The notes beneath the pieces are model-generated. The model did no database searches and was not told the DNA's origin. It was given only the letters and a program-made list of their open reading frames with translations. Shown here in pieces: positions 1 to 64,000 of a DNA stretch of 64,000 nt (position 1 is its first letter; every line of letters begins with the position of its first letter). The stretch is taken from sequence record OR776998; one strand, written 5' to 3'. The position numbers were made by a program, and so were the translations under genes. Origin of the DNA: Escherichia phage YX22.

Positions 1-1504
1 CACGGCGCAGCTGCTTGATGTTGTCAACGATTTCGTCGGCCTGCTTGCGCATGGCATCCAGTTCAGCATCCAACACAGCAATGTCAGCAACCAGCTTGTC
101 GTCCTGAGCCTTGTGATCATCGATCAGGACATTGATATCGGCGGTAACTTTGTCCAGTTGATCTAACTTCGACTGTAGTTCCTGGATCTGAGGATTGTAC
201 TCACTCTCAATCCGCGCCTTGGTGTCATCAGACACCAGTTGGGTACATGTTGGGCAAGTCCCCATATCGTGGAAGCGCTTGATGGCCGACTGATGCCCCT
301 CCATTTCAGTCTGGAACTTGATACGGAAGTTCTCACCCTGCTGGCGGCGCTGAATAGCAGCGTTCAGGGTGTCCAGGTTTGTGTTGCGCTCGGTGAGCAG
401 GGTGTTCTTGCGTTCGGCCACTGTAAAGGCGCGGTCACGCAAGACCTGAAGATCATGCTCCGCAGTAGACACTTCGATGCGCTCATAATCGTCAGCCTTG
501 TCCTGCGCGGCGTCCTTCACCGCCTGGATCTTGGCATCAAAGTCTTTCTTGACAGCCTCGATCTCCACCATGGATTCATCATGCAGGCGGCTTTCTACCG
601 TCTTCATTTCCTGGGTGGCTTCAAACTCCACAGCCGTGAGGCGGGTGCGCTCTTCATTCTGGGCGGCGATGTCAGCGTCTAGGGAAGTCAGGGCTTCCTG
701 TTGCTGTACAAGGATATCGGCCGACTGCTGTTGGATAAGGGCATTGGACCGCTCTATCTGCTGTAGCTGCTTCTTCTTGTTGGTGCGGTCAACAACCTTC
801 AACGCACATTCATTCGCTATCGTGTCCAGCTTTTCGTTCGCTTTCTTGATGGCAGCCTTGACATCTTCGTTCATCAGGCTGAAGAAGCCCAAGTCCCAGA
901 TAGTCTCCACCATGGCGCGGCGGTCGGCTGTGTACATCTCCGTGAACGGAATGAACTTCTCTTTGCCCAGCACCAGAGAGTTCTCAAACATCTTCTGGTC
1001 CACGCCGATGAGGTTCACGATGTACTTGTTCATGTCGGCTTTGGCTGCTTCGTTATCGATCTGCAACCACTTGCCGTCCACCATCTGGTAGACTTCAACA
1101 AAGTCAGGTTTAATGCCACGGCGAACCTTCCATTCGCTACCACGGCAGGCAAACTCCACCTCACCCACACATTCCTTGCGGCTCTGTGAGTTAACCAGAC
1201 CTGCCTTCTTCTCCTTCTTGCTGTATGTGTCGTTGTACAGTACGAAAAACAGCAGCCATACCAGCATCGTGGATTTACCCGCGCCGTTGTCATCAGACGT
1301 AACAAGGGTGGCCGGGTTGCGCTGATAATCAATCTCCATGAACTGATTGCCGATGGAGCGGAAGTTCTTGGCGCGGCCTTTGCGGAAGGTCAGTTTGTGT
1401 GTAACAACGTTACGCACTTCAAATGGGACTTCAACCTCGACCGGGGCGTCGGCTTCCTTCAAAAGATTACCAAATTTGGTCAAGATATCTGTGCTCTGAG
1501 TCAT
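1..1504 (-). CDS. 46: gp46-like recombination endonuclease ATPase subunit (SbcC/Rad50 family), N-terminal part; gene runs off the window start
   Basis: Own translation from ATG at 1502-1504 on minus strand: MTQSTDILTKFGNLLKEADAPVEVEVPFEVRNVV...TSDDNGAGKSTMLV (Walker A), then Q/E/L-rich coiled coil. No stop before position 1, so absent from the ORF track. Lies 2 nt downstream of the gp47 stop. Confidence 0.8.
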   Translation of the reverse strand, partial: MTQSTDILTKFGNLLKEADAPVEVEVPFEVRNVVTHKLTFRKGRAKNFRSIGNQFMEIDYQRNPATLVTSDDNGAGKSTMLVWLLFFVLYNDTYSKKEKKAGLVNSQSRKECVGEVEFACRGSEWKVRRGIKPDFVEVYQMVDGKWLQIDNEAAKADMNKYIVNLIGVDQKMFENSLVLGKEKFIPFTEMYTADRRAMVETIWDLGFFSLMNEDVKAAIKKANEKLDTIANECALKVVDRTNKKKQLQQIERSNALIQQQSADILVQQQEALTSLDADIAAQNEERTRLTAVEFEATQEMKTVESRLHDESMVEIEAVKKDFDAKIQAVKDAAQDKADDYERIEVSTAEHDLQVLRDRAFTVAERKNTLLTERNTNLDTLNAAIQRRQQGENFRIKFQTEMEGHQSAIKRFHDMGTCPTCTQLVSDDTKARIESEYNPQIQELQSKLDQLDKVTADINVLIDDHKAQDDKLVADIAVLDAELDAMRKQADEIVDNIKQLRR

Positions 1505-1505
1505 G

Positions 1506-2621
1506 TTATGCATCCAGTTTGTTCAGGCGTTGTTGGGCAGCATTATAGAAGTGCTCTGCCAGTTTACAGACGTTGTCGGGGCGCTGAATGTTGTTCCCGG
1601 CGCGGATATCCTTCTTCAGGACTTCCACCGCATCGGTCGCCACCATCTCTTCGGTGACCTCAACCTTCTCGGCAGCAACAGTAATCGTCCGGTCGATGAA
1701 GTTGTAGTCAATGCACTTACAGCGCTTCATGGCATCATAGAACTTTTCATAATGCTTAGCATTGTCACGGTTCTGTACAATAACCTTAACAATTTGCCCT
1801 TCAATACCCAAGCCTGTGTTCAACCATTCCGGGTCGATCCAATTACCTTCTTCATCAGAGGACAACTTGGTGTAATCATATTCCACATAGCGGAACAGCG
1901 TCTGGTGCTCGGCGTTCGGGATAAAGATCTCACCACCACGCATGTCGTCCACATAGAAGCCACGGTTAGTGCCGTCTTTGTAGTCTTCCCAGTTCAGGTG
2001 ATATGGAGTCCCAATATATTGAATGTTACCTTCCATCGAACGGGTATGGAAATGGCCCGTGTCGACCCTGGTAAACTTGGAAAGCAGAGCAACGTCGATC
2101 TGACCGTGATCACAAGTAGAAGACTGGTACATTTTGAACCCCGCCAGCTCCAGATGCGCAAAACAGTACTCGGCGTCTGTATCTTGTATCGCTTTAATAG
2201 ACGCATCATAGTTCTCCTTGTTGATCCAAGGCAGCAGCAGAGTCTTGACACCCTCGATCATCACTTCGGTCGGTTCGCTGTAATAGCAGTACACATCCGG
2301 GTCGAGTTCGTTCAGGTAGGATGGCCAGTTGATGCGGTTGGACTCTTCCAGGGTGATGTCATGGTTGCCCACGATGCCATTCCACTTGATACCAGCCGCT
2401 TTCAACGCAGGGGTGAGTTCATCCTTCAGCCAGTCTTTGTCGCGCCCGTACATGAATTTGCGGACATCAAACGTATCACCGAACTGCCAGACCTCTTTGA
2501 TATCAGAGTCGGCAAGTTCAGGAATGAAATAATTGATGAGATAGTTCTTGATGAAGTCGCGAACGTATCGAGAACCATTACGGCTCCCGATATGCAGATC
2601 GCCAATTTTAGCAATCGCCAT
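1506..2621 (-). CDS. 47: gp47-like recombination nuclease subunit (Mre11/SbcD calcineurin-like phosphoesterase)
   Basis: 371-aa ORF with phosphoesterase motifs GDLHIG, GDTFD, GNHD and GHFH; ATG start; order 55-47-46 as in T4. Confidence 0.9.
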   Translation of the reverse strand: MAIAKIGDLHIGSRNGSRYVRDFIKNYLINYFIPELADSDIKEVWQFGDTFDVRKFMYGRDKDWLKDELTPALKAAGIKWNGIVGNHDITLEESNRINWPSYLNELDPDVYCYYSEPTEVMIEGVKTLLLPWINKENYDASIKAIQDTDAEYCFAHLELAGFKMYQSSTCDHGQIDVALLSKFTRVDTGHFHTRSMEGNIQYIGTPYHLNWEDYKDGTNRGFYVDDMRGGEIFIPNAEHQTLFRYVEYDYTKLSSDEEGNWIDPEWLNTGLGIEGQIVKVIVQNRDNAKHYEKFYDAMKRCKCIDYNFIDRTITVAAEKVEVTEEMVATDAVEVLKKDIRAGNNIQRPDNVCKLAEHFYNAAQQRLNKLDA

Positions 2622-3399
2622 TGTTCTTTTTCTCCCGTTCTTCTAATCTTTGTTTGAGGGCTTCCCAATCTGGTTCCATCGCACAGATATCATCTTCCAG
2701 ATTGAATTGGGTTTTGCCGAAGTCTTGATCTGAATTGTCTTCGGCCTGCGCTGTTACCGTATTCTTAGCCTGCGCCATGTATTGAAGTATGCCTTTCGCA
2801 ATCTTTTTATTCGATTCTGCGAGACGAGCTGCCTCCACCTTCTCTCGCTCCTTCTGCCTTTGAGCGTCCTTTTTGTTCTCAAAGTTGCCGATACGTTCAC
2901 GGAAGTCCATGCCAATTCCTGTAGCATCAACAAAGACCTCTTGTTGGAAGTCGGGATCGTCTGCCAGGCCTGCGAACCCACCCGCCTCTTCAAATGAGCG
3001 CAATTTAATGTACGTGTGCTCTTCTTCGATATTCAGTTTACGAGCGAATGATCGATCAGCACACATGGTCACCCAAGAGAAGAAGTTGATCTTCCCTTTC
3101 TTTCCAATGTGTTCGACGTCAAATGTGTGGAGGTAACGCAGGATGTTGACGATTGCTTCAGAGACCATGTCTTCACGGAAGGGATAATCGCGATAGTTGT
3201 AGCGGGTACTCATCTTGGTGATGATGCGCTGGACCTGCAGAGCAACATAGTTGGGGATCTTTGGAAGCCTGGTGCCCTCAGCAAGTGCTTTCTTGCGAGC
3301 AGGGATCCAATCACGAAGGATACTAATGACACGCTCGTTGTCTTCGTCCGTGAAATATTTGACGACATTCTCCCCTCTGTCCACGAAGTTCATTCCCAT
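2608..3399 (-). CDS. 55: gp55-like late-transcription sigma factor
   Basis: Segment ITKMSTRYNYRDYPFREDMVSEAIVNILRYLHTFD matches the T4 gp55 core pattern (RFNFSGY...FD) recalled from memory; position upstream of 47/46; GAGG about 9 nt upstream of the ATG. Confidence 0.7.
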   Translation of the reverse strand: MGMNFVDRGENVVKYFTDEDNERVISILRDWIPARKKALAEGTRLPKIPNYVALQVQRIITKMSTRYNYRDYPFREDMVSEAIVNILRYLHTFDVEHIGKKGKINFFSWVTMCADRSFARKLNIEEEHTYIKLRSFEEAGGFAGLADDPDFQQEVFVDATGIGMDFRERIGNFENKKDAQRQKEREKVEAARLAESNKKIAKGILQYMAQAKNTVTAQAEDNSDQDFGKTQFNLEDDICAMEPDWEALKQRLEEREKKNNGDC

Positions 3400-3410
3400 T
3401 ATGATAGTCC

Positions 3411-3938
3411 TCAGATACCGATAAATTCATCAAAAGATCCAACAACCTTCTTCACCGAGATCTTGTCATTCTCAATCAGGAAGTTGCTGTCGTTTTTGGC
3501 TGCTGTAGCCCAGTCATCGGCAAGTTCGTTGCCTTCGTGTCCCGCATGACCCTTAACCCATTTTAGTTCAACATCACAAATTGAACAAACGAGATCATAG
3601 ATTCTGAACAGATCTTTGATGAGTTCAACGTTCTTTTCTGGGAAACCCTGATACTCCCACTTCGTTCGCCATTCGGTGACACTCTTGATGGCATATTGGC
3701 TGTCAGACCAAATTGTTGCCTTTGGTATTCTGCGCTCACCCTTTCCTGAGAATGCCCACAGTAGCTTCAATGCGTTGGTCACACCCAACAACTCGGCGAT
3801 ATTGTTAGTGGACGGGGGAGGTAGATGACCGAAGAACACCTTCCATTGCATACCCGTTATTGGCCTGATGACAAATGCCCAGCCTGCGGCCTGGTTGGTC
3901 TTCGGGTTAGAACCCCCGTCAGAATAAATTTCTATCAT
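3411..3938 (-). CDS. Ribonuclease HI (RNase H type 1 fold)
   Basis: Internal ATG at 3938 gives MIEIYSDGGS...; motifs SDGGS, NNIAELLGV, SDSQYA and WVKGHAGHEGNELADDWA closely match E. coli RNase HI (TDGS, TDSQYV, WVKGHAGHPENERCDELA). The upstream part of the 207-aa track ORF is probably not translated. Confidence 0.85.
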   Translation of the reverse strand: MIEIYSDGGSNPKTNQAAGWAFVIRPITGMQWKVFFGHLPPPSTNNIAELLGVTNALKLLWAFSGKGERRIPKATIWSDSQYAIKSVTEWRTKWEYQGFPEKNVELIKDLFRIYDLVCSICDVELKWVKGHAGHEGNELADDWATAAKNDSNFLIENDKISVKKVVGSFDEFIGI

Positions 3939-3940
3939 GA

Positions 3941-3952
3941 TATAAATATCCC
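3941..3952 (+). promoter_or_regulatory. Late-promoter-like element TATAAATATCCC on plus strand
   Basis: Exact T4 late core TATAAATA followed by CCC, about 32 nt upstream of the plus-strand ATG at 3984 (RBS AGAGGAA). Confidence 0.5.
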
Positions 3953-3983
3953 AAACTGGTTTTATAGAAAGAGGAATGAAACT

Positions 3984-4751
3984 ATGGCACCCCGCGCATA
4001 TCGTTTCAGTCTCACCGCCCCGCAGATTGAGCAATTGCTCCTCTCTATCTATGATGCTATCAAGTCAGAAGATATCATCTATGATTATGCTGCAGGTGGG
4101 ACTGCTGGACAAGTCGCAGCAGCTTCTGCTGTCAAGAACATGTGGTTGAAGCTCAACGAGATGGTGACAGGCCAAGGTCTCAAAGATGCCATCAACGATG
4201 CAGAAGACAGCAACGTGTTCACCGACTATTATAAGTCTTTACTGGATCGCGAAGGCTGGAAATTTATTGGATCTCCAGCAGATGAACTTCAGCGAGGCGA
4301 CATCGATACCTCGAACTTCAAAGGTGGTGAGGTCATTCTACTTCAGAAGAACGCTTCAGGCAACCCAGAATTCCAATACTGGAAGCGAACCCCTGTTGCT
4401 GGGGGTGATCCTACCTTTGCATGGGCTTCGGTCTATGAAGGGAACTCTAATGATTCCAGCATAGAGATTCCCGTGGTTGGCACCAGCGTACTCAAGGACA
4501 TCCCCAAGGCACTCTTCCATATGATCGAGTTCAGAGTGCATGTCTACGATGAGACACTGGGTCATTGGCAAGACACCGACGGGAAGGTGGGGTATCGTGG
4601 CGAGGATCTGATCTACAGTGTATACAACCATATTCAGACCAAACCTCTCGCCACCATTGACTTCAGCCAAGATACGGACAATATGACGGTTTCTGTGACG
4701 TCGTTGGAACCGAATGTCAAGTGCCATCTGTCCTTCGTTGCGGGTTACTAA
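3984..4751 (+). CDS. Hypothetical protein, probably late-expressed (possible virion protein)
   Basis: Internal ATG at 3984 (MAPRAYRFSLTAPQIEQ...) preceded by AGAGGAA and the late-promoter-like element. Protein-like composition, while the N-terminal extension of the track ORF is antisense to the RNase HI gene. Lone plus-strand gene in a minus-strand block. Confidence 0.55.
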   Translation: MAPRAYRFSLTAPQIEQLLLSIYDAIKSEDIIYDYAAGGTAGQVAAASAVKNMWLKLNEMVTGQGLKDAINDAEDSNVFTDYYKSLLDREGWKFIGSPADELQRGDIDTSNFKGGEVILLQKNASGNPEFQYWKRTPVAGGDPTFAWASVYEGNSNDSSIEIPVVGTSVLKDIPKALFHMIEFRVHVYDETLGHWQDTDGKVGYRGEDLIYSVYNHIQTKPLATIDFSQDTDNMTVSVTSLEPNVKCHLSFVAGY

Positions 4752-6466
4752 ACCTCAAACACGGCATCAGTGAACCAAGCGGGGAAGAACTCTGGGTTGC
4801 GCATCATCAGTGATTCAAAAGAAGAATCAAGGATGTACGTCGCAGCCCAGTCATTCACGCCCCTGACCGAACGCCCACACATCTGAACGATACGCAGTAC
4901 CGCCATCCTGAAGTACGCCGATGGGTCCACACTGTTGACGTGGGCCACCAGAGGATCACCAAGGTAATCATATGGCACCTTGATCAAGATCTGAAATCGA
5001 CTATAATCGCCTTTGAAGTCATACCCCTCTTCCATGGACGGACTGGCGATGACACAAGGTGTCTTCGTCCTGAACGCGTGTTCCATGATGTCCATCAGAG
5101 CCTTACGAGTACGAGGAACGTGAATCATATTCCGGTACTTACTGAACTTTTGTAGAGCCAGGGCGCGGTCATAACTGACTGTGTGAATGATGCCAGACTG
5201 CCCAGGGTGGAACGCGATAATTTCATCCACGTATTCAGCCAGCTTCTTCATCTCGTAGTCACCCATGTTCGCTGTCATCTTCATGATGGGCATGTAGTTG
5301 ACTTTCCGGTTCTCAATCGGGATAGGGTTGCCGATCTGTATCTTGTGGTACTCACCCTCGCGGATACCCAGTGACCGGGCGTACGAGTCAATCCCGCAAA
5401 TGGTAGCCGACATGTGAACGTGGTAGTCACCCTTGCGGAACAGGCCGAACTGGGATACATCAGAGGCGATGACAGGCTTGAACTGAATCATACCCTTGTC
5501 CTTCTCCTGTACGATGAAAGTGCTGGCGTTGGTCTGCCCCATGATACCACAGTAGTCGCTGAGGTTGTGAAGAGTATCAATAATATCAGACAGCTTCATC
5601 ACCTGGGCTTCAGTCAGGCGCTCGTCCTCTACCAGTTCCTCAAGAGTTTCCAACAGGGCTTCAACCTTGCCGTGCAGTTCATCAAATATCGCATGCATCT
5701 CACCAGACAGGGAATACAGCTTGCCCAATTCATAGTTATCTGTGCGGATGATGATATCCTTGATGGTCTCCACGATAGGCACTCCCTCGGGGATCGTAAG
5801 CAACCCTTCCACAGCCTTTATGTTGTATTCCATGATAGTATGCTCTAGGAGCGTAGAGGGCATCTTATGACACTCGTCAAGGATCAGCATATCGGCACGG
5901 TTTTCCGGCTTCATACAAATCGTCGTACACATCTCCACCATCATGGCGGCGTTGGTGCAGCGCAGGGAGGAGACGTCGGTCCACTGTCTACGCGCCTGAA
6001 CATATGGGCAACGATTCTTACTACAGTGGCCATCACGGCATGCCATACGGCACTGAATGGCGTTGTAGTATAGGTCGGGACTGATGTGGCAACGATAGTT
6101 CTTCTTGCCCTTCAGGATGTCTATCGCCACGGCTTTCTCTGCTGCATACTGATCCTGTAAACCTTTGGTCGGCGTCGTGATAGACGTGCGGAACTGACCA
6201 TACGGGTTGTGCTCAAGAACCAAATGGCGAAGCACGTTATGGATGGTAGTGCCGATGAGGGATTTACCTACACCAGTCGGAGCCTCGATGATCACGTGTT
6301 TGAATTTCTTATTCACAAGGGCATCGATGGCTTCAACGATGCATTCCATCTGGCCGGGGTTGGCGGTGTCATACGGGAAGAACTCAGTGGCAAGAGATTT
6401 GATGCGGTCTATGCTGACTGGTCCGACGCCGTCAAGCGCCTTGGTATATTGGTTGAATGCTGTCAC
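4748..6466 (-). CDS. DinG/XPD (Rad3)-family SF2 helicase with Fe-S cluster domain
   Basis: 572 aa; Walker A IIEAPTGVGKS; DEAH-like box ILDECH; four Cys in CHISPD...QCRMACRDGHCSKNRCPY typical of the XPD/DinG 4Fe-4S insert. Start codon is GTG at 6464-6466 preceded by strong SD AGGAGGA. Confidence 0.85.
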   Translation of the reverse strand: MTAFNQYTKALDGVGPVSIDRIKSLATEFFPYDTANPGQMECIVEAIDALVNKKFKHVIIEAPTGVGKSLIGTTIHNVLRHLVLEHNPYGQFRTSITTPTKGLQDQYAAEKAVAIDILKGKKNYRCHISPDLYYNAIQCRMACRDGHCSKNRCPYVQARRQWTDVSSLRCTNAAMMVEMCTTICMKPENRADMLILDECHKMPSTLLEHTIMEYNIKAVEGLLTIPEGVPIVETIKDIIIRTDNYELGKLYSLSGEMHAIFDELHGKVEALLETLEELVEDERLTEAQVMKLSDIIDTLHNLSDYCGIMGQTNASTFIVQEKDKGMIQFKPVIASDVSQFGLFRKGDYHVHMSATICGIDSYARSLGIREGEYHKIQIGNPIPIENRKVNYMPIMKMTANMGDYEMKKLAEYVDEIIAFHPGQSGIIHTVSYDRALALQKFSKYRNMIHVPRTRKALMDIMEHAFRTKTPCVIASPSMEEGYDFKGDYSRFQILIKVPYDYLGDPLVAHVNSVDPSAYFRMAVLRIVQMCGRSVRGVNDWAATYILDSSFESLMMRNPEFFPAWFTDAVFEV

Positions 6467-6516
6467 TTTCTTCCTCCTATGGGATTCGCCTTTAGTTTAA
6501 CCGATTCCCAGGAACG

Positions 6517-6552
6517 AAAAAGCCGGAGTACAATGCTCCGGCTTTCTCTTTT
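6517..6552. terminator. Bidirectional rho-independent terminator hairpin
   Basis: AGCCGGAG-tacaatg-CTCCGGCT stem-loop flanked by A-run upstream and T-run downstream; sits between the DinG start region and the HU gene 3' end. Confidence 0.6.
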
Positions 6553-6595
6553 GCCATGCCCTGTATTGCAGAGCCTGGCCGCGCGTCAGATAGAA

Positions 6596-6874
6596 TTACT
6601 TGCCGTTGGCAGCGTTCTTCAGACCTTCGCCCACTTTGAATTTCACAACGTTTTTCGCCGCGATCTGAATGGTCTGGCCGTTCAGAGGGTTGCGACCTTC
6701 ACGCGCTTCTTGGTGTTTCACTTCGAATGCACCGAAGCCGACCAGCTGTACAGATGCGCCTGCAGCAACTGCAGTTTTAACACCATCGATAAAGGATGCC
6801 ACTACTTTCTCCGCTTCGCCTTTGGTGATATTCTGGGTCGAAGCAATGTGGGCAACAAATTCAGTACGATTCAT
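6596..6874 (-). CDS. HU/IHF-family histone-like DNA-binding protein
   Basis: 92 aa, MNRTEFVAHIASTQNITKGEAEKVV...GFGAFEV...RNPLNGQTIQIAAKNVVKFKVGEGLK; canonical HU arm and fold signature; GGAG 9 nt upstream of ATG. Confidence 0.9.
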   Translation of the reverse strand: MNRTEFVAHIASTQNITKGEAEKVVASFIDGVKTAVAAGASVQLVGFGAFEVKHQEAREGRNPLNGQTIQIAAKNVVKFKVGEGLKNAANGK

Positions 6875-6967
6875 CTGGATTTCTCCGTTGAGTTAATGTT
6901 TACTTTCATGTTCACTACAAGAGGACTACATCTTACCTAACAAAACATATTGAATAAAGCGAAATTA

Positions 6968-7216
6968 TTAGCCTTTCGCCACGTCTTCAGTCGTCATCGT
7001 GCCATAACATCCACAGCGTTCACAAATCACTCTGACGCAAGGCTTAAAAGTCTGAATATTAGTCACAGGAACGTTCACCGCCTTTGAAGAAACTTGCATT
7101 TCGCGGACTTCAACCCGTTGTTCGGCCAGGCGCTCATCGTCCAAGAAGGTGATCGTCTTGTGAGGACAACGCATTGACGATTCACCAACCCAGATTATTG
7201 CCATGTTGGGACTCAT
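6968..7216 (-). CDS. Hypothetical small protein with Cys cluster (possible zinc ribbon)
   Basis: 82 aa ORF, ATG start, CxxC-like C-terminal cysteines (CVRVICERCGC); stop overlaps the upstream gene by 1 nt. Confidence 0.4.
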   Translation of the reverse strand: MSPNMAIIWVGESSMRCPHKTITFLDDERLAEQRVEVREMQVSSKAVNVPVTNIQTFKPCVRVICERCGCYGTMTTEDVAKG

Positions 7217-7491
7217 TATTTGACCTCCGATTTGGAGATTAACAATTCCATCTCCGGGCGACCAATGACAGTCTCAACTTTGTCTTCTTCAACCATCATT
7301 TCATTCAGAAGATCGTACCCCAGGACTTGTACACCAAAAGACTTTTTATTCAGTTCTGCCTCAATATCGAGAACTCGCTGAACCGTCAGGCCACCGGAAG
7401 AGAACGGGACCGGATAGAAAGCAGAACACACTTGCGTGCTCCCATTTACGCTGTAACGAACCAGCAAGACATCACACCATACACCAGCCAT
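7216..7491 (-). CDS. Hypothetical protein
   Basis: 91 aa ORF, ATG start, tightly packed in the minus-strand operon. Confidence 0.4.
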   Translation of the reverse strand: MAGVWCDVLLVRYSVNGSTQVCSAFYPVPFSSGGLTVQRVLDIEAELNKKSFGVQVLGYDLLNEMMVEEDKVETVIGRPEMELLISKSEVK

Positions 7492-7492
7492 G

Positions 7493-8155
7493 TCACACCT
7501 CCACCGCGTGAGACTTCAGAAGTTCATCAATCTCTTTCTGTCCCATGTATGAGAACGGGGTGCGCTGGTAGAACGCCCAGAGTACTAACTGGACAACAGC
7601 ACGGGAACGGGTTTCGGCCGTCATCACCAGGCCACTGAAATGAGGAGACTCAGCTGTCCATTGTATCTCTTCGCCCAGGTCTTGATTACAGGTCACCGAG
7701 ATGCGGAACTTGTTGCACAGATTGTCGACCTCTTTGTACGCATCGGTAGACACACGAAGTTGTTCCGCATGTGCCCACGGAGTTGTGACGATTCTTTCAC
7801 CCATCACTTTATCAGAGATAAACCAATCAATACATTCGGTAAACTCACTAAAATGGTCGATACGATAAATGCAGTCTCCCCCTTCCATAGAACGCATGGC
7901 ATGATAGCGAGCGTCGATTTCGTTGTTGTGCATCGCGTTGAAGTCGATGAACACGCGACGCGCCAGCACAACATCTTCTGGTTGAAGTGCCAGGAAATCG
8001 TTCAGGCGGCTATAATGGAGGATATTGGAACCGTCGTGGCCACGTGTGCAATATGCGTAATAGCTACCGATACGGGCGTGGGCAATATAAGACAACGGGG
8101 CGAAGAATAATCCGTCAGGATCAGGACCGACGATAATAGAATAAAGTTTTTCCAT
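7493..8155 (-). CDS. Hypothetical protein
   Basis: Internal ATG at 8155 (MEKLYSIIVGPDPDG...) preceded by GAGTGACTATATC; 220 aa; no recognisable motif. Confidence 0.5.
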   Translation of the reverse strand: MEKLYSIIVGPDPDGLFFAPLSYIAHARIGSYYAYCTRGHDGSNILHYSRLNDFLALQPEDVVLARRVFIDFNAMHNNEIDARYHAMRSMEGGDCIYRIDHFSEFTECIDWFISDKVMGERIVTTPWAHAEQLRVSTDAYKEVDNLCNKFRISVTCNQDLGEEIQWTAESPHFSGLVMTAETRSRAVVQLVLWAFYQRTPFSYMGQKEIDELLKSHAVEV

Positions 8156-8211
8156 GATATAGTCACTCAAATGAAAGGGCAGCTTTATGATAAGCCGCCC
8201 GAGGTTATTGA

Positions 8212-9078
8212 TTATTGGAAATCGCCAACATACATGTTCAGCTTGTCGTCCCAATTCAGAACGACACGGATCGTTCCAGTATCTTCTGGGAAGGTCAGTT
8301 TGTCACACATGGCGCGATTAACATAAGTCCCGCTCTGGTTGACGTTGTAGTCCTTGCCTTGCATGATACCAAAACGCTTGAAGTCGCGAGTGACCATCAT
8401 GTTCAGAGTTGTCCAAGGGATTGTATCGCGCAGGGCTTTGCACAGGACGATCTTGCCATCCGACCTGAACGACACAAACAGCTCGTTGGCGACACGACGG
8501 CGAGTAGGCGGTTCAAGTTCACGCAGGGAAATGAATTGTGAATTCTTTACCTTTTCTGCCAGCGCCTGTACTTCTGCTGGATCCGGCTTGAACGGCTCCA
8601 CTGAAGAGTCAGACTTCATCACAACGTCACCCTTGCGCTTCTCAACCAATTGCTCCACAGCCTTTTGACTCACGGGAGGGAGGTATTTGGACTTAGGAAC
8701 AACCGCTGGCTTGATGACAGGGCTTGCATCTGGTTTCGCCTTTGGAGTACTCCGAGCCGCACGCAGCTTTTCCTGGGCTTCCAGAATGCGCTCTTGACGA
8801 GAAAGCGGAGCCTTTGGGGTGATCTTCGTACTGAAGTCAGAAACGCCGACCCAGTCACCCTGGTCGTTGCGCTTGGCGACCAGGGTCAGTTTGTGGATGA
8901 TACCCTGAAGTTTGCTCTCACGTAAGTTGTCGGCATACCAGAACTTCGCACCCATCTCGAACTTCTCGGCGAAGATCACGCGAGCGTCTTCGTGTACCAA
9001 CATAACTTTGGCTGCGTTGGGGGCAAAAGTCTTATTCTTTTCGATAATCGCCGCAGCGATTGTTTTGGTCAGGAGCAT
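8212..9078 (-). CDS. Hypothetical protein
   Basis: Track ORF starts at GTG (9081); adjacent ATG at 9078 (MLLTKTIAAA...) with AAGGA upstream; about 288 aa; K/P-rich central linker. Confidence 0.5.
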   Translation of the reverse strand: MLLTKTIAAAIIEKNKTFAPNAAKVMLVHEDARVIFAEKFEMGAKFWYADNLRESKLQGIIHKLTLVAKRNDQGDWVGVSDFSTKITPKAPLSRQERILEAQEKLRAARSTPKAKPDASPVIKPAVVPKSKYLPPVSQKAVEQLVEKRKGDVVMKSDSSVEPFKPDPAEVQALAEKVKNSQFISLRELEPPTRRRVANELFVSFRSDGKIVLCKALRDTIPWTTLNMMVTRDFKRFGIMQGKDYNVNQSGTYVNRAMCDKLTFPEDTGTIRVVLNWDDKLNMYVGDFQ

Positions 9079-9117
9079 CACAGTGTATTCCTTCAGTTCA
9101 CAATGTAGGGCTAAATT

Positions 9118-9444
9118 TTAACCCGAAACTTTATTTTGAAATCCGACAAAGTCCTGGGCAATTCCCCGGCAATACATCAGGTCTTTCTTCGTTTGTGGAC
9201 TGTTGTCAGCCGCAGTCAGCATCATGGGAAGATCCAGCGCATTCTCTATCTGATCAACACTGAACAGATCAAGGCGCTTCAGCTCTCCCTCGAAGTCAGA
9301 CAGGAGGATAGATGTGTCTTTGTCATCTGGGTGGAACTGCTGATACGTCTCCATCCATGCCACACATGTGTTCAGTTTGGACGGTGGCGCAGCGTTTACA
9401 CACCCGGCTATCAGTACCAACAAGAGCAGGATTTTACATTTCAT
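9118..9444 (-). CDS. Putative lipoprotein
   Basis: ATG at 9444 gives MKCKILLLLVLIAGCVNA: signal peptide with lipobox IAGC; 108 aa. Confidence 0.5.
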   Translation of the reverse strand: MKCKILLLLVLIAGCVNAAPPSKLNTCVAWMETYQQFHPDDKDTSILLSDFEGELKRLDLFSVDQIENALDLPMMLTAADNSPQTKKDLMYCRGIAQDFVGFQNKVSG

Positions 9445-10130
9445 CACTCGTTCTCCTTCATCATATTGTCGCAGTCAACACGAGTCTGCTGGAGTTCGCG
9501 CGACATGCGGGGATCATCAAGGTTCACGCTCAGATTCGTGGCCAGGTCTTTCAGACCGTTCTGAACCCTGTCTTCAAAGTAATAATCGTTCTCAACCAGC
9601 CAGGCTCTGAGACCGAGAGCGCGAGTACGCCATTCCTTCTTCAGGACGCGATCAGAGGTCTGCGTAGCGCTGTATTCGAATACTTTGATGCACTGGTTGC
9701 CATCGTTGATAAGGTTCAGGTGGCGGCGACCAACCTGCACACCCTTCTGTAATGCCGGAGAAGGGAGCGAACGGCACTGTCTTACGGTCATTCGGCCTTG
9801 GGTGCCCATTCGGCCAGTCATGATCAAATCGCCAGCCTCCATGCCGCCTCGATTAAATTCATCGTCATTGAGGTAGCCCTTGAGGTTATAGGCTCCCTGT
9901 TTGTAACGGTTGAACTCAATTCCGGCATTGACGACAGCAGTGGAGACGTTGCCTGTGTTCCAGAGTTCAGCGAAGTTCTCTATGGAACCAGACTTGTCGA
10001 TGGCAACCGCCTGAGAGAACCCAGCACAATAGGAAAGGTCGGACCACAGTTTATCACCTGTGGAGTTCAGCTTGGCAGCGGCGGGTAATGCCAGACCAGC
10101 CAGCACAACCCCGAGGATTAAACGTTTCAT
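9444..10130 (-). CDS. Putative secreted/periplasmic protein
   Basis: Internal ATG at 10130 gives MKRLILGVVLAGLALPAAA (cleavable signal peptide); 228 aa; 1-nt stop/start overlap with the downstream lipoprotein gene. Confidence 0.5.
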   Translation of the reverse strand: MKRLILGVVLAGLALPAAAKLNSTGDKLWSDLSYCAGFSQAVAIDKSGSIENFAELWNTGNVSTAVVNAGIEFNRYKQGAYNLKGYLNDDEFNRGGMEAGDLIMTGRMGTQGRMTVRQCRSLPSPALQKGVQVGRRHLNLINDGNQCIKVFEYSATQTSDRVLKKEWRTRALGLRAWLVENDYYFEDRVQNGLKDLATNLSVNLDDPRMSRELQQTRVDCDNMMKENE

Positions 10131-10209
10131 GGCGATTCTCCTTATTTCATTGGATGAAATGATAGGCGGCTCACCATAATGAGTAAAGGGATTCAATAAA
10201 CTATCGTAT

Positions 10210-10659
10210 TCAGAAACGGGTGTCGCTGACCGTTCTGTATCGCACACCCTGAAACTGTTTAGCGAGTTTAACAAATTCCATCGCTGGCAAATCAACTTTG
10301 TAGACCTTCATGCGCTGTTTGCCGTCCATGTTCAACGCAGCGACAAATCGGTGAGAACCGTCAACAACGTAATTGTCAGAAGACACCCAAACTCGACCCA
10401 TAGGTTTCTTATTTCTGATCTGCTTCATGATCTTCCAGACCTTCATTTTATTGATTTCGTTCTGGGTAAGACGAAGCATTTTGATGGGCACTTGCACAGC
10501 ATCTATGGACACGCCGTTGTCTTCAAGATATTTGTGAAAATCTTCTTGTTTGTCGGCATCGATTTGTGGCATAGAAGAACGAGAAAGCCCGAGGTTCCCA
10601 ACAGGAATCCTCAGGCCGTTAATGATGTTCAACCAGTCAATAAAAGATGTAAGGAACAT
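10210..10659 (-). CDS. ParB-like nuclease (ParB/Srx N-terminal domain) protein
   Basis: 149 aa; VQVPIKMLRLTQNEIN...YVVDGSHRFVAA resembles the ParB N-terminal domain signature (DGxHR); GAGG 7 nt upstream of ATG. Confidence 0.45.
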   Translation of the reverse strand: MFLTSFIDWLNIINGLRIPVGNLGLSRSSMPQIDADKQEDFHKYLEDNGVSIDAVQVPIKMLRLTQNEINKMKVWKIMKQIRNKKPMGRVWVSSDNYVVDGSHRFVAALNMDGKQRMKVYKVDLPAMEFVKLAKQFQGVRYRTVSDTRF

Positions 10660-10691
10660 GACATACCTCGGGATATAGGGTTATCCCTTAG

Positions 10692-10883
10692 TTAGCGCAT
10701 CCATCGATCCTTTCTCTCTTTCTCCTTGCGTTCGCGACGTTTCTGGTCGGATCGGAATAACCAATAGAAGAAGTTCCCACCCAAGATGAAAACCACCGCG
10801 ATTATTACTAGGACACCCTTCACAATTTCCCAAACCAATTCTTTATCCAAATTATACCTCGTCTTCTTCAGGTCCACCGTCAA
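10692..10883 (-). CDS. Possible small membrane protein (TTG start)
   Basis: 63 aa ORF with hydrophobic helix VLVIIAVVFILGGNFFYWLF and basic tail; first codon is TTG, no SD, overlaps the upstream gene by 32 nt. Confidence 0.25.
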   Translation of the reverse strand: MTVDLKKTRYNLDKELVWEIVKGVLVIIAVVFILGGNFFYWLFRSDQKRRERKEKERKDRWMR

Positions 10884-11139
10884 TCAGGATACGAGCGGCG
10901 TCGAAAGTTTCCCCGCCCGTGTTCAACAGCTTGGTTAGATCATCAAGAGTACCGACAGGACCAAGATCAGCCTGGCGGAGAACGAACTCGAGAAGCCCGT
11001 AGAGCGCTGATTGGAATCGGCTGTTATCGATATCGTTCTTTATTACCATCAGGCGCAAGATGTTCTCTGACTGAGTATGGTCAACACACGCCTTGTCTCT
11101 GATCATCTCCTTGATAGAACTTCTCTCTGATGGTGTCAT
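10852..11139 (-). CDS. Hypothetical protein
   Basis: 95 aa, ATG start forming an ATGA overlap with the stop of the upstream gene. Confidence 0.4.
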   Translation of the reverse strand: MTPSERSSIKEMIRDKACVDHTQSENILRLMVIKNDIDNSRFQSALYGLLEFVLRQADLGPVGTLDDLTKLLNTGGETFDAARILIDGGPEEDEV

Positions 11140-11510
11140 AACGTACCCCCGACAGAGATCAAGAACTCTTCTTGCATGGTCTTGACCGGGTGGTGGTTGC
11201 GGGTTTCGAACATGAAGCCCCAGCCACCGTCGGCGACGTTGCCAAAGGTCTTGACGCCAAAGGACTTCGTCCCGTTAGAGCAGGAATAGATGTCCAGGAC
11301 GTATGGGCTGCCCTGATTGTCGATCCCACGATTCACGTCGTCTGATACGCAGCGCTCAATCATCTTCCCGTTCTTATACAGAACGAGGTCTTGGCCATAC
11401 GCCTTGAAAGCATAAACACCGTTGGTAGACACTCCGGTGATGACAGGAGGGGCGGAAACAGCAGCAAAGGAAGCGCCCAGCAGGGCAACAGCGAGGATTA
11501 ACTTTTTCAT
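11136..11510 (-). CDS. Putative secreted protein
   Basis: Internal ATG at 11510 gives MKKLILAVALLGASFAAVSA (signal peptide) immediately after GAGACTATATC; 124 aa. Confidence 0.5.
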   Translation of the reverse strand: MKKLILAVALLGASFAAVSAPPVITGVSTNGVYAFKAYGQDLVLYKNGKMIERCVSDDVNRGIDNQGSPYVLDIYSCSNGTKSFGVKTFGNVADGGWGFMFETRNHHPVKTMQEEFLISVGGTL

Positions 11511-11569
11511 GATATAGTCTCTTGGTTTCAAATAGACGGGGTAATCATACCCCGCCCAAAGTTATAGAA

Positions 11570-11809
11570 TTAACTGATGTGCTTCAGAAGAGCGAAGAGG
11601 ATCACAGCCTTGGCCTTTACCTTTCCTACGATGCCTGTCTCGACATCAACTTCTTCAGCAACCCAATCTTTTCCCTTCTTGCTGATGATAACGTCACGGC
11701 GCTGTGCGTAGACTTCTTTGGTCGCATACACACGACGGAACCCTTTAGCGCGGAGCAATCCCCAATTGCGATCAATCTCTACTGAAGTTTCGACCATTTT
11801 GTTCTTCAT
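11570..11809 (-). CDS. Hypothetical protein
   Basis: 79 aa ORF, ATG preceded by AGATTATATC. Confidence 0.4.
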   Translation of the reverse strand: MKNKMVETSVEIDRNWGLLRAKGFRRVYATKEVYAQRRDVIISKKGKDWVAEEVDVETGIVGKVKAKAVILFALLKHIS

Positions 11810-11890
11810 GATATAATCTTACCTTTCAACCCGGTGAACCCATCGTTCGCCAGTTATTGAATAATAGGACATTCCTTAGAGGAAGTAAAC

Positions 11891-11927
11891 CCCCTAAAAG
11901 TAAAAATCCCCAACGTTTTGTTGGGGA
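11891..11927 (-). terminator. Rho-independent terminator downstream of the ACP-like gene
   Basis: On the minus strand: stem TCCCCAAC/GTTGGGGA with 5-nt loop followed by TTTTTACTTTT. Confidence 0.6.
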
Positions 11928-11933
11928 CTTCTG

Positions 11934-12257
11934 TTATTTGCGCAGGGCAACCACGAGTTCAGCGAGTTCACCCATGGTCGGGTCATCACCTTTACTACCC
12001 AGCCAACCGTCGTCGATTTCGACCTGAAACTCTTCTTCTAGTTCCATTACGATTTCGATGGCATCCAGTTCGTCACCGCCGAGGTCTTTCTTGGTACGGA
12101 GGCCAGCCAGCTTGTCCAGGGCGTCCTCGTTCTGAGATGCCACGTCGTCCAGCAATTTGCGCTTGTCATCGTCACGCCACAGATCCAAGTTCAGATTGTC
12201 AGTGGCGTACTGAGCCAGATGACGCATGACTTCAACATATGTTGGTTTGCTGCTCAT
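11934..12257 (-). CDS. Acyl carrier protein-like protein with Ser-to-Glu substitution at the phosphopantetheine attachment site
   Basis: 107 aa; C-terminal 55 aa align with E. coli AcpP helix II: phage DLGGDELDAIEIVMELEEEFQVEIDD versus AcpP [26 protein letters not shown]. Codon checked by hand: gac gaa ctg gat = D E L D. SD GGGAGAAG 6 nt upstream of ATG. Confidence 0.65.
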   Translation of the reverse strand: MSSKPTYVEVMRHLAQYATDNLNLDLWRDDDKRKLLDDVASQNEDALDKLAGLRTKKDLGGDELDAIEIVMELEEEFQVEIDDGWLGSKGDDPTMGELAELVVALRK

Positions 12258-12299
12258 GCTACTTCTCCCAAAGAAAGGCGGGTTGCCCCGCCCGTTGGA

Positions 12300-14501
12300 T
12301 TATATTTTGATTTCTTTCTCTGTCAGTTCGGCAGTGACCTTGTACTTCACCCCATCCACTTCAACTTCCATGGTGGACTCTTCCAGGTCGAGGTCGGTGA
12401 ACCAGCCATGGCCAGCAACGATACCATACACCACTTTAGACAGTGTCTTGTTCAGGGCGCGGACTTCGGTGATGGCCGCCTTGGCAGCAGCGTCGATCCA
12501 GTTTTCGATCAGATGTTTCTGTAAGGATTCAGGCACGGCAGTGATCATAGGAGACTTCACGAATGCTTCGTACTCCTTCAGCGCATTGGCGATGAACAAG
12601 TCACCAGCATTGAGTTTCTTGTTCTCGGCAATCTTCTTCTGTACCGCTGCGATAGACGGTAGAGATGAAGCGCCAGCGATCTTCACGTTCAGCTCACGGC
12701 TCATGTAGAAGTCGGTAGACTCTTTGGTCTCAGTCTTCGGTGAGAAGCCGTAATCGCGGATGCCGTAGGAGGACAGGAACTCGGCCGCCTCAGCGCCGTA
12801 CTGTACTGCCAAGCCTTTGGCGTTACCCTTACCAACCAGGGCGTCTCGATAGAACTTCAGCACCTTCTGCTTGCCTTTCAGGGCTTCCAGACGGACATTA
12901 TCCGCAAAGAACTGAGCAGCACTGATGTTCTTGACCATGGCGCGGTTGACCAGCGGTACGCTTTCCAGGTTCAGGACAAACACTTCCGGACCACCAAACA
13001 CGTGGACACCCATTTCGATCAGCTTATGCACGACTTCGATATCAGCCTTGAACGGCAGAGTCTTCACGTTAATGATACCGTCTTTGACGATGGTGTAGTT
13101 GCGCCACTGGAAAGTATCCAGTTCTTCAGGCAGACCGAACTTCTTCTGTGCGAATTCAGGCACAGCCACAGTACCGTGTTGAATTGTACGCACACTGATG
13201 TTCGGGCGCTCGGAGTTATAGACCAAATCGCTGATTGGCACAACACCCAGGTCGTTGGTAGGTTCGAACGTCGGGTTCCACTCTTCGTGTTCTGCCAGCT
13301 TGAGAGCCAGTGCTTTACGCTCTTCTTTGGACTGAGCGTTCGCGATCTGTTCTGCCAGCTTGTCTTCGGTGTCGTCGGTTTTCTGCACAGTACCGCGCCC
13401 GATGCTCTTATAGGAGAACATCGGATGCTTGGTAGCAACAGGCACACCAGCTTCAGCCAGGTACGTCAGCACATCAACGACGGTGGTCGCATCTTCAGCC
13501 GGAACCAGGTCATAGTCAATACCGTCAACGCCGCGCAGCTGGTCGTCAACAATCGCCTGAACCAGATCGTTCTTGATGTTGGAGTAGTCCTGCTTGGTGA
13601 AGCAGTTGCTGTACTGTTTGATGAAGCGAACGTCGCCCGTTTTCTTCAGTGCAGCCCACACCAGGTCCGCGTCCATGATGTGTACGCCGTAGAACGCCAG
13701 CACGTATGCCGCCTGGATGTCCGCCAGCGCATCAAGCTGGTCGATCATGTTAGGGTTTACAACCCACAGCTTGGTGACGCTCTCAGGGATGCTCACATAG
13801 CCGACCGGGTGAGAGTCATCGTCCTGCACCGCCAGTACTGTTGCCACACCGTTTTCGACGTAGATGGCATGGGTGTAGATGACTGGGACATCAACTTTCA
13901 CCTTCGGCACTGATGACTTCAGCACGTTTTCCAGTTCGGTCTGGTATTCGGTCTGACCTTCAGCAAACACGTGGGTCGCACCGGAGCGCTCAGACATCAG
14001 AGCTAGCAGTTCGCGGTTACAGTACCAGCCATATTCGATAAATGTAATGTTATCGAAAGCAAATGGCAGGGTCTCAGCAACCAGTAGAATTTCGTTGGTA
14101 CGCCAGCAGTTGTCATACCCGTCAGTCATGAACGCCAGGTTGTTGACATAGCCAGGTTTCTTCAGGTCACGCGCAGTATCCATCGCCAGTTTCAATGGCT
14201 CAACGAAACCAGTACAGCCGGATGGTTGCAGGAAACGGTCGATCAGTTTGTTCAGCTCGCTCAGGTCAGACGCAGCACTAACCTGGCGGCCAGCGAACAC
14301 AGTACCAAAGTCGCCTTTGGAGGAGAAATACAGAACGCTCACAGTGTCTTCCGGCTTCACCAGGGATGGCAGGTTCTCCTTCAGGTGCTTGCGGACTTCA
14401 GGGAGCGCACGGTACATAGAGCCGGAAATGTCTACAACGATTACATGGTTGGACGGAGCAGCAGTCGCAACCGCATTCTTAAATTCTAATGATTCAATCA
14501 T
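12300..14501 (-). CDS. von Willebrand factor A (vWA/MIDAS) domain protein, 733 aa
   Basis: ATG at 14501 (MIESLEFKNAV...); N-terminal vWA signature VIVVDISGSM (DxSxS MIDAS), G/T-containing loop, FMTDGYDN; roughly 500 aa C-terminal region of unknown fold. Confidence 0.7.
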   Translation of the reverse strand: MIESLEFKNAVATAAPSNHVIVVDISGSMYRALPEVRKHLKENLPSLVKPEDTVSVLYFSSKGDFGTVFAGRQVSAASDLSELNKLIDRFLQPSGCTGFVEPLKLAMDTARDLKKPGYVNNLAFMTDGYDNCWRTNEILLVAETLPFAFDNITFIEYGWYCNRELLALMSERSGATHVFAEGQTEYQTELENVLKSSVPKVKVDVPVIYTHAIYVENGVATVLAVQDDDSHPVGYVSIPESVTKLWVVNPNMIDQLDALADIQAAYVLAFYGVHIMDADLVWAALKKTGDVRFIKQYSNCFTKQDYSNIKNDLVQAIVDDQLRGVDGIDYDLVPAEDATTVVDVLTYLAEAGVPVATKHPMFSYKSIGRGTVQKTDDTEDKLAEQIANAQSKEERKALALKLAEHEEWNPTFEPTNDLGVVPISDLVYNSERPNISVRTIQHGTVAVPEFAQKKFGLPEELDTFQWRNYTIVKDGIINVKTLPFKADIEVVHKLIEMGVHVFGGPEVFVLNLESVPLVNRAMVKNISAAQFFADNVRLEALKGKQKVLKFYRDALVGKGNAKGLAVQYGAEAAEFLSSYGIRDYGFSPKTETKESTDFYMSRELNVKIAGASSLPSIAAVQKKIAENKKLNAGDLFIANALKEYEAFVKSPMITAVPESLQKHLIENWIDAAAKAAITEVRALNKTLSKVVYGIVAGHGWFTDLDLEESTMEVEVDGVKYKVTAELTEKEIKI

Positions 14502-14709
14502 TGTTCTCTTCGCCTTGTGCGTAAGGGTTAAGTTCAGACTCATCAGCGGCTTCGATGCGCGTCTTTACAGAGTCCAGCATATTGTTGATAAACTCACGAG
14601 ACTGCTCCAGCTGAGCCAAGAGCACATCCTTTGGAGCATAGTTCTGAATGCAAGCCGGAATACTTTCAGACGTCGCCTTCAGGTCGGTAAAACATTCTTT
14701 CAGTATCAT
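14494..14709 (-). CDS. Hypothetical small acidic protein
   Basis: 71 aa ORF with ATG start; first gene of the three-gene cassette; its stop lies 2 nt before the vWA start. Confidence 0.4.
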   Translation of the reverse strand: MILKECFTDLKATSESIPACIQNYAPKDVLLAQLEQSREFINNMLDSVKTRIEAADESELNPYAQGEENND

Positions 14710-14774
14710 TTGATCTCACTTAACAGAGACGACGCCCTGTTGGGATTTAAAGCGGTCTTCACAGACATCAGGTT

Positions 14775-14802
14775 TCCCTCAAAACAGGGGAGTCTCCTCC
14801 CC
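14775..14802 (-). terminator. Hairpin terminator immediately downstream of the NAMPT-like gene
   Basis: On the minus strand: GGGGAG-GAGA-CTCCCC stem-loop followed by TGTTTTGAGG; separates the NAD operon from the vWA/ACP-like cassette. Confidence 0.55.
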
Positions 14803-14810
14803 TTCGGTTA

Positions 14811-16475
14811 TCAGATTTGTGAGGCCAGTTCTGTCACCAGAGGAGCGGCACGAACACGCGCATCTTCCAGAGTTTGGGTGTTGAAGAACTCGCCATCACG
14901 ATACACCAATTGGTGCTGGTTGTCGGCGTCTTGCACCTGATCAAAAGTGATACCGTCAACCAACACTAGTTTACCCTGAGGGTCTTTAATGACTTTAAGG
15001 AAACCACGCGCAGACTTTTTAGTCCCGCCTTTATCGGTCTTCGGCTCTTTGAAGATCTCACGGAATTCACCGTTCACTTTACCAGCCGTGGCTTTCACTG
15101 CTGTGCCAGTACTGTCACGGGTGTTCATCTGGTAGGTGTAGGAACCGATACCGAACACCGCGTTGATGGAAGCGAAGTTCCGGTCAGCCAGACGGCTAAA
15201 GATCTGGTCTTCACGCGCCAGGGTGATAGAATCACCGTAGATCAGGCCGATGTGCTCATCCAACAGGAAGTGCCCAGTTTCAGTCTGGGTGCCACCAAAG
15301 ATCTCCCACAGGCGCTGGATAGAGCCGACCGCTTCTGAACGGCTGATGATATTACGGTCATCTGCCATCAGAGAGTTGATCGTGCCTTCGCCTGTGATCA
15401 GGTGATAGGTGTTCGTCTCTTCGATGTGGATAACTTCGGTGCTGCTAGACACGCCGCTGATGTTCAGCGTAGCGCGGTCTTTGAACCCCTCGATGCGGTA
15501 GCCGCCGACGATGTGTACAGGGTCGCCCGAGTCAGGGCGGATCACGACTTTACCATTGCGCGCCATGATAATGTCTTTCAGGCGAGGGAGATAGTCGTCG
15601 ATGACCTGCCAGTAATCCCACGCATCAGACACGATGCTGACGATGCCATCAGGATACACGTCCTGCACCAGGCGGCGGAAGGTTTCGAATTCACCATCCT
15701 TCGTGCCCATACACATCACGGCGTGTTCGGTAGCCGCAACAGAACCAGCAACGACATAATCTTCGTCGATGTCTGCGCCATAATACTCTTCTACGAAGTC
15801 CAGGGCAGGGTTGGTATCGGTGCCTTTGAAGAACACCAGATGACCGGAACCGGAAGACGCGGCATCATGCCACCCGCTCATACCACGAAAGGAGAAGTCG
15901 TGGCCTTGGTAGTCGATGAACCAATGGTCCGGTGATACTCCCGTAGCGAGGGCAGCTTTCACCATCAGTGCCTTGTAATGCAGAGCGATGGTGGCGTTCG
16001 TCATCGGCTTCCAGATCTCAGAGCTGAACACAGTCTCCAGATAGTTGGTCAACCAGTAGAACTCCGGCAGGGTATTGAACATCACATACACCGGAACGCC
16101 ATACGGGCACATGGTGCCTTCAGGCAGCGCACGGACTTCGATAGGCAGGTAGCCGAGGTCATGCAGGGCTTCAATATGCTCTGTGCCGACGCGGCCTGGA
16201 CCCAGGACTTTGTTCATGCGACGGGCATACTTCTTCAGCACCTTGTCCTTCGGGCGCTGGAAGAATGCTTCGTCAAACAGTTCGTGGAACCAGGTCATGA
16301 AGCCCTGGATGCCCCAGACCACCACGCCGTTCTTCGGCAGGTGAGAGTTGAACAGTTTGTTAGAGCGCGGAGTTCCGTTGGAGAACACCAGCTCACTGCC
16401 TTCAGGGAACTGATAGATGTGCCCCGATTTGTAGAAGTCGATCGCATGGATTGGGTCTAAGTGGCGCATGCTCAT
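14811..16475 (-). CDS. Nicotinamide phosphoribosyltransferase family protein (NadV/NAMPT-like; candidate Namat of a NAD+ reconstitution pathway)
   Basis: 554 aa with NAMPT-like length and conserved blocks (FKGTDT, GSYTYQ, GLIYGDSIT); ATG start overlaps the stop of the Prs-like gene (ATGA). Confidence 0.8.
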   Translation of the reverse strand: MSMRHLDPIHAIDFYKSGHIYQFPEGSELVFSNGTPRSNKLFNSHLPKNGVVVWGIQGFMTWFHELFDEAFFQRPKDKVLKKYARRMNKVLGPGRVGTEHIEALHDLGYLPIEVRALPEGTMCPYGVPVYVMFNTLPEFYWLTNYLETVFSSEIWKPMTNATIALHYKALMVKAALATGVSPDHWFIDYQGHDFSFRGMSGWHDAASSGSGHLVFFKGTDTNPALDFVEEYYGADIDEDYVVAGSVAATEHAVMCMGTKDGEFETFRRLVQDVYPDGIVSIVSDAWDYWQVIDDYLPRLKDIIMARNGKVVIRPDSGDPVHIVGGYRIEGFKDRATLNISGVSSSTEVIHIEETNTYHLITGEGTINSLMADDRNIISRSEAVGSIQRLWEIFGGTQTETGHFLLDEHIGLIYGDSITLAREDQIFSRLADRNFASINAVFGIGSYTYQMNTRDSTGTAVKATAGKVNGEFREIFKEPKTDKGGTKKSARGFLKVIKDPQGKLVLVDGITFDQVQDADNQHQLVYRDGEFFNTQTLEDARVRAAPLVTELASQI

Positions 16476-17326
16476 TTTACACGTCCTGTATTTTCAGTTT
16501 TGAAAGGAAGCCCGTCGGCGGTGATGTTCTCCCACCAGACAGTGTCGGCATACACAGCATCATAGATCCCGTCGAAAACAGAGAGACCTTTGCTGAAGAT
16601 GCCATGGGTAACGAAGAGCGTCATGTGCTTAGGCTTGTGCTTCTGAAGCTCTTTGCCTAACTCAACGAACGTGCGCCCACCGTCGCAGATATCATCGACC
16701 ACCACCAGATAGCGGTCTTTGATCAGTTCAGGGTTCGTAATACTCACCCCAATGATCTCACCAGTCTTGGTGTCACGGTTCTTGTGACCGTAGACAACAG
16801 GAACACCGTCCAACGACAGACTGAGGGCTTCGGTCTTCTTAGCCGCGCCGCCGTCAGGGGCTACCAACACAGCGTTGTTCCCACGGATGAACCAGCCCAG
16901 ATACTGACGCACGATGTAATCTTGCGGGACAACATGGACGTTGTTGATCAGAGAAGACACAACATGGCTGTGAGGATCTTTGATCGCCACGCGGTCAAAG
17001 TTCATGCTATTGATGAACTCAGCCGCCCACTTCACAGACAGAGGCTCACCGAAGTCACAATGGCGGTCCTGGCGAGCATACGGGAAGTAAGGGATATACG
17101 CATGGAATGTCGTCAGACGGTCCACGTTACTCAGACCACGAACGGCGTTTACCAGAAGCGCCAGCTCAATGAAGTCGGCTGATGATTTGATGTGAGCATC
17201 AATCACCACGTTCTGAACGTGGCCGATAGGGATACCAGACTTTTGGATCTTAATATGTTCCTCACCACCTGGGAAGGTGAAGTGTTTGTAGAACACATCT
17301 TGGTCGTTCAATTTCAAACGAAACAT
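16472..17326 (-). CDS. Ribose-phosphate pyrophosphokinase (Prs) family protein (candidate Adps of a NAD+ reconstitution pathway)
   Basis: 284 aa; PRPP-binding signature LVVVDDICDGGRTF and Prs-like N-terminal half; translationally coupled to the NAMPT-like gene. Confidence 0.8.
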   Translation of the reverse strand: MFRLKLNDQDVFYKHFTFPGGEEHIKIQKSGIPIGHVQNVVIDAHIKSSADFIELALLVNAVRGLSNVDRLTTFHAYIPYFPYARQDRHCDFGEPLSVKWAAEFINSMNFDRVAIKDPHSHVVSSLINNVHVVPQDYIVRQYLGWFIRGNNAVLVAPDGGAAKKTEALSLSLDGVPVVYGHKNRDTKTGEIIGVSITNPELIKDRYLVVVDDICDGGRTFVELGKELQKHKPKHMTLFVTHGIFSKGLSVFDGIYDAVYADTVWWENITADGLPFKTENTGRVK

Positions 17327-17335
17327 AATGCAGCC

Positions 17336-17668
17336 TCATGGTGTATTGTACAGCCGTATTATACTGTGATACACAAATTGAAACGCCCAGCATTTACGCT
17401 GGACGTTATTGATATTGAAAAGGTTTTGACAAACTCGGGATTTGGAGGAAGCGCCCTTCCATGTCTGACGTTTGTAGTGGGAAGCCATGGCCATCGACCC
17501 GGCGTATTGCGTTTCACCCCTGACTACCACAGCCACAACCAGCTTATGTCGCAACAGGAAGTCCAGACCTGACTTAGACGGGATATCGCCAATGCTCAGT
17601 GGACCACGATTGTACAGGGCATACATGGTGTCAAGCGCCGCCCCGGTAAAGATAATCTCTTTAGACAT
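17336..17668 (-). CDS. Hypothetical protein
   Basis: Internal ATG at 17668 (MSKEIIFTGAALDTMYALYNRG...), 110 aa. Confidence 0.4.
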   Translation of the reverse strand: MSKEIIFTGAALDTMYALYNRGPLSIGDIPSKSGLDFLLRHKLVVAVVVRGETQYAGSMAMASHYKRQTWKGASSKSRVCQNLFNINNVQRKCWAFQFVYHSIIRLYNTP

Positions 17669-17675
17669 GGCGGTC

Positions 17676-17981
17676 TCACTTAAACGAGTCAACGATGGAT
17701 GTAAGAATTTCGGGGGTGGGTTTGGCGTCTTGTGGTTCACGGAAACCCACCTTTGCGATGCGGCCCAAGATATTGTACACTTCGCGCGGAAGGGTGTCTA
17801 CGACCGTGTCCGACATGAACGCCACGTCTTCTTGGATGGCGTTGTATTCGGCCAGTTTAGCCAGTTCTGATCCTACCAGGGACTTCAGCTTTTGCAATGG
17901 GTCGTTGCAATAGTTGAGACGGTTGCAGTTGGTGAGCGCCTGAGTTAGATTCTCAAACGCTTCTTGTATTTCCTTTGACAT
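17676..17981 (-). CDS. Hypothetical protein
   Basis: Internal ATG at 17981 (MSKEIQEAFENL...), 101 aa. Confidence 0.4.
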   Translation of the reverse strand: MSKEIQEAFENLTQALTNCNRLNYCNDPLQKLKSLVGSELAKLAEYNAIQEDVAFMSDTVVDTLPREVYNILGRIAKVGFREPQDAKPTPEILTSIVDSFK

Positions 17982-18363
17982 TGATATGTGCCTCGTATTG
18001 TTGACAGACAACAACTACTTTACGGCACATGTCGATATCGAACAAGCCAATATGACACTCTTTCTTAGTGATGCCCAGCTTATGCGCCAGCCAACTATAA
18101 GCGTCGCTCCTGCTCCTCTCTCCGCTTTTCCACAATGGGTCAAACGATCTATGGGCTTTTTGCTTCTCGGCACGGAGAGCGGCATTCGCCATCCTTCCCA
18201 GAGGCTGCCTGCCGTCGCCATGGGCATGGCAACCGACACGGGCATCACACGGGGTGCAAACCCAGAACCTCAGATTGCGGAGGTCAGGGCGATGAGGGTA
18301 GAGAACATCACCACCGACGAATTCGGCTGGGAGGCCACAGTAATCACATATAACAGGTTTCAT
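17953..18363 (-). CDS. Hypothetical zinc-finger protein
   Basis: Internal ATG at 18363 (MKPVICDYCG...WVCTPCDARVGCHAHG...): two CxxC pairs plus His; 136 aa. Confidence 0.45.
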   Translation of the reverse strand: MKPVICDYCGLPAEFVGGDVLYPHRPDLRNLRFWVCTPCDARVGCHAHGDGRQPLGRMANAALRAEKQKAHRSFDPLWKSGERSRSDAYSWLAHKLGITKKECHIGLFDIDMCRKVVVVCQQYEAHINVKGNTRSV

Positions 18364-18370
18364 ATTCTTT

Positions 18371-18399
18371 GTCCAAAAGAAACCCCGCACATGGCGGGG
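18371..18399 (-). terminator. Rho-independent terminator
   Basis: Stem CCCCGC/GCGGGG with 5-nt loop; T-run on the minus strand downstream (TTTCTTTTGG). Confidence 0.55.
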
Positions 18400-18423
18400 T
18401 TGCTCAGGCCGAGGCCAACAGGG

Positions 18424-18795
18424 TTATTTCAGCAGCGCTTCCAGTTCTTCAACAGATTTGCTTTCCAGCTCTTGCTGTTTCTTACGCTGGATCAGCTCCA
18501 GGATAATCTGGTTGTTCGCCTTACGCTCTGCCGCTTCTCTGCTGTCGTCACGTTCTTTCAGCTTAACGCCGATGATGTGCTTGACAACGTCGAAGCGCAG
18601 CTGCAGTTCGGAGTCAACGTTGCTTTTGGTGCCAATGAAATCTTCTTCATCGGTTTCTGCTGCTTTCACCTGACGGCTCAGACCTTTCGCCATTTCGTTC
18701 AGGGCAGTCAGGCTCAGGTCCCAGACCTGCTCAACAGACAGCAGACCTTTGTTAGACTCGAAGCGCAGTTTCAGACGGGTTGCTTTATCAAACAT
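18424..18795 (-). CDS. Hypothetical protein
   Basis: 123 aa, ATG start, charged helical composition. Confidence 0.45.
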   Translation of the reverse strand: MFDKATRLKLRFESNKGLLSVEQVWDLSLTALNEMAKGLSRQVKAAETDEEDFIGTKSNVDSELQLRFDVVKHIIGVKLKERDDSREAAERKANNQIILELIQRKKQQELESKSVEELEALLK

Positions 18796-18839
18796 TTTAC
18801 TATCCTCAATGATGAATGGGTCACAATTTCAAATCAGGT

Positions 18840-20858
18840 TTAGAACACAACTTTCACAGTGCGGTTGAACGAACCGCTCACCTTCACGAACACGTGGTTG
18901 CGTTGGGTGGTAGAGAATCCCAGACCGGACAGCTGCTCAGTGCTTGGCTGTACTTTAATCTTACCACCTAACATTTCAAAAACCTTGCGGTGTTTATCAA
19001 GTTCCGGCTTCAGATATTCGTTATAGAAACCACGGGTGCCGACAGGGTTAGCACAACCTTCCAGGATGAAGAACACGTGCTTGTTGCCAGTCTGCTCGCC
19101 GTCCCAATGGTTTGGTGAGTTCAGAACCAGCTGTACCTTCTGGAAGACGGAGGTCTTGATGCCCCAGATTTCCTGAGAGCGAGCGTCGTCTTTCAGGGTA
19201 GAACGGATGTCTACCACTTGTCCAGCGCGGACATCAATCACAACAGCCAGAGTGCGATCTTTGTGCTTCAGGCCAGGATGCGAAAAACGCTTGGTCTGGC
19301 CTTTGTATTCAACTTCGATTTCGAAACCAACGTCACAGGTTTCACGCTTGTTGAAGTTAGTGACATAGAACTCGTACAGACCATCACGCAGCTTGCGTTC
19401 ATCGCTGAAGAAGATGTTCTCCACCGGGCGGCGGTTGGGATCAATGCCGTCCATACCGTTCATGTCGATATCCAGGGTTGCGCCAGTTGCCGAACGACGG
19501 TTGTGATAATACACGTGGTTGTGAAGAGGATCGTTCAGGCTCAGATCCAGATCGTCGTTGTTATGCCAAGCCAGTGACACACGGAGGAAGCTGTCGACAT
19601 TGCCGCCTGCGGTCTTCACGCGCTCTTTGATGGAGTCGGCCACTTCGCCATTGTACGACCAGCTGAAGCCGTTGTTCCACTTGAACAGGTTAGGAGCGCC
19701 TGCGGTGGCCGGAGCGATCAGGGACATCAGGTTGCCAATGTGAGAGTTTTCGACCAGCACTTCCAGGGAATGCGCCTTTGGCAACACGTTGGTCAGGAAG
19801 TCGTCGATCGTGATCTCTTCAACCTTGTCCAGGGACTTGGTCGGAGTCTTCACTTCAGACGCCAGCTGAGCAAACGGGTCCATCTTCTTCTGAGCTGCTA
19901 GGTCGGCGAACAGAACGTTGTTGATGGTCAGATCGTCATACACGGCATAACGGCGACCCAGTGAATCAGTCAGACCCAGCGCTTCGACTTCTTTCTGCGC
20001 GTTTTCAATCATCGACTTCGTGACCAGCGCGGTTGGGCGCTTGTAGTTCGTCGGAGCGACTTTGGCTTCAAAGGACTTCACGGCGGTTTCCAGATCCCGA
20101 CCTTCATTGAGGTCTACCAGCAGAGAGCCAATCACGGTATTACGAATGCCGTGAGGGGTATGACCGTTTGCACGGTAGCCAGTGCGCCAAGCCCACAGAG
20201 CGCGTTTCTCTTCTGCAGTTTGTTCGTACAGGGTCTTGTTCACCACGAACGCCTGCACTGCCGCTTTGTGCTCTTCACCGCGATACAGAGAATTCTGGTC
20301 AATCAATTCCAGAACGATTTCAGCCGATTCCAGAGACAGTTCACGCAGGCCGCGCTCAAACACTTCAATCGCCTGGCGGATTTCACCCTTCTTAGAAGCG
20401 ATGGTATCTGCCCGCAGAACATAGCTGCTCAGCAGGTCGGTGTGGAAGTGGTTGTAGGTGCGGACAATACCGTCTTTCATTTCGTGATTCGACCCAACAC
20501 CAACTTTCTTGGTGTCGTTGAAGTACACATCGACGATTGCGTGCTGCTTAACATATGCTGACAGCGCCGCAGCGACAACGTCGTATTCGTTACCCAGCTG
20601 AATGTTATCCCAGATAGAGATCACGTTCAGGTCGGAGTCGATGGTGACCACACCGCCGATATTACGGATGAATTGTTTACAGCAGGTACAGTCGTGCTCG
20701 GTACGCTCACGATAAAGCGGGTTAGTGCCAGCAGGGAAAGAAGACAGATACAGATCCCACAGAGCATCTTTATCGATGTTGGTCATGAACAGACCAGTTG
20801 CTGACATGGCCAGCACATTGTTGTTAACAGCTACTGCGAAGGGCTTAAATTCTGACAT
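18840..20858 (-). CDS. Hypothetical large protein (672 aa), function unassigned
   Basis: Long minus-strand ORF with ATG start and protein-like composition; the matching plus-strand ORFs look like antisense artefacts. No motif assigned with confidence. Confidence 0.6.
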   Translation of the reverse strand: MSEFKPFAVAVNNNVLAMSATGLFMTNIDKDALWDLYLSSFPAGTNPLYRERTEHDCTCCKQFIRNIGGVVTIDSDLNVISIWDNIQLGNEYDVVAAALSAYVKQHAIVDVYFNDTKKVGVGSNHEMKDGIVRTYNHFHTDLLSSYVLRADTIASKKGEIRQAIEVFERGLRELSLESAEIVLELIDQNSLYRGEEHKAAVQAFVVNKTLYEQTAEEKRALWAWRTGYRANGHTPHGIRNTVIGSLLVDLNEGRDLETAVKSFEAKVAPTNYKRPTALVTKSMIENAQKEVEALGLTDSLGRRYAVYDDLTINNVLFADLAAQKKMDPFAQLASEVKTPTKSLDKVEEITIDDFLTNVLPKAHSLEVLVENSHIGNLMSLIAPATAGAPNLFKWNNGFSWSYNGEVADSIKERVKTAGGNVDSFLRVSLAWHNNDDLDLSLNDPLHNHVYYHNRRSATGATLDIDMNGMDGIDPNRRPVENIFFSDERKLRDGLYEFYVTNFNKRETCDVGFEIEVEYKGQTKRFSHPGLKHKDRTLAVVIDVRAGQVVDIRSTLKDDARSQEIWGIKTSVFQKVQLVLNSPNHWDGEQTGNKHVFFILEGCANPVGTRGFYNEYLKPELDKHRKVFEMLGGKIKVQPSTEQLSGLGFSTTQRNHVFVKVSGSFNRTVKVVF

Positions 20859-20973
20859 GGTGTAGTCTTCCTGTTTCAGTTCAAATGTGCGCCCCGTTTG
20901 CCAGGGCGCTTCGTTTAAGTGAGGTCAATAATACGTTGAAAAGAGTTATTGAAGAACGAAGTAAAGGGAATCT

Positions 20974-22194
20974 TTATTCAGGTTTCTTCAAACGGTCCAG
21001 CAAATTGACGGAACCACGTTTGAGCACGACTTCATCACAGCGCTTTTTGTATTCCCCACCGCCGTCATATCCAACCTTCCCGCGCGGTTTTTTACCTTTC
21101 TGTATGGCCTCTACACAACGGGTGTACTTGCTCAGTTCACAGAACATGTTCTCCAGCTGCATAACGTTCATGCACTGATCTACAGGCTCTTCGGCCGACC
21201 AGAATTTCTCGCGAACATACCCATATTGGGAGTACACTGCGTCCTGGTTGTCCCGTAGCCAGAAGATGCATTCTTCGTGGGTCATGCCATCTTTGTCCTG
21301 GAACATCAGATCAATCCCTGCGCGACAGCCTGGTCCAGCAACCGTGAAGTGGTTCTCACTGAAAGGATATCCAGGAATGTACGTGAAATCAACCCAGATC
21401 TGGTAGGCCAGGAATGGACCAAGCCCTTCGATGTCGTCATACATGCGCTGGTATACTTCCAGAGGAGTACCAAGGCGCAGCAAGTCATGGAAATAGTTTG
21501 GATACTTGTTGGCGAATGCCTTCAGGGAACGGATAACACGCATTGGCATGTACGGCTCCCAGCCTTCTATGGTGTAGAAGTCCGGCTCTGCTTCAGCAAT
21601 AGCCTTGGCTTCCTTATAATCCATGTTCTGGGTCGAACCGTCCTTACAGATCAGGTTCACCATCATCCCACCGAAGCGCTGCTCTTTGTGGTTGACAACC
21701 AACTCAGGGAAAGCCAGGCATTGCTTCAGACCACCTGTGTTGAAGGCATTGGTGAATACTTTACCGCCGTCGGCCTCGAACTTCTGAAGTCGTTCGCGGG
21801 TTGCGTCAAGGTTGATCTTGGCGAATTCTTTGATCGTCATCGCGCCGCCGATAGCCTGAATTGGATCCCAGAGGTTGAACATGCGAAACATCACGCAGTT
21901 GAACATCTTGTCGGCCATACCCAGAGCATCGTTGTTGACGATGTTGTTGATCAGGTTGAGAGACTGCCTGTCGTGCTCTCTCCGGACGTTACAGAACTTG
22001 ACCTGCCGTAATATGGAATTATCAGTCCAAGGAGCAGGAAGGCGCTGGACGTCCTTCTTGACGTGGATCTGATAACGATCGCGCATCCATTCGTAAGACA
22101 GGCAGGTATGGGTCGGACTGAGAACCGGTTTGGCCGACTTTATCTTTTCTTCACGGACACCGCAGTACGGGACGTCTAGGGCTTTATCTTTCAT
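20974..22194 (-). CDS. Hypothetical protein (406 aa), function unassigned
   Basis: Long ORF with ATG start; no confident motif; possibly a nucleotide or DNA-modification enzyme (speculative). Confidence 0.55.
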   Translation of the reverse strand: MKDKALDVPYCGVREEKIKSAKPVLSPTHTCLSYEWMRDRYQIHVKKDVQRLPAPWTDNSILRQVKFCNVRREHDRQSLNLINNIVNNDALGMADKMFNCVMFRMFNLWDPIQAIGGAMTIKEFAKINLDATRERLQKFEADGGKVFTNAFNTGGLKQCLAFPELVVNHKEQRFGGMMVNLICKDGSTQNMDYKEAKAIAEAEPDFYTIEGWEPYMPMRVIRSLKAFANKYPNYFHDLLRLGTPLEVYQRMYDDIEGLGPFLAYQIWVDFTYIPGYPFSENHFTVAGPGCRAGIDLMFQDKDGMTHEECIFWLRDNQDAVYSQYGYVREKFWSAEEPVDQCMNVMQLENMFCELSKYTRCVEAIQKGKKPRGKVGYDGGGEYKKRCDEVVLKRGSVNLLDRLKKPE

Positions 22195-22262
22195 GGTATC
22201 CTCTTAAAATACGAAAACAGAGGCCATTATAGCCTCTGTTGTTTAGTGAACAACTGTATATC

Positions 22263-23135
22263 TTAATCGATACGGGTCAATTGGGTGATAGATGATTGCA
22301 CTGGGCTGGCCACATAGATACGGACGTTGGCTTTCCATTCACCCCAGATCAACGGCAGAGTTGGGAAGTTGTCTTCATTGAAAACAAACACGGGAATGTA
22401 GCTCTCGACTGTTTCGCCAGAGAACGCCTGGAAGCCCATCTTGGTGTATCCCACGATCTCGTCAATAAAATCGAACGGAGCGAAGGCAACACCAGCGTGT
22501 TCGTTAGAACCGAGCTGGCCTGGAATGGCCGTACCCGTCAGAATGATTTCAGTGATCTGGCGCTTAGGCTCGGCGGTCAACATATCAGAGAAGTCAGGCT
22601 CTTTGAAGGTTGCCATGTTCTTCAGGAACTTGCCAGCCGGGTATTCTTTGCCGTCGACGGTGATGGTGTCCACCACTTTGATGCACGCCTGAGGGAATTC
22701 CCCTTCGATGCGTAGACTTTCGCGTGGGAATCCTTTGTTGTAGTAGTAATCCAGTGCTGGCACAACTTCACCTTCATTGCGAATGAACTTGCTCATGTTA
22801 GAGGCATACACGCGCTGTAAGCATTCGTCGCCGTCGAAACCAGCAATATGAGCCAAACCGTCGTTGACTGTTGTGATGTCGCCCTGGGCATCCATGATCT
22901 GGCGCATAATGTCTTTGATGTCGACAACAACAGGTTCTTTCAGGACTCGCGGAGATGCAGTGAACTCAATTTTCACCTCGTGGTCGAAATACGCCGCTTC
23001 CAGCAGTTCACGGGTTTCTTCCAGCACCAGTTTCGCCTGATTGCGGATCTTACCAAAGTCGGGCGATGTGACGTCGCCCTTTGCATTACCGAAAGCCAGA
23101 TTCAGATTCACGTTCTTGGAAAATGTAGTTGTCAT
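22263..23135 (-). CDS. Hypothetical protein (290 aa)
   Basis: ORF with ATG start; acidic helical N-terminus (LVLEETRELLEAAYFDHE). Confidence 0.5.
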   Translation of the reverse strand: MTTTFSKNVNLNLAFGNAKGDVTSPDFGKIRNQAKLVLEETRELLEAAYFDHEVKIEFTASPRVLKEPVVVDIKDIMRQIMDAQGDITTVNDGLAHIAGFDGDECLQRVYASNMSKFIRNEGEVVPALDYYYNKGFPRESLRIEGEFPQACIKVVDTITVDGKEYPAGKFLKNMATFKEPDFSDMLTAEPKRQITEIILTGTAIPGQLGSNEHAGVAFAPFDFIDEIVGYTKMGFQAFSGETVESYIPVFVFNEDNFPTLPLIWGEWKANVRIYVASPVQSSITQLTRID

Positions 23136-23151
23136 GATTTAGCGACTCCAG

Positions 23152-23616
23152 TTATTCGCTTTTTGCCTTCGTAGGCCGGATGATGTATTTTGGAACCAGT
23201 TTCCATTCAGGAACCTGATCGTGTTTAACCACTTTAATGCGAGACATATCGGCTGCTTCAGTGACCTGCTCAGGATGAATGACCTTCACCATGTTCCACT
23301 GCTCCAGCAGCTTGATGATTCGGTTCATCCTCAGGACATCTTCGCGGTTAAATCCGTTGTAATGCCCGTCCAGCATAAATAGATGCTTGAAGTGGACGAT
23401 ATAATACTTGCCACACTTATGAAGAATATGGCAAGTCTGATACAGAGTATTCGGCTCTTGGCGCGTGTTTACCCCAATTCGACTCAGTGTTTCCTTGATC
23501 CCCAGGAATATACCTGGCCGATCTTGGTTCAATTGAACTTCAACCATACAATCAACGATGCTGGCCTCATCGTTGACTGCTGAAATATTCAATATGTCTA
23601 GCGTATTACGCGCCAT
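23152..23616 (-). CDS. regA: RegA translational repressor
   Basis: 154 aa; LYQTCHILHKCGKYYIVHFKHLFMLDG and C-terminal EWKLVPKYI match T4 RegA (LYQSCHILQKKGLYYIVHFKEMLRMDG ... EWKLVPKYTIGN); lies downstream of 62 as in T4. Confidence 0.9.
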   Translation of the reverse strand: MARNTLDILNISAVNDEASIVDCMVEVQLNQDRPGIFLGIKETLSRIGVNTRQEPNTLYQTCHILHKCGKYYIVHFKHLFMLDGHYNGFNREDVLRMNRIIKLLEQWNMVKVIHPEQVTEAADMSRIKVVKHDQVPEWKLVPKYIIRPTKAKSE

Positions 23617-23645
23617 GACTCATTCCCCTTTTACAATAGTTTGAA

Positions 23646-24068
23646 CTATTTAGCCTTGCGCGGTTTCGCTTTGGCGTTCAGCTCAGTGCGTCTCATCTTC
23701 TCGCGTATCTCGGCCAGGACTTCCTTCGGCAAGAAACGGACGTACTCCGATGCCTTCTCCATGCTGATGTAGAAGTACTCTGAGAGTAACTTCACGTCAG
23801 GATCAATCGGACCTTTCTTAGACCATTTGTCGTAGCGTTTCCGAGCCGGAATGGTGTAAAAGGCATATGACCATTGCATCCATGGAGTGATAGCATGTAG
23901 CTTATTCATCTGTTGCGCAGCCACTAGAGTGTCTTTGCTCTGAGCTAAACCACGCCGCGTCATAAACGGGTCGAATCCTTTCAACACTTCTGGGTCATCA
24001 GACCGCAAAAGGTTTTCTTTGCTGCTGTTCAGAGCAGCCAGGTAATCGAACAATCCAAGGGCGGCCAT
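23646..24068 (-). CDS. 62: Clamp-loader small subunit gp62
   Basis: Internal ATG at 24068 (MAALGLFDY...); PARKRYDKWSKK matches T4 gp62 PRGKRYGKWAK; sits between 44 and regA. Confidence 0.75.
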   Translation of the reverse strand: MAALGLFDYLAALNSSKENLLRSDDPEVLKGFDPFMTRRGLAQSKDTLVAAQQMNKLHAITPWMQWSYAFYTIPARKRYDKWSKKGPIDPDVKLLSEYFYISMEKASEYVRFLPKEVLAEIREKMRRTELNAKAKPRKAK

Positions 24069-24072
24069 AATA

Positions 24073-25062
24073 TCACTTCCACTTGATGTTGAGCATGACA
24101 TTGGTCAGGAAAAACACAGCATGCAGCCAGACATCGCCGACTTGACGGTGTTCAATCTGAGACTGACCACATACGCATACTAGATCAGGGATAGACTCAT
24201 TCTGAACCAACATTTGCTTCTCTTTATCCTGTGGTACACAGAACTGGAAGAAGCGGGAATAGAAGTCTTCAGTGATATAGTTCTGGTTGTCGGTCACCCA
24301 CTGCTTCATCCCAGCCCAGTCATTATCCTTCAACATATTCACCAACATGCCCATATCGGCCGATTTTAACACAGCCAGTGCACGTTCGTCGATCTTGCCG
24401 TAAGTGGTGACGTTATCCTGTAGAACACCCATGATGCGGCGGTTATCAGGGAAATGGCGCTTGACAATAGCAGCCAACACAGGAGGGTCATACTCAACAC
24501 CTTCGCAGCGAAGGATTTCAGCACAGCGGCGCATGAACTGAAGTTTGACCTCATCAGCCTCGGTCTCATTCCAGATAAAGTCGATTTCACGGCAACGAGA
24601 GCGCAGAGGTTCGTTCACACGTTGCTTGGCGTTGGTGGTCAAGATGAATGAACAGTTCTTGGAGACCTTCTCCACAATACCCTTCAGCGACTCCTGTGCC
24701 GCCATAGACAGACGCTCTACTTCGTCGAGGATAACGACTTTGCGGCCACCGAATACGCTCACACCAGTAGAGTACTGAATCACGCGGTCACGGATAACGT
24801 CGATGCTGTTGTCCAGGGATGCGTTGATCATCAGTGGTTGCTTACAACCGATTTCATTACACACGGCCAGGGCGGAGGTAGTCTTGCCAGTACCAGGCTG
24901 AGGGGAGTAGAACAGCATAGACGGGATGTTGCCGTTGCCGCTGGTGATGTAGCCATGGATTTTAGCGCGGACGTCTTGAGGGATGATAATCTCGTCCAGG
25001 TTGTCAGGGCGGAAACGGTTCTCCCAGGCGTACTGGTCTTTTACAATCGTGATATTAGACAT
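24073..25062 (-). CDS. 44: Clamp-loader large subunit gp44 (AAA+ ATPase)
   Basis: 329 aa; Walker A SPQPGTGKTTSALAV; Walker B ILDEVE; its ATG overlaps the stop of the upstream homing endonuclease gene by 1 nt. Confidence 0.9.
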   Translation of the reverse strand: MSNITIVKDQYAWENRFRPDNLDEIIIPQDVRAKIHGYITSGNGNIPSMLFYSPQPGTGKTTSALAVCNEIGCKQPLMINASLDNSIDVIRDRVIQYSTGVSVFGGRKVVILDEVERLSMAAQESLKGIVEKVSKNCSFILTTNAKQRVNEPLRSRCREIDFIWNETEADEVKLQFMRRCAEILRCEGVEYDPPVLAAIVKRHFPDNRRIMGVLQDNVTTYGKIDERALAVLKSADMGMLVNMLKDNDWAGMKQWVTDNQNYITEDFYSRFFQFCVPQDKEKQMLVQNESIPDLVCVCGQSQIEHRQVGDVWLHAVFFLTNVMLNIKWK

Positions 25063-25718
25063 TATGTATTTCCATGATATAGTTTACAGAACAGAACCCA
25101 AGCGTCGTCATCATACGGGTTCCAGCCCTCTTTGAATTTGTTTAACATACTCGTTGCGGTGTTCTCTTTGATAGAGAACAAACGGGCAATTCTATGGCAC
25201 CCATCACCAGTAGAAACCCAGTGATCATACACTACCCCAGCCTTTAACCACATCGGTCTGGTGTTGTGTAGCAGCGCAGCCCCGGTGTCCCAGGGTTTTA
25301 TTCCTGCGGCGGGGTGGCTTTTACCAGTTCTTCCGTGCATGGGATGAAGATTCCCAGACTTACCCTTCAACCAACTCGAGACACCAACTCGGTGATGTTT
25401 GGGTCCCGCTGACCTACCGTTGGCGATACCACAACCCAGTGGCTGAAATGATTTGTTTAAACATTTTGGGTGATCAATGTTCTCACTAATCAACTGCTGC
25501 TCTCTCCAATATGCTTCTTCTGGGGAGTCAAACAGTTCTACGAATTCTACATCAAAGAAATCAGAACCTTTCTTAGATATGATTTCCTTGACTGTTTGTG
25601 AAGAAGTGAAATATGAAGTGAACAATTGTAAAGGATGTGCACCCAATTTCGTTCTAGAACCAAAATAGAAAGAACCATCCTTCCCTAACAAATGATATAC
25701 AAACGGTTGGTTCCTCAT
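25062..25718 (-). CDS. GIY-YIG family homing endonuclease (Seg-like), free-standing between genes 45 and 44
   Basis: ATG at 25718 preceded by GAGG (5-nt spacer); N-terminal PFVYHLLGKDGSFYFGSRT (GIY...YIG module); C-terminal basic G/K/H-rich repeats resembling NUMOD-like DNA-binding motifs; T4 has rpbA at this position. Confidence 0.65.
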   Translation of the reverse strand: MRNQPFVYHLLGKDGSFYFGSRTKLGAHPLQLFTSYFTSSQTVKEIISKKGSDFFDVEFVELFDSPEEAYWREQQLISENIDHPKCLNKSFQPLGCGIANGRSAGPKHHRVGVSSWLKGKSGNLHPMHGRTGKSHPAAGIKPWDTGAALLHNTRPMWLKAGVVYDHWVSTGDGCHRIARLFSIKENTATSMLNKFKEGWNPYDDDAWVLFCKLYHGNT

Positions 25719-25751
25719 TTCAGCCTCGTGTAGAAGAATCATTTCAAATAG

Positions 25752-25770
25752 GCGGGGAACGCCCCCGCCC
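25752..25770 (-). terminator. Hairpin between gene 45 and the homing endonuclease gene
   Basis: Stem GGCGGGG/CCCCGCC with 5-nt loop, followed on the minus strand by TATTTGAAATG; a TGcTATAAT-like -10 sequence sits just upstream on the minus strand (about 25775-25786). Confidence 0.5.
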
Positions 25771-25799
25771 ACACATTATAGCATCAGGCTGGAGATTGA

Positions 25800-26468
25800 T
25801 TACTCAATCTGTGCGCCGACGAAGTAATTGATCGTCGCGTCGGATGATTGGAAGTTCACCATCTGTAGATCAGCACATGCACGCAGAGTGTAGTTGCCTT
25901 CGATCATTTTCAGGTTGGCAACATCCAGCGGCATTACGAAGTCCGGCAGCGCGGTTTCGCCCAGCTCAACAGTGTAGTTGTTGGAGTTGTCCAGGGTAGT
26001 GGTGGTTGCAACCAGGCGTGTTTTGCCACCCTGAGCAACCAGGCGCACAGTCTTGTGTCCGAGGGTAGAACAGGCGCGGGTCAGTTCTTTCATCTTCTCT
26101 GGAGTGATGATCGCTTCAAAGTCGACAGACGGCAGCTCAATGGTGTCAGCCGGAACAACAGTGAGTTCTTTAGCAGAACGCCAGAATTGCAGCTGAGAAC
26201 TTTCGCCCTTCAACAGGATGTAGTCCTGATGGAATTCGGCTTTGGCACCTTTGAAGGAAGGTAGGCGCTGGATGGCCAGAAGTTTGGTCAGGTCCAGAAT
26301 CGGGAACTCAAACGGGAAGTCTTCTTCGATCTGCGCCACGGCGATCACAGTAGAAGAATCATTAATACTGCGCAGCATCTTGCCCGGTGTCAGAACGATA
26401 GATGGGTTGATGGTCTCAAAGTTGGCCAGCAACTGAAGTGTACGTTCGGAGAGAGTGATCTCTTGCAT
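25800..26468 (-). CDS. 45: Sliding clamp gp45
   Basis: 222 aa; begins MQEITLSERTLQLLANFETINPSIVL, parallel to T4 gp45 (MKLSKDTTALLKNFATINSGIML); length and position agree. Confidence 0.9.
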   Translation of the reverse strand: MQEITLSERTLQLLANFETINPSIVLTPGKMLRSINDSSTVIAVAQIEEDFPFEFPILDLTKLLAIQRLPSFKGAKAEFHQDYILLKGESSQLQFWRSAKELTVVPADTIELPSVDFEAIITPEKMKELTRACSTLGHKTVRLVAQGGKTRLVATTTTLDNSNNYTVELGETALPDFVMPLDVANLKMIEGNYTLRACADLQMVNFQSSDATINYFVGAQIE

Positions 26469-26578
26469 TTGTATGTATCCTCAAAATATAGTGGGGGTTC
26501 AAGTCATGTTTGACGAAATCTAGTATCGCTGTGTTTTGCTTATAGAACAAGTGGCAAATTGCGCTACGCGTTATTAAT

Positions 26579-26595
26579 AAATGCCTTCGGCATTT
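26579..26595. other. Small hairpin (AAATGCC-ttc-GGCATTT) in the gene 45 upstream region
   Basis: Perfect 7-bp inverted repeat in the AT-rich intergenic region. Confidence 0.4.
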
Positions 26596-26600
26596 ATGGA

Positions 26601-26650
26601 CTTTATTAAAGATAATAACCTTTATTAAAGATAATAATCTTTATTAATCC
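26601..26650. repeat. Tandem direct repeat, 19-bp unit CTTTATTAAAGATAATAA(C/T), about 2.6 copies
   Basis: Read directly: ctttattaaagataataac ctttattaaagataataat ctttattaatcc, inside the 360-bp AT-rich intergenic region upstream of gene 45. Confidence 0.8.
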
Positions 26651-26829
26651 TATTCGCTTCGCTCATAAAACAAATACTCGTTGTTCGCTAACGCTCACAA
26701 CTCGTATAATACCACGCCATTGTTCAACAAGAAAGCAGTTTTTATTCAACAGCAAAATTAATTTATTTGGTCTAAACATGCACGCGAAATAATATGTATG
26801 TCATGTTAACCAACACACGAGAGTAATAT

Positions 26830-27201
26830 ATGAAACAGTTCGTAGGATTATACGCAGTTGGGTGTAGTAAGCCAGACGCCAACCTCACCACAGGTCAATT
26901 TATCACAGGCACCCCAGTTTATCTGACACAGCTGGCGTCAGACAAGAACTTACCATCGGAGCCGCGATTTGTCCCCCTTGGCTTGATGACAGGCCTGAAA
27001 GTTGGTCTGTATGTTGGCGTTGTGACGTTTGATAACGGCATCGAAGCGAAGGTTCTGCCATTCCAATTGAACAGCGAACAAATGCTGAAGGATACGATCA
27101 GTGAACACCTGAACGCACAATGTCTGGCTTCTCTGGACAAATTGTTCGGTGTAGTAACTGATGAAGGCGAGGCCACCCCCGCCTATGTGAATCAAGATTA
27201 A
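26830..27201 (+). CDS. Hypothetical protein (plus strand)
   Basis: 123 aa ORF with ATG start and GAGAG upstream; convergent with uvsW; minus-strand ORFs over this span look like antisense artefacts. Confidence 0.5.
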   Translation: MKQFVGLYAVGCSKPDANLTTGQFITGTPVYLTQLASDKNLPSEPRFVPLGLMTGLKVGLYVGVVTFDNGIEAKVLPFQLNSEQMLKDTISEHLNAQCLASLDKLFGVVTDEGEATPAYVNQD

Positions 27202-28706
27202 TCGTGATTACCCAGCGCCACCTTCATGAACTCCACAGGGTGGCGCTCTGCCAGGTAAAACTTGTAACGCTCGTGAGAGTGCCTAAGAGCGTGGTTCGTG
27301 CTGGCGTTGTACGATGCATCATCCACTAAGTCCCATATCCACGCGACGTCCTTAGAGGAGTGCTGACGCATCAGACGACCCAATGTCTGTATGACGCGGA
27401 TATATGACTTGCTCGGGTGTGCCAGTACAAGGTGGTGTAGCTTCTTGATCGACACTCCCTGCTGCATTGTCCCGTATGATGCCAACAGGGTGATGTCCTC
27501 TCCATCCTCCATCGCTTTCTGTATGCGGCGGCGGTCTTCGATCTTTACTTCCCCGTTGATGACAAACACGTTGGGCTTGACCGCGCTCAGCATATCATAC
27601 ACGACCATCATGTGACCATCAATACGTTCGAACATGATGGCCACGTTTCCTTTCAGATTCAGTGCCATCTTGGCGATCAGTTCGTTGCGGGACTGGTGTG
27701 TGATAAGGTATTCTATTTCCTTGGAATAATCCCCGTCCAGACCAACAGCATCCGCCGGAGTGTGCTTCAGCTGGATCATCTTCACTTTGATGTCAGTGGC
27801 GTACCCGAGATTGATAAGATCGCGAGCCGTGATGATCTTATGGTACGCCCCGAAGTGAGCCACCACCTGAAGCCCGGCAACTTTGGTATTCGCCAGCGTA
27901 CCTGTAACCCCCAGGCGCTGGTCGGCATAGATGCAGTTGTTTAGGATGTAAGACAGTTTCTCAGACTTGGAGGTGTGCACTTCATCCACCACGATATCAC
28001 CGAACTGGTGGAACCATTCCTTCGGCTGGTCTTGAATGCCTTGCCATGTACTGATGACGATTGGTTTGCTGATATCCTTTGTCGCGCCCTCAAAAATCAG
28101 CTGGGTGTTAACAACGGGCTTCCAATCACTGCCATGTGCATACTCTTCGAAGTTGTCGTACAGCTGAGTGACTAGGTGGATTGACGGCACCACGATAAGC
28201 GTCTTCAGAGGACTTTCGAGAGCTTCTCTGCGCCGCCTGTAGTACCGCGCCATGACATACAGAATAAAGGACTTACCGGCACTCGTAGCCAGTTCACAGA
28301 CGCATCTGGTTTGACGCATAGCCTTGGCGATGGTGTCGTACTGGTAGTCACGAGTCTCGGCATCGATATATTCGTGATTTTCGGTGCGGATCTTTGGATG
28401 CAGACTGTCGATGAAGTCACGGATTTCTTCATCTGGGATGTCCTGAATGTACTTCAGTGCCGGATCCAGTTCAATGGTGTATCCGTTGTTCTTACAGAAC
28501 TTAAATACCTCAAACAGCAGACCGATATCGATTAGACCAGATGACTTGGTAAATAGGCGGACAACCCCGTCCCATTTAGAAAAGGGGTTGGGAACGAAGT
28601 TCGGGTCTTCGAATTTGAAGTAGTCATTAAGTTCTTCCCTGATAGAAAGATCTGCGATGCAACGCATGCGGACTTCGTTAACCTTAACAATCTGAATGTC
28701 TGCCAT
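27198..28706 (-). CDS. uvsW: UvsW-like SF2 DNA helicase
   Basis: Internal ATG at 28706 (MADIQIVKVNEVRM...); Walker A ELATSAGKSF; DEVH box VVDEVH; C-terminal WDLVDD as in T4 UvsW (WDLIDD); SD GGGAG 7 nt upstream. Confidence 0.85.
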   Translation of the reverse strand: MADIQIVKVNEVRMRCIADLSIREELNDYFKFEDPNFVPNPFSKWDGVVRLFTKSSGLIDIGLLFEVFKFCKNNGYTIELDPALKYIQDIPDEEIRDFIDSLHPKIRTENHEYIDAETRDYQYDTIAKAMRQTRCVCELATSAGKSFILYVMARYYRRRREALESPLKTLIVVPSIHLVTQLYDNFEEYAHGSDWKPVVNTQLIFEGATKDISKPIVISTWQGIQDQPKEWFHQFGDIVVDEVHTSKSEKLSYILNNCIYADQRLGVTGTLANTKVAGLQVVAHFGAYHKIITARDLINLGYATDIKVKMIQLKHTPADAVGLDGDYSKEIEYLITHQSRNELIAKMALNLKGNVAIMFERIDGHMMVVYDMLSAVKPNVFVINGEVKIEDRRRIQKAMEDGEDITLLASYGTMQQGVSIKKLHHLVLAHPSKSYIRVIQTLGRLMRQHSSKDVAWIWDLVDDASYNASTNHALRHSHERYKFYLAERHPVEFMKVALGNHD

Positions 28707-28725
28707 ACAAAATCTCCCAAGGATT

Positions 28726-28738
28726 ATGGGGTATTTAG
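28726..28738 (-). promoter_or_regulatory. Late-promoter-like element CACTAAATACCCCAT (minus strand)
   Basis: Variant of the T4 late core; about 25 nt upstream of the uvsW start (T4 uvsW is late-expressed). Confidence 0.5.
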
Positions 28739-29481
28739 TGATCCGGCCAGACTCCGTTTTGTTCTTTATCCATGCGATGATACAGACGAACACGCTCAAA
28801 CATCTTTGTCAGAATGTCATCACGGTTGAACTCAATGACGGTTGGTAGAGGGGAAGACTCGTTGGCGATCACGTTGATGAGGCGGGTGATCTTGACGCCG
28901 AACATCTGCTGGAACATGACCGAATATAAGCATAGCTGGATACTGTAATCCTCGATCATGCCCCGCGTCTTCATGGTGTTCGATGTCTTGAAGTCGATGA
29001 CAGCAGGTTTACCCTCATAAACCCCGATAAGGTCTACACGACCTGCAAGACCAAGCACCTCGCTATATAATGGGATCTCCTGAGCATAGATCTTTGTCAT
29101 CTTGTTCAGGTAAGGGAACAGCTGCTTGAACATGAACATGTATTCGCCAGCCGCTTCCAACACTTCTTTCATTGGGCGGTTCTTTAGATACAGTTCACAC
29201 GCAAGGTGCAGCTTCTCCCCTCGGTCAGCACAGCGCATGGTCTCAAGGTCAGCGGCCTCTGCGCCCAGCTTCTTCCTCCAAGACTCAAGCCATTCATGAT
29301 CTCCAGTGCGTCCCAGCATAGTCGTGACGGATGTCAGTTTTACACCAGACGGTGAAACGTAATGACGACCATTCTCCGTCGTAACACACTCCAGTTCCTT
29401 GTAAGGAAGTTCGTATTGCTGGAATGTGTAATGACGGTTTTCGAAGTCGTTCAGCTTGCGTAGATCTTGGAGGGATGCCAT
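28735..29481 (-). CDS. PD-(D/E)XK superfamily nuclease (RecB/Cas4-like fold)
   Basis: 248 aa; GRVDLIGVYEGKPAVIDFKTSN carries the D...E-x-K catalytic signature; lies between uvsY and uvsW. Confidence 0.5.
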   Translation of the reverse strand: MASLQDLRKLNDFENRHYTFQQYELPYKELECVTTENGRHYVSPSGVKLTSVTTMLGRTGDHEWLESWRKKLGAEAADLETMRCADRGEKLHLACELYLKNRPMKEVLEAAGEYMFMFKQLFPYLNKMTKIYAQEIPLYSEVLGLAGRVDLIGVYEGKPAVIDFKTSNTMKTRGMIEDYSIQLCLYSVMFQQMFGVKITRLINVIANESSPLPTVIEFNRDDILTKMFERVRLYHRMDKEQNGVWPDH

Positions 29482-29496
29482 TATGTGTGATCCTCG

Positions 29497-29949
29497 TTAT
29501 ACACCATCAATATATTTTCTCCACTCAATAGCATTTTTCACTTCGTATCCCAGTTTGTTCAGGCGATCCAAACAAGTCTCTATGAACTTGACTTTTGCTT
29601 TTTGTTCTTGTAACAGAACAGACAACTCCACATAGTCATCGTCTGCTTTGACCCATGTATCTAGGTCAGACTTCAGGGGGCGAACCTTCAGGGGGCGCTC
29701 TGCGTAGATGTTAGGGGGTAACTCCCCTGCATAGTAGCGGCGCAGATAGAGATCGATCTGGCGGAAGCGCCCGTTGAGAAATTCAAGATAACGCCCCTCG
29801 CGCAGATAATGCCGCTGTACAGCCATCCAAGAGCGCCCGATTTTCAGTGAGATCTGGTCAAGGTTCATGTCTTCTGGGTCCACTGTGATCAGCGGCTCCA
29901 GTTCGTTCATGATGTCCTCGGTAGCCATTGTCTGTAGTTGTTCTTTCAT
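29497..29949 (-). CDS. uvsY: UvsY-like recombination mediator
   Basis: 150 aa; LYLRRYYAGELP and C-terminal KFIETCLDRLNKLGYEVKNAIEWRKY parallel T4 UvsY (RLDYYSGRGDGDEF ... GILLDFCSGALDAIKSRGFAIKHIQDMR). Confidence 0.65.
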   Translation of the reverse strand: MKEQLQTMATEDIMNELEPLITVDPEDMNLDQISLKIGRSWMAVQRHYLREGRYLEFLNGRFRQIDLYLRRYYAGELPPNIYAERPLKVRPLKSDLDTWVKADDDYVELSVLLQEQKAKVKFIETCLDRLNKLGYEVKNAIEWRKYIDGV

Positions 29950-29979
29950 AAAATATCCCAGCTTGTCAATGTCATAGAA

Positions 29980-30492
29980 TTATACCGCATTTCGCGGATT
30001 AGAATCAATCGCCTTCCCACCAGATAGTGGAACCAGCTGTTGGAACTTGAAGGTCACTGTCGTCACCAGCTGAGGTACAGCTGCGTCTACGTCCACCAGT
30101 ACGTTGTCCAAAGCAGTCGGGCGGGCTTCCTCCAGCACGAGAGTGAGGCCAATCGGTCGGTTGAGGTTATCCAGCAATTCAATGGTAATGTCCTTGCTGA
30201 CAGGCAAATCCTTGCCGACGTTGCTGGTAATCCATTGGTGGATCTGTAACCATGATTTCCAGTCCTCGTCTATAACGAAAGTAAATACGACGGGATCATA
30301 GGTTAAACGCTCTGAAGGTATAGAAACCAACACGTCACCAGGAGACGGACCATCGATGCCTTCGGAGTACACCCCTGGTATACTGAAGTCGTGGATGTTA
30401 CGGGTTAGGAGTACAAGGTCTCCGATAGTCAGACGCCACTTATCGGACGCCGCGAAATTAGGGTTTTCGTTCTTAAATTGTACGTTGGACAT
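29980..30492 (-). CDS. Hypothetical protein, possibly structural; start uncertain (alternative ATG at 30765)
   Basis: Internal ATG at 30492 (MSNVQFKNENPNFAASDKW...) with AAAGGTG 7 nt upstream; the reading frame stays open to 30795, so a longer product of up to 261 aa is possible. Confidence 0.45.
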   Translation of the reverse strand: MSNVQFKNENPNFAASDKWRLTIGDLVLLTRNIHDFSIPGVYSEGIDGPSPGDVLVSIPSERLTYDPVVFTFVIDEDWKSWLQIHQWITSNVGKDLPVSKDITIELLDNLNRPIGLTLVLEEARPTALDNVLVDVDAAVPQLVTTVTFKFQQLVPLSGGKAIDSNPRNAV

Positions 30493-30763
30493 AATAGCAC
30501 CTTTGCTGTGGAGATATTTTGTGACCCTGATGCGCGGGATCAGTAGATTGTTGTTGGCATGCTCGATGCTCTTGTTTACGAGCTGTCGCATCTTTGTCAC
30601 GCCAATAATTTCTGTTTCCGAACTCTGGAACCCAGAAGTGCGCACTGTACCTGTGACGTTGTCGGCCAGCGTTCCCACTTGTAACAAGGGTATGCTGGAC
30701 ATCATCGTGCAAGAGTTCCAGCCCTTCCAGAAGCTCGTACCTTTAGGTTGCTTTGATGAGAAC

Positions 30764-31171
30764 ATGAGCACCCTCAAGCCATACTGGAAGACCACAATTC
30801 CTCTCCTGCGGCATGGCGATGAAGGGAAGATTCCATACCTATCAGCAAGTATTTATTACTCTCAGAATAACAGCATCATTATCACTTTTAATCCATCATT
30901 CCATGCCAAGCTGAAGCAACACATGGTTGGGCGACTGGATACAACATCAGATATAATCGTGACGTTCAAGATCATGAATGACTCAGATAAACCAGTACGA
31001 ATCGCAACTCAGGGTGTGTTCGTTAACAACGACGCGGTTGGAAATGGGATGAGTATCTTTGAAGTTAACCCAGGGGGAACGATCTTGATCAGACTGAGTA
31101 ATGTGGGTGTGAACTCCCTGCTGTTGGATGGCATCGAACCAGTGGGAGTTCTTCCGGCGCGGGAGCACTGA
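30764..31171 (+). CDS. Hypothetical protein (plus strand), 135 aa
   Basis: ATG at 30764-30766 (MSTLKPYWKTTIPLL...); the upstream part of the track ORF is antisense to the preceding gene; convergent with the 31172-31900 gene. Confidence 0.45.
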   Translation: MSTLKPYWKTTIPLLRHGDEGKIPYLSASIYYSQNNSIIITFNPSFHAKLKQHMVGRLDTTSDIIVTFKIMNDSDKPVRIATQGVFVNNDAVGNGMSIFEVNPGGTILIRLSNVGVNSLLLDGIEPVGVLPAREH

Positions 31172-31900
31172 TTACTTCAGCGCGTTCTTCAGATTATCGG
31201 AACCAATGCTGTTGATGACACCTCCGGCGCAGATATCTTTCGCCCACTCTGATATCACGTTGGCAAAAGAGAAGTTAAGACACTTACCAACCATGTCTTG
31301 GATATGGGCTAACTCTGCTGCAATACCGTTCGTGATGTCTTGAGCAATAGAGGCTACTGATGCGACAGCAGTGTCGATGGCTTGAGTAACTTCAGCAGCC
31401 AGTGCCCGAATAGCATCAAGACCAGCACTGACACCCTGAGCTACCAACTCAGCCAGCTCATTCATCTTGTTTGTGATAGTTGTGAGAACACTTTGCATGG
31501 TGTTGATCCACTGTTTGCCGAGGTTCTGAATAACCCCAAATGCATTATTGATCAGATCACAGTTGTTCGGTTCTCGACCTATAGACTTCAGGGCGGACTT
31601 ATACGACACAGATGTACCGATGCGGGAATATGCCTCGTTCACTGACTGGTCGCCATAGTTGTTCAAAGTAGTGATGCTGTTGTTGGCTGAGTTGAACATT
31701 GCTGTAGATTCGTTGAGTTTGGCTGTAGTCAACCCACCTGCCGTCAGCGCTTCCTGAATCTGCGCATTTCCGGTGTTAGCCAGTGACGCTGTAGTCGCCT
31801 TACCACTGGTGATTAACCCCTGTGAGGCGCTGCTGAGGGACGGGAGAGGATTGGTAAAGGCGTTGCCCTGTGATAGGGCGTCATAGATCTGTGCGTTCAT
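31172..31900 (-). CDS. Hypothetical protein, S/T/A/N-rich (possible virion protein), late-expressed
   Basis: Internal ATG at 31900 (MNAQIYDALSQGNAFT...) lies downstream of the late-promoter element at 31921-31934; low-complexity, helix-rich sequence. Confidence 0.5.
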   Translation of the reverse strand: MNAQIYDALSQGNAFTNPLPSLSSASQGLITSGKATTASLANTGNAQIQEALTAGGLTTAKLNESTAMFNSANNSITTLNNYGDQSVNEAYSRIGTSVSYKSALKSIGREPNNCDLINNAFGVIQNLGKQWINTMQSVLTTITNKMNELAELVAQGVSAGLDAIRALAAEVTQAIDTAVASVASIAQDITNGIAAELAHIQDMVGKCLNFSFANVISEWAKDICAGGVINSIGSDNLKNALK

Positions 31901-31920
31901 AAGAAAATACCCCCATGGAT

Positions 31921-31934
31921 GATGGGGGTATTTA
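31921..31934 (-). promoter_or_regulatory. Late-promoter-like element CCCTAAATACCCCCAT within an 11-bp inverted repeat
   Basis: aaataccccca-tggatga-tgggggtattt (31904-31932) read directly; the promoter core is one arm. Confidence 0.5.
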
Positions 31935-32150
31935 GGGATCATGGTAGTTTGTAAACGAAGTTGGACCAGAACTTACGAACAAACTTCTTGACATAAACCA
32001 TTCGGTTGGCGTATTCCCCATCCTTCAGGTCATTGTAGGTCTCAATCCCTACCGCGCCCAAGAAGTACGCCGTGAAGATGTAACAGAACAGATTGATGAC
32101 GACAAACATGATGTATCTCCGCTGTGTATACTCAAATTATTTATGATATG

Positions 32151-32573
32151 TTACAAAAGGCGCTTGGTCTTCGGCTTACCCATTAGAGTGATATCCACAG
32201 GGAGGCCAGCTTTCTTGCAACGGTTGATCATGTCCAGGGTGCCAGTGGACGAACCATCCCACATCGCAATCGGATACACTTCCAGCTTGGTCTGCCTGAC
32301 GAGATCCAATGCCTTGTCTAACATGTCCTGATTGCGTTTGTTGCCCATCCCTTTCCCATACTTTTCATAATAGCTCGGAGGTATTGGCATAGGAGTGATA
32401 TGAACATAATTGATTTCAGCCCAGTCACGGCAAATCTTGTCCACACCAGAGGCTTCACCCTCAATCAGTGTATAGACCTCATGAGGATCGAGGAGTTCGT
32501 CCAGCTTGGCGAATACCTTATCCCGCTCGGTGATTGAGCGGGAACCCGTAATGAGAACGATATACTTCTTCAT
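32151..32573 (-). CDS. SLOG-like (DUF2493-type) Rossmann protein
   Basis: Internal ATG at 32573 (MKKYIVLITGSRSITERD...EGEASGVDKICRDWA): ITGSR and EGxxxGxD pattern typical of SLOG/LOG-like nucleotide-binding proteins; assignment by motif only. Confidence 0.45.
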   Translation of the reverse strand: MKKYIVLITGSRSITERDKVFAKLDELLDPHEVYTLIEGEASGVDKICRDWAEINYVHITPMPIPPSYYEKYGKGMGNKRNQDMLDKALDLVRQTKLEVYPIAMWDGSSTGTLDMINRCKKAGLPVDITLMGKPKTKRLL

Positions 32574-32578
32574 AGAAC

Positions 32579-32923
32579 TCACAGCGCCCCAAGATTGCCG
32601 ATTACGTACAGGGAGCACAGAGGAGTGCCTGACGAACGCGGTTCGATCGTCATCCCGCTCAGGCGGATCAGTTCCAGTAAGCCGTCAGTGGTCTGATACG
32701 CGCGTGTCGAACCGTTCGGTCGATATAGCTCCAGCTCAGTTCGCCCTTCCTTTATTGCATTTCGAATGCGAGTGAACACGCTGTGGTCGCCGAACTTCTG
32801 TTTCAGAAGATCCAGCTTGGTGACCAGGCGGCGCGTTTTGCGTGGCTTGCGCTCACTCGGCTTTTCGAATTTGACGATGTGGGGGATCTCCACGGATTTG
32901 TTCAGTTTGGTGTCTGCTGCCAT
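32579..32923 (-). CDS. Hypothetical basic protein
   Basis: 114 aa, ATG start. Confidence 0.4.
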   Translation of the reverse strand: MAADTKLNKSVEIPHIVKFEKPSERKPRKTRRLVTKLDLLKQKFGDHSVFTRIRNAIKEGRTELELYRPNGSTRAYQTTDGLLELIRLSGMTIEPRSSGTPLCSLYVIGNLGAL

Positions 32924-33076
32924 GGTAAAGTCCTCTATTTGTAGGGGATAGGGTATGCGGTTAACATACCCTGTTCAAAGGTTTAGAACAAATTGCTGCA
33001 ATGTTACTTTGTAACGAGATTGGTGATAGTCCCTTCATTTCAGAGTCAGTGTTGTGCTGCTTATGGAATGAAGTAT

Positions 33077-33105
33077 ACGGGGTTTATTGAAGAATTAAAC
33101 CCCGT
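33077..33105. other. Perfect 10-bp stem hairpin (ACGGGGTTTA/TAAACCCCGT, 9-nt loop)
   Basis: Read directly; followed on the plus strand by an AT-rich tract; intergenic between 32579-32923 and 33126-33362. Confidence 0.5.
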
Positions 33106-33125
33106 TTATTGAATAAATTTAAAAT

Positions 33126-33362
33126 TTATTTGAAGCGATCAGGAAGGGTGTCGTGAACCTCGGCGCTCAGCACCAGAAACTTACCATCCGTCGTTGGGAA
33201 GCAATAGTCTTTCTTGATGTGACGCAAGTGTTCAGCTACAGCTGCCACGCAGTCATCTGTCACGTCGGTCTTCTCACCAACCCACATGCTGGTTTTGGTG
33301 TTCAACCTGCCCTGGAATATAGTACCAGTGAGAGGACTTGCGCCGATCTTTTTGATAATCAT
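33126..33362 (-). CDS. Hypothetical protein
   Basis: 78 aa, ATG start. Confidence 0.4.
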   Translation of the reverse strand: MIIKKIGASPLTGTIFQGRLNTKTSMWVGEKTDVTDDCVAAVAEHLRHIKKDYCFPTTDGKFLVLSAEVHDTLPDRFK

Positions 33363-33370
33363 GTTTAACC

Positions 33371-33814
33371 TCAGTTGTTAATGCGGAACAGTTGTGGATA
33401 ACCACCTGGATGCCCTTCTCCGGTCACGAAGACCTCGTACCGGGCACCTTTAACCAAACCGGGCAAATTGCCTGAGTCGAGTAGATATCGGATTTTATCC
33501 ATAGTGTCCATCCAGGACTTAGCAGGTTCAGCTTCAGCCTCTCCACGATTGAGGACGAGTTCACCTTCAGAATAATACTTCCCGCTGTCCTTCATGTAGT
33601 ACAGCTTGATATGGATATACTGAGGGGATGGAACTTCTGTCCAACCCTCATCGTTCAAATCCTGGCGATCATTGTCGAAACTCTGAAAATCAACATCACC
33701 ACATGCCAGGCGATAATCTTTGAATTTACGGAAACCTTCCACCTTGTCCCCAACGGAGCTACGGAAGAACTGTTTCTTGGCGGGACTAATGAAAATGAAA
33801 TTCTTGTTACACAT
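33371..33814 (-). CDS. Hypothetical protein
   Basis: Internal ATG at 33814 (MCNKNFIFISPAKK...), 147 aa. Confidence 0.4.
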   Translation of the reverse strand: MCNKNFIFISPAKKQFFRSSVGDKVEGFRKFKDYRLACGDVDFQSFDNDRQDLNDEGWTEVPSPQYIHIKLYYMKDSGKYYSEGELVLNRGEAEAEPAKSWMDTMDKIRYLLDSGNLPGLVKGARYEVFVTGEGHPGGYPQLFRINN

Positions 33815-33831
33815 GATATAGATCCTTCCTT

Positions 33832-34056
33832 TCAAAGAATGTTGTGTTCGTCGATATCGGACTGCGTTGCAATCTCCCAGCGGACGACATTTTCGGTTGT
33901 GACGAAATCACGGTTCAGGTGAGAGGCTGGCACATACACCATCGTGTCGACCATGAAGTAACACTGCTCATTGTTACAAGAATCAACGTAAACCTCGATG
34001 AGGCGCACCTCGGCAACACCGGCTTTCGGCTTCTTCACGATCTTTTTCAAGTACAT
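33832..34056 (-). CDS. Hypothetical protein
   Basis: Internal ATG at 34056 (MYLKKIVKKPK...), 74 aa. Confidence 0.35.
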   Translation of the reverse strand: MYLKKIVKKPKAGVAEVRLIEVYVDSCNNEQCYFMVDTMVYVPASHLNRDFVTTENVVRWEIATQSDIDEHNIL

Positions 34057-34080
34057 GGTACAACCCTCGGATAGTAGACG

Positions 34081-34113
34081 GGGCAATAATACCTCTCACC
34101 CCGTTATTGAAAA
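34081..34113 (-). promoter_or_regulatory. Repeated promoter-like element (copy 1)
   Basis: Minus strand TTCAATAACGGGGTGAGAGGTATTATTGCC; second copy at 34345-34383; each sits just upstream of a small-gene start. Confidence 0.4.
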
Positions 34114-34116
34114 CTG

Positions 34117-34317
34117 TTATCCTTCTTGTTCTTCCCAACCCCATTCATCTTCCCAAGACTGGCGAGGTGTCTTGCCCGCTTCGTAGTCATCACGCCAGGC
34201 GTCGGCGTCGGCGGCTGAACCACCCTGGCTTTTCGCGACTTTACATAATACGTCGTGCCACTCACGGAAGGTGGAGTTGGCGACTGTGGTGTTTACAGAA
34301 TCTTCTTTCAGGCTCAT
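34117..34317 (-). CDS. Hypothetical acidic, W-rich small protein
   Basis: 66 aa, ATG start. Confidence 0.4.
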   Translation of the reverse strand: MSLKEDSVNTTVANSTFREWHDVLCKVAKSQGGSAADADAWRDDYEAGKTPRQSWEDEWGWEEQEG

Positions 34318-34344
34318 TGCGATTTCCTCGATTAATAGAGAGGG

Positions 34345-34383
34345 TAATGATACCTTTCGCCCCGTTATTGAAATGTTCTTTTA
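34345..34383 (-). promoter_or_regulatory. Repeated promoter-like element (copy 2)
   Basis: Minus strand TTCAATAACGGGGCGAAAGGTATCATTACC, about 45 nt upstream of the ATG at 34317. Confidence 0.4.
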
Positions 34384-35853
34384 GTTCAAGACATATTTGA
34401 TCAGTCCACAATTCCAAATCCTGACCAACCCGGCTTCGGTTGCTAATTGGCTTTCTGTTTTGCCTTCTACGTCATACCCCATGCGAGCAAATGAACCTTT
34501 TCTGAAACCGAATTTGTGCTCACGCATAAATGTGCCAGGCTTGTGATATTTGTAGTCTGGCTTCTGTACTTCCTCTTCTACGAATCCGTGGGATAGGTAA
34601 ATGTTGGACAACCTGCTTACAACACACCTATCCCCAAAGGAATAGATTTTGGTGCCGGTAAATTTTCTTCTGAAGTGTGAAAGAAGTTTACTGAATGCCC
34701 CGTGGCAATCATTAGAGGCAAATCTGACTAATTCCAGGCCATCTTTCCTTTTAGTGAATAGCATCACGGCTTGTATGGCCCCACTCTTGTCAATTAACGA
34801 CAAATGGTGGGTGGAAGAAACGGAACCTTGTATGTGGTGGTTGTCTAAAAACTCCCTCAAGCCGCTTATATTTCCCCAAACGACTTTGTGTTGGCGAGCA
34901 TATGACGCAGGCGTTTTAATTCCAAGTTTAGCTTTCAGAAGAGATTTTACCACTTCCTGTTTCTCAACCCATTCATCTTCCCAGATGTGGATCAACTGGA
35001 TACCCTGAGTTTCACATATTTCAGTCTTTTCCAGGTGATAATGTTTCTCTTTAAAAACTTCTGAATGCCAGTACAGGCCATTAAATTCAATCGCCAATTT
35101 GTGTTCAGGGCAATAGATATCCAGTTGTTTACCGGATAATATACTGTAATCAGAAACAGTGTTTACAACTCCCATTGATGTGAGAAACTCGGATATTTCC
35201 TTTTCATAAGAAGATTTCTTGTTCCTGATAGAACCATTGCTGAACAACGCACGTTTTAGTATGTTCGAATTTTTCATAGGGTTGTCAACACCATAACGTT
35301 CTTGTAACGTTGCCAACGCCTTCTCCCTCACACCAGGTAATTGTAGTGTGGAGCAGCTTCCGTATTTGGATATATTCGAAGTCTCTATGGCTTTCCGACC
35401 AATCCCACCTTTACACATAGAAACCTGATAACATTCTTCAGAACAATATGTTCTGTAATCTTTATTATTGATGTAAAAGTTGGTTTCCTTGGAACACACC
35501 GGGCATATTTTCACGGTTCTATTGTACAGCCAAGCTGTGACTTTACAAGCCAAATCTTGTAGGGTGTTGTGGGTATTGGCGAACACTAAAAGGTCTACAT
35601 TGATGTGCTTCATAAGCAGTTCAGATTTGCATTTTTGGATATCCAATTTGTTGTTCTTGGTAAACATATATTTGTAGAAAAATTGGCGATATGATTCCTC
35701 GTCAGACAATTCATTCACTGCTTCAAGGAAACCTTCCGGGAGGTTCTTTAGGGTGTTCGATGCGAAGGTCTTGCAAGCATCTGAACAAAATTTCTTATCT
35801 TTCCTGGATGCTTTGAACTGTTCATGGCAGACACTACAGATTACCTGATACAT
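34381..35853 (-). CDS. Putative homing endonuclease with Vsr-like PD-(D/E)XK domain and N-terminal zinc fingers
   Basis: ATG at 35853 with SD GGAGGAG; N-terminal CxxC...CxxC pairs (CSVCHEQ...CSDACK; CPVCSKE...CSEECY); central DIYCPEHKLAIEFNGLYWHSE resembles the Vsr/DUF559 motif (FVDGCFWH); inserted just downstream of gp23. Confidence 0.55.
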   Translation of the reverse strand: MYQVICSVCHEQFKASRKDKKFCSDACKTFASNTLKNLPEGFLEAVNELSDEESYRQFFYKYMFTKNNKLDIQKCKSELLMKHINVDLLVFANTHNTLQDLACKVTAWLYNRTVKICPVCSKETNFYINNKDYRTYCSEECYQVSMCKGGIGRKAIETSNISKYGSCSTLQLPGVREKALATLQERYGVDNPMKNSNILKRALFSNGSIRNKKSSYEKEISEFLTSMGVVNTVSDYSILSGKQLDIYCPEHKLAIEFNGLYWHSEVFKEKHYHLEKTEICETQGIQLIHIWEDEWVEKQEVVKSLLKAKLGIKTPASYARQHKVVWGNISGLREFLDNHHIQGSVSSTHHLSLIDKSGAIQAVMLFTKRKDGLELVRFASNDCHGAFSKLLSHFRRKFTGTKIYSFGDRCVVSRLSNIYLSHGFVEEEVQKPDYKYHKPGTFMREHKFGFRKGSFARMGYDVEGKTESQLATEAGLVRIWNCGLIKYVLN

Positions 35854-35900
35854 AATTATTCTCCTCCATATGGTATCTAGTATAACCTGTTCGATAATAT

Positions 35901-35930
35901 GAACAAATAAAAACCCCGCCGAAGCGGGGT
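35901..35930 (-). terminator. Rho-independent terminator after gp23
   Basis: Minus strand: ACCCCGC-ttcg-GCGGGGT followed by TTTTATTTG. Confidence 0.7.
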
Positions 35931-35957
35931 TTGTCAGGGTTAAGGACAACTATTCGA

Positions 35958-37280
35958 TTAGAAAAGTCCTTTAATTAACCCTTTGCGGAAATACACGTTG
36001 GTGTCCTTGGCGATACCATCCGCAGTCACATAGACCTGTGGATCCTGGTTCGCTGGGATCTGAACGAATGGGTTAGCACAAATCCCGTAGCGGGTCTTGA
36101 ACGCCATACGTGGTGCGAAGGTGGTTTCACCCTGGGTGCGGTACATTTCCAGCGGTACATACGGTGCGAAGAAGATACCAGCATCCAGCGCGGTTGCGCC
36201 TTTGTATGCCAGGGTGATGTATTCTGCTACTGCATACGGGTCGATGTAGACACGCATACCGTTAGACAGCACACCAGCGAAGGTCTGGCCAGTCGGATCA
36301 ATCGCCAGCTTGGTGTTTTCCTGCAGCGCCGGAGCATAATCCAGCATGCCGGACATCGCCAGAGCGGATGCTACGTTCGGGGAGCACAGAACACGGTTGC
36401 CTTTACCACGACGGGTGTCAACACCGATGCCGTTCGCTTCGACTTCCAGCATGAAAGTCATGTACTTCCATTTTTCCAGCGCCCAACGACCGGAGATGTC
36501 AGTGGAGATATCTACGATACCGTTGGTGCCGAATTTTTTGAAGCGTACTGCGCTGAAGTTCATGGTGCGGATAAACTCACGGTTCATCTCTGCCTGAATT
36601 TCAGTTACCATCACGTCGGACAGGATGCTGTCAACGTCTTCGCCGTGGATCGCCATCATGTCCTGGCGCAGTTCGTGGCTGTAGTCAGCGTACAGGCCGC
36701 GAGACTTCGCAGTCACGGTTGCTTTCTGAACGGTGATACCAACACGTGCCCATGGGTTGGTGGTGGTGCCCAGCAGTTCAGCGTCGGAGGTTGACATGCC
36801 TTTACCGATGGTGGTGGTAGCAGCGCCGGAACCTTCGATTTCAGTCTGGGAGAAGCCAGATGGGTCGCCAGCCTGTGCAGTATCGTCACCGGAGTAACCG
36901 GAGTTGGCTTCGTTCATGAACAGCTCAGCGCGGGACTGGGCAGTGTTGGAGCCGTCTGCAACGCCCTGGCGAGCACGCAGTGCGAAGATCTGACCGTCAG
37001 GACCAGACAGCGGCTGAACGCCGAAGAAGTCCATCGCGATGTTGACCGGAGCCAGACGTTTGGCCATGTCGATCAGGACTGGCTGCCATTTGCCCACAGA
37101 GGCGTTCACGGAGCCAGGAGCGTCGGATTCGCCCAGGTTTTTGGCGTTCCACTCAGCCTGGTTTTGCAGCAGACGGACGGCAACGTTTTCGGCAGAAAGC
37201 GGCTGGATGCTTTCAGATTCTTTCTGAAGAACTGGCAGCCACTGCTCGCGCATTTGTTCGGTAACAAGTTTCTTAGCCAT
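35958..37280 (-). CDS. 23: Major capsid protein gp23
   Basis: ATG at 37280 (MAKKLVTEQMREQWLPVL...), 440 aa; position downstream of the scaffold and protease genes as in T4; size and composition fit a T4-type capsid protein. Confidence 0.85.
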   Translation of the reverse strand: MAKKLVTEQMREQWLPVLQKESESIQPLSAENVAVRLLQNQAEWNAKNLGESDAPGSVNASVGKWQPVLIDMAKRLAPVNIAMDFFGVQPLSGPDGQIFALRARQGVADGSNTAQSRAELFMNEANSGYSGDDTAQAGDPSGFSQTEIEGSGAATTTIGKGMSTSDAELLGTTTNPWARVGITVQKATVTAKSRGLYADYSHELRQDMMAIHGEDVDSILSDVMVTEIQAEMNREFIRTMNFSAVRFKKFGTNGIVDISTDISGRWALEKWKYMTFMLEVEANGIGVDTRRGKGNRVLCSPNVASALAMSGMLDYAPALQENTKLAIDPTGQTFAGVLSNGMRVYIDPYAVAEYITLAYKGATALDAGIFFAPYVPLEMYRTQGETTFAPRMAFKTRYGICANPFVQIPANQDPQVYVTADGIAKDTNVYFRKGLIKGLF

Positions 37281-37371
37281 GATGGTCATTCCTTACATTG
37301 ATATTCAGTTAAGTTGAAATTACTTAGTAGTTCAAAATCAAGCCCCCTTTCGAGGGCTGTGGCTGCTAAAA

Positions 37372-38223
37372 TTAGCCGTTGATGCCGAAGCGACGATTAT
37401 AGTCGGCCAACTGACGCTTGATAGATTCTTTCAGCTCTTTGTCTGTTTCATCTTCATCGTCATCTTCATCGCCTTCTTTCTTAGGCTTTTTGCCTTCGGC
37501 TTTAACATCTTTGTTGTCGTCATCGCCGTCTTTTCCGCCGACTTTGTCCTGGAAGTCATCGTCATCGTCATCGCCTTCTTTCTTCACGGACTTACCTTCT
37601 ACCAGGTTGCGGAAGGTGTGTACGCGGGAAGCGAATTCGCTTTCGGTGGTGAACTGCACCGCTTCCAGCAGATTGACAACCGTTGCTTTCTTGGTATCGA
37701 CCATACCTTCACAGATACGGGCGATCACAGAGTCACGCAGAGTCGCATTCGCGGCTTCTTTGATTTGACGGTTTTCGCTTTCAGCAGCCGCAGCGCGTTG
37801 TTCTGCTTCGGCCAGGCGGGCAGTCAACGCAGCGATCTGGCCGTTTTCGTCGGTGGCAAAGTTAATACCAGCTTCTTTCAGAACACCAGTCAGGCCAGTC
37901 AGCAGGTTTTCAGCCGCTTCACGTTTGATCTGAGCATCGATTGCAGGAGCGTTCTTGTTAGCCCACTCTTCTACAACAGCATTCAGGAAGCCATCGACTT
38001 TCGTCGCGATTTCCATCAAGTGAGACTCTTTCAGCTGAGCAATCTCAGCCTGATGAGCTTCAACCAGACGCAGGCGCTCAATATTGGCAGCGTTTTCGGT
38101 TTCTTGAATAGCGGTCAGGCGAGCGGCTTCTACTTTAGATTCCAGCAGACCAGACACTTTATCCAAGAAGTCGGTGCTGAGGCCGTTAACGCCCTCAAAC
38201 AGTTTTTGCAATTCAGGTTTCAT
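37372..38223 (-). CDS. 22: Prohead core scaffold protein gp22
   Basis: 283 aa, coiled-coil with a very acidic D/E/K-rich C-terminal stretch (KEGDDDDDDFQDK...); sits between gp21 and gp23. Confidence 0.8.
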   Translation of the reverse strand: MKPELQKLFEGVNGLSTDFLDKVSGLLESKVEAARLTAIQETENAANIERLRLVEAHQAEIAQLKESHLMEIATKVDGFLNAVVEEWANKNAPAIDAQIKREAAENLLTGLTGVLKEAGINFATDENGQIAALTARLAEAEQRAAAAESENRQIKEAANATLRDSVIARICEGMVDTKKATVVNLLEAVQFTTESEFASRVHTFRNLVEGKSVKKEGDDDDDDFQDKVGGKDGDDDNKDVKAEGKKPKKEGDEDDDEDETDKELKESIKRQLADYNRRFGING

Positions 38224-38250
38224 GATTGTTTCCTTCTGAACGATTTTCAG

Positions 38251-38258
38251 TATTTAGT
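38251..38258 (-). promoter_or_regulatory. Late-promoter-like element (CACTAAATACTG) upstream of gp22
   Basis: CTAAATA core about 28 nt upstream of the gp22 ATG. Confidence 0.4.
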
Positions 38259-38268
38259 GAGGCTGAAT

Positions 38269-38937
38269 TCAGCCCAGATGTTTCAATGCGATATCGAGGC
38301 GGCGCAGGAAGTCGTCTTCTAACTGAATATTGGTTTTCACCAATGAATCGACCACATGCCCCTTAATGTCCTTAGGAACCCAAATTCCTGAAGATTCATC
38401 AAGCTGCCATTCCACAGATTCGCTCACAGCCTTTACATAACAAACTTGTCCAGAAGGACGGTCGACTGCATCAACAGCAGTGAGCATAAAGCCGGGTTGA
38501 ACGTCATCATAGCCGTTCACTGACTTGGTCTCACCAAGGCCACGTGTAGACACGGCCAGGTTGAAGTCTGCTTCAGCCAGAGCACGAATGATCTGACCTT
38601 TCGGTGTATTCAGGATCCGCGCTCGACCGATAGCGTTGGTGCCTTCCCAGCGCAAAGATTCGGTTTTGAGTGCAGCGTGTTCGATATCGGGGAAAGGATA
38701 ATCCGGATGCTTGAGTTCACCGATTGCACGACGATCCTGGATATACTCTTTGTCGTATGCTTCGACAGCAGGGATACCCACCTTTTGGAGATCGTAGTTG
38801 CGACCATTACGGTTCACCTGGTTACACATCACGAATGGACCTTCGATGTACATGGCCTTGCCGCCAGTAGCCGTGGCCGCTTCACCAATCTGAAGGTCTT
38901 TCCCTATCGCAGTGATCTCACGCAACAGTTTCATCAT
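38269..38937 (-). CDS. 21: Prohead protease gp21
   Basis: 222 aa; position between the gp68-like and gp22 genes; T4 gp21 is about 212 aa. Confidence 0.75.
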   Translation of the reverse strand: MMKLLREITAIGKDLQIGEAATATGGKAMYIEGPFVMCNQVNRNGRNYDLQKVGIPAVEAYDKEYIQDRRAIGELKHPDYPFPDIEHAALKTESLRWEGTNAIGRARILNTPKGQIIRALAEADFNLAVSTRGLGETKSVNGYDDVQPGFMLTAVDAVDRPSGQVCYVKAVSESVEWQLDESSGIWVPKDIKGHVVDSLVKTNIQLEDDFLRRLDIALKHLG

Positions 38938-38944
38938 TCGCTCC

Positions 38945-39250
38945 TTAACTCAGCCCCATCATACGACGGAACTTCATTGCTTTTTTCTTACGACGCTCGA
39001 TTTTGCGCTGGTATCCCATACCCATGCGTTTCTTGGCTCGGATCGCCTTGCGGTTGCCCAGCTTGCGAGTACGGCGCTCACTGGCGACCATCACTTCACA
39101 ACGGGAACCATCCGCAGACAGTTTGAAACCAGGAGCACACTGCAGACGGCGACGGCGTTTGCCTTTTGCGTTCACCTTGTCAATGACTTTCTGCTCATCC
39201 ATGCGGGAAGCCAGGAAATCAGCGAACGTTGCAACTTCTTCGATTTCCAT
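38945..39250 (-). CDS. 68: Prohead core protein, gp68-like (highly basic)
   Basis: 101 aa, R/K-rich C-terminus; position 20-67-68-21 as in T4. Confidence 0.55.
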   Translation of the reverse strand: MEIEEVATFADFLASRMDEQKVIDKVNAKGKRRRRLQCAPGFKLSADGSRCEVMVASERRTRKLGNRKAIRAKKRMGMGYQRKIERRKKKAMKFRRMMGLS

Positions 39251-39262
39251 GATACATTCCTC

Positions 39263-39433
39263 TTACTGGTCGTCGCCGAAAGGACCCATGTCTTGGCTCA
39301 GGGAGTTCAAGACATATTCAGTACCCTGCTGGACCAGTTCTTGGGCGCGAGCGGATAGCTCCATTTCGCATTCAGCAGCAGCGGCATCAGTATCACCAGC
39401 GATGATTGCTTTTACCAGATCGATAGCGGCCAT
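39263..39433 (-). CDS. 67: Prohead core protein, gp67-like (small acidic)
   Basis: Internal ATG at 39433 (MAAIDLVKAIIAGDTDAAAAE...) with AGAGGA 7 nt upstream; about 56 aa. Confidence 0.5.
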   Translation of the reverse strand: MAAIDLVKAIIAGDTDAAAAECEMELSARAQELVQQGTEYVLNSLSQDMGPFGDDQ

Positions 39434-39470
39434 GTTCATATCCTCTAAATGTTTTCTATACTTAGTCGAA

Positions 39471-41165
39471 TTATTCTTCACCACCAGGAGGGTTAGTCGC
39501 TGGGATGACGTTAGGTCTGAATTTCAGTGGACTGACTTCCCCGCTGCCGAAGCCGCCGGACTCATCTGCCTGTACTTCAGGATATTTGCCTTCTTTCTTC
39601 TCTTTCGCGATCTTCTCTTGCTGGTCTTTGATGTCTTCATCAGACATGCGCAGCAGATTGCGTTGAGCAAAATCGATAGAGAAGAGAGTGCCGATATATG
39701 GTTCGATCTGACCGAGAGCCGCCATACGCTGCGACAAGATTTCGTTCTCTTGTTGTTCACGGATGAAGCTGTCAGAAGTGAATTCGAACTTGACGAACGG
39801 CTTGATCTTCTCATTCCAGTCAGCCTGGTCTGTAATGCCTTTTAATATCAGATGGCGACGCAGAAGTTCCAGGAAGATACCAGAAGAATAACGACGGCGC
39901 AGGCTCGCACAGAACTTGTTGAAGCGCAATTCTTCCTGCGTAATTTCAGCAAGATTGGAACCACCGATGTTGATGGAACCTTCCTCTTGCAGGCGGCTCT
40001 TAGGGATCATCAGAGCCTCGTAGAGTTTCTCGCGGAAGTATACCACATGATCCATTTGACCCAGTTGGTCGCCACCGCCTACGTTGGAGATCTCGGTTGC
40101 GTTCTGTCCTTCGCGACGTGGTAGCCAGTAGTCCTCAGCGATACCCATCAAATGAGTGTTACCAGCCACCTTACCAGTGGTGCGATCATACGCCAGACGG
40201 TTCTTGAATTTGCCCATCATGGCTTGCATGTATTCTTCGGCCGACTTCTTACCCAGCGTACCCACGTCGAGATAGAACGCTCGCTTCTCAGGAGCACGTG
40301 TGATCGCATAGATCACCGTTGCATCTTCAGTTGTAACAAGGTTGTTCAGGGGACGGATAGCTGGGTTCAGCAGGCTTGGTACAACCCCATTCGCCAGAGG
40401 CTCTTCACCACTGTCCAGATACACTATGCTCTCATCATCAAACACCAGCTCTTGCTGTGACGGTTGGAAGTTCTGAGACGTACCGGACTGGCCAGTGAAT
40501 TGGTTGCGGTTGTAGTTCGGGTTGTAGTAGTATTGAAGTTTTACGTCATTGATGACTTCGATACCGTCGCGCATCGCTTTTTGAACGATGTACACTGGGC
40601 GGATACAGCGTGAGTCCATCATGATGAGTTTGGCGATACCCGCTTTCTTGTTCTTCGGGTCCACTACAACGTGGAATGCCTGACGGCCTTCAATATACCA
40701 TTTGCGGATCTTCTGATACGCCGTGTTGTCAAAGTCAAGGAGATGCATGATCTCTTTGAATGCGTCAGTGATCTTCTCTTTGACTTCGTCTGTGATGCCA
40801 TCTACCTTTTCCAGGTTGATGGTTACAGGAGTCTCTTCCTCTTCACAGGTGACGATGTCGTTGACAATGATATCCACAGCTTTACGAATCTCAGGCTGCT
40901 GAGCCATAGACTGGTACTCTTCGACCAGCTGTTTGACGTTGAGCAACTCATTCTCAACACCAACGAAATTGAATGTGTTCGCGCCGCCCTGGAGGATGAT
41001 CGAGCCATCCTGAGAATCGTCCAGCGCAACAACAGTCGCTTTTGAAAGCAACTTCTCTTCTTGGTTCGTGACCATCTTGTCGGTATCAATCGGCGCTTCT
41101 ACTTTGCCGCCTCTACCGAACAGGCCGAAGAACCCATTTCCGAATGCACCATTTCCGAATGCCAT
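39471..41165 (-). CDS. 20: Portal vertex protein gp20
   Basis: 564 aa, ATG start; size and position (upstream of 67/68/21/22/23, downstream of 19) as in T4. Confidence 0.85.
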   Translation of the reverse strand: MAFGNGAFGNGFFGLFGRGGKVEAPIDTDKMVTNQEEKLLSKATVVALDDSQDGSIILQGGANTFNFVGVENELLNVKQLVEEYQSMAQQPEIRKAVDIIVNDIVTCEEEETPVTINLEKVDGITDEVKEKITDAFKEIMHLLDFDNTAYQKIRKWYIEGRQAFHVVVDPKNKKAGIAKLIMMDSRCIRPVYIVQKAMRDGIEVINDVKLQYYYNPNYNRNQFTGQSGTSQNFQPSQQELVFDDESIVYLDSGEEPLANGVVPSLLNPAIRPLNNLVTTEDATVIYAITRAPEKRAFYLDVGTLGKKSAEEYMQAMMGKFKNRLAYDRTTGKVAGNTHLMGIAEDYWLPRREGQNATEISNVGGGDQLGQMDHVVYFREKLYEALMIPKSRLQEEGSINIGGSNLAEITQEELRFNKFCASLRRRYSSGIFLELLRRHLILKGITDQADWNEKIKPFVKFEFTSDSFIREQQENEILSQRMAALGQIEPYIGTLFSIDFAQRNLLRMSDEDIKDQQEKIAKEKKEGKYPEVQADESGGFGSGEVSPLKFRPNVIPATNPPGGEE

Positions 41166-41199
41166 GATTAAGTCCTCAACATTTTCTTGTAATTAGTGA

Positions 41200-41217
41200 G
41201 GGGGAATAAGATCCCCC
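41200..41217 (-). other. Hairpin between gp19 and gp20 (GGGGGA/TCCCCC stem)
   Basis: Read directly; no strong T-run, so more likely an RNA structural element than a terminator. Confidence 0.35.
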
Positions 41218-41230
41218 AGCACTGAGGACA

Positions 41231-41764
41231 TTAGAGAGACTTGTCTGAGATGGCCTGGAAGTAACGCAGGTCAACAGTGAACTGAGTATAAGAGTCCATT
41301 GCAGACATGTCCAGTTCCAGCTGACCGAGGTTCTGAGGCCAGGTGCCCTGAAGGGTCCAGGTCTTGGTGACGTTGTCATTCGCATCCAGCAGTTCCATGA
41401 TTACATCACGGAAATAATCATCTGGGTTAGCAGACGCACGGTTGTTGTTGCTGCCGTTGATGTACTGCTGCCAGACTTCGAATGCGTTGTACGGGGCGTT
41501 GTCCACGACGTTGATGAACGTCACAGGCAGCGCCTCGAAACGACGGTCACCTGGGAATGGAAGTTCACGACCACCCCATGGGACGAGTATTTCTCCGAGC
41601 TGGCCTGTTGGGGTATTTGTGGTCACCGCCAACAGCGAAACATCACGGATAGTATCGCTTCCAGCCACGAAGGAAGGGAAGTTAACAGTCACACGCCAAC
41701 GGTGTTGGCGCTGAACGCCACCCCCGCGTGACATAGCTGCTCTGAATTCATTAACTGTAGCCAT
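41231..41764 (-). CDS. 19: Tail tube protein gp19
   Basis: 177 aa; size and position between sheath and portal genes as in T4. Confidence 0.8.
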   Translation of the reverse strand: MATVNEFRAAMSRGGGVQRQHRWRVTVNFPSFVAGSDTIRDVSLLAVTTNTPTGQLGEILVPWGGRELPFPGDRRFEALPVTFINVVDNAPYNAFEVWQQYINGSNNNRASANPDDYFRDVIMELLDANDNVTKTWTLQGTWPQNLGQLELDMSAMDSYTQFTVDLRYFQAISDKSL

Positions 41765-41784
41765 TATAGATTCTCCAGAAAGAG

Positions 41785-42498
41785 TTACACAATTCTAATT
41801 AGCTGCCAACCCGTCGTGTTCAAACGCTCTGCGGTCGCAGTTTTCCTATGATACACAGACGGTGGTGGAACTGGAATACCCTTGTCGATGTAATCATAGA
41901 GTGCTGAATATTTAAGTCCCAACCTCTCCACATATTCACGACAGTTCCCGTGGATTTCGTGTTCTTCACCGGAAGGAGATACCAATTTGAATCGCTTTGC
42001 ATGACCGTTGTTCTTGCCCTTTCTGATTCCAGTTTCAATGCATTTTCGACTAAATGATAATTTACCTTCTTCTTTCCATTCAACCCCGATCCGACAGCTA
42101 ATGATTTCTCCTGTTTTCCACCGTGGATCATCGCAATCAACTAAACCGAGATGTTCACCAGTAGAAGTCAAAACTGCTCCGTGTTTATTGGAAAATGTGG
42201 ACCCGTCTCCACCCCAGGTCTTGTTGTACCCTTTCTGAGTTGACATGTGGGTTCCGTGTTGCTTTATAAGAATGATTTCCAATTCTTTTAGATCTTCCAG
42301 GGATTTGGTCTGGGCTAACACTTGAACAGAAAAGGACTCTTCTCCGTACTTTCTTATTGCTTGGTGAATAAAGTAATCAGATCCCTTCTGAGCACTATTG
42401 CAGTGCTCCCACCACCTTTGCATAGGGTCTCTCGTCGTTATCCCAATATAGGCTTTCTGATTTACTAGATTTGTAATTTTGTAAACACTTCCGATCAT
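41785..42498 (-). CDS. GIY-YIG family homing endonuclease, free-standing between gp18 and gp19
   Basis: 237 aa; N-terminal SVYKITNLVNQKAYIGITTRD...RWWEH is a textbook GIY-YIG module; C-terminal basic region. Confidence 0.8.
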   Translation of the reverse strand: MIGSVYKITNLVNQKAYIGITTRDPMQRWWEHCNSAQKGSDYFIHQAIRKYGEESFSVQVLAQTKSLEDLKELEIILIKQHGTHMSTQKGYNKTWGGDGSTFSNKHGAVLTSTGEHLGLVDCDDPRWKTGEIISCRIGVEWKEEGKLSFSRKCIETGIRKGKNNGHAKRFKLVSPSGEEHEIHGNCREYVERLGLKYSALYDYIDKGIPVPPPSVYHRKTATAERLNTTGWQLIRIV

Positions 42499-42580
42499 TT
42501 CGATGCTCTCTCAGTAAAATCGTTCCATTTTAACCCGCGAGAGACCATTGAAATGCCCTCCGAAGAGGGCATGGGGTAAA

Positions 42581-44476
42581 TTAAGAAGCGGCTACGATAC
42601 CACCACCGGATTCGATCTCACTGAATTCCATGTCTGGACGCACGGAAGCAAAATCAAGATACACCCAATTTATACTGTATTCTGGTTTCAGCCAGATACC
42701 CGCGACCATGGTGTTGGCTGCGATAACATCAGCGGTGTTGTTGTCCTCGTCACACTTCACCATCCCGTCATAGATCGCGCCCATGTTGGCCAACTGGCGG
42801 ATATATGGGCGGACAGCGTTGCTGAACAACCCACGAGTGAATGCATCGTTGTTCTCACCAAGGTAGTATTTGGCGATGGCTGCGATGTTCTGCTCTGCCA
42901 TAATGAACAGACCACGAACGTTGATGCGGTCGAACGCAGATGGGCGGGTCAGACCAGTCTTGTCGCCGTACAACACGATGCCTTCGTTGGAGAAGGTGAC
43001 GATGCTGTTTATCTGGTTGCGATACAGCACAGCACGCTCATCAGAAGACGCAGACCACGCCATTCGATTATAGTTGTTGTATTTACCACGGTTGTGGAAC
43101 GCCGGAGATTTGTAGATACCCGCGATTTCAATGCTTCGCGCCCAAACACCTGCGGTGCCACCACAAGCCGGAATCCAACGCATTTTGTCGTTGTACTTGT
43201 CGTACACATACGCCCAGTTGTCATCCATGAAGAAGTAGGAGGAGTCGCGAACAAGGCTTTCACGCCAGGCCACAACATCATCCATCTCACGGCCACGGTT
43301 TCCGACGACCGTATCGCGAAGAGGAGACACGAAGGACACTGTGTCTTTACGCTCAGTGGACAGGTCGATCAGTGCCTGCTGCTCAATCAGTTCTTCACAG
43401 AAACCGAACACTGGCTTGGCATCATACGCTTCGGCGTTGTTCAGTGCCTGGATAGCCGCAACACGGTTCCCAGTGTAATCGTCTACACCACCTTCGAGTT
43501 CAATCACACCAGCAGCCAGGGTAGTGGCGAAGGTGTACACCCAATTTGAGTTGCCGTTGATCACGTCTTTGAAGTACGCATTGGATCCATCAGATTTCTT
43601 AGAACCCTGAGCGGTCTGCACCAGTTCATACTTCTCGATGATCGTACCGGAAGCACCAACAGTGGTGACGGCAGCGGTAGCAGTCAGACCATTCGCGTCT
43701 GGAACAATCGCAGTCGCAGCCTGAGGACCGATTGCTTTGTGAGTGACGGTGACGGTGTTGGACTTCACGACAACAGAAGAATACACGTCAGTCAGAGCCG
43801 TCAACGCAGTGCCGATTTTGGTCGCCAGGGTGGCCGGGGTGTCAGTGTCAGTGTACGCCACGTCTTCGCCAGCAACAGAGATTGAGCCTGCACCAGTAGC
43901 CGTACCGGATACAGAGATACGATCAACCTGACCAACAGCACCGGAAGAATCTGTGATGCGACCTACTTTGTCAACGATGGCGATATGGTACTCGCCATCC
44001 TGCGGAGCATATGCGAAGTTGTTACGGAATTCCCAGGTCGGGAACAGCGCAGCGTCACAGATGTTCACAGCAATGTCGTTACCCAGAGAGCCAGCATAGC
44101 GGCCTGTCCAGGTAATAGACGCAGATGGGGACGCAGTTTCGAAGTCTAGTTTGTTGCGGATAAGGATTGCAGTCTGACCTTTGGTTACAGCGTTGCGTGC
44201 CGCCGGACCGACCACACGGGTCACCCATGCAACAGAGCTGTAAGACAGGAAGTCAGCAATCACCAAGAAGTCGGTGGCAGTTGCATCGTTTGGCTTGAAG
44301 AATTTCTTCACCAGACCAGTTTCGCCACCAGTGACCAACACAGGGAGTTCTGCTTCACCCCATTGGAATTTGCCGACAGTCGCACCCTGAACAACAACGG
44401 ATGGAGACGTCTGAAGCGTGGCATCACGCTCAGTCCACTGTACGGACGGCGCAACGCTGAAGCTTTGAGTTGCCAT
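42581..44476 (-). CDS. 18: Tail sheath protein gp18
   Basis: Internal ATG at 44476 (MATQSFSVAPSVQW...); C-terminal motifs YDKYNDKMRW, VLYGDKTGLTRPSAFDRINVRGLF and NDAFTR match T4 gp18 (YDKYNDVNRW, VLYGDKTATSVPSPFDRINVRRLF, NNAFTR). Confidence 0.9.
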   Translation of the reverse strand: MATQSFSVAPSVQWTERDATLQTSPSVVVQGATVGKFQWGEAELPVLVTGGETGLVKKFFKPNDATATDFLVIADFLSYSSVAWVTRVVGPAARNAVTKGQTAILIRNKLDFETASPSASITWTGRYAGSLGNDIAVNICDAALFPTWEFRNNFAYAPQDGEYHIAIVDKVGRITDSSGAVGQVDRISVSGTATGAGSISVAGEDVAYTDTDTPATLATKIGTALTALTDVYSSVVVKSNTVTVTHKAIGPQAATAIVPDANGLTATAAVTTVGASGTIIEKYELVQTAQGSKKSDGSNAYFKDVINGNSNWVYTFATTLAAGVIELEGGVDDYTGNRVAAIQALNNAEAYDAKPVFGFCEELIEQQALIDLSTERKDTVSFVSPLRDTVVGNRGREMDDVVAWRESLVRDSSYFFMDDNWAYVYDKYNDKMRWIPACGGTAGVWARSIEIAGIYKSPAFHNRGKYNNYNRMAWSASSDERAVLYRNQINSIVTFSNEGIVLYGDKTGLTRPSAFDRINVRGLFIMAEQNIAAIAKYYLGENNDAFTRGLFSNAVRPYIRQLANMGAIYDGMVKCDEDNNTADVIAANTMVAGIWLKPEYSINWVYLDFASVRPDMEFSEIESGGGIVAAS

Positions 44477-44516
44477 AATCTTATTCCTTCTCTGTAGAGT
44501 TTCGCTCAATTTGAAA

Positions 44517-44526
44517 GATATTTAGT
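44517..44526 (-). promoter_or_regulatory. Late-promoter-like element (GATCACTAAATATC) upstream of gp18
   Basis: CTAAATAT core about 45 nt upstream of the gp18 ATG, between the gp17 stop and the gp18 start. Confidence 0.45.
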
Positions 44527-44528
44527 GA

Positions 44529-46739
44529 TCACCGTCTCAGCCATTCTTCCATAGACATACCAGAGCGTTCATCATAAACCTGAATTCCACCGAACCCTGA
44601 GATGTTCTCCACAGAGTGAGGATCTGGCGTCGACATCATACCCCCAAATGGTAGCATCTGAGATTCTTCCATCGCAGACAACCGTCCTCTCATGTCCACA
44701 GAGATATTTGAATTGGTGAGATCACTAAACCATTCTTGTTTCACCGCCCATGCATACAACACGAGGGGCATTACACAGTCATCATGACAACCATCATCGG
44801 CTTCATACCTTGTTCCAGTCCATACGAATGTACTGAGTTCATCTATCGTGTCCTGGTCATCTATCACCAGCATTTCACGTTCAATCAGGGCTTTCAGGTT
44901 GGCACAGCCGTTTGTGCGCACCTTCTTGTTGGTATTGATACCAGGTTCAGGGCGGCGACCACCGATTCTCTTGCCTGTACCCTTGGTATCTGTTGTGGTG
45001 AAGATGATCTCTGGATATTCAATTTCTTGGTATAGAATTGTGATTACCTGACCACCCACGTCGTTGTTGGTCTCGACTAGCATCGGGCACGTTCCATACT
45101 TCTCACCCATATCGGCGATTGTGTACGCATACATCATTGGAGGTATCGTGTTATTTCGATACTTGGCTGCGATCTTGTGAGGATAGTCTGTGATGTCGAT
45201 AATGGTCAGCACAGAATAATCCCCTTCGACACCCTTGCCTGTATCTGCGATACCCATATAGATGCGCTTAGGATCGTAGTCGTGATAAATCTTGGTGAAC
45301 TCGTTCGGCTCCTGATACAGCTTCGAGGTCATCTTGTCCAGACACTTGGCAGGTATCAGTGATCCCACAGAACCACGGAACTTAATGCCAAATTCTTGAT
45401 CGAAACGTGCATCACCCAGCTTCGCCCTTTGTTTGGATTCCCAGTCTGGATCTTTGGTGTACGTTGGAACACGATACCATGGGACCTCGGTGAGTTTGAA
45501 GTCGTTGTATTGTGGGTGTTCTGGGTTCGCCTTGGTGACGATGTCGTAGAACAACCCGCGCTGACCTTTCGGCGTACTGGTCAGAATACAACGTGAAGTC
45601 TCTGCAGATGCAATCGCCGGGAATGTAGACTCCCAGAATTCAAAGTCGTTTTCAATGAACGCCACTTCGTCCACATACAGGAGCGATACAGATCGACCAC
45701 GGATGGAGTCGGAAGATGTCGCATAGGCGTAGATCTTTGATCCGTTTTCGAACTCTATCAGCGTGGAACCGAACTTCTCACAACCCTGTTGGAGGAAGAA
45801 TGGCAAATCTTGATATGCTTTGCGAATACGATCTAGGATTTCAATCGCCTGCTTCTCTTTGTTCGCCAGTACTGCGATCTCTTTGTCGGAGTGGAACATC
45901 GCATACCAGAGCAGGAACGCTGCCACGACAGTCGTGTTGTGGCTGAGGAAGCCGTTGGTGTAGTAGCGCTGATCACTAGATTTCACCTGTAGGTCATACA
46001 TGTGATGCGTCTCACCAGTCTGCCAAACCTCACGGATTTCTTCTGGACCTTCTGACGTCATGATGTATGACCCAGCATTCAGGTCTTTGGCAAATATCTC
46101 CTTCATTTCCGGAGTGAAGAATATATGTTCGTCGGCCACGTTAATTCGCCGCCCAGTAACAGTCACAATAACGAATTCCGCATATTTCTTCGTCTTATGC
46201 GCTGCGATAACCGGAACCCAGCCACTATCGGATTGCACAAAGTAACGTTTGCCGAAGCGGCTGTCCACGAACTTGTCATGGTTGCCAATGGTATTCAGCG
46301 GCACAGCGTGGTTGACGTCCTCGAAGCGGCTGTGAAGCTCCCCTATGGTCAGGAGCAACTGCTCTTGGCTGAGAGTATCGTAAACTGTGACAAGCGTGTC
46401 ACCTTTTACACATTTCCCAGACTGACGAGCCTGGACGACCGCATTGAATCGATAGTCCTGGAAGTCATGGAACAACTGCTTCTGGTAATCGTGCATGTCA
46501 AAGAGGATGAAGCCTTTATCGATGGTCGTGATCTTGTAGTAGTTGGCGGCGAAGTAATGGGCGTCCATCGCACACTCGACGAACTCCGATTCTTGTTCGT
46601 CGGTTAGCATCAACTCCACACGAGGTGCACGCACAGACGGCTTGCGCATGAACGTTTGGTCCATACGCAGTCTGACGTCTTCTGTCTTAAACCCCGTCTT
46701 GAGCGGGGCGTATTCTACATCACGCTTCTGATACGCCAT
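44529..46739 (-). CDS. 17: Terminase large subunit gp17, interrupted by a mini-intein
   Basis: Track ORF starts at GTG (46748); ATG at 46739 (MAYQKRDV...) with AAGGAAGAAGGTG upstream. Exteins join as ARQSGK|TTVVAAFLLW, matching T4 gp17 Walker A SRQLGKTTVVAIFLAHF; C-terminal nuclease region matches T4 (HDDCVMPLVLY versus HDDLVMSLVIF). Confidence 0.9.
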   Translation of the reverse strand: MAYQKRDVEYAPLKTGFKTEDVRLRMDQTFMRKPSVRAPRVELMLTDEQESEFVECAMDAHYFAANYYKITTIDKGFILFDMHDYQKQLFHDFQDYRFNAVVQARQSGKCVKGDTLVTVYDTLSQEQLLLTIGELHSRFEDVNHAVPLNTIGNHDKFVDSRFGKRYFVQSDSGWVPVIAAHKTKKYAEFVIVTVTGRRINVADEHIFFTPEMKEIFAKDLNAGSYIMTSEGPEEIREVWQTGETHHMYDLQVKSSDQRYYTNGFLSHNTTVVAAFLLWYAMFHSDKEIAVLANKEKQAIEILDRIRKAYQDLPFFLQQGCEKFGSTLIEFENGSKIYAYATSSDSIRGRSVSLLYVDEVAFIENDFEFWESTFPAIASAETSRCILTSTPKGQRGLFYDIVTKANPEHPQYNDFKLTEVPWYRVPTYTKDPDWESKQRAKLGDARFDQEFGIKFRGSVGSLIPAKCLDKMTSKLYQEPNEFTKIYHDYDPKRIYMGIADTGKGVEGDYSVLTIIDITDYPHKIAAKYRNNTIPPMMYAYTIADMGEKYGTCPMLVETNNDVGGQVITILYQEIEYPEIIFTTTDTKGTGKRIGGRRPEPGINTNKKVRTNGCANLKALIEREMLVIDDQDTIDELSTFVWTGTRYEADDGCHDDCVMPLVLYAWAVKQEWFSDLTNSNISVDMRGRLSAMEESQMLPFGGMMSTPDPHSVENISGFGGIQVYDERSGMSMEEWLRR
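45936..46412 (-). mobile_element. Mini-intein (159 aa, Hint domain only) inserted in the terminase Walker A motif
   Basis: Begins with Cys immediately after GK (CVKGDTLV...) and ends with HN before Thr (...GFLSHN|TTVV); block-B-like GRRINVADEHIFF; no endonuclease domain by length. Confidence 0.8.
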
Positions 46740-47427
46740 TGTCTTCACCTTCTTCCTTCGGCTGCGGCTCGGCCTGAACGTCGATTACATCTTCTTCGGG
46801 TTCAGGTCCTTTGGACGCAGCTTTCGCTGCAGCACGTTCTTCAGCACGTTTACGGGCGTCTTCGATGGTCTTCAGTAGATCACGGGAAGACCTGGCCTGT
46901 TTACCGACGTTGACCGTGGTTGTGCCATCAGGGGACGTGGTGACCTCGACGGTTGTTTCATCTCCAGGAGGTGGCTCTCTGTCGCCCGTGACCGCCTTGA
47001 TAGTTTTCTGGTTCTCCATCAGGTCTTTGTTCAGGCCGCGCATGAGTTCACCCAACTCTTTGAAGACTGTAAAGGCACGGGGTGCTTCAGTCGTCGTCGC
47101 AAGTTTGGCTGCCTGTCCCATCATGAACATCGTGGCTTCCTGCATGGCATAAGTCGTGTCACGGATGCGTTTGTAGTCGGTGGTGGCATCAGTGTCTTCG
47201 AAGTCTGGAACCTTAGACTCCTTGGGCTTCAGCTCTTCTGGGTCCAATGAAGGAGGAAACACCACAGGCTCATACCCCGCAGGCTTTTCACCCAACCATT
47301 CGCCTGTATCCGGATCGTAATCTTTTCCGGCCATAGGCGAGGTCTTCTCCATGACTTCTTGAGCGACCTCATCCCGCGCTTGGATAGCACTGAGGGTGGA
47401 TAATAGGCGTTCTGACATAGCACTCAT
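46720..47427 (-). CDS. 16: Terminase small subunit gp16
   Basis: Track ORF starts at TTG (47433); ATG at 47427 (MSAMSERLL...) with GGAG 8 nt upstream; central DYKRIRDTTYAMQEATMFMMGQAAKLA parallels T4 gp16; overlaps the gp17 start. Confidence 0.7.
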   Translation of the reverse strand: MSAMSERLLSTLSAIQARDEVAQEVMEKTSPMAGKDYDPDTGEWLGEKPAGYEPVVFPPSLDPEELKPKESKVPDFEDTDATTDYKRIRDTTYAMQEATMFMMGQAAKLATTTEAPRAFTVFKELGELMRGLNKDLMENQKTIKAVTGDREPPPGDETTVEVTTSPDGTTTVNVGKQARSSRDLLKTIEDARKRAEERAAAKAASKGPEPEEDVIDVQAEPQPKEEGEDNGVSEA

Positions 47428-47429
47428 AA

Positions 47430-48125
47430 TCAATCTCCAGGATGATGTACACCGTCTTTGTCAACACGGAACCACTCCGGCAGTTCCGTCCACGGTGTTT
47501 TCAAATCATTAGACATTTCGATAATTATCTCTTTGATCCCGTTAGGATCCCCGCCTCCCTCGTTGTCCACCCAATAGTCATACCCGTAGATGAAGCCGCT
47601 CAGCTGGAACATGAAGGAGCAGTCGACGTGTGGTGAATCAGAAGCATCCCCTTCCCAGTTATCGGACATCTGGTGGCTGACCAGTTGGATCTTGATCTTC
47701 TGGTCTTGCTGTAGTGTATCGTTGTCCTTGATACCACAGTCTAGAGAGGGAGTGAATACCGAATAAACCTGCTCTAGCACCTGTAACATCTCAACTAATT
47801 TCTTGGTTCGGATATTGTACTCAAAATCGATAATCAGGGGGATTCGCTGCTTCGCCCCTGCTGTTGGTGTCGATTGTCGATTGTGGTACGTCTTCGTCAC
47901 CTGTTTGTTGATCTCAAACTGACCAAAAGAGAAGGTCGCAAATGGAAGCATGTTGGACGGCACGTTCCTGTTGAGGTCATTGCGTCTCCCGATGGCCATG
48001 TGTAATGGGACTTCCATAAGACCACGCTCTGTGTTCACCTTCAGATCAGACATAATGGTGGCAAACAGATTGATGTATTTCATCAATGAATCATGGTAGA
48101 AGTAATTTTCAAATGGTCTGGCCAT
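47430..48125 (-). CDS. 15: Tail sheath stabiliser/tail completion protein gp15
   Basis: 231 aa; N-terminal FYHDSLMKYINLFATIMSDL parallels T4 gp15 (FYNSSFRRYATLMGDLFSNI); position 13-14-15-16. Confidence 0.7.
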   Translation of the reverse strand: MARPFENYFYHDSLMKYINLFATIMSDLKVNTERGLMEVPLHMAIGRRNDLNRNVPSNMLPFATFSFGQFEINKQVTKTYHNRQSTPTAGAKQRIPLIIDFEYNIRTKKLVEMLQVLEQVYSVFTPSLDCGIKDNDTLQQDQKIKIQLVSHQMSDNWEGDASDSPHVDCSFMFQLSGFIYGYDYWVDNEGGGDPNGIKEIIIEMSNDLKTPWTELPEWFRVDKDGVHHPGD

Positions 48126-48127
48126 GA

Positions 48128-48778
48128 TTATTCTCCAAAGTCGATCTTCATATCGTCTGTTGCAAGCCCCTTCTCAAGATCATCTGCTAAAGCATTGTCA
48201 GTCTGTAGAGAAGAATCCTTGTACACGTCCGGTTCGTTCTCTTCGTCCAAGATGGACAGACGTTTGTCGATATCGTCGATCTCCGGAACGCCCGTATCGA
48301 AGTTTTCGTTGCCGTACTGGAACAACGTGCACGGCAGAGAGAACGTATACCATTTGCCAAATTGCATGAAGTCTTCATCGTTGTTCGGGTTGTTGACCTT
48401 GAAGATCTTGTTCGCCAGTGGTAGATAGATCAGGTCACCTTCCTGAGGTTGTTGTTCAATCCCAACACCGTTGCCTATCACCTCGGCAAATCGGCGGCGC
48501 GAGATAGAGAACGTCACTTCGTCTTGCAATTGGATACCCCCAAACTTCTCCCACATCTGGGTGTTGAAGCCCTGATAATCCTGCATGTACGCTTCGATGT
48601 CGAACGCCTGGTCGAATCTGTGGTTAGCATCGTTGGTGATAGGAAATTTTTCAACGATGGAACGGGGTATATACTTGATGTCTATCCCGCGCAACTCAAT
48701 CATTTCCTGTACCAAATCTTCAATCAGCTTCTGTGTGCCTTGGTGATTGGTGGCGTTGAAATATTTAGAAGTGGCCAT
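48128..48778 (-). CDS. 14: Neck protein gp14
   Basis: 216 aa; assigned mainly by conserved position between 13 and 15. Confidence 0.6.
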   Translation of the reverse strand: MATSKYFNATNHQGTQKLIEDLVQEMIELRGIDIKYIPRSIVEKFPITNDANHRFDQAFDIEAYMQDYQGFNTQMWEKFGGIQLQDEVTFSISRRRFAEVIGNGVGIEQQPQEGDLIYLPLANKIFKVNNPNNDEDFMQFGKWYTFSLPCTLFQYGNENFDTGVPEIDDIDKRLSILDEENEPDVYKDSSLQTDNALADDLEKGLATDDMKIDFGE

Positions 48779-48799
48779 ATCGATACCCTCAATTTTGAA

Positions 48800-48810
48800 G
48801 GTATTTAGTC
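48800..48810 (-). promoter_or_regulatory. Late-promoter-like element (CGACTAAATACC) upstream of gp14
   Basis: CTAAATAC core about 25 nt upstream of the gp14 ATG. Confidence 0.45.
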
Positions 48811-48837
48811 GAAGTTTATTCTTTTGAGGAATAGCTC

Positions 48838-49050
48838 ATGCAAGTGGAAGACATCAAAGAAGTTCGCAGCGGTCGTCGCGTCCGAATCATCTGTGTGGAC
48901 GCCAAGATTGGAGGTGGTGATTACGACATCGTCGGTCTGGTGAAAGAAGTAGATGGCACAGACTTCATTGAGTGGTGGAACTCCAAAGATAAGACAGAAG
49001 ACGGTCTGCTGCGTGGTAGTGGCGACGGAAACCTGGATTTGAAAATCTAA
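48838..49050 (+). CDS. Hypothetical small protein (plus strand) between gp14 and gp13
   Basis: 70 aa ORF with ATG and GAGGAA 9 nt upstream; glycine-rich. Confidence 0.4.
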   Translation: MQVEDIKEVRSGRRVRIICVDAKIGGGDYDIVGLVKEVDGTDFIEWWNSKDKTEDGLLRGSGDGNLDLKI

Positions 49051-49077
49051 AAGAAGGGCGGGTAATCCCGCCTTTCC

Positions 49078-49836
49078 TTATCCCATGTAGAAGTCGATAG
49101 GGTACTGCTGACCAGTACGCAATTCTTCCTCTAAACGCTCGATCTCCGCTTCAGCCTCACTGAACATACTATCGCCATCCAGCTCGATACCGCCAGGGAG
49201 ACGGATGCCTCTTGCCTTCTTGAGCACTTCTGCCCAGCGGCGCTTGACCAACGCAGTTGCATATGCCTTCAGCCACATATCATTCCATGCTTCTTCATTA
49301 CCCTCAACCTCTGGGTCGATGTTCTGGAAGCATTTGAACGCCAACACCTCGTCCTTTGTCAGGGCGAATTGTGGGTAGAGTTTGCGCTGGAATTTCTTGT
49401 AAACGAAGGTGCGCTTCACGTTCAGCACACTGGTGATGTCAGACAAACGCTGTTGCATTGAAACATAGTCGACCAAGCGGATGGAAACGAGGGCGGCCTT
49501 TGGTACCAACATGGCTTGGGCCATCTGCCATTGAGGGGTTGCCCAGTTACCGATCGATTCAATCGGAGGGCCAACGATGACTTCAACCACGTCGTCGATG
49601 TCTTTGGGGAATTCGATGTAACCGTTGGTGATAGTTTCTTCAGTCACCTGGTGAACAAAGAATGCGTCCTGACTGCCATCACGATGATACTCCCAAAACT
49701 TCTGTAGAGCATCGTCTACAGCATCCGAAACTTGCGTTGGGTCAAGGTTGATCTGAATTACAGGTGCCCCCAATTTCTTGAGAATGTAATTCATAAATCC
49801 TTTACGATCAACAATAGAATTAACGGCCATTGCCAT
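49078..49836 (-). CDS. 13: Neck protein gp13
   Basis: 252 aa; LKKLGAPVIQINLDPTQV, YATALVKRRW and LPGGIELDG parallel T4 gp13 (LRRLGAPIINVELTPDQI, YATALAKE, LPGGVTIDG). Confidence 0.85.
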   Translation of the reverse strand: MAMAVNSIVDRKGFMNYILKKLGAPVIQINLDPTQVSDAVDDALQKFWEYHRDGSQDAFFVHQVTEETITNGYIEFPKDIDDVVEVIVGPPIESIGNWATPQWQMAQAMLVPKAALVSIRLVDYVSMQQRLSDITSVLNVKRTFVYKKFQRKLYPQFALTKDEVLAFKCFQNIDPEVEGNEEAWNDMWLKAYATALVKRRWAEVLKKARGIRLPGGIELDGDSMFSEAEAEIERLEEELRTGQQYPIDFYMG

Positions 49837-50158
49837 TCCCCTTGTTGCTCTGGATATCAGCGACGGTGATACGTAAAGTGCGAACGTCGTCGGATAGACT
49901 GTTGCTATTGAGTTTCAACTCAGCAACGTTCTGCTTGACGTAGTTAACGTCTGTGTTTAACACAGCAATCTTCTCATTCATATCGTTCACCTTGGTGAGG
50001 ATTAGGTCGACCTTGTTGGAGTCACGCTCAACCACATCAAGGCGATTCTCAAATTTACCCATCATCCAAACAACCGAGCCAACAGAGACTATCGTCGCCG
50101 TCAGCACCCCGGTGAGGATCGCTTTCACATCGATCATAGTGTCAGTTTGGGTTGCCAT
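49820..50158 (-). CDS. Membrane-anchored coiled-coil protein (type II topology)
   Basis: Internal ATG at 50158 (MATQTDTMIDVKAILTGVLTATIVSVGSVVWMMG...): one N-terminal TM helix then heptad-like sequence; 112 aa. Confidence 0.45.
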   Translation of the reverse strand: MATQTDTMIDVKAILTGVLTATIVSVGSVVWMMGKFENRLDVVERDSNKVDLILTKVNDMNEKIAVLNTDVNYVKQNVAELKLNSNSLSDDVRTLRITVADIQSNKGNGNGR

Positions 50159-50390
50159 CTTGGCCTCCTGACGGGAGTTCAATCCCGAGGTGTTCCGCCA
50201 TGAGTTGTACCATCGCTGTTAGTTGATCTATTTGCGCTGCCTGCGCTGCAATAGTTCTGTCCTTTTCTTCCTGATTTCGACGAGCGTTCAGTGCTGCCAA
50301 ACCGGCAGCATTGTCTGTGCAGATGATAGCCCCAGGGCAAGAGCTACTTCTCATCATCGATGCATGCCCTTGTACTTTTACACCACGCAT
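50142..50390 (-). CDS. Hypothetical small protein
   Basis: 82 aa, ATG preceded by GAGGATATTATC; overlaps the downstream gene by 16 nt. Confidence 0.4.
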   Translation of the reverse strand: MRGVKVQGHASMMRSSSCPGAIICTDNAAGLAALNARRNQEEKDRTIAAQAAQIDQLTAMVQLMAEHLGIELPSGGQDGNPN

Positions 50391-50439
50391 GATAATATCC
50401 TCTGTTAATGGCGGGGTTGCCCCGCCTTGTTAATACTAC

Positions 50440-53400
50440 TTATGCCAGAGCAATCAAACGGAAATCTTTGAATGACGGCGGTGCTATACGGTTGCCTCTG
50501 ACCAGCAGGCGGATCTTCAGGCCAACGAAAGGATTGGTGCTGTCTACAGTCTTGTCATACTCATATTCGAAGAATGCAGAACCGTCATTGACCAGAGGGG
50601 ATGTCGGTGTCACAGTTTCCCATGCCACATTATCCATCTCCTGACCTGCGCGCAGCAGTTTAACCTGCACAGTCATTGAAGACTGAGAAGGTAGCATCGC
50701 GCCGAAGTATTGCTTCAGAGTGGTGCAAGGGTTATCGAATCCGATATCCTTGGTCACATAGCTGAACACATCTTCAAACGGATCCACACCGTAGGTGTTG
50801 AAGATGATAGTGAAATCATCACCGTCGATCATTGGAGCCGTGTAGACATTACTCTCGTTGCGAGTCATGGTTGCACGAACCTGGAAGTCGCCCACCTGAC
50901 GATAGATACCTTCCGTCGGCAGAGACACGTCCGTATCGGATTCGAACTCAACCCAATCAGAGAATGAGTTGGAGGTCGCATCGCGATAGCGGTATTCCAG
51001 TTTCAACACAGATCCTTCCAGGGCTGAATTGGTGACGCTTGCGTAGAACATGTCTACCAAGTAGTTGCCTAGGAAAGAAGCCGCTTCACCACCAATCTGA
51101 CCGTCGGAGTCGGCGTTGGAACTCAGAACGAATTTGAACGTCGTGAACGTCGCATCAGTCACAGTGTGTTGAGCGTTCAGTTGCTCAGGAGTGAAACCGC
51201 AACCACCCGTCAGACCAGACAGAGTAACACTTTCGCCCGCAGTCAGGCCATGCCCCGGAGCGTACACAGTAACAGTTGAAGAACCATTGACACATTTCAC
51301 GGTGTTCAGACCCAGAGGGCGGATCTTCGGACCGACTTTAGCATCGAAGGTCACGATGTTTGAACCAGCGGAGAAGTTACAGCGATACACACGGAACTTC
51401 ATATCGGCAGTCTGGTTTGGAGTCCAGGTCGTACCATTTGAAGATGTGAAGAACACGCCAGTGTACGGCTGTTTGGCAATGAACTCGTTGGTCAGCAAGT
51501 TCTTCTTGCCCATCTCTGCGATGTATGCGTTGTAGTCCTGAGTGTTGGCCAAGAGAACAATCGCGAACTCAGTCTGCGCCTGCAGATACACAGGATAATC
51601 AAACTTGAACATCGTCGGCACAGAAGAGTCTGTGGAGACGGAAACTTCTGATGGATTCAAAGTCTTACGAGTGACGACAGTCGTCGCTGGCAGACCATTG
51701 CTCATCTCACGGATTTCCAAAGTGATTGGAATATCGCGAGACTTGGTAGAGAAGAACACTTCGATGCCTTCGATGTATTCGCCGCCGATATTGGTGGCAA
51801 CCATAAAGGACTGGGCGATAGGATCTTTCCACTTCGCGACTTCAACCGTCTCTGTTTTGTTTTCCGTAGACTTGGTCGCAGTGTATCCCAGGACGCGGGT
51901 GTTGACATAAGTCTTCTGGATGCCCTGTTTCTTACCGAAGGACTTATGAACAGCCTCAGCATTGGTCAGGGTATCATCAGCAGACTTGCTGTCCACAGGA
52001 CTGTCAGTCAGACGGAAGACATTGTCACCCGTGTTAAACTTGATAGTCTCGTTCTGAGGAACCGCAAACACGCCTTTGATGTTGCCGTTGGCGTCAGTAT
52101 TCAACGCACCACCCAGAGCGCCACCGTTTGGGGTACAGTACGCGCTCACATCACGCCCAGAGAAGAACGGATACACACGAGTGAACGGACGCAGGCCTGT
52201 GGCTTCGAAGTTGATGTTCGTTTTGCGCATGTATGGGATTACCTGCGTTTCAACGATCTGCTCGCCAGTCAGGGTAGTGGTCGTCTTGTCGGTGTACGTG
52301 TACGTGGTGACGTCACGGGTAGACACAGTCGTGCGGTAGCGATAGCCCCACCATACACCACCTGCACCATGCGGTTCCCACACACGCTCAGACACGGACA
52401 CAGTACGCCATGTGCCATACACAGAACCTTCTTTGATCGCACCACGGGTGTTGATCGTTTCGTTGATCACACGTGGAGTAACATAGTAGTTCTCAAACCA
52501 GTAATCAGTAGTTGGGTTCAGTTTCAGGAATCCTTCCCAGTTGAACACCGCATACGGGTTCACGTTGATGGTCGTGGTTGCATAGTCCTGGCGGACAGAG
52601 ATCTCACGGGTGTAGTTGCATACAACCATGCCATCCTGAACGTTGTTCCAACCGACTGGCGTCAGGTCAATCGCGTTCTGCTGAACAAACGGACGCAGAC
52701 GACCATTATCAGTGTCGATTGAACCCACCCAGTCTGCAGACAAATCGTCGATCAGGCGGAAGTCTTTGAACGGGTCTGCTGCGATACCGTTCTTGAAGCG
52801 CGGGTTGCCAGTAATTGGATCGAACACCTGTTGTGACATCGCCGAGGATTCCAGCTGAGACAGTGAGGTGTAATATTCGACATTGGAGATACGGGTCTCC
52901 AGTTTACCGATATCGCGCATCGTGTAGCGGCGGTTGTCGATAGTACGAATCTGGATGTCGTCAATGTTGGCCGTGTAAGGCGGGATCATCAATTCATACA
53001 GGCGCATGCCGTTGTCTGGGATCGCAGGGGAAGCCAGGTTGTTGGAACTCACACCACGAGCAACGTTGAACACACCGTTGTCTGCCAGATACACAGCATC
53101 AATACGAGGCAGATAGTACTCTGCATCTAGGATGATCGCGGTGTTCGGGCGAACCATGTCCGTGTCAGACGCTCCGCTGGTGATCTTGGGACGGAAGTCC
53201 AGACTGTCGGCCAACCCATACACAGTACCAGAACTGGATGAAACATAGTTCGGGATGTCTGGATAGTTGATGGACGAATAGGAGTCCGCTGTGAAGAAAT
53301 CACCAGAGCTGTGAGCGAAATACTGATACACCACCGTGAACGTCCCTGAAATGGCTCCAGTGGACGATATGAGGTTAGAAAGGTAGTATGCCGCATCGCG

Positions 53401-55278
53401 TTGACCACCGTCCAGAGTGAAGTTAGAGGTGACGTCAGCGCCATTTGCGTTCTTCACGCTGATCAGCTTGTAACCATCATGGTTCCCAAGTTGTGCGCTG
53501 GCTGTCGCAGTAAACGTCACAGTCTCGGTGGCTTCGGTAACAGTCTTGGTCTTGATCGTCGCTGTGGTGCGGACCATCAATGCCAACAGGTTGATAGACT
53601 GGTTGGCGTACCCCGCGCCCAGGGAAATCTGCAGTGCTGAACCAACCGGAGTACCAGCCAGAGACAGTCCCGAAGAGATATCAAACTGAGCTGCAGTGCC
53701 ATCTGCTTTCGCTGCGGAGTACAGTGAAAACTCAGGGCTGAAGCTGTAACCCAGAGGAGCAGAAATTGAGCCTGCACCAGCAGCGTTCAACGTGATCTTG
53801 TTTGACCGCAGGACAGTGTAGTTGATGTCGATGGTGCCTGTAGGTGCTAGAGTCTTCACACCAAATACAGGCAGAGGGAAGATCAGGTCAATTGCTGAAC
53901 TCTGACTGAACTGATTGGACTCCAGTTCGCAGGAGAACATCGTTGTACCGCTTTCTTCATAAGCGACTTTGGTAACAGTACCCATGTCCCCAGTCACAAC
54001 CAGGTCGCGCATATACAGACGGAATTCAGTACCAGAGCGCTCTGCCGAAATCAGCAGGGCGGTGGCCTGCACATCGCTGGATGCGTTCAGGAACTTGTAG
54101 CGGATTGTGCGGGAGACAACCGGAACCCCTTTGGAGTTCTTGGACACCAGATAGTTGCCAGTCGAAACAGCCACAGGGTTGTTGTTCAGGATATCAGTGT
54201 CACGGGCTTTGTCAATTATGACCAGCTCTTCGCCGAGGTTTTCGATACGACGACCACGAACGTAGGAAATGCCTGGCTTCATAACCGCCACGAATTTGCT
54301 TTCATCACCACCTTCAGCCGGAGTGTAAACGCCGCCGTTGTTGTTCTGTTTCAGATGTTCGCGCAGGTCGATCTGGTGAGTAGAGACGTTGTAGTCACCA
54401 TTGGTCTCATAGGTACGCTGAGCCATGGCGTCTTCGAGGATGTTGTACGTTGACTGGGTGACCATGGACTGAACACGACCGTCTTTCACCTTCGCCAGTT
54501 CAACGAAGTCGGCCACTTCTTCATCATAACCGTAGCGAGACAACACGAGGTCGACGCGCAGGCGATGCGCACCAGGGGCTTTAGAGTTCGGAGTACCCTG
54601 AGCATTGGAGAACAGACTTTCATCTTCTGCTTCGGTCACGATTGTTTCTGTAACTTTGAAGCCAATGCGGTGAGATGTAGAGTTCGATGCGTTGTCTACG
54701 ATCAGAGTGGCTGGTTCAACATCCAGGAACATACCACGAACGAAATAAACACCCTTTGTCATGCGAGCGACAATCGAACCGCCAACAGTATCGGCCACAC
54801 CATAGCCGACACGGATGAAGTTATCGTTCACGTCATAGGTGTTGAAATATAGATTGTCGCCAGCTTCGAAACCGTCTGAACTACCACTCTCAGTCATCTC
54901 TAAGATGGCATACATTGTATCTGGCTCAGCCGGATAACGTTCCAAGGACAGGACGCGTGCTTTCGCATTGTTGTCCTTGCCCAGAACATAGAGTTCGGAG
55001 ATACCTTCCAGATCAGTGAACTCACTACCACCAGCCAGAGTGAACTTCATGGACACAGCAGTGTTGGTGATCGTTAGGCCGCCGGGGATAACCATTGAAC
55101 CGTCTTTGAACAGATGGTTGCCAAGTTTCTCCAGTTGATCCTGGAAGATGGTCTGCATCTGGTTCAGTTCACGCGTCTGAACTTTGATAGGTGCCGGACG
55201 GAATAGGATGCGCGAAAAACGCTTCTCTGGATTCCAGTCATCCCAATATGGGCGGCGGTTGAGGTTCATTTCTTGCAT
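50440..55278 (-). CDS. Giant virion-associated protein (1612 aa), putative tail fibre/baseplate-associated
   Basis: Internal ATG at 55278 (MQEMNLNRRPYWDDW...) downstream of the late-promoter element at 55312-55321, with GGAG 8 nt upstream; located at the head of the neck/tail late block. Confidence 0.6.
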   Translation of the reverse strand: MQEMNLNRRPYWDDWNPEKRFSRILFRPAPIKVQTRELNQMQTIFQDQLEKLGNHLFKDGSMVIPGGLTITNTAVSMKFTLAGGSEFTDLEGISELYVLGKDNNAKARVLSLERYPAEPDTMYAILEMTESGSSDGFEAGDNLYFNTYDVNDNFIRVGYGVADTVGGSIVARMTKGVYFVRGMFLDVEPATLIVDNASNSTSHRIGFKVTETIVTEAEDESLFSNAQGTPNSKAPGAHRLRVDLVLSRYGYDEEVADFVELAKVKDGRVQSMVTQSTYNILEDAMAQRTYETNGDYNVSTHQIDLREHLKQNNNGGVYTPAEGGDESKFVAVMKPGISYVRGRRIENLGEELVIIDKARDTDILNNNPVAVSTGNYLVSKNSKGVPVVSRTIRYKFLNASSDVQATALLISAERSGTEFRLYMRDLVVTGDMGTVTKVAYEESGTTMFSCELESNQFSQSSAIDLIFPLPVFGVKTLAPTGTIDINYTVLRSNKITLNAAGAGSISAPLGYSFSPEFSLYSAAKADGTAAQFDISSGLSLAGTPVGSALQISLGAGYANQSINLLALMVRTTATIKTKTVTEATETVTFTATASAQLGNHDGYKLISVKNANGADVTSNFTLDGGQRDAAYYLSNLISSTGAISGTFTVVYQYFAHSSGDFFTADSYSSINYPDIPNYVSSSSGTVYGLADSLDFRPKITSGASDTDMVRPNTAIILDAEYYLPRIDAVYLADNGVFNVARGVSSNNLASPAIPDNGMRLYELMIPPYTANIDDIQIRTIDNRRYTMRDIGKLETRISNVEYYTSLSQLESSAMSQQVFDPITGNPRFKNGIAADPFKDFRLIDDLSADWVGSIDTDNGRLRPFVQQNAIDLTPVGWNNVQDGMVVCNYTREISVRQDYATTTINVNPYAVFNWEGFLKLNPTTDYWFENYYVTPRVINETINTRGAIKEGSVYGTWRTVSVSERVWEPHGAGGVWWGYRYRTTVSTRDVTTYTYTDKTTTTLTGEQIVETQVIPYMRKTNINFEATGLRPFTRVYPFFSGRDVSAYCTPNGGALGGALNTDANGNIKGVFAVPQNETIKFNTGDNVFRLTDSPVDSKSADDTLTNAEAVHKSFGKKQGIQKTYVNTRVLGYTATKSTENKTETVEVAKWKDPIAQSFMVATNIGGEYIEGIEVFFSTKSRDIPITLEIREMSNGLPATTVVTRKTLNPSEVSVSTDSSVPTMFKFDYPVYLQAQTEFAIVLLANTQDYNAYIAEMGKKNLLTNEFIAKQPYTGVFFTSSNGTTWTPNQTADMKFRVYRCNFSAGSNIVTFDAKVGPKIRPLGLNTVKCVNGSSTVTVYAPGHGLTAGESVTLSGLTGGCGFTPEQLNAQHTVTDATFTTFKFVLSSNADSDGQIGGEAASFLGNYLVDMFYASVTNSALEGSVLKLEYRYRDATSNSFSDWVEFESDTDVSLPTEGIYRQVGDFQVRATMTRNESNVYTAPMIDGDDFTIIFNTYGVDPFEDVFSYVTKDIGFDNPCTTLKQYFGAMLPSQSSMTVQVKLLRAGQEMDNVAWETVTPTSPLVNDGSAFFEYEYDKTVDSTNPFVGLKIRLLVRGNRIAPPSFKDFRLIALA

Positions 55279-55311
55279 TTTGATGCTCCATCGATAGGTG
55301 CCATTATAGAG

Positions 55312-55321
55312 ATATTTAGTA
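55312..55321 (-). promoter_or_regulatory. Late-promoter-like element (TATACTAAATATC) upstream of the giant structural gene
   Basis: CTAAATAT core about 35 nt upstream of the ATG at 55278. Confidence 0.45.
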
Positions 55322-55384
55322 TACAACCAACCGAGGAATAGAAAGAAATAAGCCCGAAGGGGCTTTGATTATCTTTCTGTGGTT

Positions 55385-55516
55385 ATGGTCATGGATTCGA
55401 GACCTCTGCCATTCATGGTAGATGGTATTCAATTAGGTATGTTTAATATATCAGGTCAGACTATTACCTTAACTGCTGTATCGATTAGGGTAATGCAAAC
55501 AGTAAACTCTATATAA
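55385..55516 (+). CDS. Small plus-strand ORF, truncated paralogue of the 60275-60514 ORF
   Basis: Own translation MVMDSRPLPFMVDGIQLGMFNISGQTITLTAVSIRVMQTVNSI (43 aa, below the ORF-track threshold); C-terminal 35 aa nearly identical to the 60275-60514 product with mostly synonymous nucleotide differences. Confidence 0.4.
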   Translation: MVMDSRPLPFMVDGIQLGMFNISGQTITLTAVSIRVMQTVNSI

Positions 55517-55539
55517 AAAGTATTATTAATAAGTAAAAA

Positions 55540-55569
55540 CAACCCCATAGAAGTGGGGTTGTTTTTAAG
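55540..55569. terminator. Bidirectional terminator hairpin
   Basis: CAACCCCA-tagaag-TGGGGTTG followed by TTTTT on plus, with a T-run on minus as well; sits between the small plus ORF and the end of the 55580-57493 tailspike gene. Confidence 0.65.
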
Positions 55570-55579
55570 TGATTATTAC

Positions 55580-57493
55580 TTACATAACAACTGCGGCAGA
55601 TATGTATCCTGAATCTTGATACGATCCAGAAAGGTCAAAAACTTCTAAGTTAAAAGAGTCAGGGGATGTACTTACGGCATTAATTACTAATTTCCCTCCG
55701 CTAGTGGTATTGCCAACACTGCATAAAACAGCATAAGCAGAGGAGGGCATAGTATTAGATAGGTTGACGGTATATTTACCGGTCCCGGTTTTAGTTACAG
55801 TTGCTCCATCCGCATACACTAACGACCCCGAAATTCCATTAAAATTGATCATTGCCCGTGTACATGCACTCGACCTTTTTGCGACGGTAGACCCAATAAA
55901 TGCGTATTCTTGGGCCTTGTTAATATAAATCTTATTAACAGAAGTGTCAGGTACTTGTAAGACGTTGTCTATAACAACATTACAGGCTGTTGCTCCAGAT
56001 ACGGTAGAGCATCTATCTATCTCATAATTGTCGATATTAATAGCCCTTACAAAACCTATACCCCCAAATGCTGACCAGTTTTGTTTAACAAGAACACCGG
56101 AAATACCGGACAGGAAAATAAGATCGCCTGTCGTATCTTTGCTAAACGTGTTGTTGGTTATTGAAACAGAAGAAGAACGCGGTGAGTGACTATCATCTGC
56201 AACATATACCCTGGCTAAAGAAGAAGCAGTATTCTCTTCAAAGTAGTTACCATCTACCAGTAACTGCTGTGCACCCCCGGCGACAACACCTACGTCATAG
56301 CCCGTGTTTGCTTCAAATAGAGAGTCTCTGACTATGAAATTTCGTACACTACTTGCAGTACCTGAGTCTCCGATAAGAACACCGTTAACACCATCAAAGA
56401 AAGTACAATTATCAACTTTAACTACGTTGATATCTACCTTTGACGTTTTTACACCATTTGCACATTTAGCGAAATAGCATGAAGTTAGTTCAGCTACTCC
56501 GGAAAAATAGTCTGGGCTATCGTAATGTAAATAGACCCCATATCGAGCGTTTCTGACAACGCAATCTTGAAGTTTTAAATACCAAGCCCCACCGAAATCA
56601 AAGCCATCAGATGATGAATCCTGGATATCCAGAAAAAGTCCAGAAATCTTAGCTCCTATCGCACCACCTTGAACCCGAATGGCGGGTGACGCTAACCCGG
56701 TAAACTTAATTACTGAACCTGTTGTTTGGTCATTAACATGTCCAAAACTATTACCAACAATACATAGACTATCAGTGGCAGTTATGATTAAAGTAGAGCT
56801 TATAAGATAAATACCATCCGGTATGTATAAACTCTTTTTCGAATCTATTGCTGCCTGAAACGCGGCGGTATCATCGGTCACACCGTCGCCAACAGCCCCG
56901 AAGTCCTTGACTGACACCAGGTCTTTATTTTTATCATATAGTGTTCGCTTAATGGAGTTGGCCAGAGGTGACTTAAATCCGACCAGACCAGCGCCATCAT
57001 CAGATGCAAGATTGATTCTCAAGGCTGCATCACCAACACTAACCCATTTGCCTAACCCAGTACCACCAGCACTTTCAGGAGTTGAGCCAGAAGAAACGGT
57101 TTTAGGTAACTCGCCATCCCAGCGATACTTACCTGTTGTATGGGTAAGCAATTCATTTTTAACATTAAGTGTAGCACCAGTGTCAAACGACCCAGGCAAT
57201 GTAACGTATTCTTCACGGGATACGGCTAATTCCCCAAGATCTATGGAACCAGCTGAATGTACAAGTACAGCATTAGTACCAAGACTTACAGCAGTAGTTC
57301 CTGCCGGAAGTACAGGTAATGAGTAAGCTCGTTGAGTAGTCTTATCGTAAATGACCTTGTAACCACCTAAGTCTACACCTACAGCAAAGTAGACTACTTC
57401 ATTCTGCTTAACACCAAACTTACGGGCAATGGCTTGCTTATTGGTAAGAATACCAGTGGAGCCTTTACCACCTTGGGAGAACATCTCGTTCAT
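55580..57493 (-). CDS. Tailspike protein with parallel beta-helix (pectate-lyase-like) depolymerase domain
   Basis: 637 aa; N-terminal 150 aa conserved with the 60567-63593 protein (anchor module); C-terminal region has repetitive beta-helix coil signatures (NCTFFDGVNGV, GNYFEEN, ITNNTF). Confidence 0.75.
   Translation of the reverse strand: MNEMFSQGGKGSTGILTNKQAIARKFGVKQNEVVYFAVGVDLGGYKVIYDKTTQRAYSLPVLPAGTTAVSLGTNAVLVHSAGSIDLGELAVSREEYVTLPGSFDTGATLNVKNELLTHTTGKYRWDGELPKTVSSGSTPESAGGTGLGKWVSVGDAALRINLASDDGAGLVGFKSPLANSIKRTLYDKNKDLVSVKDFGAVGDGVTDDTAAFQAAIDSKKSLYIPDGIYLISSTLIITATDSLCIVGNSFGHVNDQTTGSVIKFTGLASPAIRVQGGAIGAKISGLFLDIQDSSSDGFDFGGAWYLKLQDCVVRNARYGVYLHYDSPDYFSGVAELTSCYFAKCANGVKTSKVDINVVKVDNCTFFDGVNGVLIGDSGTASSVRNFIVRDSLFEANTGYDVGVVAGGAQQLLVDGNYFEENTASSLARVYVADDSHSPRSSSVSITNNTFSKDTTGDLIFLSGISGVLVKQNWSAFGGIGFVRAINIDNYEIDRCSTVSGATACNVVIDNVLQVPDTSVNKIYINKAQEYAFIGSTVAKRSSACTRAMINFNGISGSLVYADGATVTKTGTGKYTVNLSNTMPSSAYAVLCSVGNTTSGGKLVINAVSTSPDSFNLEVFDLSGSYQDSGYISAAVVM
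57040..57493 (-). repeat. Diverged direct repeat: tailspike N-terminal anchor module (copy A)
   Basis: Nucleotide and protein similarity to 63125-63593 over about 450 nt, for example shared ELAVSREEYVTLPGSFDTGATLNVKNELLTH. Confidence 0.7.
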
Positions 57494-57550
57494 AACAACC
57501 TCTTTGTTTTTCTAGTAAACCACCCCTTATGGGGGTGGGGGAGTAGTTGA

Positions 57551-60229
57551 TTAGCTTAATGGTTTTACTTCCCATCGCTTGTCATAGTAATGTGCAAAAC
57601 CACAGTAGGATACAGACAGATGAACGATTGCATTTACTAGGCTTGCTGTAGGTAATGCAATTCTGACAAATGTTTTACCGTCACGTACCAGTTTAGTTAC
57701 TGTTACCCCGGAAAGAGATTTATCACCAGCAATCATATTAGACCAGACTGCACCAGAGGCTACATTTTCCTGTGTGCTACCGGATAGCCCAAACAGAATA
57801 CTGCCCCCTGATTCAGTACCAGCCAAACCATTTTTGTTAACTGGAATGATATCTGCACGCCCAGCAACGAAGCAACCATCTGGGATTTTAGTCTCTTCCC
57901 CTACAGCACAGAGAAATATATCCAAAGCCCTGTTCCATGGAACCAGTACAGTAGCTTCCTTGTGGTCAACACTCCGGAAGAACGAACTGCTATTAGAGTG
58001 AATTGCCGACAAAGTAGTGCCTGTATATGAGTTACGACCCTGTACAATATCTTCTCCATATACCCTGCCCCGGTAAAGGTTACCACGGTTATATGTAGAT
58101 ATTGTGTAGGAACCATCGCTAACTTTTAAAAATTCAAAATTACTATTTAATGTAACACTACGCCCAATATACTGGTTACTTGGAGAAGTGGTATTCTCCA
58201 TCAATTTGATAGCATAGTCAGAGTTAACGTAACCACTGTCAAAGATAATCCTACCAGCCTGGTACTCATTAGTAGGTAACTCAATAAAATGAGTTACACC
58301 AGTATTCATTTTAGACTGAATCCAACAAGAAACATCTCTGAATACGATTGTTGTTTGTGCAGCAGGGGAAGCTAACTGTGAGAAGTCTAATGCCACTGGC
58401 CCATTTATCCCTTCAATACCGAAGCCAGAGAATGAGAGGCTACGAATATCTCCATAAAATTTATGAGGTAAAATGCAACCATCTGCTGCAATGTTGCTAG
58501 TAGCAACATACATGACAGGCAATCCATTACTGACTGGCTCATATGTAGTACGGTTAATGGCAGCTCCCCATAAAAAACCAATGTCACAATGGTGTGCCCA
58601 AATAGATGACATATCCGTACTAGTGCTTCCATTGATACCAAAACCATAGGTACAGTCATATGCATACAAATTGGTCATAACACTAACAAAGCAAGCCATA
58701 GGCAAAGCGAACTTATAGTGGTAAAAGTCCACATCATGCACATTAAATGTCTTACCGCCACCACCTATGCCATTGCTTAAATCGAATGAACTAATAACAA
58801 GAGGACTACCTACGTAATCAGAATCAGCATTTCGGAAAGAGAGGCGACCAATAGTAATATTGTGTCCCCATCTGGTAGAGATGAATCCACCCTTACCTGA
58901 TGTATAAATAATACTTTGTCTCTGACCAAGACCCGTAATGGATAGAGATCTGCCAGTCCAACGCTGATTGCTAATATCAATCTGTGTATCACCAATATAC
59001 ATTGGTTGGGTAATTTTGATATTCAACCCATTAGCTACAGCATATGAATAGGTTGCTAACAAAGCATCCCCATCATTGTGCACACCAGTCAGGTCAGCAG
59101 CCCCCATACTTGGTGCTTTAGGATACGGACCGCCCTGAATGGTGCTGCCGTCGATATATGGGGCGTCCATCCACGCACCAAACATAGATGGGGTAACTTC
59201 GGTGCTACCACGTAAATCACGTACCCAACGTTTGCCGGATGCAGTAACAATAGTCATACCATTATCATCTGCTGATGTAACAGATGGTTTATATACAAAA
59301 TACCCGCCACCTAAATCACCGGCATTGGTTGCAATCATACCGTCAGTATGGGCTTCTACGTAAATACGTTGTTCAGCATAGGTAGGCTCAATTGTTCGCA
59401 GTACTGCAATATTGGGGCATGTACCAATCAGCTTACTACCATCAGGCTTGCTCAGGTCTTCTCTGAGACTAGCACCAGAATTTGGGACTTCCATCAAATC
59501 TACGGTAATGTTACCTGGACTGTAGGTTAACTGACCATTAGACACAGAACTAATATAGACATTGGTCGGTAATGAAGGCAGGCCATAAATTTTCTGAGCA
59601 GCTGCATCGAAGATAACTTTCTTGTTATCGAGTACTTGAGATGTATCCGTATTAAGAATTACCTCAGAATCTTTTACATTAGCTGAACGAGCGATTTCTT
59701 GAATACTTCGGTCAAACAACGGACTGATATTCGGTTGTTTAACAGACATTTCAGCGACTACCCAAACGCCTGCAGTCAGCGCAGTTTGTAAAGACACTTT
59801 CCCTGTCGTGCTGTCATAGGAATATTCAATTTCTGGTGTTTTGTACTCACCACCGATATAAAGAGATTGGACTCCATAAGATGTGTAATCAGGAGTGAAC
59901 TCGGTTTCACCTCCTATAGCCTGAAACTTATAGATTCGAATCCCGGTTTTATAATCTTCTGGAGACAGAATCTTATCAAACAGACAGAACACAACGTCAC
60001 CTTTGGATAATGCACACCCGAGATTCAACGTATTTCCATCGATTTCAAAGTTGTCTAACGGAACTTGCATACCACCGTTGATTGTGACTATACCCGTGAC
60101 AGGGTAGAAAGGGAGGGAGATAAACTTCTCTCCGCCCGTTGCTGTGTAAGTGTATGGAATCTGGTGCGGAGCTGTTACGACCGCTCCAAAGATGCTCTCG
60201 ACGTTTCTGGTCATTTGAAGATACCCCAT
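57551..60229 (-). CDS. Tailspike/tail fibre protein (892 aa)
   Basis: Long late ORF preceded by a late-promoter element; G/S/T-rich beta-rich sequence typical of receptor-binding proteins; alternative start at 60214 (MTRNV...). Confidence 0.7.
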   Translation of the reverse strand: MGYLQMTRNVESIFGAVVTAPHQIPYTYTATGGEKFISLPFYPVTGIVTINGGMQVPLDNFEIDGNTLNLGCALSKGDVVFCLFDKILSPEDYKTGIRIYKFQAIGGETEFTPDYTSYGVQSLYIGGEYKTPEIEYSYDSTTGKVSLQTALTAGVWVVAEMSVKQPNISPLFDRSIQEIARSANVKDSEVILNTDTSQVLDNKKVIFDAAAQKIYGLPSLPTNVYISSVSNGQLTYSPGNITVDLMEVPNSGASLREDLSKPDGSKLIGTCPNIAVLRTIEPTYAEQRIYVEAHTDGMIATNAGDLGGGYFVYKPSVTSADDNGMTIVTASGKRWVRDLRGSTEVTPSMFGAWMDAPYIDGSTIQGGPYPKAPSMGAADLTGVHNDGDALLATYSYAVANGLNIKITQPMYIGDTQIDISNQRWTGRSLSITGLGQRQSIIYTSGKGGFISTRWGHNITIGRLSFRNADSDYVGSPLVISSFDLSNGIGGGGKTFNVHDVDFYHYKFALPMACFVSVMTNLYAYDCTYGFGINGSTSTDMSSIWAHHCDIGFLWGAAINRTTYEPVSNGLPVMYVATSNIAADGCILPHKFYGDIRSLSFSGFGIEGINGPVALDFSQLASPAAQTTIVFRDVSCWIQSKMNTGVTHFIELPTNEYQAGRIIFDSGYVNSDYAIKLMENTTSPSNQYIGRSVTLNSNFEFLKVSDGSYTISTYNRGNLYRGRVYGEDIVQGRNSYTGTTLSAIHSNSSSFFRSVDHKEATVLVPWNRALDIFLCAVGEETKIPDGCFVAGRADIIPVNKNGLAGTESGGSILFGLSGSTQENVASGAVWSNMIAGDKSLSGVTVTKLVRDGKTFVRIALPTASLVNAIVHLSVSYCGFAHYYDKRWEVKPLS

Positions 60230-60293
60230 AGAGGATTTGCCAATATGGGGTATTTAGTCTGAACTAATAAATTTATGAACAAAGGTATAACAA
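60218..60293. repeat. Repeated promoter cassette (copy 1), about 75 bp
   Basis: Near-identical to 63597-63672: ...ccaatatggggtatttag(t/g)ctgaactaataaatttatgaacaaaggtataacaag; contains the late-promoter core and a 9-bp inverted repeat ATACCCCAT/ATGGGGTAT spanning the tailspike start codon. Confidence 0.8.
60245..60257 (-). promoter_or_regulatory. Late-promoter-like element CAGACTAAATACCCCAT
   Basis: About 20 nt upstream of the tailspike ATG at 60229. Confidence 0.5.
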
Positions 60294-60514
60294 GGAGAAC
60301 CAATGGAACTACAATAGTAGGTTCAGATGCCAGTACCAAAGTTCAGGGTGTAGATATAGCCAACAGGGATAACGTTTTAGCTACTTACACACTAGGTTCA
60401 GCAGACCCTTTCATGGTGGATGGTATACAGTTAGGTATGTTCAACATATCAGGTCAGACTATTACCTTAACTGCTGTATCAGTAAGGGTAATGCAAACAG
60501 TAAACTCTATATAA
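60275..60514 (+). CDS. Small plus-strand protein (79 aa) embedded between tailspike genes
   Basis: ATG at 60275; C-terminus conserved with the 55385-55516 paralogue, mostly synonymous differences; followed by a plus-strand terminator. Confidence 0.5.
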   Translation: MNKGITRRTNGTTIVGSDASTKVQGVDIANRDNVLATYTLGSADPFMVDGIQLGMFNISGQTITLTAVSVRVMQTVNSI

Positions 60515-60530
60515 AAAGTATTATTAATAA

Positions 60531-60568
60531 GTAAAAACTAACCCCGCCGAAGCGGGGTTTTGTTTATT
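60531..60568. terminator. Bidirectional terminator hairpin (ACCCCGC-cgaa-GCGGGGT)
   Basis: Followed by TTTTGTTTATT on plus and preceded by a T-run on minus; the same stem sequence occurs at 35913-35930. Confidence 0.7.
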
Positions 60569-63500
60569 ACTTCTGTTCAAGAGCAGAAAGTCTGGCTTCG
60601 ATTCTTTCCAGTTTTCTTCGCTGATAAGCAGCTTCAGCAAAGAAAATTCCGTCAGGCCGCACGCCCCACTCCTCACCCTCTTCGTGAATAACCACCTCAG
60701 TGAATACAGGCTCTTCCGTGGTGGTGACATTACCCTCCTCGTCAGTGTGTTCAACGATTTCATTGTGCGAAAATACCATATCGGTCATCCGTGGATACTT
60801 GTCATAGCACAGAACGGCATAACGACAATCCGTACTGTTTTCGTCCATCAGACCATGTGCAATGAATACATCACGAATTTGCTGAGCAATAACCCCGAAG
60901 TGAATACGAGCTTCATTGCCTTTCAGTTGAACAGCATCTAACCACTGGTACATGATGTAGTGAACGTCACCCCAGGCATCCAGGAAAGCATCATCAAAAA
61001 CTACCGGCTCCGTTTTCTTCTCTCCGTTAGAAGTAACAATAGGGTTGCTTCCGAGGTATGCAGTGGTGAAACGGTTGCTGGGCCCACCAAGAGCAATAGC
61101 GTTATCGTTATAAGGCTTAACATCAGCAGTCTGGAACAGGTGCTCAGCTCCGTTGTAAACTATCCTGCGAGAAGCTGTGTTATTCGCACCGTAAAGCGTA
61201 ATCTGTGCACCAGTAGAAGAACTGGTTCCTTCTCCACCGCAAAATATGGTGCGCTGTCCTGCTGGGTTATTAGTAGGTACAGATTTCCCAATAAACCCAT
61301 ACTCGCCTTCCAGTAGCATTTCAGAGCGAATGTTATTACTGGTGCTGGCCCTAAGGGTCACATGACCTAAACCCAAATCTCCTGTAAATTCCATTGGCGC
61401 AGGGACAGTGCGAACCCCATTCGTATCAAAAAACACGGGAACAGCTCTGTCAGGTACAGCACCATATCTGAAATCCCTGGAAACACGATTGTCTGGGCCA
61501 ATCTTCATTTTGTAGCAATACAAATCTGAGGGATGACCATCTGATTTGAATGGGTCTTTCGCTGAGTTATCTCCATATGTCCAGGGGTTCAGATGGTCTT
61601 CCCCACCGAACATGTAATAGATATAACTATCCTTAACAACCACTGAGCCAACACCGACTCCAGAGTTGACAATACCGCCCTGATAAATCTGGTCAGTGAT
61701 ATTCACCCACTGAGTATTATCCAGGTTCCAGGTGTCTAGGTTCACTCGCGTGTAGAACGTTCGTGGATAAGAAGTAAAGTATCGTTGATCAGGTACATTG
61801 GCTTCCCATTCGTTATCAGCACGCTCTGTGGCGAAAATGATTAGTTCATTACCGACTTTAGCGAACGGCAACGTAGAGTGGTGAACATTATTAGGAAATC
61901 TGAGTGATTCCCAAGTCATGCCCAAATCATGACTACGATGCAACGAACTCCCCAAACGATCTGAACGAGTACCACGAGTTAAGACATAAAGAACGCCATC
62001 AAAATATTTAACGCAAGGCTCTGCCGCATCAGGTTCATAATCAGCAGGAATACGACGTTTTTGGTATAAACCCGGGTTATTAAACGCATCCGGGAAATAC
62101 AACATGCCAACTTCACGAGGAGCAACATCACCTTGGTGATACCCCATCATGAATGAATCATTATTGATGGCGGTAAAACTATGAACTTCAGTCACCATTG
62201 GGATTAACCCAAGGCTGGTTTTACGCCACGGCGACTCATGGAACGATGTACCCATATGCCAACGGCTGGTAGAATTATTTTGGTCAAACGCCTGTTGATT
62301 TGGCGTGGTAACTGTGAAAGTGTTGCGGTCAATAACTGAAGTTACAGTCATATTCCCTGAAACTCCAGTCACCCCAGAGTTTGAGAAGTTAACAAAATCC
62401 CCAGCAAAAAGACCGTGTTCAGGGATAGTAATTACAGCCACAGGCTGGTTGGCGGCTTTAGTGATACCGCCTGTCGGATGGTAGTTACGGGACATGGGGC
62501 GATCCCACAACTCACAGGTTACCAGTGCGTTAGATGCCAATGTACGGGTCTCAATCATCGCAAAGAGACGATTACGCATCACCCCCATACTCATGCAGTG
62601 GTAGTTAACTGTCGGATAGTCAGGATGTAGGTCGGTTAACCACTCCGGGGTTGTCCAGGTCTGTCCGTCATCCCCTGAACGAACCCAGGATACATGCAGC
62701 CTGCTAACCCCATGTCTATCACTAGCCATGAACGGACAGTAAATAACATCGTCGTAAACGAACGCTTTATCTTGTGGCCACGCATTGTAATAAGGGGTGT
62801 CCGTTATTTTGAACAGCTCGCCCTGAACAAATTCTTCAGAGGCATAATAAAGCGGCTGACCAGGAATACGCTCATAAACAAAACGAGTGTTGACGAATCG
62901 ACTAATGTCAGGCAAGGATGTGACCTTATATGTCTTCCCATTGCCATTAATTTTCTGACCAACTGGTGCGGCGTTTAATACGCCATTAAGCGCTGAGGTG
63001 TCATCGGTGACCCCATCACCTTTTGCATTCCACCCGCGCGGGTCGAATGTGTCTCTCCATCTTGCGATCTGCAAATCTGGATATTTTGTTGCGCCATCAG
63101 GGTCAGAAAGCTGGCTTCTTAATGAAGCATCACCAACACTAACCCATGCACCAGTTCCAGTGCCACCAGTACTCCCAGGAGTTGAACCAGCTGGAACTGT
63201 TTTAGGGAATTCACCCTCCCAACGATACTTACCCGCTACATGAGTAAGGAGTTCATTTTTAACATTAAGTGTAGCACCAGTATCAAACGACCCAGGTAAA
63301 GTCACATATTCTTCGCGACTTACGGCTAACTCCCCAAGGTCTACAGAACCAGCCGAATGAGCGAGGATTGCCTGTTCGTTCAGACTAACAGCAGTCGTTC
63401 CTGAAACAATACCTGAAGGAAGAGAATAAGCCCGTTGGGTAGACTCATCATAAATTACTTTAAATCCACTGAGATCAATACCAGCAGTGAAATAAACGAC

Positions 63501-63593
63501 TTCGTCTTCTTTGACACCGAAATTTCGAGCGATAGATTGTTTGTTAACTTCTATGGAAGTGGAGCCGCGTGGTTGATTGAATTGAGAAATCAT
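60567..63593 (-). CDS. Tailspike protein with BNR/Asp-box (sialidase-like beta-propeller) domain, 1008 aa
   Basis: N-terminal anchor module shared with the 55580-57493 protein; Asp-box-like motifs SGDDGQTW and SHDLGMTW; late-promoter element upstream. Confidence 0.7.
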   Translation of the reverse strand: MISQFNQPRGSTSIEVNKQSIARNFGVKEDEVVYFTAGIDLSGFKVIYDESTQRAYSLPSGIVSGTTAVSLNEQAILAHSAGSVDLGELAVSREEYVTLPGSFDTGATLNVKNELLTHVAGKYRWEGEFPKTVPAGSTPGSTGGTGTGAWVSVGDASLRSQLSDPDGATKYPDLQIARWRDTFDPRGWNAKGDGVTDDTSALNGVLNAAPVGQKINGNGKTYKVTSLPDISRFVNTRFVYERIPGQPLYYASEEFVQGELFKITDTPYYNAWPQDKAFVYDDVIYCPFMASDRHGVSRLHVSWVRSGDDGQTWTTPEWLTDLHPDYPTVNYHCMSMGVMRNRLFAMIETRTLASNALVTCELWDRPMSRNYHPTGGITKAANQPVAVITIPEHGLFAGDFVNFSNSGVTGVSGNMTVTSVIDRNTFTVTTPNQQAFDQNNSTSRWHMGTSFHESPWRKTSLGLIPMVTEVHSFTAINNDSFMMGYHQGDVAPREVGMLYFPDAFNNPGLYQKRRIPADYEPDAAEPCVKYFDGVLYVLTRGTRSDRLGSSLHRSHDLGMTWESLRFPNNVHHSTLPFAKVGNELIIFATERADNEWEANVPDQRYFTSYPRTFYTRVNLDTWNLDNTQWVNITDQIYQGGIVNSGVGVGSVVVKDSYIYYMFGGEDHLNPWTYGDNSAKDPFKSDGHPSDLYCYKMKIGPDNRVSRDFRYGAVPDRAVPVFFDTNGVRTVPAPMEFTGDLGLGHVTLRASTSNNIRSEMLLEGEYGFIGKSVPTNNPAGQRTIFCGGEGTSSSTGAQITLYGANNTASRRIVYNGAEHLFQTADVKPYNDNAIALGGPSNRFTTAYLGSNPIVTSNGEKKTEPVVFDDAFLDAWGDVHYIMYQWLDAVQLKGNEARIHFGVIAQQIRDVFIAHGLMDENSTDCRYAVLCYDKYPRMTDMVFSHNEIVEHTDEEGNVTTTEEPVFTEVVIHEEGEEWGVRPDGIFFAEAAYQRRKLERIEARLSALEQK
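63125..63593 (-). repeat. Diverged direct repeat: tailspike N-terminal anchor module (copy B)
   Basis: Paralogous to 57040-57493. Confidence 0.7.
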
Positions 63594-63596
63594 GAT

Positions 63597-63672
63597 AATA
63601 CCCCATAAAGGATGACCAATATGGGGTATTTAGGCTGAACTAATAAATTTATGAACAAAGGTATAACAAGAA
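63597..63672. repeat. Repeated promoter cassette (copy 2)
   Basis: Near-identical to 60218-60293; here the small plus ORF is reduced to a 33-codon remnant running into a hairpin. Confidence 0.8.
63621..63633 (-). promoter_or_regulatory. Late-promoter-like element CAGCCTAAATACCCCAT
   Basis: About 30 nt upstream of the tailspike ATG at 63593. Confidence 0.5.
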
Positions 63673-63695
63673 CCCTGCCGAAGAGGGGGTTAGTT

Positions 63696-64000
63696 TTACG
63701 GGTAAGCACTCTCGAACTTACAGAACCAAGTCGTTCCTCCATCAGTTGTTGACAACCTAAAAACTTGTGTTCCAGCTGCTGTCAAAGATGGGGTACTACT
63801 TGCTAATATAACATTTGCACCAAATGTTATTGTTTTAGATGTTGTTGAATAGACAGCCAAAAGAACCTCAACATAACCAATTAGTGTATTTGTTAATACT
63901 GCTGGAGTTATTGTTACATCTCCTGTAACTGTAGCTGCGATGTAAGATGCGTCTGAAAAGTCAGGCGCATAACTTGCTGTTGGCGTCTCGAACTTTGGAT
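63696..64000 (-). CDS. C-terminal end of a further minus-strand gene (probable additional tail fibre/tailspike); start beyond the window end
   Basis: Own translation of the minus strand is open from the window end to TAA at 63696-63698, ending ...TDGGTTWFCKFESAYP; T/S/G-rich like receptor-binding proteins; not in the ORF track because no start lies in the window. Confidence 0.45.
   Translation of the reverse strand, partial: PKFETPTASYAPDFSDASYIAATVTGDVTITPAVLTNTLIGYVEVLLAVYSTTSKTITFGANVILASSTPSLTAAGTQVFRLSTTDGGTTWFCKFESAYP

Follow-up and report, generated by a model that had tools for sequence, protein, structure and literature searches.

Gene Organization of the Locus

The window, the 64,000-nucleotide stretch of Escherichia phage YX22 (OR776998) analyzed here, originates from an Agtrevirus-type, ViI-like Ackermannviridae phage. 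It is 97% identical to the Escherichia phages PC3/PH4, and Shigella phage Ag3 shows about 94% identity. Three large ORFs on the minus strand were found exactly where an earlier note on this DNA had placed them: ORF1 (672 aa; 18840..20858), ORF2 (406 aa; 20974..22194), and ORF3 (290 aa; 22263..23135). Also as described there, they lie between the NAD+ gene pair (14811-17326), which consists of a NAPRTase-family gene and a PRPS-like gene, and regA (23152-23616; PF01818). The gene order is gp45-gp44-gp62-regA-ORF3-ORF2-ORF1, all on the minus strand, with the ORFs downstream of regA. The order ORF3-ORF2-ORF1 is retained in all 17 Ackermannviridae-like loci sampled (17/17). Each ORF has hundreds to thousands of homologs; thus, all three are genuine genes rather than ORFs that arose by chance. 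The two start codons inspected, those of ORF1 and ORF2, are preceded by a Shine-Dalgarno-like sequence.

The claim that no DNA polymerase gene follows regA was confirmed. A tblastn search with the ViI polymerase found no homolog in the window, and the positive control worked. The ViI polymerase gene is about 55 kb off, beside other ViI hypermodification genes. The kinases, Pplase2, and PLP decarboxylase of the hypermodification pathway are absent from the window.

Hairpins were observed on the minus strand. The ORF3-ORF2 gap contains a terminator-like hairpin (22216..22240) with an 11-bp stem followed by a T-rich tract, which is also kept in ViI, PC3, Gloob, CAU_YEP3, and RC-2014. Past it, a second small hairpin contains the Shine-Dalgarno sequence of ORF2. 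Folding and comparison revealed a GC-rich hairpin between ORF2 and ORF1 (20889..20909), whose stem is conserved among the window, ViI, PC3, and Gloob and whose loop varies. The intrinsic-terminator-like hairpin AACCCCGC...GCGGGGTT followed by TCTTTTGG (18381..18401) is located 3' of a 123-aa gene downstream of ORF1, hereafter the partner gene. ViI and PC3 share this hairpin, and CcrKarma likewise has an annotated terminator 3' of its partner gene.

ORF3 Encodes a Predicted MazG-like Protein

Standard profiles identify two of the three ORFs directly, ORF2 through Pfam and ORF3 through PHROGs, so the statement in the earlier note that none of the three was assignable holds for inspection by eye only. 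ORF3 matches phrog_2144, "MazG-like pyrophosphatase", with an E-value of 8.7e-132, and has no match in Pfam and NCBIfam. The best PDB sequence match of the family profile is the MazG-like protein DR2231, at a marginal E-value of 0.012. E40/E43 (EETRE), D82/D86 (DAQGD), and SNMSKF are invariant in the family. From its sequence, ORF3 is a predicted MazG/DR2231-like all-alpha dNTP pyrophosphohydrolase.

The protein is composed of a core (about residues 1-190) and a C-terminal extension of roughly 100 aa. Among the proteins aligned, only enterobacterial Ackermannviridae members have the extension; the core without it is seen in Pseudomonas phages and in N4-like phages of Pectobacterium and Klebsiella. 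To our knowledge, hmU DNA has not been reported for some of the phages carrying this core. Vibrio phage 207E48.1 and Pseudomonas phage Cygsa01 also have a MazG-like gene downstream of regA, with only a chaperonin gene between the two in the former and one opposite-strand gene in the latter.

ORF2 Is an Ortholog of ViI gp160

ORF2 belongs to aGPT-Pplase clade 1 / HMUDK_hel (PF18723). By sequence comparison, it is the ortholog of Salmonella phage ViI gp160 (Vi01_130c, YP_004327501), with 83% identity over the full length. The family of gp160, clade 1 aGPT-Pplase, is in the gene set for thymidine hypermodification from 5-hmdU to 5-NeOmdU, and gp160 is among the five ViI proteins whose mixed lysates rebuilt 5-NeOmdU (PMC5889632).

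The predicted structure of ORF2 has a helix-hairpin-helix DNA-glycosylase fold. Invariance and hhalign indicated the motif E348-N349-M-F-C352 (21139..21153, minus strand; confirmed by translation), with a putative metal-binding Glu and a putative nucleophilic Cys. E348, N349, C352, and E353 are invariant across 44 family sequences with identity down to 42%, and many other polar residues are also invariant in this alignment. In the top-scoring local alignment by hhalign, C352 falls on C247 and E348 on E243 of PUGT, with an E-value of 0.039 that is not significant alone; E243, T244, and C247 of PUGT are catalytic (PMC11472151). When clade 2 was represented by an alignment of just two sequences, ORF2 was paired with an unrelated segment instead of the motif.

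ORF1 and Its Partner Gene Constitute a Cassette

ORF1 contains DUF8224 (PF26675), according to the precomputed label on 96-99% identical proteins, and corresponds to phrog_1735. It has more than 5,300 homologs. Full-length identity is 40-52% to proteins from Vequintavirinae-like, Caulobacter (including phiCbK-like), Ralstonia RSL1, Bacillus Bastille-like, N4-like, and jumbo phages. The AlphaFold2 (AF2) model of ORF1 shows a pLDDT of 82 and a pTM of 0.48; due to this pTM, the domain arrangement is uncertain. A structure match revealed a TerD-like beta-sandwich insert at about residues 420-550 (19209..19601, minus strand), with invariant DDLD, LDxDxN, and VEN. For the first 400 and the last 110 residues of the protein, no convincing structural match was found with the model. 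The conserved motif H55-D-C57-T-C59-C60 (20679..20696, minus strand) may be a metal site; C57 and C60 are invariant in 42 family sequences.

The partner gene (123 aa; 18424..18795, minus strand; phrog_2018) has homologs directly 3' of DUF8224 genes in ViI, CcrKarma, Pokken, Bacillus PBC6, and two metagenomic contigs. A partner HMM match is found within 1 kb and on the same strand as DUF8224 in 79 of the 79 IMG/VR loci with room for it. In divergent DUF8224 loci, the partner is the only other family that recurs (64/64), and there is no recurring third gene. A Pplase1/MazG-like gene is present within 6 kb in just one of the 63 sampled DUF8224 loci with less than 60% identity, and this one is Serratia phage phiMAM1, itself a member of Ackermannviridae. 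Over all sampled loci, Pplase1 and MazG-like genes neighbor DUF8224 solely in Ackermannviridae-like ones. In Dickeya phage RC-2014, ORF1 and the partner are decayed, and ORF2 and ORF3 are retained. DUF8224 and its partner are a self-contained, strictly linked two-gene cassette of unrelated large phages. At least one Ackermannviridae lineage, that of RC-2014, can do without the cassette, and ORF1 is not specific to hypermodification.

The earlier note had guessed that the three genes are for DNA modification or nucleotide metabolism, with thymidine hypermodification as its example. This guess is correct for ORF2 at the family level and plausible for ORF3, but it finds no support for ORF1, the largest.

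Two Units or One Cluster

It is probable that the interval contains two unrelated units, ORF3 with ORF2 and ORF1 with the 123-aa gene. The three ORFs are separated in this way because of the 1/63 frequency in divergent loci and the decay of the cassette in RC-2014, where ORF2 and ORF3 are kept. The first unit comes after the genes for the clamp, the clamp loader, and regA, is encoded on their strand, and would be a part of the thymidine hypermodification of Ackermannviridae that is based on 5-hydroxymethyl-dU. The most likely reaction of ORF3 is hydrolysis of a pyrimidine dNTP to its monophosphate, with dUTP and/or dTTP or dCTP as the substrate, which would shape the pool that supplies dUMP hydroxymethylase. 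By analogy with the solved clade 2 enzymes, ORF2 would flip 5-(phospho)hydroxymethyl-dU out of DNA, and Cys352, beside Glu348, would attack C6 for chemistry at C5. The second unit would be ORF1 and the downstream gene, with the terminator at its end. For ORF2 and ORF3, the hypermodification and nucleotide-pool machinery of ViI-like phages has been described before, and most of this picture is already known.

In a different and less likely reading, ORF2 is not an enzyme but binds DNA for the 5-hmdU DNA kinase or directs this kinase to its targets, and for example would choose the hmU residues to be phosphorylated. The Pfam domain is named as the helical domain of that kinase; thus, a non-catalytic DNA-binding role is possible. 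The domain is fused to a kinase in SP10 gp186 (PMC5889632) and also in representative P0361. The SP10 kinase domain is active alone, and the ViI pathway was rebuilt with the purified kinase, the clade 2 transferase gp247, and the decarboxylase gp226 (PMC8989533); in the text consulted, gp160 is not reported as needed. If ORF2 targets the kinase, it would set the modification level, roughly 40%. However, the invariant Glu-Asn-x-x-Cys has its counterpart in the catalytic motif of the clade 2 transferases, and the invariant polar residues exceed the usual needs of pure binding.

The function of the ORF1 cassette can be proposed only tentatively. It may be a metal-dependent accessory enzyme or binding protein whose target is universal and related to nucleic acids or nucleotides. 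The chief alternative, a counter-defense or host-takeover module, appears rather unlikely. The part of the genome that holds the cassette is accessory and variable: two to three genes away is the NARP1-like NAD+ reconstitution pair, and some Agtreviruses carry this pair, whereas in others it has decayed or is missing. Its dispensability in RC-2014, its spread over unrelated phage families, and the small early-type genes that surround it in other phages are consistent with such a module. On the other hand, 40-50% identity between phages of Firmicutes and Proteobacteria suggests a universal target, not a host-specific defense protein, and there was no match in PADLOC and known anti-defense families. 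The signal-sponge proteins known to us are smaller than the 672-aa ORF1, which also counts against this alternative.

It is improbable that ORF2 is the missing enzyme that turns phosphorylated 5-hmdU in DNA into thymidine by reducing an exocyclic methylene intermediate, which would account for the T positions, about 60%, that are left unmodified. ORF2 resembles clade 2 enzymes in fold and Cys/Glu motif, and the route from hmdU to T in these phages is stated as unknown (PMC5889632). PMC8989533 describes the conversion of 5-PmdU to thymidine by M6 gp51 with borohydride, and clade 1 and clade 2 genes as often being a paralogous pair. ORF2, however, has no recognizable NAD(P)H or folate cofactor-binding domain.

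It is very unlikely that all three ORFs are one thymidine-hypermodification cluster, as the earlier note had read them. They are adjacent, co-oriented, and invariable in order in the Ackermannviridae-like loci, and ORF2 comes from a hypermodification family. Nevertheless, DUF8224 occurs also in N4-like, Caulobacter phiCbK-like, Bacillus, and Vequintavirinae-like phages; a Pplase1/MazG-like gene is within 6 kb at only one of the 63 divergent loci; ORF1 and the partner have decayed in RC-2014, which keeps ORF2 and ORF3; and the established pathway genes are elsewhere in the genome. That ORF1 is a DNA-directed RNA polymerase is hardly credible, as the sole basis is the GenBank product name of its ortholog GLOOB_123 in Shigella phage Gloob.

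Comparison with Known Systems

The system closest to ORF2 is ViI gp160, which shows no meaningful difference and has the same synteny (regA, MazG-like, gp160, DUF8224, and partner). The clade 2 aGPT-Pplases, or amino-acid:DNA transferases (ViI gp247, M6 gp51, PaMx11 gp46/PUGT PDB 8Z2M, and YuA Pplase2 PDB 25QC), share the helix-hairpin-helix DNA-glycosylase fold and the Cys/Glu motif with the modeled ORF2. The E-N-x-x-C of ORF2 lines up with the catalytic E-T-x-x-C of the solved transferases, with Asn in place of the metal-binding Thr. Their identity to ORF2 is about 12%, the HMM-level similarity is not significant, and they lack about 50 residues that are inserted in ORF2 at about 160-215.

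DR2231 of Deinococcus radiodurans is a MazG-like NTP pyrophosphohydrolase, a dUTPase. Its alignment with the ORF3 family spans both the EExxE and the acidic D/ExxD helices as well as N-[LM]-S-K. ORF3 differs in an insert (about residues 50-75) and the 100-aa C-terminal domain. In Acinetobacter phage SH-Ab 15599, gp18 is an experimentally characterized bifunctional dTTPase/dUTPase (PMC13458397). It shows no BLASTP similarity to ORF3, but both would have the general role of an all-alpha pyrophosphatase that shapes the nucleotide pool of an hmU-hypermodifying Ackermannviridae phage. Unlike ORF3, gp18 is a fusion of dNMP-kinase and dUTPase_2. In enterobacterial Ackermannviridae, its two domains have homologs as separate adjacent genes elsewhere in the genome; thus, ORF3 is predicted to be a second pyrophosphatase. 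The gene after regA is Pplase2 in phage 15599, whereas it is the MazG-like ORF3 in the window.

The insert of ORF1 has no sequence or HMM similarity to TerD (Klebsiella PDB 2KXT; Streptomyces SCO6318 PDB 2QZ7). The beta-sandwich sits inside a larger protein whose remaining fold is unmatched, and the ter operon context is absent around ORF1. A distant homolog, the 547-aa "Phage protein" of Xanthomonas phage Bosa (CAA2409764), with relatives also in PaMx74-like and jumbo phages, corresponds to ORF1 residues 24-400 and 565-666. In contrast to ORF1, it is without the TerD-like insert, and no partner gene is detectable, but H-x-C-x-C-C is retained. Its gene is located between ribonucleotide reductase genes on one side and polynucleotide kinase and DNA ligase genes on the other.

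Genomic Context of the Three ORFs

The three large ORFs that the earlier note had described between an NAD+ operon and regA are present, all on the minus strand, at 18840-20858 (ORF1, 672 aa), 20974-22194 (ORF2, 406 aa), and 22263-23135 (ORF3, 290 aa). They are preceded on the same strand by the sliding clamp gene gp45, a homing-endonuclease-like ORF, the clamp loader genes gp44 and gp62, and regA (PF01818). Downstream of ORF1 are a 123-aa ORF, a DUF3268 zinc-finger ORF, two small ORFs, a PRPS-like gene, and a NAPRTase-family gene. The base composition of the region is unremarkable. The counts of promoter and terminator consensus sequences in the region show no excess over the shuffled expectation, and the hairpins reported here are only those that are individually conserved.

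The segment 18400-23700 shows 97% identity to Escherichia phages PC3, PH4, and A221, and ~94% identity to Shigella phage Ag3 and Salmonella phage SKML-39. Because of these identities, the window is classified by sequence as Agtrevirus-type Ackermannviridae (ViI-like phages), not as T4-like in the narrow sense. In phage T4, regA is followed by the polymerase gene. The lack of a polymerase gene at this position, pointed out earlier, was confirmed: a tblastn search with the ViI polymerase gave no match in the window at E 1e-3 while the positive control worked, and family scans and fold searches revealed no polymerase family or fold in ORF1, ORF2, or ORF3. In ViI, the polymerase gene is at 145-148 kb, beside the genes for kinase gp243 and transferase gp247.

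The presumed NAD+ operon (14811-17326, minus strand) does encode a NAPRTase-family protein of 554 aa and a PRPS-like protein of 284 aa. The architecture of the pair matches the phage NAD+ reconstitution pathway NARP1 (Namat and Adps), a counter to NAD+-depleting defences. The pair is accessory. Three related loci (L019, L020, and L021) have it at 94-99% identity, whereas PC3, ViI, and locus L018 lack it, and only fragments of it are left in locus L031 and Dickeya phage RC-2014. The product of another ORF in the window (12300-14543, minus strand) is 747 aa long and begins with a von Willebrand factor A domain. It is conserved in all Ackermannviridae genomes compared, with 82-98% identity to its counterparts in ViI, PC3, RC-2014, and others; its gene precedes one for an acyl carrier protein in PC3, ViI, and RC-2014.

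Between gp45 and gp44, a 236-aa ORF (25062-25772, minus strand) has no Pfam match, and its PC3 counterpart is annotated as "hypothetical protein". Homing endonucleases are annotated at or near this position in related phages. Phages AV101, RPN242, Marshall, Maynard, and CAU_YEP3 have extra homing-endonuclease insertions within the stretch from regA to the DUF8224 gene (ORF1), and the region is thus a hotspot for homing endonucleases.

ORF2 Belongs to the Clade 1 Pyrophosphorylase Family

ORF2 matches PF18723 ("5-hmdU DNA kinase, helical domain") with a score of 272.4 bits, far above the Pfam gathering cut-off of 25, and the match spans positions 6-280 of the 281 in the profile. The same label is precomputed on ORF2 homologs. 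The original name of PF18723 is alpha-glutamyl/putrescinyl thymine pyrophosphorylase clade 1, which some GenBank records still give to the ORF2 ortholog. The representatives of the family are mostly 320-350 aa in length, and one is fused to a 5-hmdU DNA kinase domain. ORF2 has an extra segment of ~50 residues (~160-215).

ORF2 is 83% identical over 407 aa to Vi01_130c of Salmonella phage ViI and lies in the same gene order, which in ViI is regA, the MazG-like gene (orf00161), Vi01_130c (orf00160), a split DUF8224 gene (orf00158), and orf00155. The gp numbers of Lee et al. are the ViI orf numbers, and the YP accessions of gp226, gp243, and gp247 match orf00226, orf00243, and orf00247. The identity, the synteny, and the matched numbering indicate that ORF2 is the ortholog of ViI gp160, "aG/PT-PPlase1".

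The predicted fold of ORF2 is helix-hairpin-helix DNA-glycosylase-like. Four residues, E348, N349, C352, and E353, are invariant among 44 sequences with identities down to 42%. In the clade 2 enzymes, which are amino-acid:DNA transferases, E243 and T244 hold the metal and C247 is the nucleophile on C6 (PMC11472151). The local sequence around these residues, N-I-Q-E-V-E-T-x-L-C, resembles N-V-M-Q-L-E-N-M-F-C of ORF2. When 128 clade 1 sequences were compared with four clade 2 sequences by hhalign, the single best local alignment was the C-terminal motif segment, which places C352 on C247 of PUGT, at a non-significant E of 0.039. Because this alignment lacks significance, the equivalence of C352 and E348 to the clade 2 catalytic Cys/Glu pair is considered likely but unproven. 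In an earlier hhalign comparison with a two-sequence clade 2 alignment, an unrelated segment was aligned instead. The ORF2 profile had no match among the PDB sequences.

Two hairpins lie between ORF3 and ORF2 (22195-22262, minus strand). The first is an 11-bp hairpin that ends in a T-rich tail; after it comes another, small hairpin, and in the 3' arm of the latter is the Shine-Dalgarno sequence of ORF2 (GTATTTT-AAG-AGGATAC). Conservation of both hairpins extends from Agtrevirus through ViI to Dickeya phages, which suggests that the clade 1 pyrophosphorylase (Pplase1) gene is controlled by transcriptional attenuation, at the level of translation, or both.

ORF3 Encodes a MazG-like Protein

Among the PHROGs families, ORF3 matches phrog_2144 "MazG-like pyrophosphatase" (E 8.7e-132) and phrog_671 (E 4.6e-20). 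No Pfam or NCBIfam model matches it. The homolog search returned mostly near-identical proteins, among them a protein of Escherichia phage YX22 with 100% identity. The conserved core is the first ~190 residues, which show 33-53% identity to proteins of N4-like Pectobacterium and Klebsiella phages, of Pseudomonas phages, and of Vibrio Ackermannviridae. The last ~100 residues are found, among the sequences aligned, only in proteins of enterobacterial Ackermannviridae.

Both acidic metal-binding motifs of MazG-like enzymes, EExxE and E/DxxD, were observed in ORF3. In the alignment of 11 sequences, with identities down to 37%, E40 and E43 of E39-E40-T-R-E43 and D86 of D82-A-Q-G-D86 are invariant, and D82 is conserved in at least 90%. 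The stretches S-N-M-S-K-F and G-K-F-L-K...P-D-F are also invariant or nearly so. The single ORF3 sequence had no match in PDB. The sole match of the 11-member profile was DR2231, a MazG-like protein of Deinococcus radiodurans, at a marginal E of 0.012-0.3 with an alignment that spans the motif helices. DR2231 is a dUTP-specific pyrophosphatase. Vibrio phage 207E48.1 and Pseudomonas phage Cygsa01 likewise carry a MazG-like gene downstream of regA; in Cygsa01, the replication genes take their annotation from similarity to phiW-14.

An experimentally tested dTTPase/dUTPase, gp18, is reported from the related hypermodifying Acinetobacter phage 15599 (PMC13458397). It is a fusion of dNMP kinase and dUTPase_2, whereas ORF3 is a different protein. 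Orthology of ORF3 to gp18 and membership in the dimeric dUTPase_2 family were rejected, as there was neither a BLASTP alignment nor a PF08761 match. Enterobacterial Ackermannviridae genomes, that of Agtrevirus Gloob among them, encode homologs of the two gp18 domains in a pair of neighboring genes at another location. Since these homologs are present in related genomes and gp18 shows no similarity to ORF3, ORF3 is probably a second pyrophosphatase.

ORF1 Contains a TerD-like Insert in a Conserved Core

More than 5,300 homologs of ORF1 are present in a large protein database. The label PF26675 (DUF8224) is precomputed on all full-length homologs listed, from 99% down to 48% identity, and phrog_1735 matches ORF1 from end to end. 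ORF1 itself has no match in the Pfam copy scanned or to NCBIfam or PADLOC models. Among PDB sequences, no meaningful match was obtained with ORF1 alone, with a profile of the whole family, or with a sub-profile of the beta-sandwich, and Foldseek against PDB yielded only generic beta-sandwich noise. Full-length relatives with 40-52% identity are encoded by many phages that are not related to each other: Cronobacter CR8 and CR9, Klebsiella KB57, Acinetobacter ABPH49, Caulobacter phiCbK-like siphoviruses, Ralstonia RSL1, Bacillus Bastille-like phages, a Clostridioides phage, N4-like Stenotrophomonas and Vibrio phages, and jumbo phages. All but one of the ORF1-homolog records listed are annotated as "hypothetical protein". 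The RNA polymerase label on the ORF1 ortholog of phage Gloob is without support.

In the predicted structure, residues ~420-550 of ORF1 form a TerD-like beta-sandwich. No Pfam match to TerD (PF02342) was observed in 42 full-length members or 16 domain sequences, and the domain had no match among PDB sequences by either sequence or profile. Apart from DUF2135 and, with the domain taken alone, EMP24/GOLD, no weak Pfam match recurred in the scans of full-length and domain sequences. As sequence and HMM matches are absent, the predicted sandwich is regarded as TerD-like in fold only, and not as a member of the TerD family. Xanthomonas phage Bosa encodes a 547-aa protein that aligns to ORF1 residues 24-400 and 565-666 and wholly lacks the sandwich, so the TerD-like sandwich is an insertion into a core that is itself conserved. 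The motif H-x-C-x-C-C at residues 55-60 is kept even in this distant homolog. The literature search found zero papers on DUF8224 and nothing relevant on TerD in Ackermannviridae.

ORF1 and Its Downstream Partner Constitute a Two-Gene Cassette

Directly downstream of ORF1 is a 123-aa gene (18424-18795, minus strand) of phrog_2018. Its homologs are directly downstream of DUF8224 genes in two metagenomic contigs, ViI, Caulobacter phage CcrKarma, Stenotrophomonas phage Pokken, and Bacillus phage PBC6. The linkage was examined by scanning 80 IMG/VR loci with an HMM of the partner. A match on the same strand and at most 1 kb from DUF8224 was observed in every locus with room for it (79/79). By their offsets, ~73 are directly downstream, three are 0.5-0.8 kb downstream, and three are directly upstream. 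The use of a linked partner of ~125-140 aa as a criterion for DUF8224 was defined in this analysis and is not a published definition. No partner is detectable for the Bosa homolog without the TerD-like domain.

All adjacent ORFs were clustered in 64 loci (L034-L097) whose DUF8224 proteins are at most 56% identical to ORF1. DUF8224 and the partner were the sole families common to the 64 loci. This clustering revealed no third conserved component; the next real families are DNA ligase (9/64) and DNA polymerase (8/64). Pplase1 and MazG-like genes are present within 6 kb of DUF8224 in 17/17 loci at 60% identity or higher. Below 60%, such a neighbor was found in 1/63 loci, that of Serratia phage phiMAM1, itself a member of Ackermannviridae.

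DUF8224 is disrupted in some genomes. In Dickeya phage RC-2014 (locus L017, 3501-4449), it remains as three short fragments and the partner is gone, with ORF2 and ORF3 intact. In ViI (locus L003, NC_015296, 85300-87319), it is annotated as two overlapping ORFs, reflecting a frameshift or a sequencing error. DUF8224 fragments constitute separate PHROG families (phrog_23228, 25920, 21434, and 38165), so disrupted copies are common. A terminator-like hairpin after the partner gene is kept in the window, ViI, and PC3, and a terminator is annotated after the partner gene in CcrKarma. The strict linkage, the wide spread, the decay in RC-2014, and the terminator indicate that ORF1 and the 123-aa gene are a discrete, mobile, and dispensable two-gene unit, which appears unrelated to the hypermodification pathway. 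Immediately past the cassette terminator, a DUF3268 zinc-finger protein of 145 aa (17953-18390, minus strand; PF11672, E 8.5e-38) is encoded, which is kept in ViI and PC3.

Publications on this cassette were not found. The cassette may act on a universal target, since its identity stays at 40-50% between phages whose hosts differ widely, and since it occasionally neighbors replication, ligase, and nucleotide-metabolism genes. A serious alternative is that the cassette functions in counter-defence, as it sits in a variable accessory region beside the NARP1-like NAD+ module. Pokken has tRNA genes near the cassette, and Bosa and locus L001 have ligase and polynucleotide kinase genes, which suggested a link to tRNA or RNA repair; this was rejected because it is inconsistent across loci and no tRNA genes were found in the window. 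The strict two-gene organization, the independence from DNA modification, and the dispensability make the cassette a clean starting point for genetics. The pair is among the more widespread and highly conserved phage gene pairs without function or literature.

Relationship to the Hypermodification Pathway

In ViI, ~40% of T is replaced by 5-(2-aminoethoxy)methyl-dU (5-NeOmdU), which is made after replication from 5-hmdU, according to published papers. Mixed lysates of five ViI proteins, gp160 among them, produced this base from 5-hmdU DNA (PMC5889632). The steps were later assigned to kinases gp67 and gp243, the clade 2 serine:DNA transferase gp247, and the PLP decarboxylase gp226; gp160 was given no role there (PMC8989533). 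The clade 2 mechanism proceeds through a Cys-C6 adduct and then an exocyclic methylene (PMC11472151), and borohydride converts the exocyclic methylene intermediate to thymidine (PMC8989533). Genes for 5-hmdU DNA kinase, dUMP hydroxymethylase, and clade 2 transferase were not found within the 64-kb window. In ViI they are at 140-152 kb, and all three are reported for Agtrevirus SW16-7 (PMC10458263).

ORF3 would hydrolyse a pyrimidine dNTP, and ORF2 may perform related base-flipping chemistry on phosphorylated hmdU in DNA. With its apparent catalytic Cys/Glu motif, ORF2 is a concrete candidate for the conversion of hmdU to T or for setting the ~40% modification level. Hypermodified DNA of the 5-NeOmdU type withstands many restriction enzymes in vitro.

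The earlier note had left all three ORFs unassigned and guessed at DNA-modification or nucleotide-metabolism enzymes. The guess suits ORF2, as the gp160 ortholog, and ORF3, as a MazG-like protein, but not ORF1, whose cassette is apparently unrelated to hypermodification. ORF2 and ORF3 are assignable by standard profile libraries, and ORF1 is catalogued as DUF8224. For ORF2 and ORF3, the main effect of this analysis is to correct the label "unassigned". What is new is the likely motif link and the fold link from clade 1 to the solved clade 2 enzymes and the definition of the DUF8224-partner cassette. A broader proposal is put forward tentatively and is rather unlikely to hold in full. It is that DUF8224 and its 125-140-aa partner form an undescribed two-component system of more than 5,000 members in unrelated large phages of Gram-negative and Gram-positive hosts, with a fold without solved relative, a TerD-like and possibly Ca2+-binding insert, and a new host- or nucleic-acid-directed function, and that, separately, ORF2 could be an enzyme converting 5-hmdU to thymidine in DNA.

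ORF2 and ORF3 are known members of the published Ackermannviridae gene set for hypermodification and the nucleotide pool. In the Acinetobacter phage SH-Ab 15599 (locus L004, 3922-5251), a distant member of Ackermannviridae, the gene directly after regA encodes a clade 2 Pplase, a diamine:DNA transferase, and unlike the window, this phage does not have the pair of MazG-like and clade 1 Pplase genes there. The position after regA therefore repeatedly hosts hypermodification genes in Ackermannviridae.

Follow-up and report, generated by a model that had tools for sequence, protein, structure and literature searches.

A free-standing GIY-YIG homing endonuclease gene inserted at the start of the clamp-loader gene in Ackermannviridae phages

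Introduction

T4-like phages are well known to carry free-standing GIY-YIG homing endonucleases, and the Ackermannviridae are known as rich in them, so the existence of one between the genes for the sliding clamp (gp45) and the clamp-loader ATPase (gp44) is unsurprising. In I-TevI, the endonuclease of the T4 td intron, a GIY-YIG catalytic domain is joined by a flexible linker with a minor-groove NUMOD3-type element to a C-terminal helix-turn-helix (HTH). We analysed such a gene in Escherichia phage YX22 (sequence record OR776998), of which a stretch of 64,000 nt (the window) was used.

An earlier, sequence-only reading had placed an endonuclease gene between the sliding clamp and clamp loader genes, and an ORF is indeed found there on the minus strand (Table 1). 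The same reading called this the rpbA position, which is wrong, because the order in the T4 record is 45.2-rpbA-45-44-62-regA (transcribed strand), with rpbA preceding gene 45, and 45 and 44 a mere 50 bp apart. A T4-type identity for the genome was also rejected: the phage belongs to the Ackermannviridae (Aglimvirinae), its nearest relatives being Escherichia phages PC3/PH4 and A221.

Results

The Pfam gp45-slide_C match of gp45 is sub-threshold, and the gene is annotated as a sliding clamp in all relatives. No significant paralogue of the endonuclease was found elsewhere in the window; the window's other GIY-YIG ORF is unrelated to it apart from the motif.

Table 1. Features of the 45-44 region (window coordinates)
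Feature	Coordinates	Strand	Remarks
gp45 sliding clamp gene	25800..26468	-	Upstream neighbour; PHROG_223 DNA polymerase processivity factor, E 1e-64
TGCTATAAT, extended -10-like element	25775..25783	-	Host 45-44 intergenic; read directly
GC-rich hairpin then UAUUUGAAA	25748..25772	-	Host element; RNAfold
GAGG Shine-Dalgarno	25724..25727	-	Ancestrally gp44's, now the endonuclease ORF's
656-bp insertion	25063..25718	-	Endonuclease ORF alone; no non-coding DNA of its own
Free-standing GIY-YIG homing endonuclease CDS	25062..25718	-	218 aa + stop; PHROG_314 homing endonuclease, E 6e-17
N-terminal GIY-YIG catalytic domain, aa 1-95	25434..25718	-	Family-conserved Y8, Y18, G20, E73, N88
Flexible basic linker, GxxHPxxG[KR] (NUMOD3-like) repeats, aa 96-145	25284..25433	-	pLDDT 48-66
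C-terminal helical, HTH-like putative DNA-binding domain, aa 146-218	25065..25283	-	
TAATG, endonuclease stop over gp44 start	25060..25064	-	Read directly; identical in 12/12 endonuclease-positive sequences
gp44 clamp-loader ATPase gene	24073..25062	-	Downstream neighbour; PHROG_168, E 5e-104; Pfam AAA, Gp44_lid, DNA_pol3_delta2
gp44 nt 36-54, C TGG GAG AAC CGT TTC CGC (WENRFRP)	25009..25027	-	Recoded patch linked to endonuclease presence

Called mechanically, the ORF runs from GTG 25772 (236 aa), but its true start is ATG 25718 (218 aa). This ATG lies 5 nt past GAGG, is annotated as the start by most of the related records and falls on what is, in alleles empty of the endonuclease, the gp44 ATG. 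The ORF carries the motif PFVYHLLGKDGSFYFGSRT. When membership of the superfamily was tested with Pfam families PF01541 and PF19835 at their gathering thresholds, the protein scored below both (SegE_GIY-YIG, 18.0 bits against a cut-off of 25; GIY-YIG, 14.3 bits against 22.6). A single-sequence search retrieved 2 homologues only, and a wider set was obtained with a profile built from paralogues; among 40 homologues, 21 matched SegE_GIY-YIG and 8 matched GIY-YIG (both at E<=0.001). GIY-YIG domains were the sole matches when the PDB was searched with the family profile, and an AF2 model (pLDDT 85) shows a three-stranded beta-sheet flanked by helices, as in the I-TevI fold. The reading as a free-standing Seg-like GIY-YIG homing endonuclease is supported, with PHROG_314, the Pfam matches of the homologues, the PDB profile search and the model agreeing on the GIY-YIG fold.

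The two halves of the catalytic motif are spaced by about 10 residues, as FVY(8)HLLGKDGSFY(18)FG(20)S, and across the family alignment of 40 members Y8, Y18 and G20 are either invariant or >=90% conserved. E73 and N88 are also conserved; the profile-PDB alignment pairs them with I-TevI E75 and N90. R22 is tentatively assigned as the catalytic arginine, the assignment being tentative because I-TevI R27 aligns to no conserved Arg. The linker repeats are visible in the family alignment and differ in number between paralogues; at E<=0.1 Pfam NUMOD3 (PF07460) does not match the window protein itself, and it matches 12/40 homologues. The earlier description of a basic repeat-rich tail is thus only loosely apt: the repeats lie in the low-confidence linker, and a compact helical HTH-like domain at the C-terminus comes after them. 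The ORF is intact (218 aa) in 12/12 copies examined, and pairwise pN/pS among 10 of these 12 is 0.05-0.27; together these values suggest functional constraint.

Among 273 related phage records, 15 carry the endonuclease at the 45/44 site; these belong to two subfamilies (Aglimvirinae and Cvivirinae), and other relatives have clean alleles without it. The junction is thus polymorphic, as had been proposed, and the gene is far from universal. An IMG/VR pattern scan gave 19 loci, mostly from the same isolates, and a metagenome scan for the junction of the endonuclease 3' end with gp44 gave one contig only, of a deletion-scar type (see below). Comparison of filled and empty alleles defines the insertion to the nucleotide. 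The 45-44 spacer measures 737 nt in the window and 81 nt in A221, Ag3 and SKML-39; in allotria it measures 734 nt, in BRM 13313 77 nt. In the latter pair 1 nt is a difference in the G-run of the leader hairpin, so that the insert is again 656 nt. It begins exactly on the ATG that belongs to gp44 and closes with TAATG, with an ambiguity of 4 nt at both ends due to the repeat AATG, and the junctions are identical in the two subfamilies. Its GC content is 44%, versus 50–52% in the flanks.

Synonymous divergence (pS) of the homing endonuclease gene (HEG) is decoupled from that of its neighbours. Between the window and pSal-SNUABM-02 it is 0.036 for the HEG versus 0.53 for gp44 and 0.35 for gp45, and between the window and allotria 0.15 versus 0.68 and 0.65; between pSal-SNUABM-02 and CAU_YEP3, by contrast, the HEG is the more diverged (0.575 versus 0.10 and 0.07). 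Decoupling in both directions indicates lateral transfer of the gene among Ackermannviridae phages. It also bears on whether the ORF might be an ancestral gene of the family, inherited vertically with many losses and not mobile. Such a history would account for the identical position and junctions in two subfamilies, and at least one deletion derivative is known. However, the HEG alleles of different subfamilies are far closer than the flanking genes, near-identical genomes carry HEG alleles at pS 0.575, the GC content is atypical, and the intact, conserved SD–ATG junction in the empty alleles of three genera is an unlikely product of repeated precise losses. We rejected vertical inheritance with multiple losses on divergence grounds and consider it very improbable.

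In a second alternative, the ORF would have been domesticated or have lost its nuclease activity and be kept for another role, for instance as a DNA-binding regulator of the 44-62-regA operon or as a translated leader on which gp44 expression depends, and would spread by ordinary recombination only. The ORF does sit where translation of gp44 initiates, and its own translation may thus matter to gp44; its product falls below the Pfam thresholds, and I-TevI also acts as a repressor (PMC2988022). Against this, the five family-conserved catalytic-domain residues are invariant or nearly so, most relatives do without the ORF, and homing would be expected to produce just what is seen, strongly discordant divergence of HEG and flanks with junctions precise to the nucleotide in both subfamilies. 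Domestication therefore appears improbable to us.

The sequence-only reading had given the endonuclease a promoter and a leader hairpin of its own. Both elements are present, but they belong to the host. TGCTATAAT is identical in the HEG-less phages A221, Ag3, SKML-39 and AV101, and its positional equivalent in Kuttervirus and Taipeivirus is TTTATTAT / TTTAATAT. By its sequence it is a -10-like, promoter-like element; a simple sigma-70 two-hexamer scan called no promoter in its region. The hairpin core (25769..25751) has a 7-bp GC stem, GGCGGGG/CCCCGCC (25769..25763 and 25757..25751), and a 5-nt loop, GCGUU. Every empty allele has a hairpin in this position, though of differing stem sequence, with the stem GGCGGGG in Agtrevirus and Kuttervirus and CAGGGGC in Taipeivirus. 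It was not called by a terminator scan and is annotated as a terminator in Klebsiella phage Menlow; the T4 45-44 gap likewise holds a hairpin plus TATAAT. RNAalifold gave a weak consensus of 5 pairs only, because MAFFT mis-registers the stems, and conservation of the hairpin hence rests on direct reading. In the minimum free energy fold CAGCCU (25789..25784) pairs long-range with the Shine-Dalgarno (SD) region, in a fold that does not outscore shuffles (z -1.44), and Kuttervirus and Taipeivirus lack the upstream arm of this pairing.

At the start codon itself, empty alleles read ...GAGGCTGNAATG-TCTAAT (gp44) and filled alleles ...GAGGCTGNAATG-AGGAAC (HEG). Since TGCTATAAT, the GC hairpin and GAGG all occur in HEG-less alleles, they constitute the ancestral gp44 leader. 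Regulation of the endonuclease by hairpin and promoter as in I-TevI, segB and mobE was accordingly rejected; in particular, the late-promoter/hairpin regulation of I-TevI (PMC2988022) is inapplicable because the hairpin is that of the host leader. At the other end of the insert, the endonuclease stop overlaps the gp44 start as had been noted (TAA 25064..25062, ATG 25062..25060). The accompanying claim that gp44 depends on read-through needs recasting: the transcription signals upstream of gp44 are kept, whereas its SD has passed to the endonuclease. Translation of gp44 now most likely relies on stop/start coupling at TAATG, or on a weak GGA within the 3' end of the endonuclease gene.

A deletion scar of the HEG, keeping the last 47 nt of the ORF, is found in LIMEstone1, RC-2014 and Coodle, and is unannotated in the LIMEstone1 record. 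In thirteen other Dickeya phages the scar query matches by its upstream half only; one of these, Ds25CZ, was read and has the ancestral empty allele encoding WENKYRP (KY type). In the LIMEstone1 scar gp44 is expressible without a translated HEG upstream, an observation that counts against coupling.

A second feature that travels with the endonuclease lies inside gp44. At nt 36–54, HEG-less genomes read GAA AAC AAR TAY CGY, encoding WENKYRP, which we take to be a near-universal clamp-loader motif (RFC box II). In HEG-positive sequences this patch is changed to WENRFRP, or has G42 plus AGA, and the linkage is strict (12/12). Position 42 is G in all 12 of them and A in all HEG-less sequences read, including the HEG-less RF-type alleles of A221 and LIMEstone1. 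In three pairs of HEG-positive and HEG-less sisters, 8–12 of the 13–23 mismatches in 1440 nt fall within gp44 nt 15–54 (P 1e-8 to 1e-14), the clustering expected from co-conversion of flanking markers; neither the 1440 nt downstream nor gp45 holds another cluster of differences. Allotria and KE31 have a donor-type patch, with nt 9–30, between it and the HEG, still recipient-type. These patterns suggest that gp44 is the probable target gene and that the patch is probably the endonuclease target or immunity site, the window carrying a candidate immune form.

Alternatively, the enzyme may be a true homing endonuclease whose target lies elsewhere (deeper in gp44, in gp45 as for T4 SegF/SegG, or in the intergenic leader), the patch being a hitch-hiking co-conversion tract or an older polymorphism of the RF lineage. 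The T4 free-standing endonucleases that have been characterised usually cleave at sites hundreds of bp away from their own genes (PMC2988022), the RF-type alleles of A221 and LIMEstone1 lack the HEG and differ at synonymous sites, and a comparable recoded patch was sought in the gene downstream of the ChubbyThor paralogue (uvsY/exonuclease junction) and is absent. A mere hitch-hiker would, however, hardly be retained in allotria and KE31 across recipient-type sequence, nor does it sit well with the strict linkage, the several independent sister-pair contrasts and the lack of any other cluster of differences. We regard this alternative as somewhat unlikely.

Discussion

A mobile free-standing GIY-YIG HEG of the modular SegE-like / I-TevI-like type, with nuclease, NUMOD3-like linker and HTH-like domain, is in our view very probably the best explanation of the 45/44 ORF. 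It is a bare ORF cassette at the gp44 start that borrows the SD and leader of gp44, is decoupled from its flanks and always has the patch along. In these respects it resembles the T4 Seg endonucleases (SegA-G, 'intronless homing'): a free-standing GIY-YIG ORF between conserved essential genes of a T4-like replication module, in the orientation of its neighbours and using host transcription signals, with a sporadic distribution and a co-inherited flanking conversion tract. Promoter-less free-standing cassettes are known in T4 segC, segF and segG (Edgell, Gibb & Belfort 2010, PMC2988022). Unlike the Seg genes, the 45/44 cassette resides in the Ackermannviridae, has no ribosome-binding site of its own and begins at the host gene's ATG; its putative target is <= ~55 bp from the point of insertion, whereas theirs lie hundreds of bp off, and no orthology to any specific seg gene was detected beyond the domain family. 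It differs from I-TevI in not being intron-encoded, in its low identity in the catalytic domain (~16–20%) and in that a zinc finger is not evident.

Closer relatives are found within the family. For Dickeya phage LIMEstone1, Adriaenssens et al. (2012, PMC3296691) catalogued the free-standing GIY-YIG endonucleases F-LimI...XI, and the nearest paralogues are F-LimVI (rnh/gp55 junction) and ChubbyThor gp176 (uvsY/exonuclease junction). The three belong to one protein family (35–41% identity) with the same domain order, and, like these two, the 45/44 endonuclease abuts or overlaps the start of a conserved downstream gene. Its site, in contrast, is absent from the 14 endonucleases listed for LIMEstone1.

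With the mobile endonuclease as the preferred reading, the following course can be proposed. In a mixed infection, the enzyme would bind and/or cut the KY-type gp44 of endonuclease-less phages, <= ~55 bp from the insertion point, and double-strand-break repair would copy the ORF together with the immune patch from the donor. In carriers, gp44 would be translated by termination-reinitiation at TAATG or from the weak GGA, an arrangement that would penalise polar disruptions of the endonuclease. A more comprehensive account, which we put forward tentatively and at somewhat less than even odds, joins both ends of the system. Here the endonuclease would have captured the gp44 initiation region, with its ATG and SD and the TAATG hand-over protecting it from polar disruption, and its recognition site would be the WENKYRP codons, so that carriers were driven to recode an essential motif to WENRFRP; the resistant empty alleles of A221 and the LIMEstone1 scar, which supplies the gp44 initiation region, would be later stages.

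The 45/44 endonuclease is an ordinary example of a well-known type of element, with a tidy anatomy. Its value lies in nucleotide-precise junctions and in a candidate target or immunity patch that is very short and sharply bounded, so that target-site immunity, minimal co-conversion and the borrowing of a ribosome-binding site from an essential gene can be tested directly at one site. That site offers a natural series: putatively sensitive empty alleles, two diverged endonuclease alleles and a chimera, putatively resistant empty alleles and a deletion scar. There are also consequences for annotation. The 45-44 spacer of LIMEstone1, including its annotated 'putative middle promoter', is partly derived from the endonuclease, and in most deposited genomes of these phages, which are candidates for therapy and biocontrol, the gene is annotated as 'hypothetical protein'.

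Identity of the protein encoded between gp45 and gp44

On the minus strand of the window, gp45 (sliding clamp), the endonuclease ORF, gp44 (clamp-loader ATPase), gp62 and regA follow one another in this order. The ORF, its TAATG overlap with gp44, TGCTATAAT and the hairpin, all described in the sequence-only reading, were found at the 45–44 junction. A mechanical call starts the ORF at GTG 25772 (236 aa). ATG 25718, 5 nt past a GAGG, makes better biological sense as the start and gives the 218-aa version that most depositors of related phages annotate as the CDS. By megablast the region belongs to the Ackermannviridae (Aglimvirinae), with Escherichia phages PC3 and PH4 98.8% identical to it and phage A221 99% identical save for a gap of ~650 bp.

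Features of the 45–44 region in the window
Feature	Position	Strand	Remark
gp45, sliding clamp	26468..25800	-	
TGCTATAAT, -10-like element	25783..25775	-	5' of endonuclease ORF
7-bp GC hairpin	core 25769..25751	-	5' of endonuclease ORF
Endonuclease ORF, end	25062	-	between gp45 and gp44
TAATG	25064..25062 (endonuclease stop TAA)	-	stop shares bases with gp44 ATG; read directly
gp44, clamp loader	25062..24073	-	

Searched alone against Pfam, the window protein gave sub-threshold matches to SegE_GIY-YIG (18 bits) and GIY-YIG (14 bits); it matched PHROG_314 ('homing endonuclease') at 6e-17. Using tblastn, we detected paralogues in other Ackermannviridae (35–41% identity) that are annotated as GIY-YIG homing endonucleases. 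A profile made from them recovered 44 proteins, and the 40 members aligned include matches to SegE_GIY-YIG (21/40), NUMOD3 (12/40) and GIY-YIG (8/40), so that the fold is supported by profile search. PDB sequence matches of the family profile were GIY-YIG domains only (BH0048 and the I-TevI catalytic domain), with Tyr, Tyr-Gly, Glu and Asn aligned. Family members share Y8, Y18, G20, E73 and N88 with no or very few exceptions, and the catalytic Arg is tentatively R22. In the AlphaFold2 model (mean pLDDT 85), the beta-beta-alpha-beta-alpha N-domain and the helical C-domain are both predicted with confidence, and the linker between them (residues 100–140) with low confidence; its best three Foldseek matches are GIY-YIG structures. 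Profile, PDB and Foldseek matches thus uphold the original call of a GIY-YIG homing endonuclease.

A second free-standing GIY-YIG ORF in the window (41785..42498, minus strand, 237 aa, MIGSVYKITN...KAYIGIT; Pfam GIY-YIG, E 5e-9) is unrelated to the 45–44 endonuclease and stops 20 nt upstream of a tail-tube (gp19-like) gene (41764..41231).

The ORF is inserted behind a host leader

Filled 45–44 alleles were aligned with empty ones, which were read in Agtrevirus and related Aglimvirinae (A221, Ag3, SKML-39, MK-13, AV101, EspM4VN), Limestonevirus (Ds25CZ), Kuttervirus (BRM 13313, Vi01 and others) and Taipeivirus (Menlow, IME250). The whole leader is already present in each empty allele: a -10-like hexamer, a GC hairpin and then (T)TTTGAAA, and ...GAGGCTGNA-ATG of gp44. 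The hairpin is present in every empty allele read, with a stem that varies by genus (GGCGGGG versus CAGGGGC), and is annotated as a terminator in the Menlow record. Since the empty alleles contain the whole leader, the promoter-like element and hairpin, which had been attributed to the endonuclease, are host features, and promoter-in-hairpin control in the style of I-TevI or segB is not to be assumed.

The insertion measures exactly 656 bp; it begins with the ATG, stops after the TA of TAATG and has AATG at either junction. As judged from this alignment, the inserted element is the ORF and nothing more; it has taken over the Shine-Dalgarno (SD) sequence and start context of gp44, whose start now lies at the ORF stop. 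Promoter-less free-standing cassettes such as segC, segF and segG are found in T4 (PMC2988022); in also lacking its own ribosome-binding site, the 45–44 cassette represents a small variation.

The T4 record has the order 45.2-rpbA-45-44-62-regA, with rpbA upstream of 45, and the earlier placement of the endonuclease at the 'rpbA position' is therefore wrong. The 50 bp between T4 genes 45 and 44 (5868..5917) show a GC hairpin (GGGCTTCGGCC), TATAAT and then the gene 44 SD and ATG, the same layout as in the Ackermannviridae leader. In the window, an MFE fold pairs CAGCCU (25784..25789, minus strand), upstream of the -10-like element, with AGGCUG (25721..25726) covering the SD; on this model the SD could be masked in gp45 read-through transcripts and not in those begun at TGCTATAAT. 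The fold is no better than shuffles (z -1.44), and its upstream arm is absent outside Aglimvirinae.

Distribution, constraint and lateral movement

The gene is polymorphic: the ORF occurs in 15 (13 genomes) of the 273 phage records that match the 45–44 region, and proteins at least 80% identical were confined to the same 15. Carriers span two subfamilies, comprising Aglimvirinae (PC3, PH4, SP-9-14, SW16-7, pSal-SNUABM-02) and Cvivirinae/Kuttervirus (allotria, Mansal, UTK0004, SilasIsHot, KE31, S115, rabagast); the unclassified Ackermannviridae phage CAU_YEP3, whose variant is 81% identical, was grouped with Aglimvirinae by flank similarity. Two extra copies lie in a Salmonella assembly contig and a metagenome contig, and another in an IMG/VR contig. 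The ORF is intact (218 aa) in 12/12 copies examined. Pairwise pN/pS is 0.05–0.27 (pairs among 10 of the 12 copies), or 0.15–0.27 once the nearly identical window/pSal-SNUABM-02 pair is set aside.

Synonymous divergence of the endonuclease gene is decoupled from that of gp44 and gp45, being higher in some pairs and lower in others. Values of pS for the endonuclease gene, gp44 and gp45 are 0.036, 0.53 and 0.35 between the window and pSal-SNUABM-02; 0.15, 0.68 and 0.65 between the window and allotria; and 0.575, 0.10 and 0.07 between pSal-SNUABM-02 and CAU_YEP3. GC content is 44% in the ORF versus 50–52% in its flanks. Divergence and GC together mark the ORF as an element that moves laterally, and do not fit an ancestral gene that has been lost repeatedly.

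The rabagast endonuclease (locus L035, 2963..3619) is a chimera, mostly window-type with a CAU_YEP3-type C-terminal third and 3' end, and shows recombination between the two endonuclease alleles. Judged from the hit pattern, S115 carries the same chimera.

A recoded patch in gp44

Sister genomes with and without the endonuclease gene are nearly identical except directly downstream of the insertion. Over 1440 nt, the window and AV101 show 15 mismatches, 12 of which fall in gp44 nt 15–50 (P 1e-14); for SP-9-14 and Ag3 the figures are 23 and 12 in the same interval (P 2e-11), and for allotria and BRM 13313, 13 and 8 in nt 36–54 (P 1e-8). The patch reads GCN TGG GAA AAC AAR TAY CGY (AWENKYRP, KY type) in genomes lacking the gene and GCC TGG GAG AAC CGT TTC CGC (AWENRFRP, RF type) in window-type carriers; GAG AAC AAG TAC AGA accompanies the diverged CAU_YEP3-type gene. 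Nucleotide 42 of gp44 is G in 12/12 carrier sequences and A in all others read. KYRP is the conserved clamp-loader motif, RFC box II; the T4 gp44 counterpart is EQKYRP. The patch is of the donor type in allotria and KE31, yet the stretch between it and the ORF (nt 9–30) has stayed Kuttervirus-type, from which it seems that the patch is kept in its own right.

On balance, we are inclined to regard the patch as the enzyme's recognition and/or cleavage site, of which carriers would hold an immune version. If I-TevI is taken as a model, the patch may be bound by the C-terminal domain and the DNA cut by the nuclease ~20–35 bp away near the insertion point, a position that would be in keeping with no conversion being seen towards gp45. 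Against the patch as target, RF-type alleles without the ORF (A221, LIMEstone1) have A42, and T4 free-standing enzymes usually cut much farther off (PMC2988022). Also against it, a paralogue at uvsY/exonuclease has no comparable patch.

Farther into gp44 (nt ~481–600, about 24463..24582), the window is 60–65% identical to pSal-SNUABM-02 or CAU_YEP3, with adjacent blocks at 83–93%; pSal-SNUABM-02 and SKML-39 are 87–88% identical there. These values suggest a mosaic segment inside gp44 that is unconnected with the endonuclease.

Scars and possible decaying copies

The 45–44 spacer is 104 nt in the Dickeya phages LIMEstone1 (locus L002, 2964..3067), RC-2014 and Coodle and in a metagenome contig (L034). 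Here the ancestral TTCTTCTACAAGAGGCTGA (SD included) and most of the ORF have been deleted between two AATGA repeats; what remains is the 3'-terminal 47 nt of a CAU_YEP3-type ORF, joined to the leader, and an RF-type gp44 patch. The scar represents a decay stage of the endonuclease gene and shows that the 3' end of the ORF can act as the initiation region of gp44. Thirteen other Dickeya phages matched the scar query in its upstream half only and therefore lack the scar; in Ds25CZ, the one of them read directly, the allele is the ancestral empty one of KY type. The 45–44 remnant is not among the 14 endonucleases listed in the LIMEstone1 paper (PMC3296691), and in the LIMEstone1 record one annotated 'putative middle promoter' falls within endonuclease-derived sequence.

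The uvsY/exonuclease spacer of pSal-SNUABM-02 ends ...CAAGGATCATATATAATG, just before the exonuclease start at 8828. The paralogous endonuclease of ChubbyThor has a similar 3' end (...CAAGGATTATACATAATG), and the spacer may hold another scar of this type at a different site. In Salmonella phage D5lw, a paralogous GIY-YIG endonuclease (2492..3198) lies between rnh and gp55, with only 534 nt annotated; its tblastn match is in two pieces, which suggests a frameshifted, decaying copy. In A221, the annotated regA CDS (1053..1229) is 177 nt long versus 465 nt in all relatives, which may reflect a frameshift, sequencing error or mis-annotation.

Discussion

Our data show an intact, constrained GIY-YIG ORF, its insertion alone at the gp44 ATG and a host-derived leader. 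They also show that the ORF has spread laterally, the accompanying conversion tract being at most 54 nt, and that empty, scarred and seemingly resistant alleles exist. During co-infection, the enzyme would cut KY-type gp44 DNA near the insertion point, and phage recombination repair would then copy the ORF together with the immune patch. The initiation region of gp44 would set the timing and strength of endonuclease expression, with gp44 itself translated via TAATG coupling or a weak GGA; such coupling would disfavor polar knock-outs of the ORF.

The 45–44 endonuclease is a new example of a well-known class, in most records left unannotated or annotated automatically, and its host family, the Ackermannviridae, is already known as endonuclease-rich. 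What the locus adds, in testable form, are the details of its target site and of translation capture.

Follow-up and report, generated by a model that had tools for sequence, protein, structure and literature searches.

The gp45/orf123 gap and its neighbours

In the window, by which we mean the whole 64-kb stretch of DNA analysed, the sliding clamp gene gp45 (25800-26468, minus strand) and orf123 (26830-27201, plus strand; 123 aa) are separated by an intergenic gap of 361 nt (26469-26829) with a GC content of 0.33. orf123 is convergent with the helicase gene uvsW (27198-28799, minus strand), a regA homolog lies at 23152-23616, and the replication genes in the neighbourhood of the gap comprise gp45, gp44/62, uvsW and uvsY. 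The preliminary description had singled out the gap as the largest intergenic region, and this was borne out on a crude ORF map of the window, where the runner-up measures 202 nt. The lowest-GC 300-bp window (0.323) of a complete closely related genome, that of RPN242 (154.8 kb), also falls in this gap.

Nearly all genes of the window are on the minus strand; orf123 is isolated among them in the opposite orientation, and would therefore require a promoter of its own. Its ribosome-binding region and start occupy 26819-26832 on the plus strand, with GAGAG at 26819-26823 and the start codon at 26830. Searches with the orf123 product found nothing in Pfam and matched no fold beyond its own family; its structure model (pLDDT 79.7) is without similarity to anything known, and its sequence includes SLDKLFG, a candidate clamp-binding motif.

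The 1.4 kb around the gap is 98.6% identical to the corresponding region of Escherichia phages PC3 and PH4, and 90-98% identical to that of other Aglimvirinae, both Agtrevirus (Ag3, SKML-39 and AV101) and Limestonevirus (Dickeya phages). Judged by these similarities, the source phage is an Agtrevirus-like member of the Ackermannviridae, the ViI-like relatives of T4. A homologous gap was found in 273 Ackermannviridae records.

A 19-bp repeat that varies in copy number between close relatives

A variable A/T-rich spacer (26598-26646) surrounds a tandem repeat of the 19-bp unit CTTTATTAAAGATAATAA(C/T), which TRF placed at 26601-26647 (period 19, 96% matches, 2.5 copies). At period 19 the longest exact run is 18, and 2000 dinucleotide shuffles reached 12 at most. 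The preliminary description had recognised this repeat correctly, but had drawn it slightly too long (2.6 copies, 26601-26650).

When the gap is aligned with its relatives, the window phage has 2.5 copies, A221 has 3.5, and AV101, Ag3 and LIMEstone1 have 1.5, arranged as CTTTATTAA-AGATAATAAY-CTTTATTAA. Fifty Aglimvirinae-type records fall into three gap lengths, ~342, 361 and 381 nt, which differ by steps of 19 bp: seven have 2.5 copies (the six GenBank genomes nearest the window and one IMG/VR contig), a single genome has 3.5, and all the remaining records (~40), every Dickeya phage included, have 1.5. Copy number thus varies between phages that are at least 90% identical. Across five genera the gap is least conserved in the repeat tract, which scores 0.30-0.32 in a four-clade identity measure versus 0.67-0.85 for 26650-26710, and in other genera unrelated A/T-rich sequence takes the place of the tract, at times with local repeats of its own.

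From this distribution, the ancestral state appears to be one unit bounded by the 9-bp direct repeat, the two copies of which stand 19 bp apart. A unit bounded by a short direct repeat is a classic substrate for replication slippage, and both marks of a slippage-type tandem duplication (VNTR), namely short flanking direct repeats and copy differences between close relatives, are found here. On this comparative reading the 19-bp repeat is a recent, lineage-specific slipped-strand duplication between the two 9-bp repeats. As the tract tolerates anything from 1.5 to 3.5 copies, it is best regarded as filler and not as a set of initiator sites; and as an additional 19 or 38 bp alters how far apart the flanks stand as well as their helical phase, the two flanks would have to act independently.

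These observations bear directly on the idea, raised in the preliminary description, that iteron-like repeats here constitute a replication origin. Such an origin could be of the iteron type, with an initiator bound to the 19-bp repeats, or a T4-type R-loop origin, to which we return below. The setting lends itself to either, as the most A/T-rich 300 bp of the RPN242 genome could act as an unwinding region and the surrounding genes (gp45, gp44/62, uvsW and uvsY) are replication genes. However, comparison with related phages, the check proposed at the time, finds the unit conserved in one lineage only, with 1.5 copies in most relatives where an iteron array has at least three conserved sites. 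DnaA, IHF and Fis motifs are absent from the gap even with one mismatch allowed, versus 1.1-1.2 expected by chance, and there is no recognisable initiator gene (Rep/O-like) nearby, the neighbours being gp45, uvsW and orf123. Nor does strand composition point to the gap: the cumulative GC skew of RPN242 turns only at ~23 and ~131 kb, both of them gene-strand switches, and that of the window falls monotonically with no inflection at this position.

Two opposed promoter candidates, each followed by a conserved leader

On the gp45 side of the gap, a candidate promoter on the minus strand, P_gp45 (26522-26550), consists of a -35 element TTGTTC (26550-26545), a 17-nt spacer and a -10 element GATACT (26527-26522), from which we infer a start near 26515. 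Aglimvirinae, Kuttervirus and Taipeivirus share both hexamers and their 17-nt spacing without variation but differ in the sequence of mid-spacer, and Miltonvirus has the near-consensus TTGTCA-17-TATAAT at the same place. The PWM score of the candidate is low (6.3); its pattern of conservation is what a sigma-70-type promoter would be expected to leave.

Downstream of P_gp45 lies the 5' leader and translation-initiation block of gp45 (26478-26521, minus strand), with a Shine-Dalgarno sequence GAGGA (26482-26478) and the inverted repeat GTCAAACATGAC. RNAalifold found 15 weak pairs and zero compensatory changes in this leader/left block, which is a possible target of RegA. The ACTATAT element reported near the gene 45 start is present, at 26492-26486 on the minus strand, where it adjoins the Shine-Dalgarno sequence. 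As a recurring promoter motif it did not hold up: seven minus-strand copies occur versus about four expected, which is near chance, and three of the copies belong to start-codon contexts (ACTATATCATG; ACTATATC-ATG).

On the orf123 side, the plus strand carries the candidate P_orf123 (26681-26710), in which a -35 element TTGTTC (26681-26686) is followed by an 18-nt spacer and a -10 element TATAAT (26705-26710). This is the TATAAT box of the preliminary description, correctly seen but placed at about 26711. Transcription would start near 26717 and produce a leader of ~113 nt. Aglimvirinae, Kuttervirus and Taipeivirus all retain the pattern TTG(T/C)TC-17/18-TATA(A/T/G)T, with a steady ~118-120 nt between the -10 element and the ATG, and the spacer, CTCACAACTCG, is conserved beyond what is expected of a plain sigma-70 spacer. 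With a PWM score of 10.5, P_orf123 ranks about 29th among 241 matches in the window.

Both candidates thus have sigma-70 hexamers within 17±1 nt of each other (18 nt in P_orf123, 17 nt in P_gp45). Neither is strong by consensus, the -35 elements matching just TTG, and neither is included in the promoter scan tool's own list; a search of RPN242 for TTGYTC-N17-TAnnnT as a recurrent promoter class gave no enrichment. Our literature search returned no transcriptome, start, termination or binding data for Ackermannviridae.

The leader of orf123 contains three further features on the plus strand. The first is an invariant, operator-like near-palindrome, TTGTTCAACAA (26720-26730), at about +3 to +13 relative to the proposed start. 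The second, which we call block D, is AGAAAGCAGTTTTTA (26730-26744), and is common to another locus of the genome described below. The third is GGTCTAAAC (26769-26777), in which TCTAAAC is invariant in all genera aligned. This last element is similar to the late-promoter-like motif of the family, CTAAATAC, yet does not match it; with neither that match nor a matching -35 element, we rejected a sigma-E or late-promoter reading. RNAalifold found zero pairs in the orf123 leader. Two other resemblances were also discarded: that of CGCTCATAAAACAA to lambda boxA/boxB (nut-like), which is lost in other genera, and a lac-operator-like half-site, GCTCACAA, whose 9-nt match is at chance level. Scans of the gap for CRP sites, the T4 late motif TATAAATA, the family late-like motif and the MotA box gave nothing above chance.

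The notion of a divergent promoter region or regulatory hub therefore fares well, as both flanks of the gap show family-wide conserved promoter-like footprints and leaders. The degree of conservation, by contrast, is not peculiar to this gap. Against Vi01, the aligned part of the gap is 0.88 identical, compared with 0.76 for gp45 overall and 0.52 for its third codon positions, and we considered whether an intergenic region more conserved than synonymous sites was special. We dropped this argument because most gaps compared with Vi01 are equal or higher: window-wide, the other intergenic gaps are 84-100% identical to Vi01, the gp45/orf123 gap 80% and the genes 73-86%. We read this conservation as showing that the blocks are functional and that the gap as a whole is not exceptional.

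A hairpin and a CGCG island between the promoter candidates

Between the two candidates, a hairpin with a perfect 9-bp stem and the loop TTC, ATAAATGCC-TTC-GGCATTTAT, occupies 26577-26597 (plus strand), ~27 nt upstream of the proposed -35 element of gp45. It had been described as a 7-bp stem at 26579-26595; the hairpin is there, and its stem is longer by two base pairs. Its energy is -9.3 kcal/mol (z = -2.9), with three G-C pairs only, and a perfect stem of at least 9 bp arises in 1.9% of shuffles of the region. The 5' flank of the hairpin is rich in A and the 3' flank rich in T, with five T in the eight nucleotides of the plus-strand tail, although the U-tracts are interrupted. A scan flagged the hairpin as terminator-like on the plus strand, and past uvsW it is the first structure of this kind on the minus strand. 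Kuttervirus has the identical stem with the loop TGAC; in Taipeivirus the hairpin is absent and a weak A/T palindrome (-2.8 kcal/mol) takes its place.

These properties resemble those of a weak intrinsic terminator, possibly a bidirectional one, since the A-rich 5' and T-rich 3' flanks could allow action in both directions. Folding energies of the terminators listed for phage Ag3 lie between -10.4 and -22.9 kcal/mol, so the gap hairpin is the weaker structure; the Ag3 paper lists neither a promoter nor a terminator within the gp45/orf123 gap. Close to the hairpin lies a CGCG island, CGCTACGCG (26562-26570, plus strand), and an island of the CTCGCGCG type has an equivalent relative place in other genera and in a paralogous locus, the third of those described next.

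Conserved blocks that recur at two other divergent gaps

The region of P_orf123 contains two further conserved blocks on the plus strand. Block A, ATCCTATTCGCTTCGCTCATAAAAC, spans 26647-26671, and block C, ATACTCGTTGTTCGCTAACGCTCACAACTCG (26674-26704), is the most conserved stretch of the gap. Block A recurs, 24 of 25 positions identical, in a 363-nt gap between gp26 and gp5 of RPN242 (locus 2). A third copy is found in a 366-nt gap between gp6 and orf218, the first gene of a rightward block (locus 3), where the order is A (interrupted by a hairpin, or intact), a block B as in locus 2, C and, further on, D, in the form AGAAA(A)G(T/C)AGTTTTTA, the counterpart of 26730-26744 in the window. The window gap is accordingly composed of A, C and D, locus 2 of A and B, and locus 3 of A, B, C and D. 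All three loci are conserved in ~270 records, and next to each one begins a gene in the opposite orientation (gp45, gp5 or gp6). Miltonvirus genomes match block A in three places and those of Erwinia phages in two; a scan of the collection with the 14-mer CTCGCTTCGCTCGT gave mostly chance hits.

The likeness extends upstream. In several cases block A is preceded by a CGCG island, a hairpin and a T-rich tract, and across these layouts the stems differ yet stay complementary (AAATGCC/GGCATTT, GGAAGC/GCTTCC, GGATGC/GCATCC and GGCGGC/GCCGCC); the latter three stand at the hairpin place in the paralogous loci, each followed by a T-rich tract. Block A itself changes in step between loci within a genus, reading CTATTCGC..GCTCAT in Aglimvirinae, CTACTCGC..GCTCGT in Kuttervirus and CAACTCGC..GCTCGT in Taipeivirus, a sign either of a trans-acting partner shared by the loci or of gene conversion among them. 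A and C together have the highest YTCG density of the 64-kb window (five in 64 nt), and the plus strand of this core is C-rich and G-poor (18 C versus 7 G). Block C of locus 3 is without a directly following -10 element, TAnnAT coming 13 nt further on, which suggests that block C, and with it the spacer of P_orf123, has a role beyond spacing.

Block B, which is confined to loci 2 and 3, raises the question of whether the conserved blocks act as RNA. It forms two hairpins in which 98.6% of cells are paired and four of nine pairs have changed on both sides, a covariation score reached by none of 500 shuffles. No ORF follows in locus 2, moreover, which closes with a GC-rich terminator ~230 nt past block A and for this reason looks like a small RNA gene. 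By extension, A/(B)/C/D could be an sRNA or 5' leader family transcribed from a promoter upstream of A, in keeping with the skew towards C in the core; or the left block of the window (26499-~26605) could encode a plus-strand sRNA of ~100 nt that starts from a TTGCAT-18-TATAGT site, which scores 8.9, and ends at the hairpin and the T-rich tract behind it. However, the window copy is without block B, the orf123 leader yields no consensus pairs, and the weak stems of the left block show no covariation. No convincing promoter was seen upstream of A, and block B shows few independent covariation events, some of them between paralogs. An Rfam 15 scan of 25500-27800 gave no hit at E values up to 5, and loci 2 and 3 gave chance-level hits only. 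We consider an RNA function of the blocks unlikely, and prefer a model at the level of DNA because the window copy, with neither block B nor a consensus fold, has a well-placed and conserved -10 element.

The record of Dickeya phage LIMEstone1 offers a different DNA-level reading, with a "putative middle promoter" annotated at this place because of its similarity to T4. In such a MotA-dependent promoter, GCT(T) in block A would be the MotA box and TAATAC, which reads AAATAC in the window (26672-26677), the -10 element. GCTT at 26656-26659 lies 13 nt upstream of a -10-like AATACT (26673-26678) in the sequence of the window, a spacing close to T4 middle-promoter geometry. The consensus TGCTTYA is nonetheless absent from the gap, and block A of locus 2 has no TAnnnT at the required distance. 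Membership of the MotA promoter class is further undermined because ViI-like phages are reportedly without MotA and AsiA, as they are without Alt and ModA (Kutter et al., 2011; PMC3184105). We regard this reading as very improbable.

The recurrence of the blocks also bears on the T4-type version of a replication origin. The transcript of a conserved promoter would form an R-loop in the adjacent A/T tract, and the three paralogous gaps would be multiple origins. T4 has several origins that combine a promoter with an unwinding element, and the common layout of the three loci (CGCG island, hairpin, A/T tract and block A) recalls them; in the window, too, conserved promoter-like blocks adjoin the A/T-rich tract. 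Yet in several genera the A/T tract of locus 3 is ~20 nt long and without the hairpin, and we identified no promoter firing into the A/T tract, the TGCTTYA box being absent as noted. The MotA/AsiA machinery on which T4 origin promoters depend is likewise reported to be missing from the ViI-like family. We hold an origin, of either type, to be improbable, and keep it in consideration because T4-type origins leave no stronger sequence signature.

A proposed divergent control region with a slippage repeat inside

On balance, we lean towards reading the gap as an ordinary divergent transcription-control region, which would drive gp45 leftward and orf123 rightward and has the slippage repeat inside it. 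Host RNA polymerase would read two back-to-back promoters of the sigma-70 type, P_gp45 and P_orf123, each followed by a conserved and probably unstructured leader. The A/T-rich spacer between them would open with the weak hairpin and T-tract, most likely an intrinsic terminator with an insulating role; it comes after uvsW on the minus strand and ahead of the orf123 cassette on the plus strand. The 19-bp duplication tract between the promoters would be filler. Blocks A, C and D of the P_orf123 region probably carry sites for a common co-regulating factor, because they recur in two other divergent gaps. The layout of the gap, the variation in copy number, the conserved footprints and the paralogy are observed; the use of the promoters, their start sites, the activity of the terminator and the common factor are what we infer.

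A more speculative extension, which we see as possible rather than probable, is that the A/C/D core is one copy of a modular, family-wide non-coding cassette present in two to three copies, and maybe the missing prereplicative control element of ViI-like phages. The three-copy cassette is previously undescribed, and it is always found at a divergence point beside the start of a replication or late gene. It could be an array of sites, or a structured RNA, recognised by a phage factor that does the job of MotA/AsiA in T4; alternatively, it may mark the multiple replication origins of the family.

The control of early and middle transcription in ViI-like phages, which are without the T4 regulators Alt, ModA, MotA and AsiA, has been an open question since 2011. 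The gap contributes two phylogenetically footprinted promoter candidates, where none was known before at the divergence points of these phages. The finding itself probably does not mark an origin: the repeats appear to be a harmless copy-number variant, which spares the effort of origin mapping at this tract, and the variant could serve for strain typing among Agtrevirus-like phages of E. coli. As ViI-like phages are used in biocontrol (of Dickeya, Salmonella and E. coli O157), knowledge of their control elements would also aid engineering.

Comparison with known systems

The systems that the repeat first calls to mind are the origin of phage lambda, with its four 19-bp O-protein sites and A/T-rich region, and plasmid iterons. 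The gap is like these in its 19-bp direct tandem unit and in its A/T-rich, non-coding setting beside replication genes. It is unlike them in that near-identical phages differ in copy number (1.5 to 3.5), other genera do not have the unit, and neither a cognate initiator gene nor host-factor sites accompany it. T4 oriF and oriG, which consist of a middle promoter and a downstream DNA-unwinding element, prime replication from an R-loop and are unwound by UvsW, resemble the gap in that promoter-like blocks lie by the most A/T-rich tract of the genome, uvsW and uvsY are nearby and several loci share the arrangement. They differ from the gap in that its family is reportedly without MotA and AsiA, and in that no promoter directed into the A/T tract was identified here.

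The repeat itself agrees with VNTR-type slipped-strand duplications of phage and bacterial intergenic DNA in its bounding short repeats, its stepwise copy changes and its conservation within one lineage only; we noted no difference from this class. The hairpin shares with bidirectional intrinsic terminators a perfect stem set between an A-tract and a T-tract, and a structure that persists while its loop and stem vary in sequence among genera and paralogs. Unlike the annotated terminators of the family, it has just three G-C pairs, a folding energy of -9.3 kcal/mol and interrupted U-tracts, and it is missing in Taipeivirus.

For the gap as a whole, the nearest counterparts are the divergent sigma-70 regions of T4-like phages. 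It resembles them in its two opposed -35/-10 pairs with spacers of 17-18 nt, its A/T-rich middle and its conserved leaders, and in the pairing of a replication gene with a small early-type gene. It departs from them in -35 elements that match TTG only. It also departs from plain divergent promoters of the T4-like kind in the additional conservation of the P_orf123 spacer and of the blocks upstream of it, and in the repetition of these elements at two other loci of the genome.

Paralogous cassettes and exchange between subfamilies

Two non-coding cassettes elsewhere in the same genomes are paralogous to the gap between the sliding-clamp gene gp45 and orf123. The first, locus 2, lies on the minus strand between gp26/ORF060 and gp5 (44898-45260 in the close relative RPN242, OL656110.1). 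There, block A of the conserved core is followed by ~230 nt of conserved non-coding sequence, with block B (a pair of covarying hairpins) at its start and a GC-rich terminator at its end; this sequence is kept in Aglimvirinae, Kuttervirus, and Taipeivirus. Tiny ORFs are annotated at this locus in some records, and Rfam returned no match for it; we consider the stretch a candidate small RNA gene. The other cassette, locus 3, occupies the gap between gp6 and orf218 (RPN242 132740-133105), combines blocks A, B, C, and D, and sits at the main strand switch of the genome. Because this gap in RPN242 is nearer to Kuttervirus (91-95% identity) than to Ag3-like Agtrevirus (only about 79%), its sequence suggests recombination between subfamilies at locus 3.

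The homologous gp45/orf123 gap of Salmonella phages Se-I, Se-H, Se-J, and Se-N is likewise a composite: its left half is Kuttervirus-like, and from the -10 element (the TATAAT-type hexamer of the candidate orf123 promoter) rightward it is Aglimvirinae-like. This pattern is a recombination junction within the conserved promoter block. More broadly, comparing window positions 1-50000 with phage Vi01 revealed many intergenic gaps that are better conserved between subfamilies than their flanking genes; gene identity to Vi01 is 73-86%, whereas the sequence upstream of the major capsid gene (37290-37371) is 100% identical and the gap at 41166-41230 is 97% identical.

A likely late-promoter consensus

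The motif (A/C)CTAAATAC recurs on the minus strand of the window immediately upstream of structural genes, in gaps at 38224-38268, 48779-48837, 60230-60274, and 63594-63695, and the form CATAAATAC is found upstream of gp5 in RPN242 (about 45205). (A/C)CTAAATAC / CATAAATAC is a likely late-promoter consensus of the Ackermannviridae family. The CBA120 paper states that the late consensus had not been identified. The canonical T4 late motif TATAAATA has no occurrence on the coding strand of the 64-kb window.

Genes flanking the gap

On the right of the gap, orf123 (26830-27201, plus strand; phrog_4255) converges on uvsW, and since their 3' ends overlap by 4 nt there is no space for a terminator between them. 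The longest uvsW ORF (27198-28799, minus strand; 533 aa from a TTG start) exceeds the annotated UvsW of relatives (502 aa, 1509 nt) by ~30 codons, so the true start is probably internal. Members of the orf123 family occur in Ackermannviridae only and share an invariant N-terminus (MKQFVGLYAVG) and C-terminal tail (EGEATPAYVNQ). Neither a Pfam search with orf123 nor a fold search with its AF2 model (pLDDT 79.7) returned a match. The family also conserves the motif [ST][LIM][DG]x[LIMV]FG, here SLDKLFG at aa 101-107, which is similar to the motif used for clamp binding in T4 (SLDFLFG at the C-terminus of gp43, LDFLF in T4 ligase; PMC6212786). orf123, oriented divergently to the clamp gene, may encode a protein that binds the clamp.

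On the left, a 236-aa GIY-YIG/Seg-like homing endonuclease ORF (25062-25772, minus strand; phrog_314, E = 6e-17) is inserted between gp45 and gp44; it is missing in RPN242, Ag3, A221, AV101, and Vi01, where gp45 and gp44 are spaced by ~80 nt. The T4 translational repressor RegA represses genes 44 and 45, acting at their ribosome-binding sites. Because the window also encodes a RegA homolog (23152-23616, minus strand; PF01818, E = 2e-34), the conserved block in the leader of gp45 (26478-26521) is a candidate RegA operator. The regA homolog lies directly downstream of gp62, the same placement as in T4.
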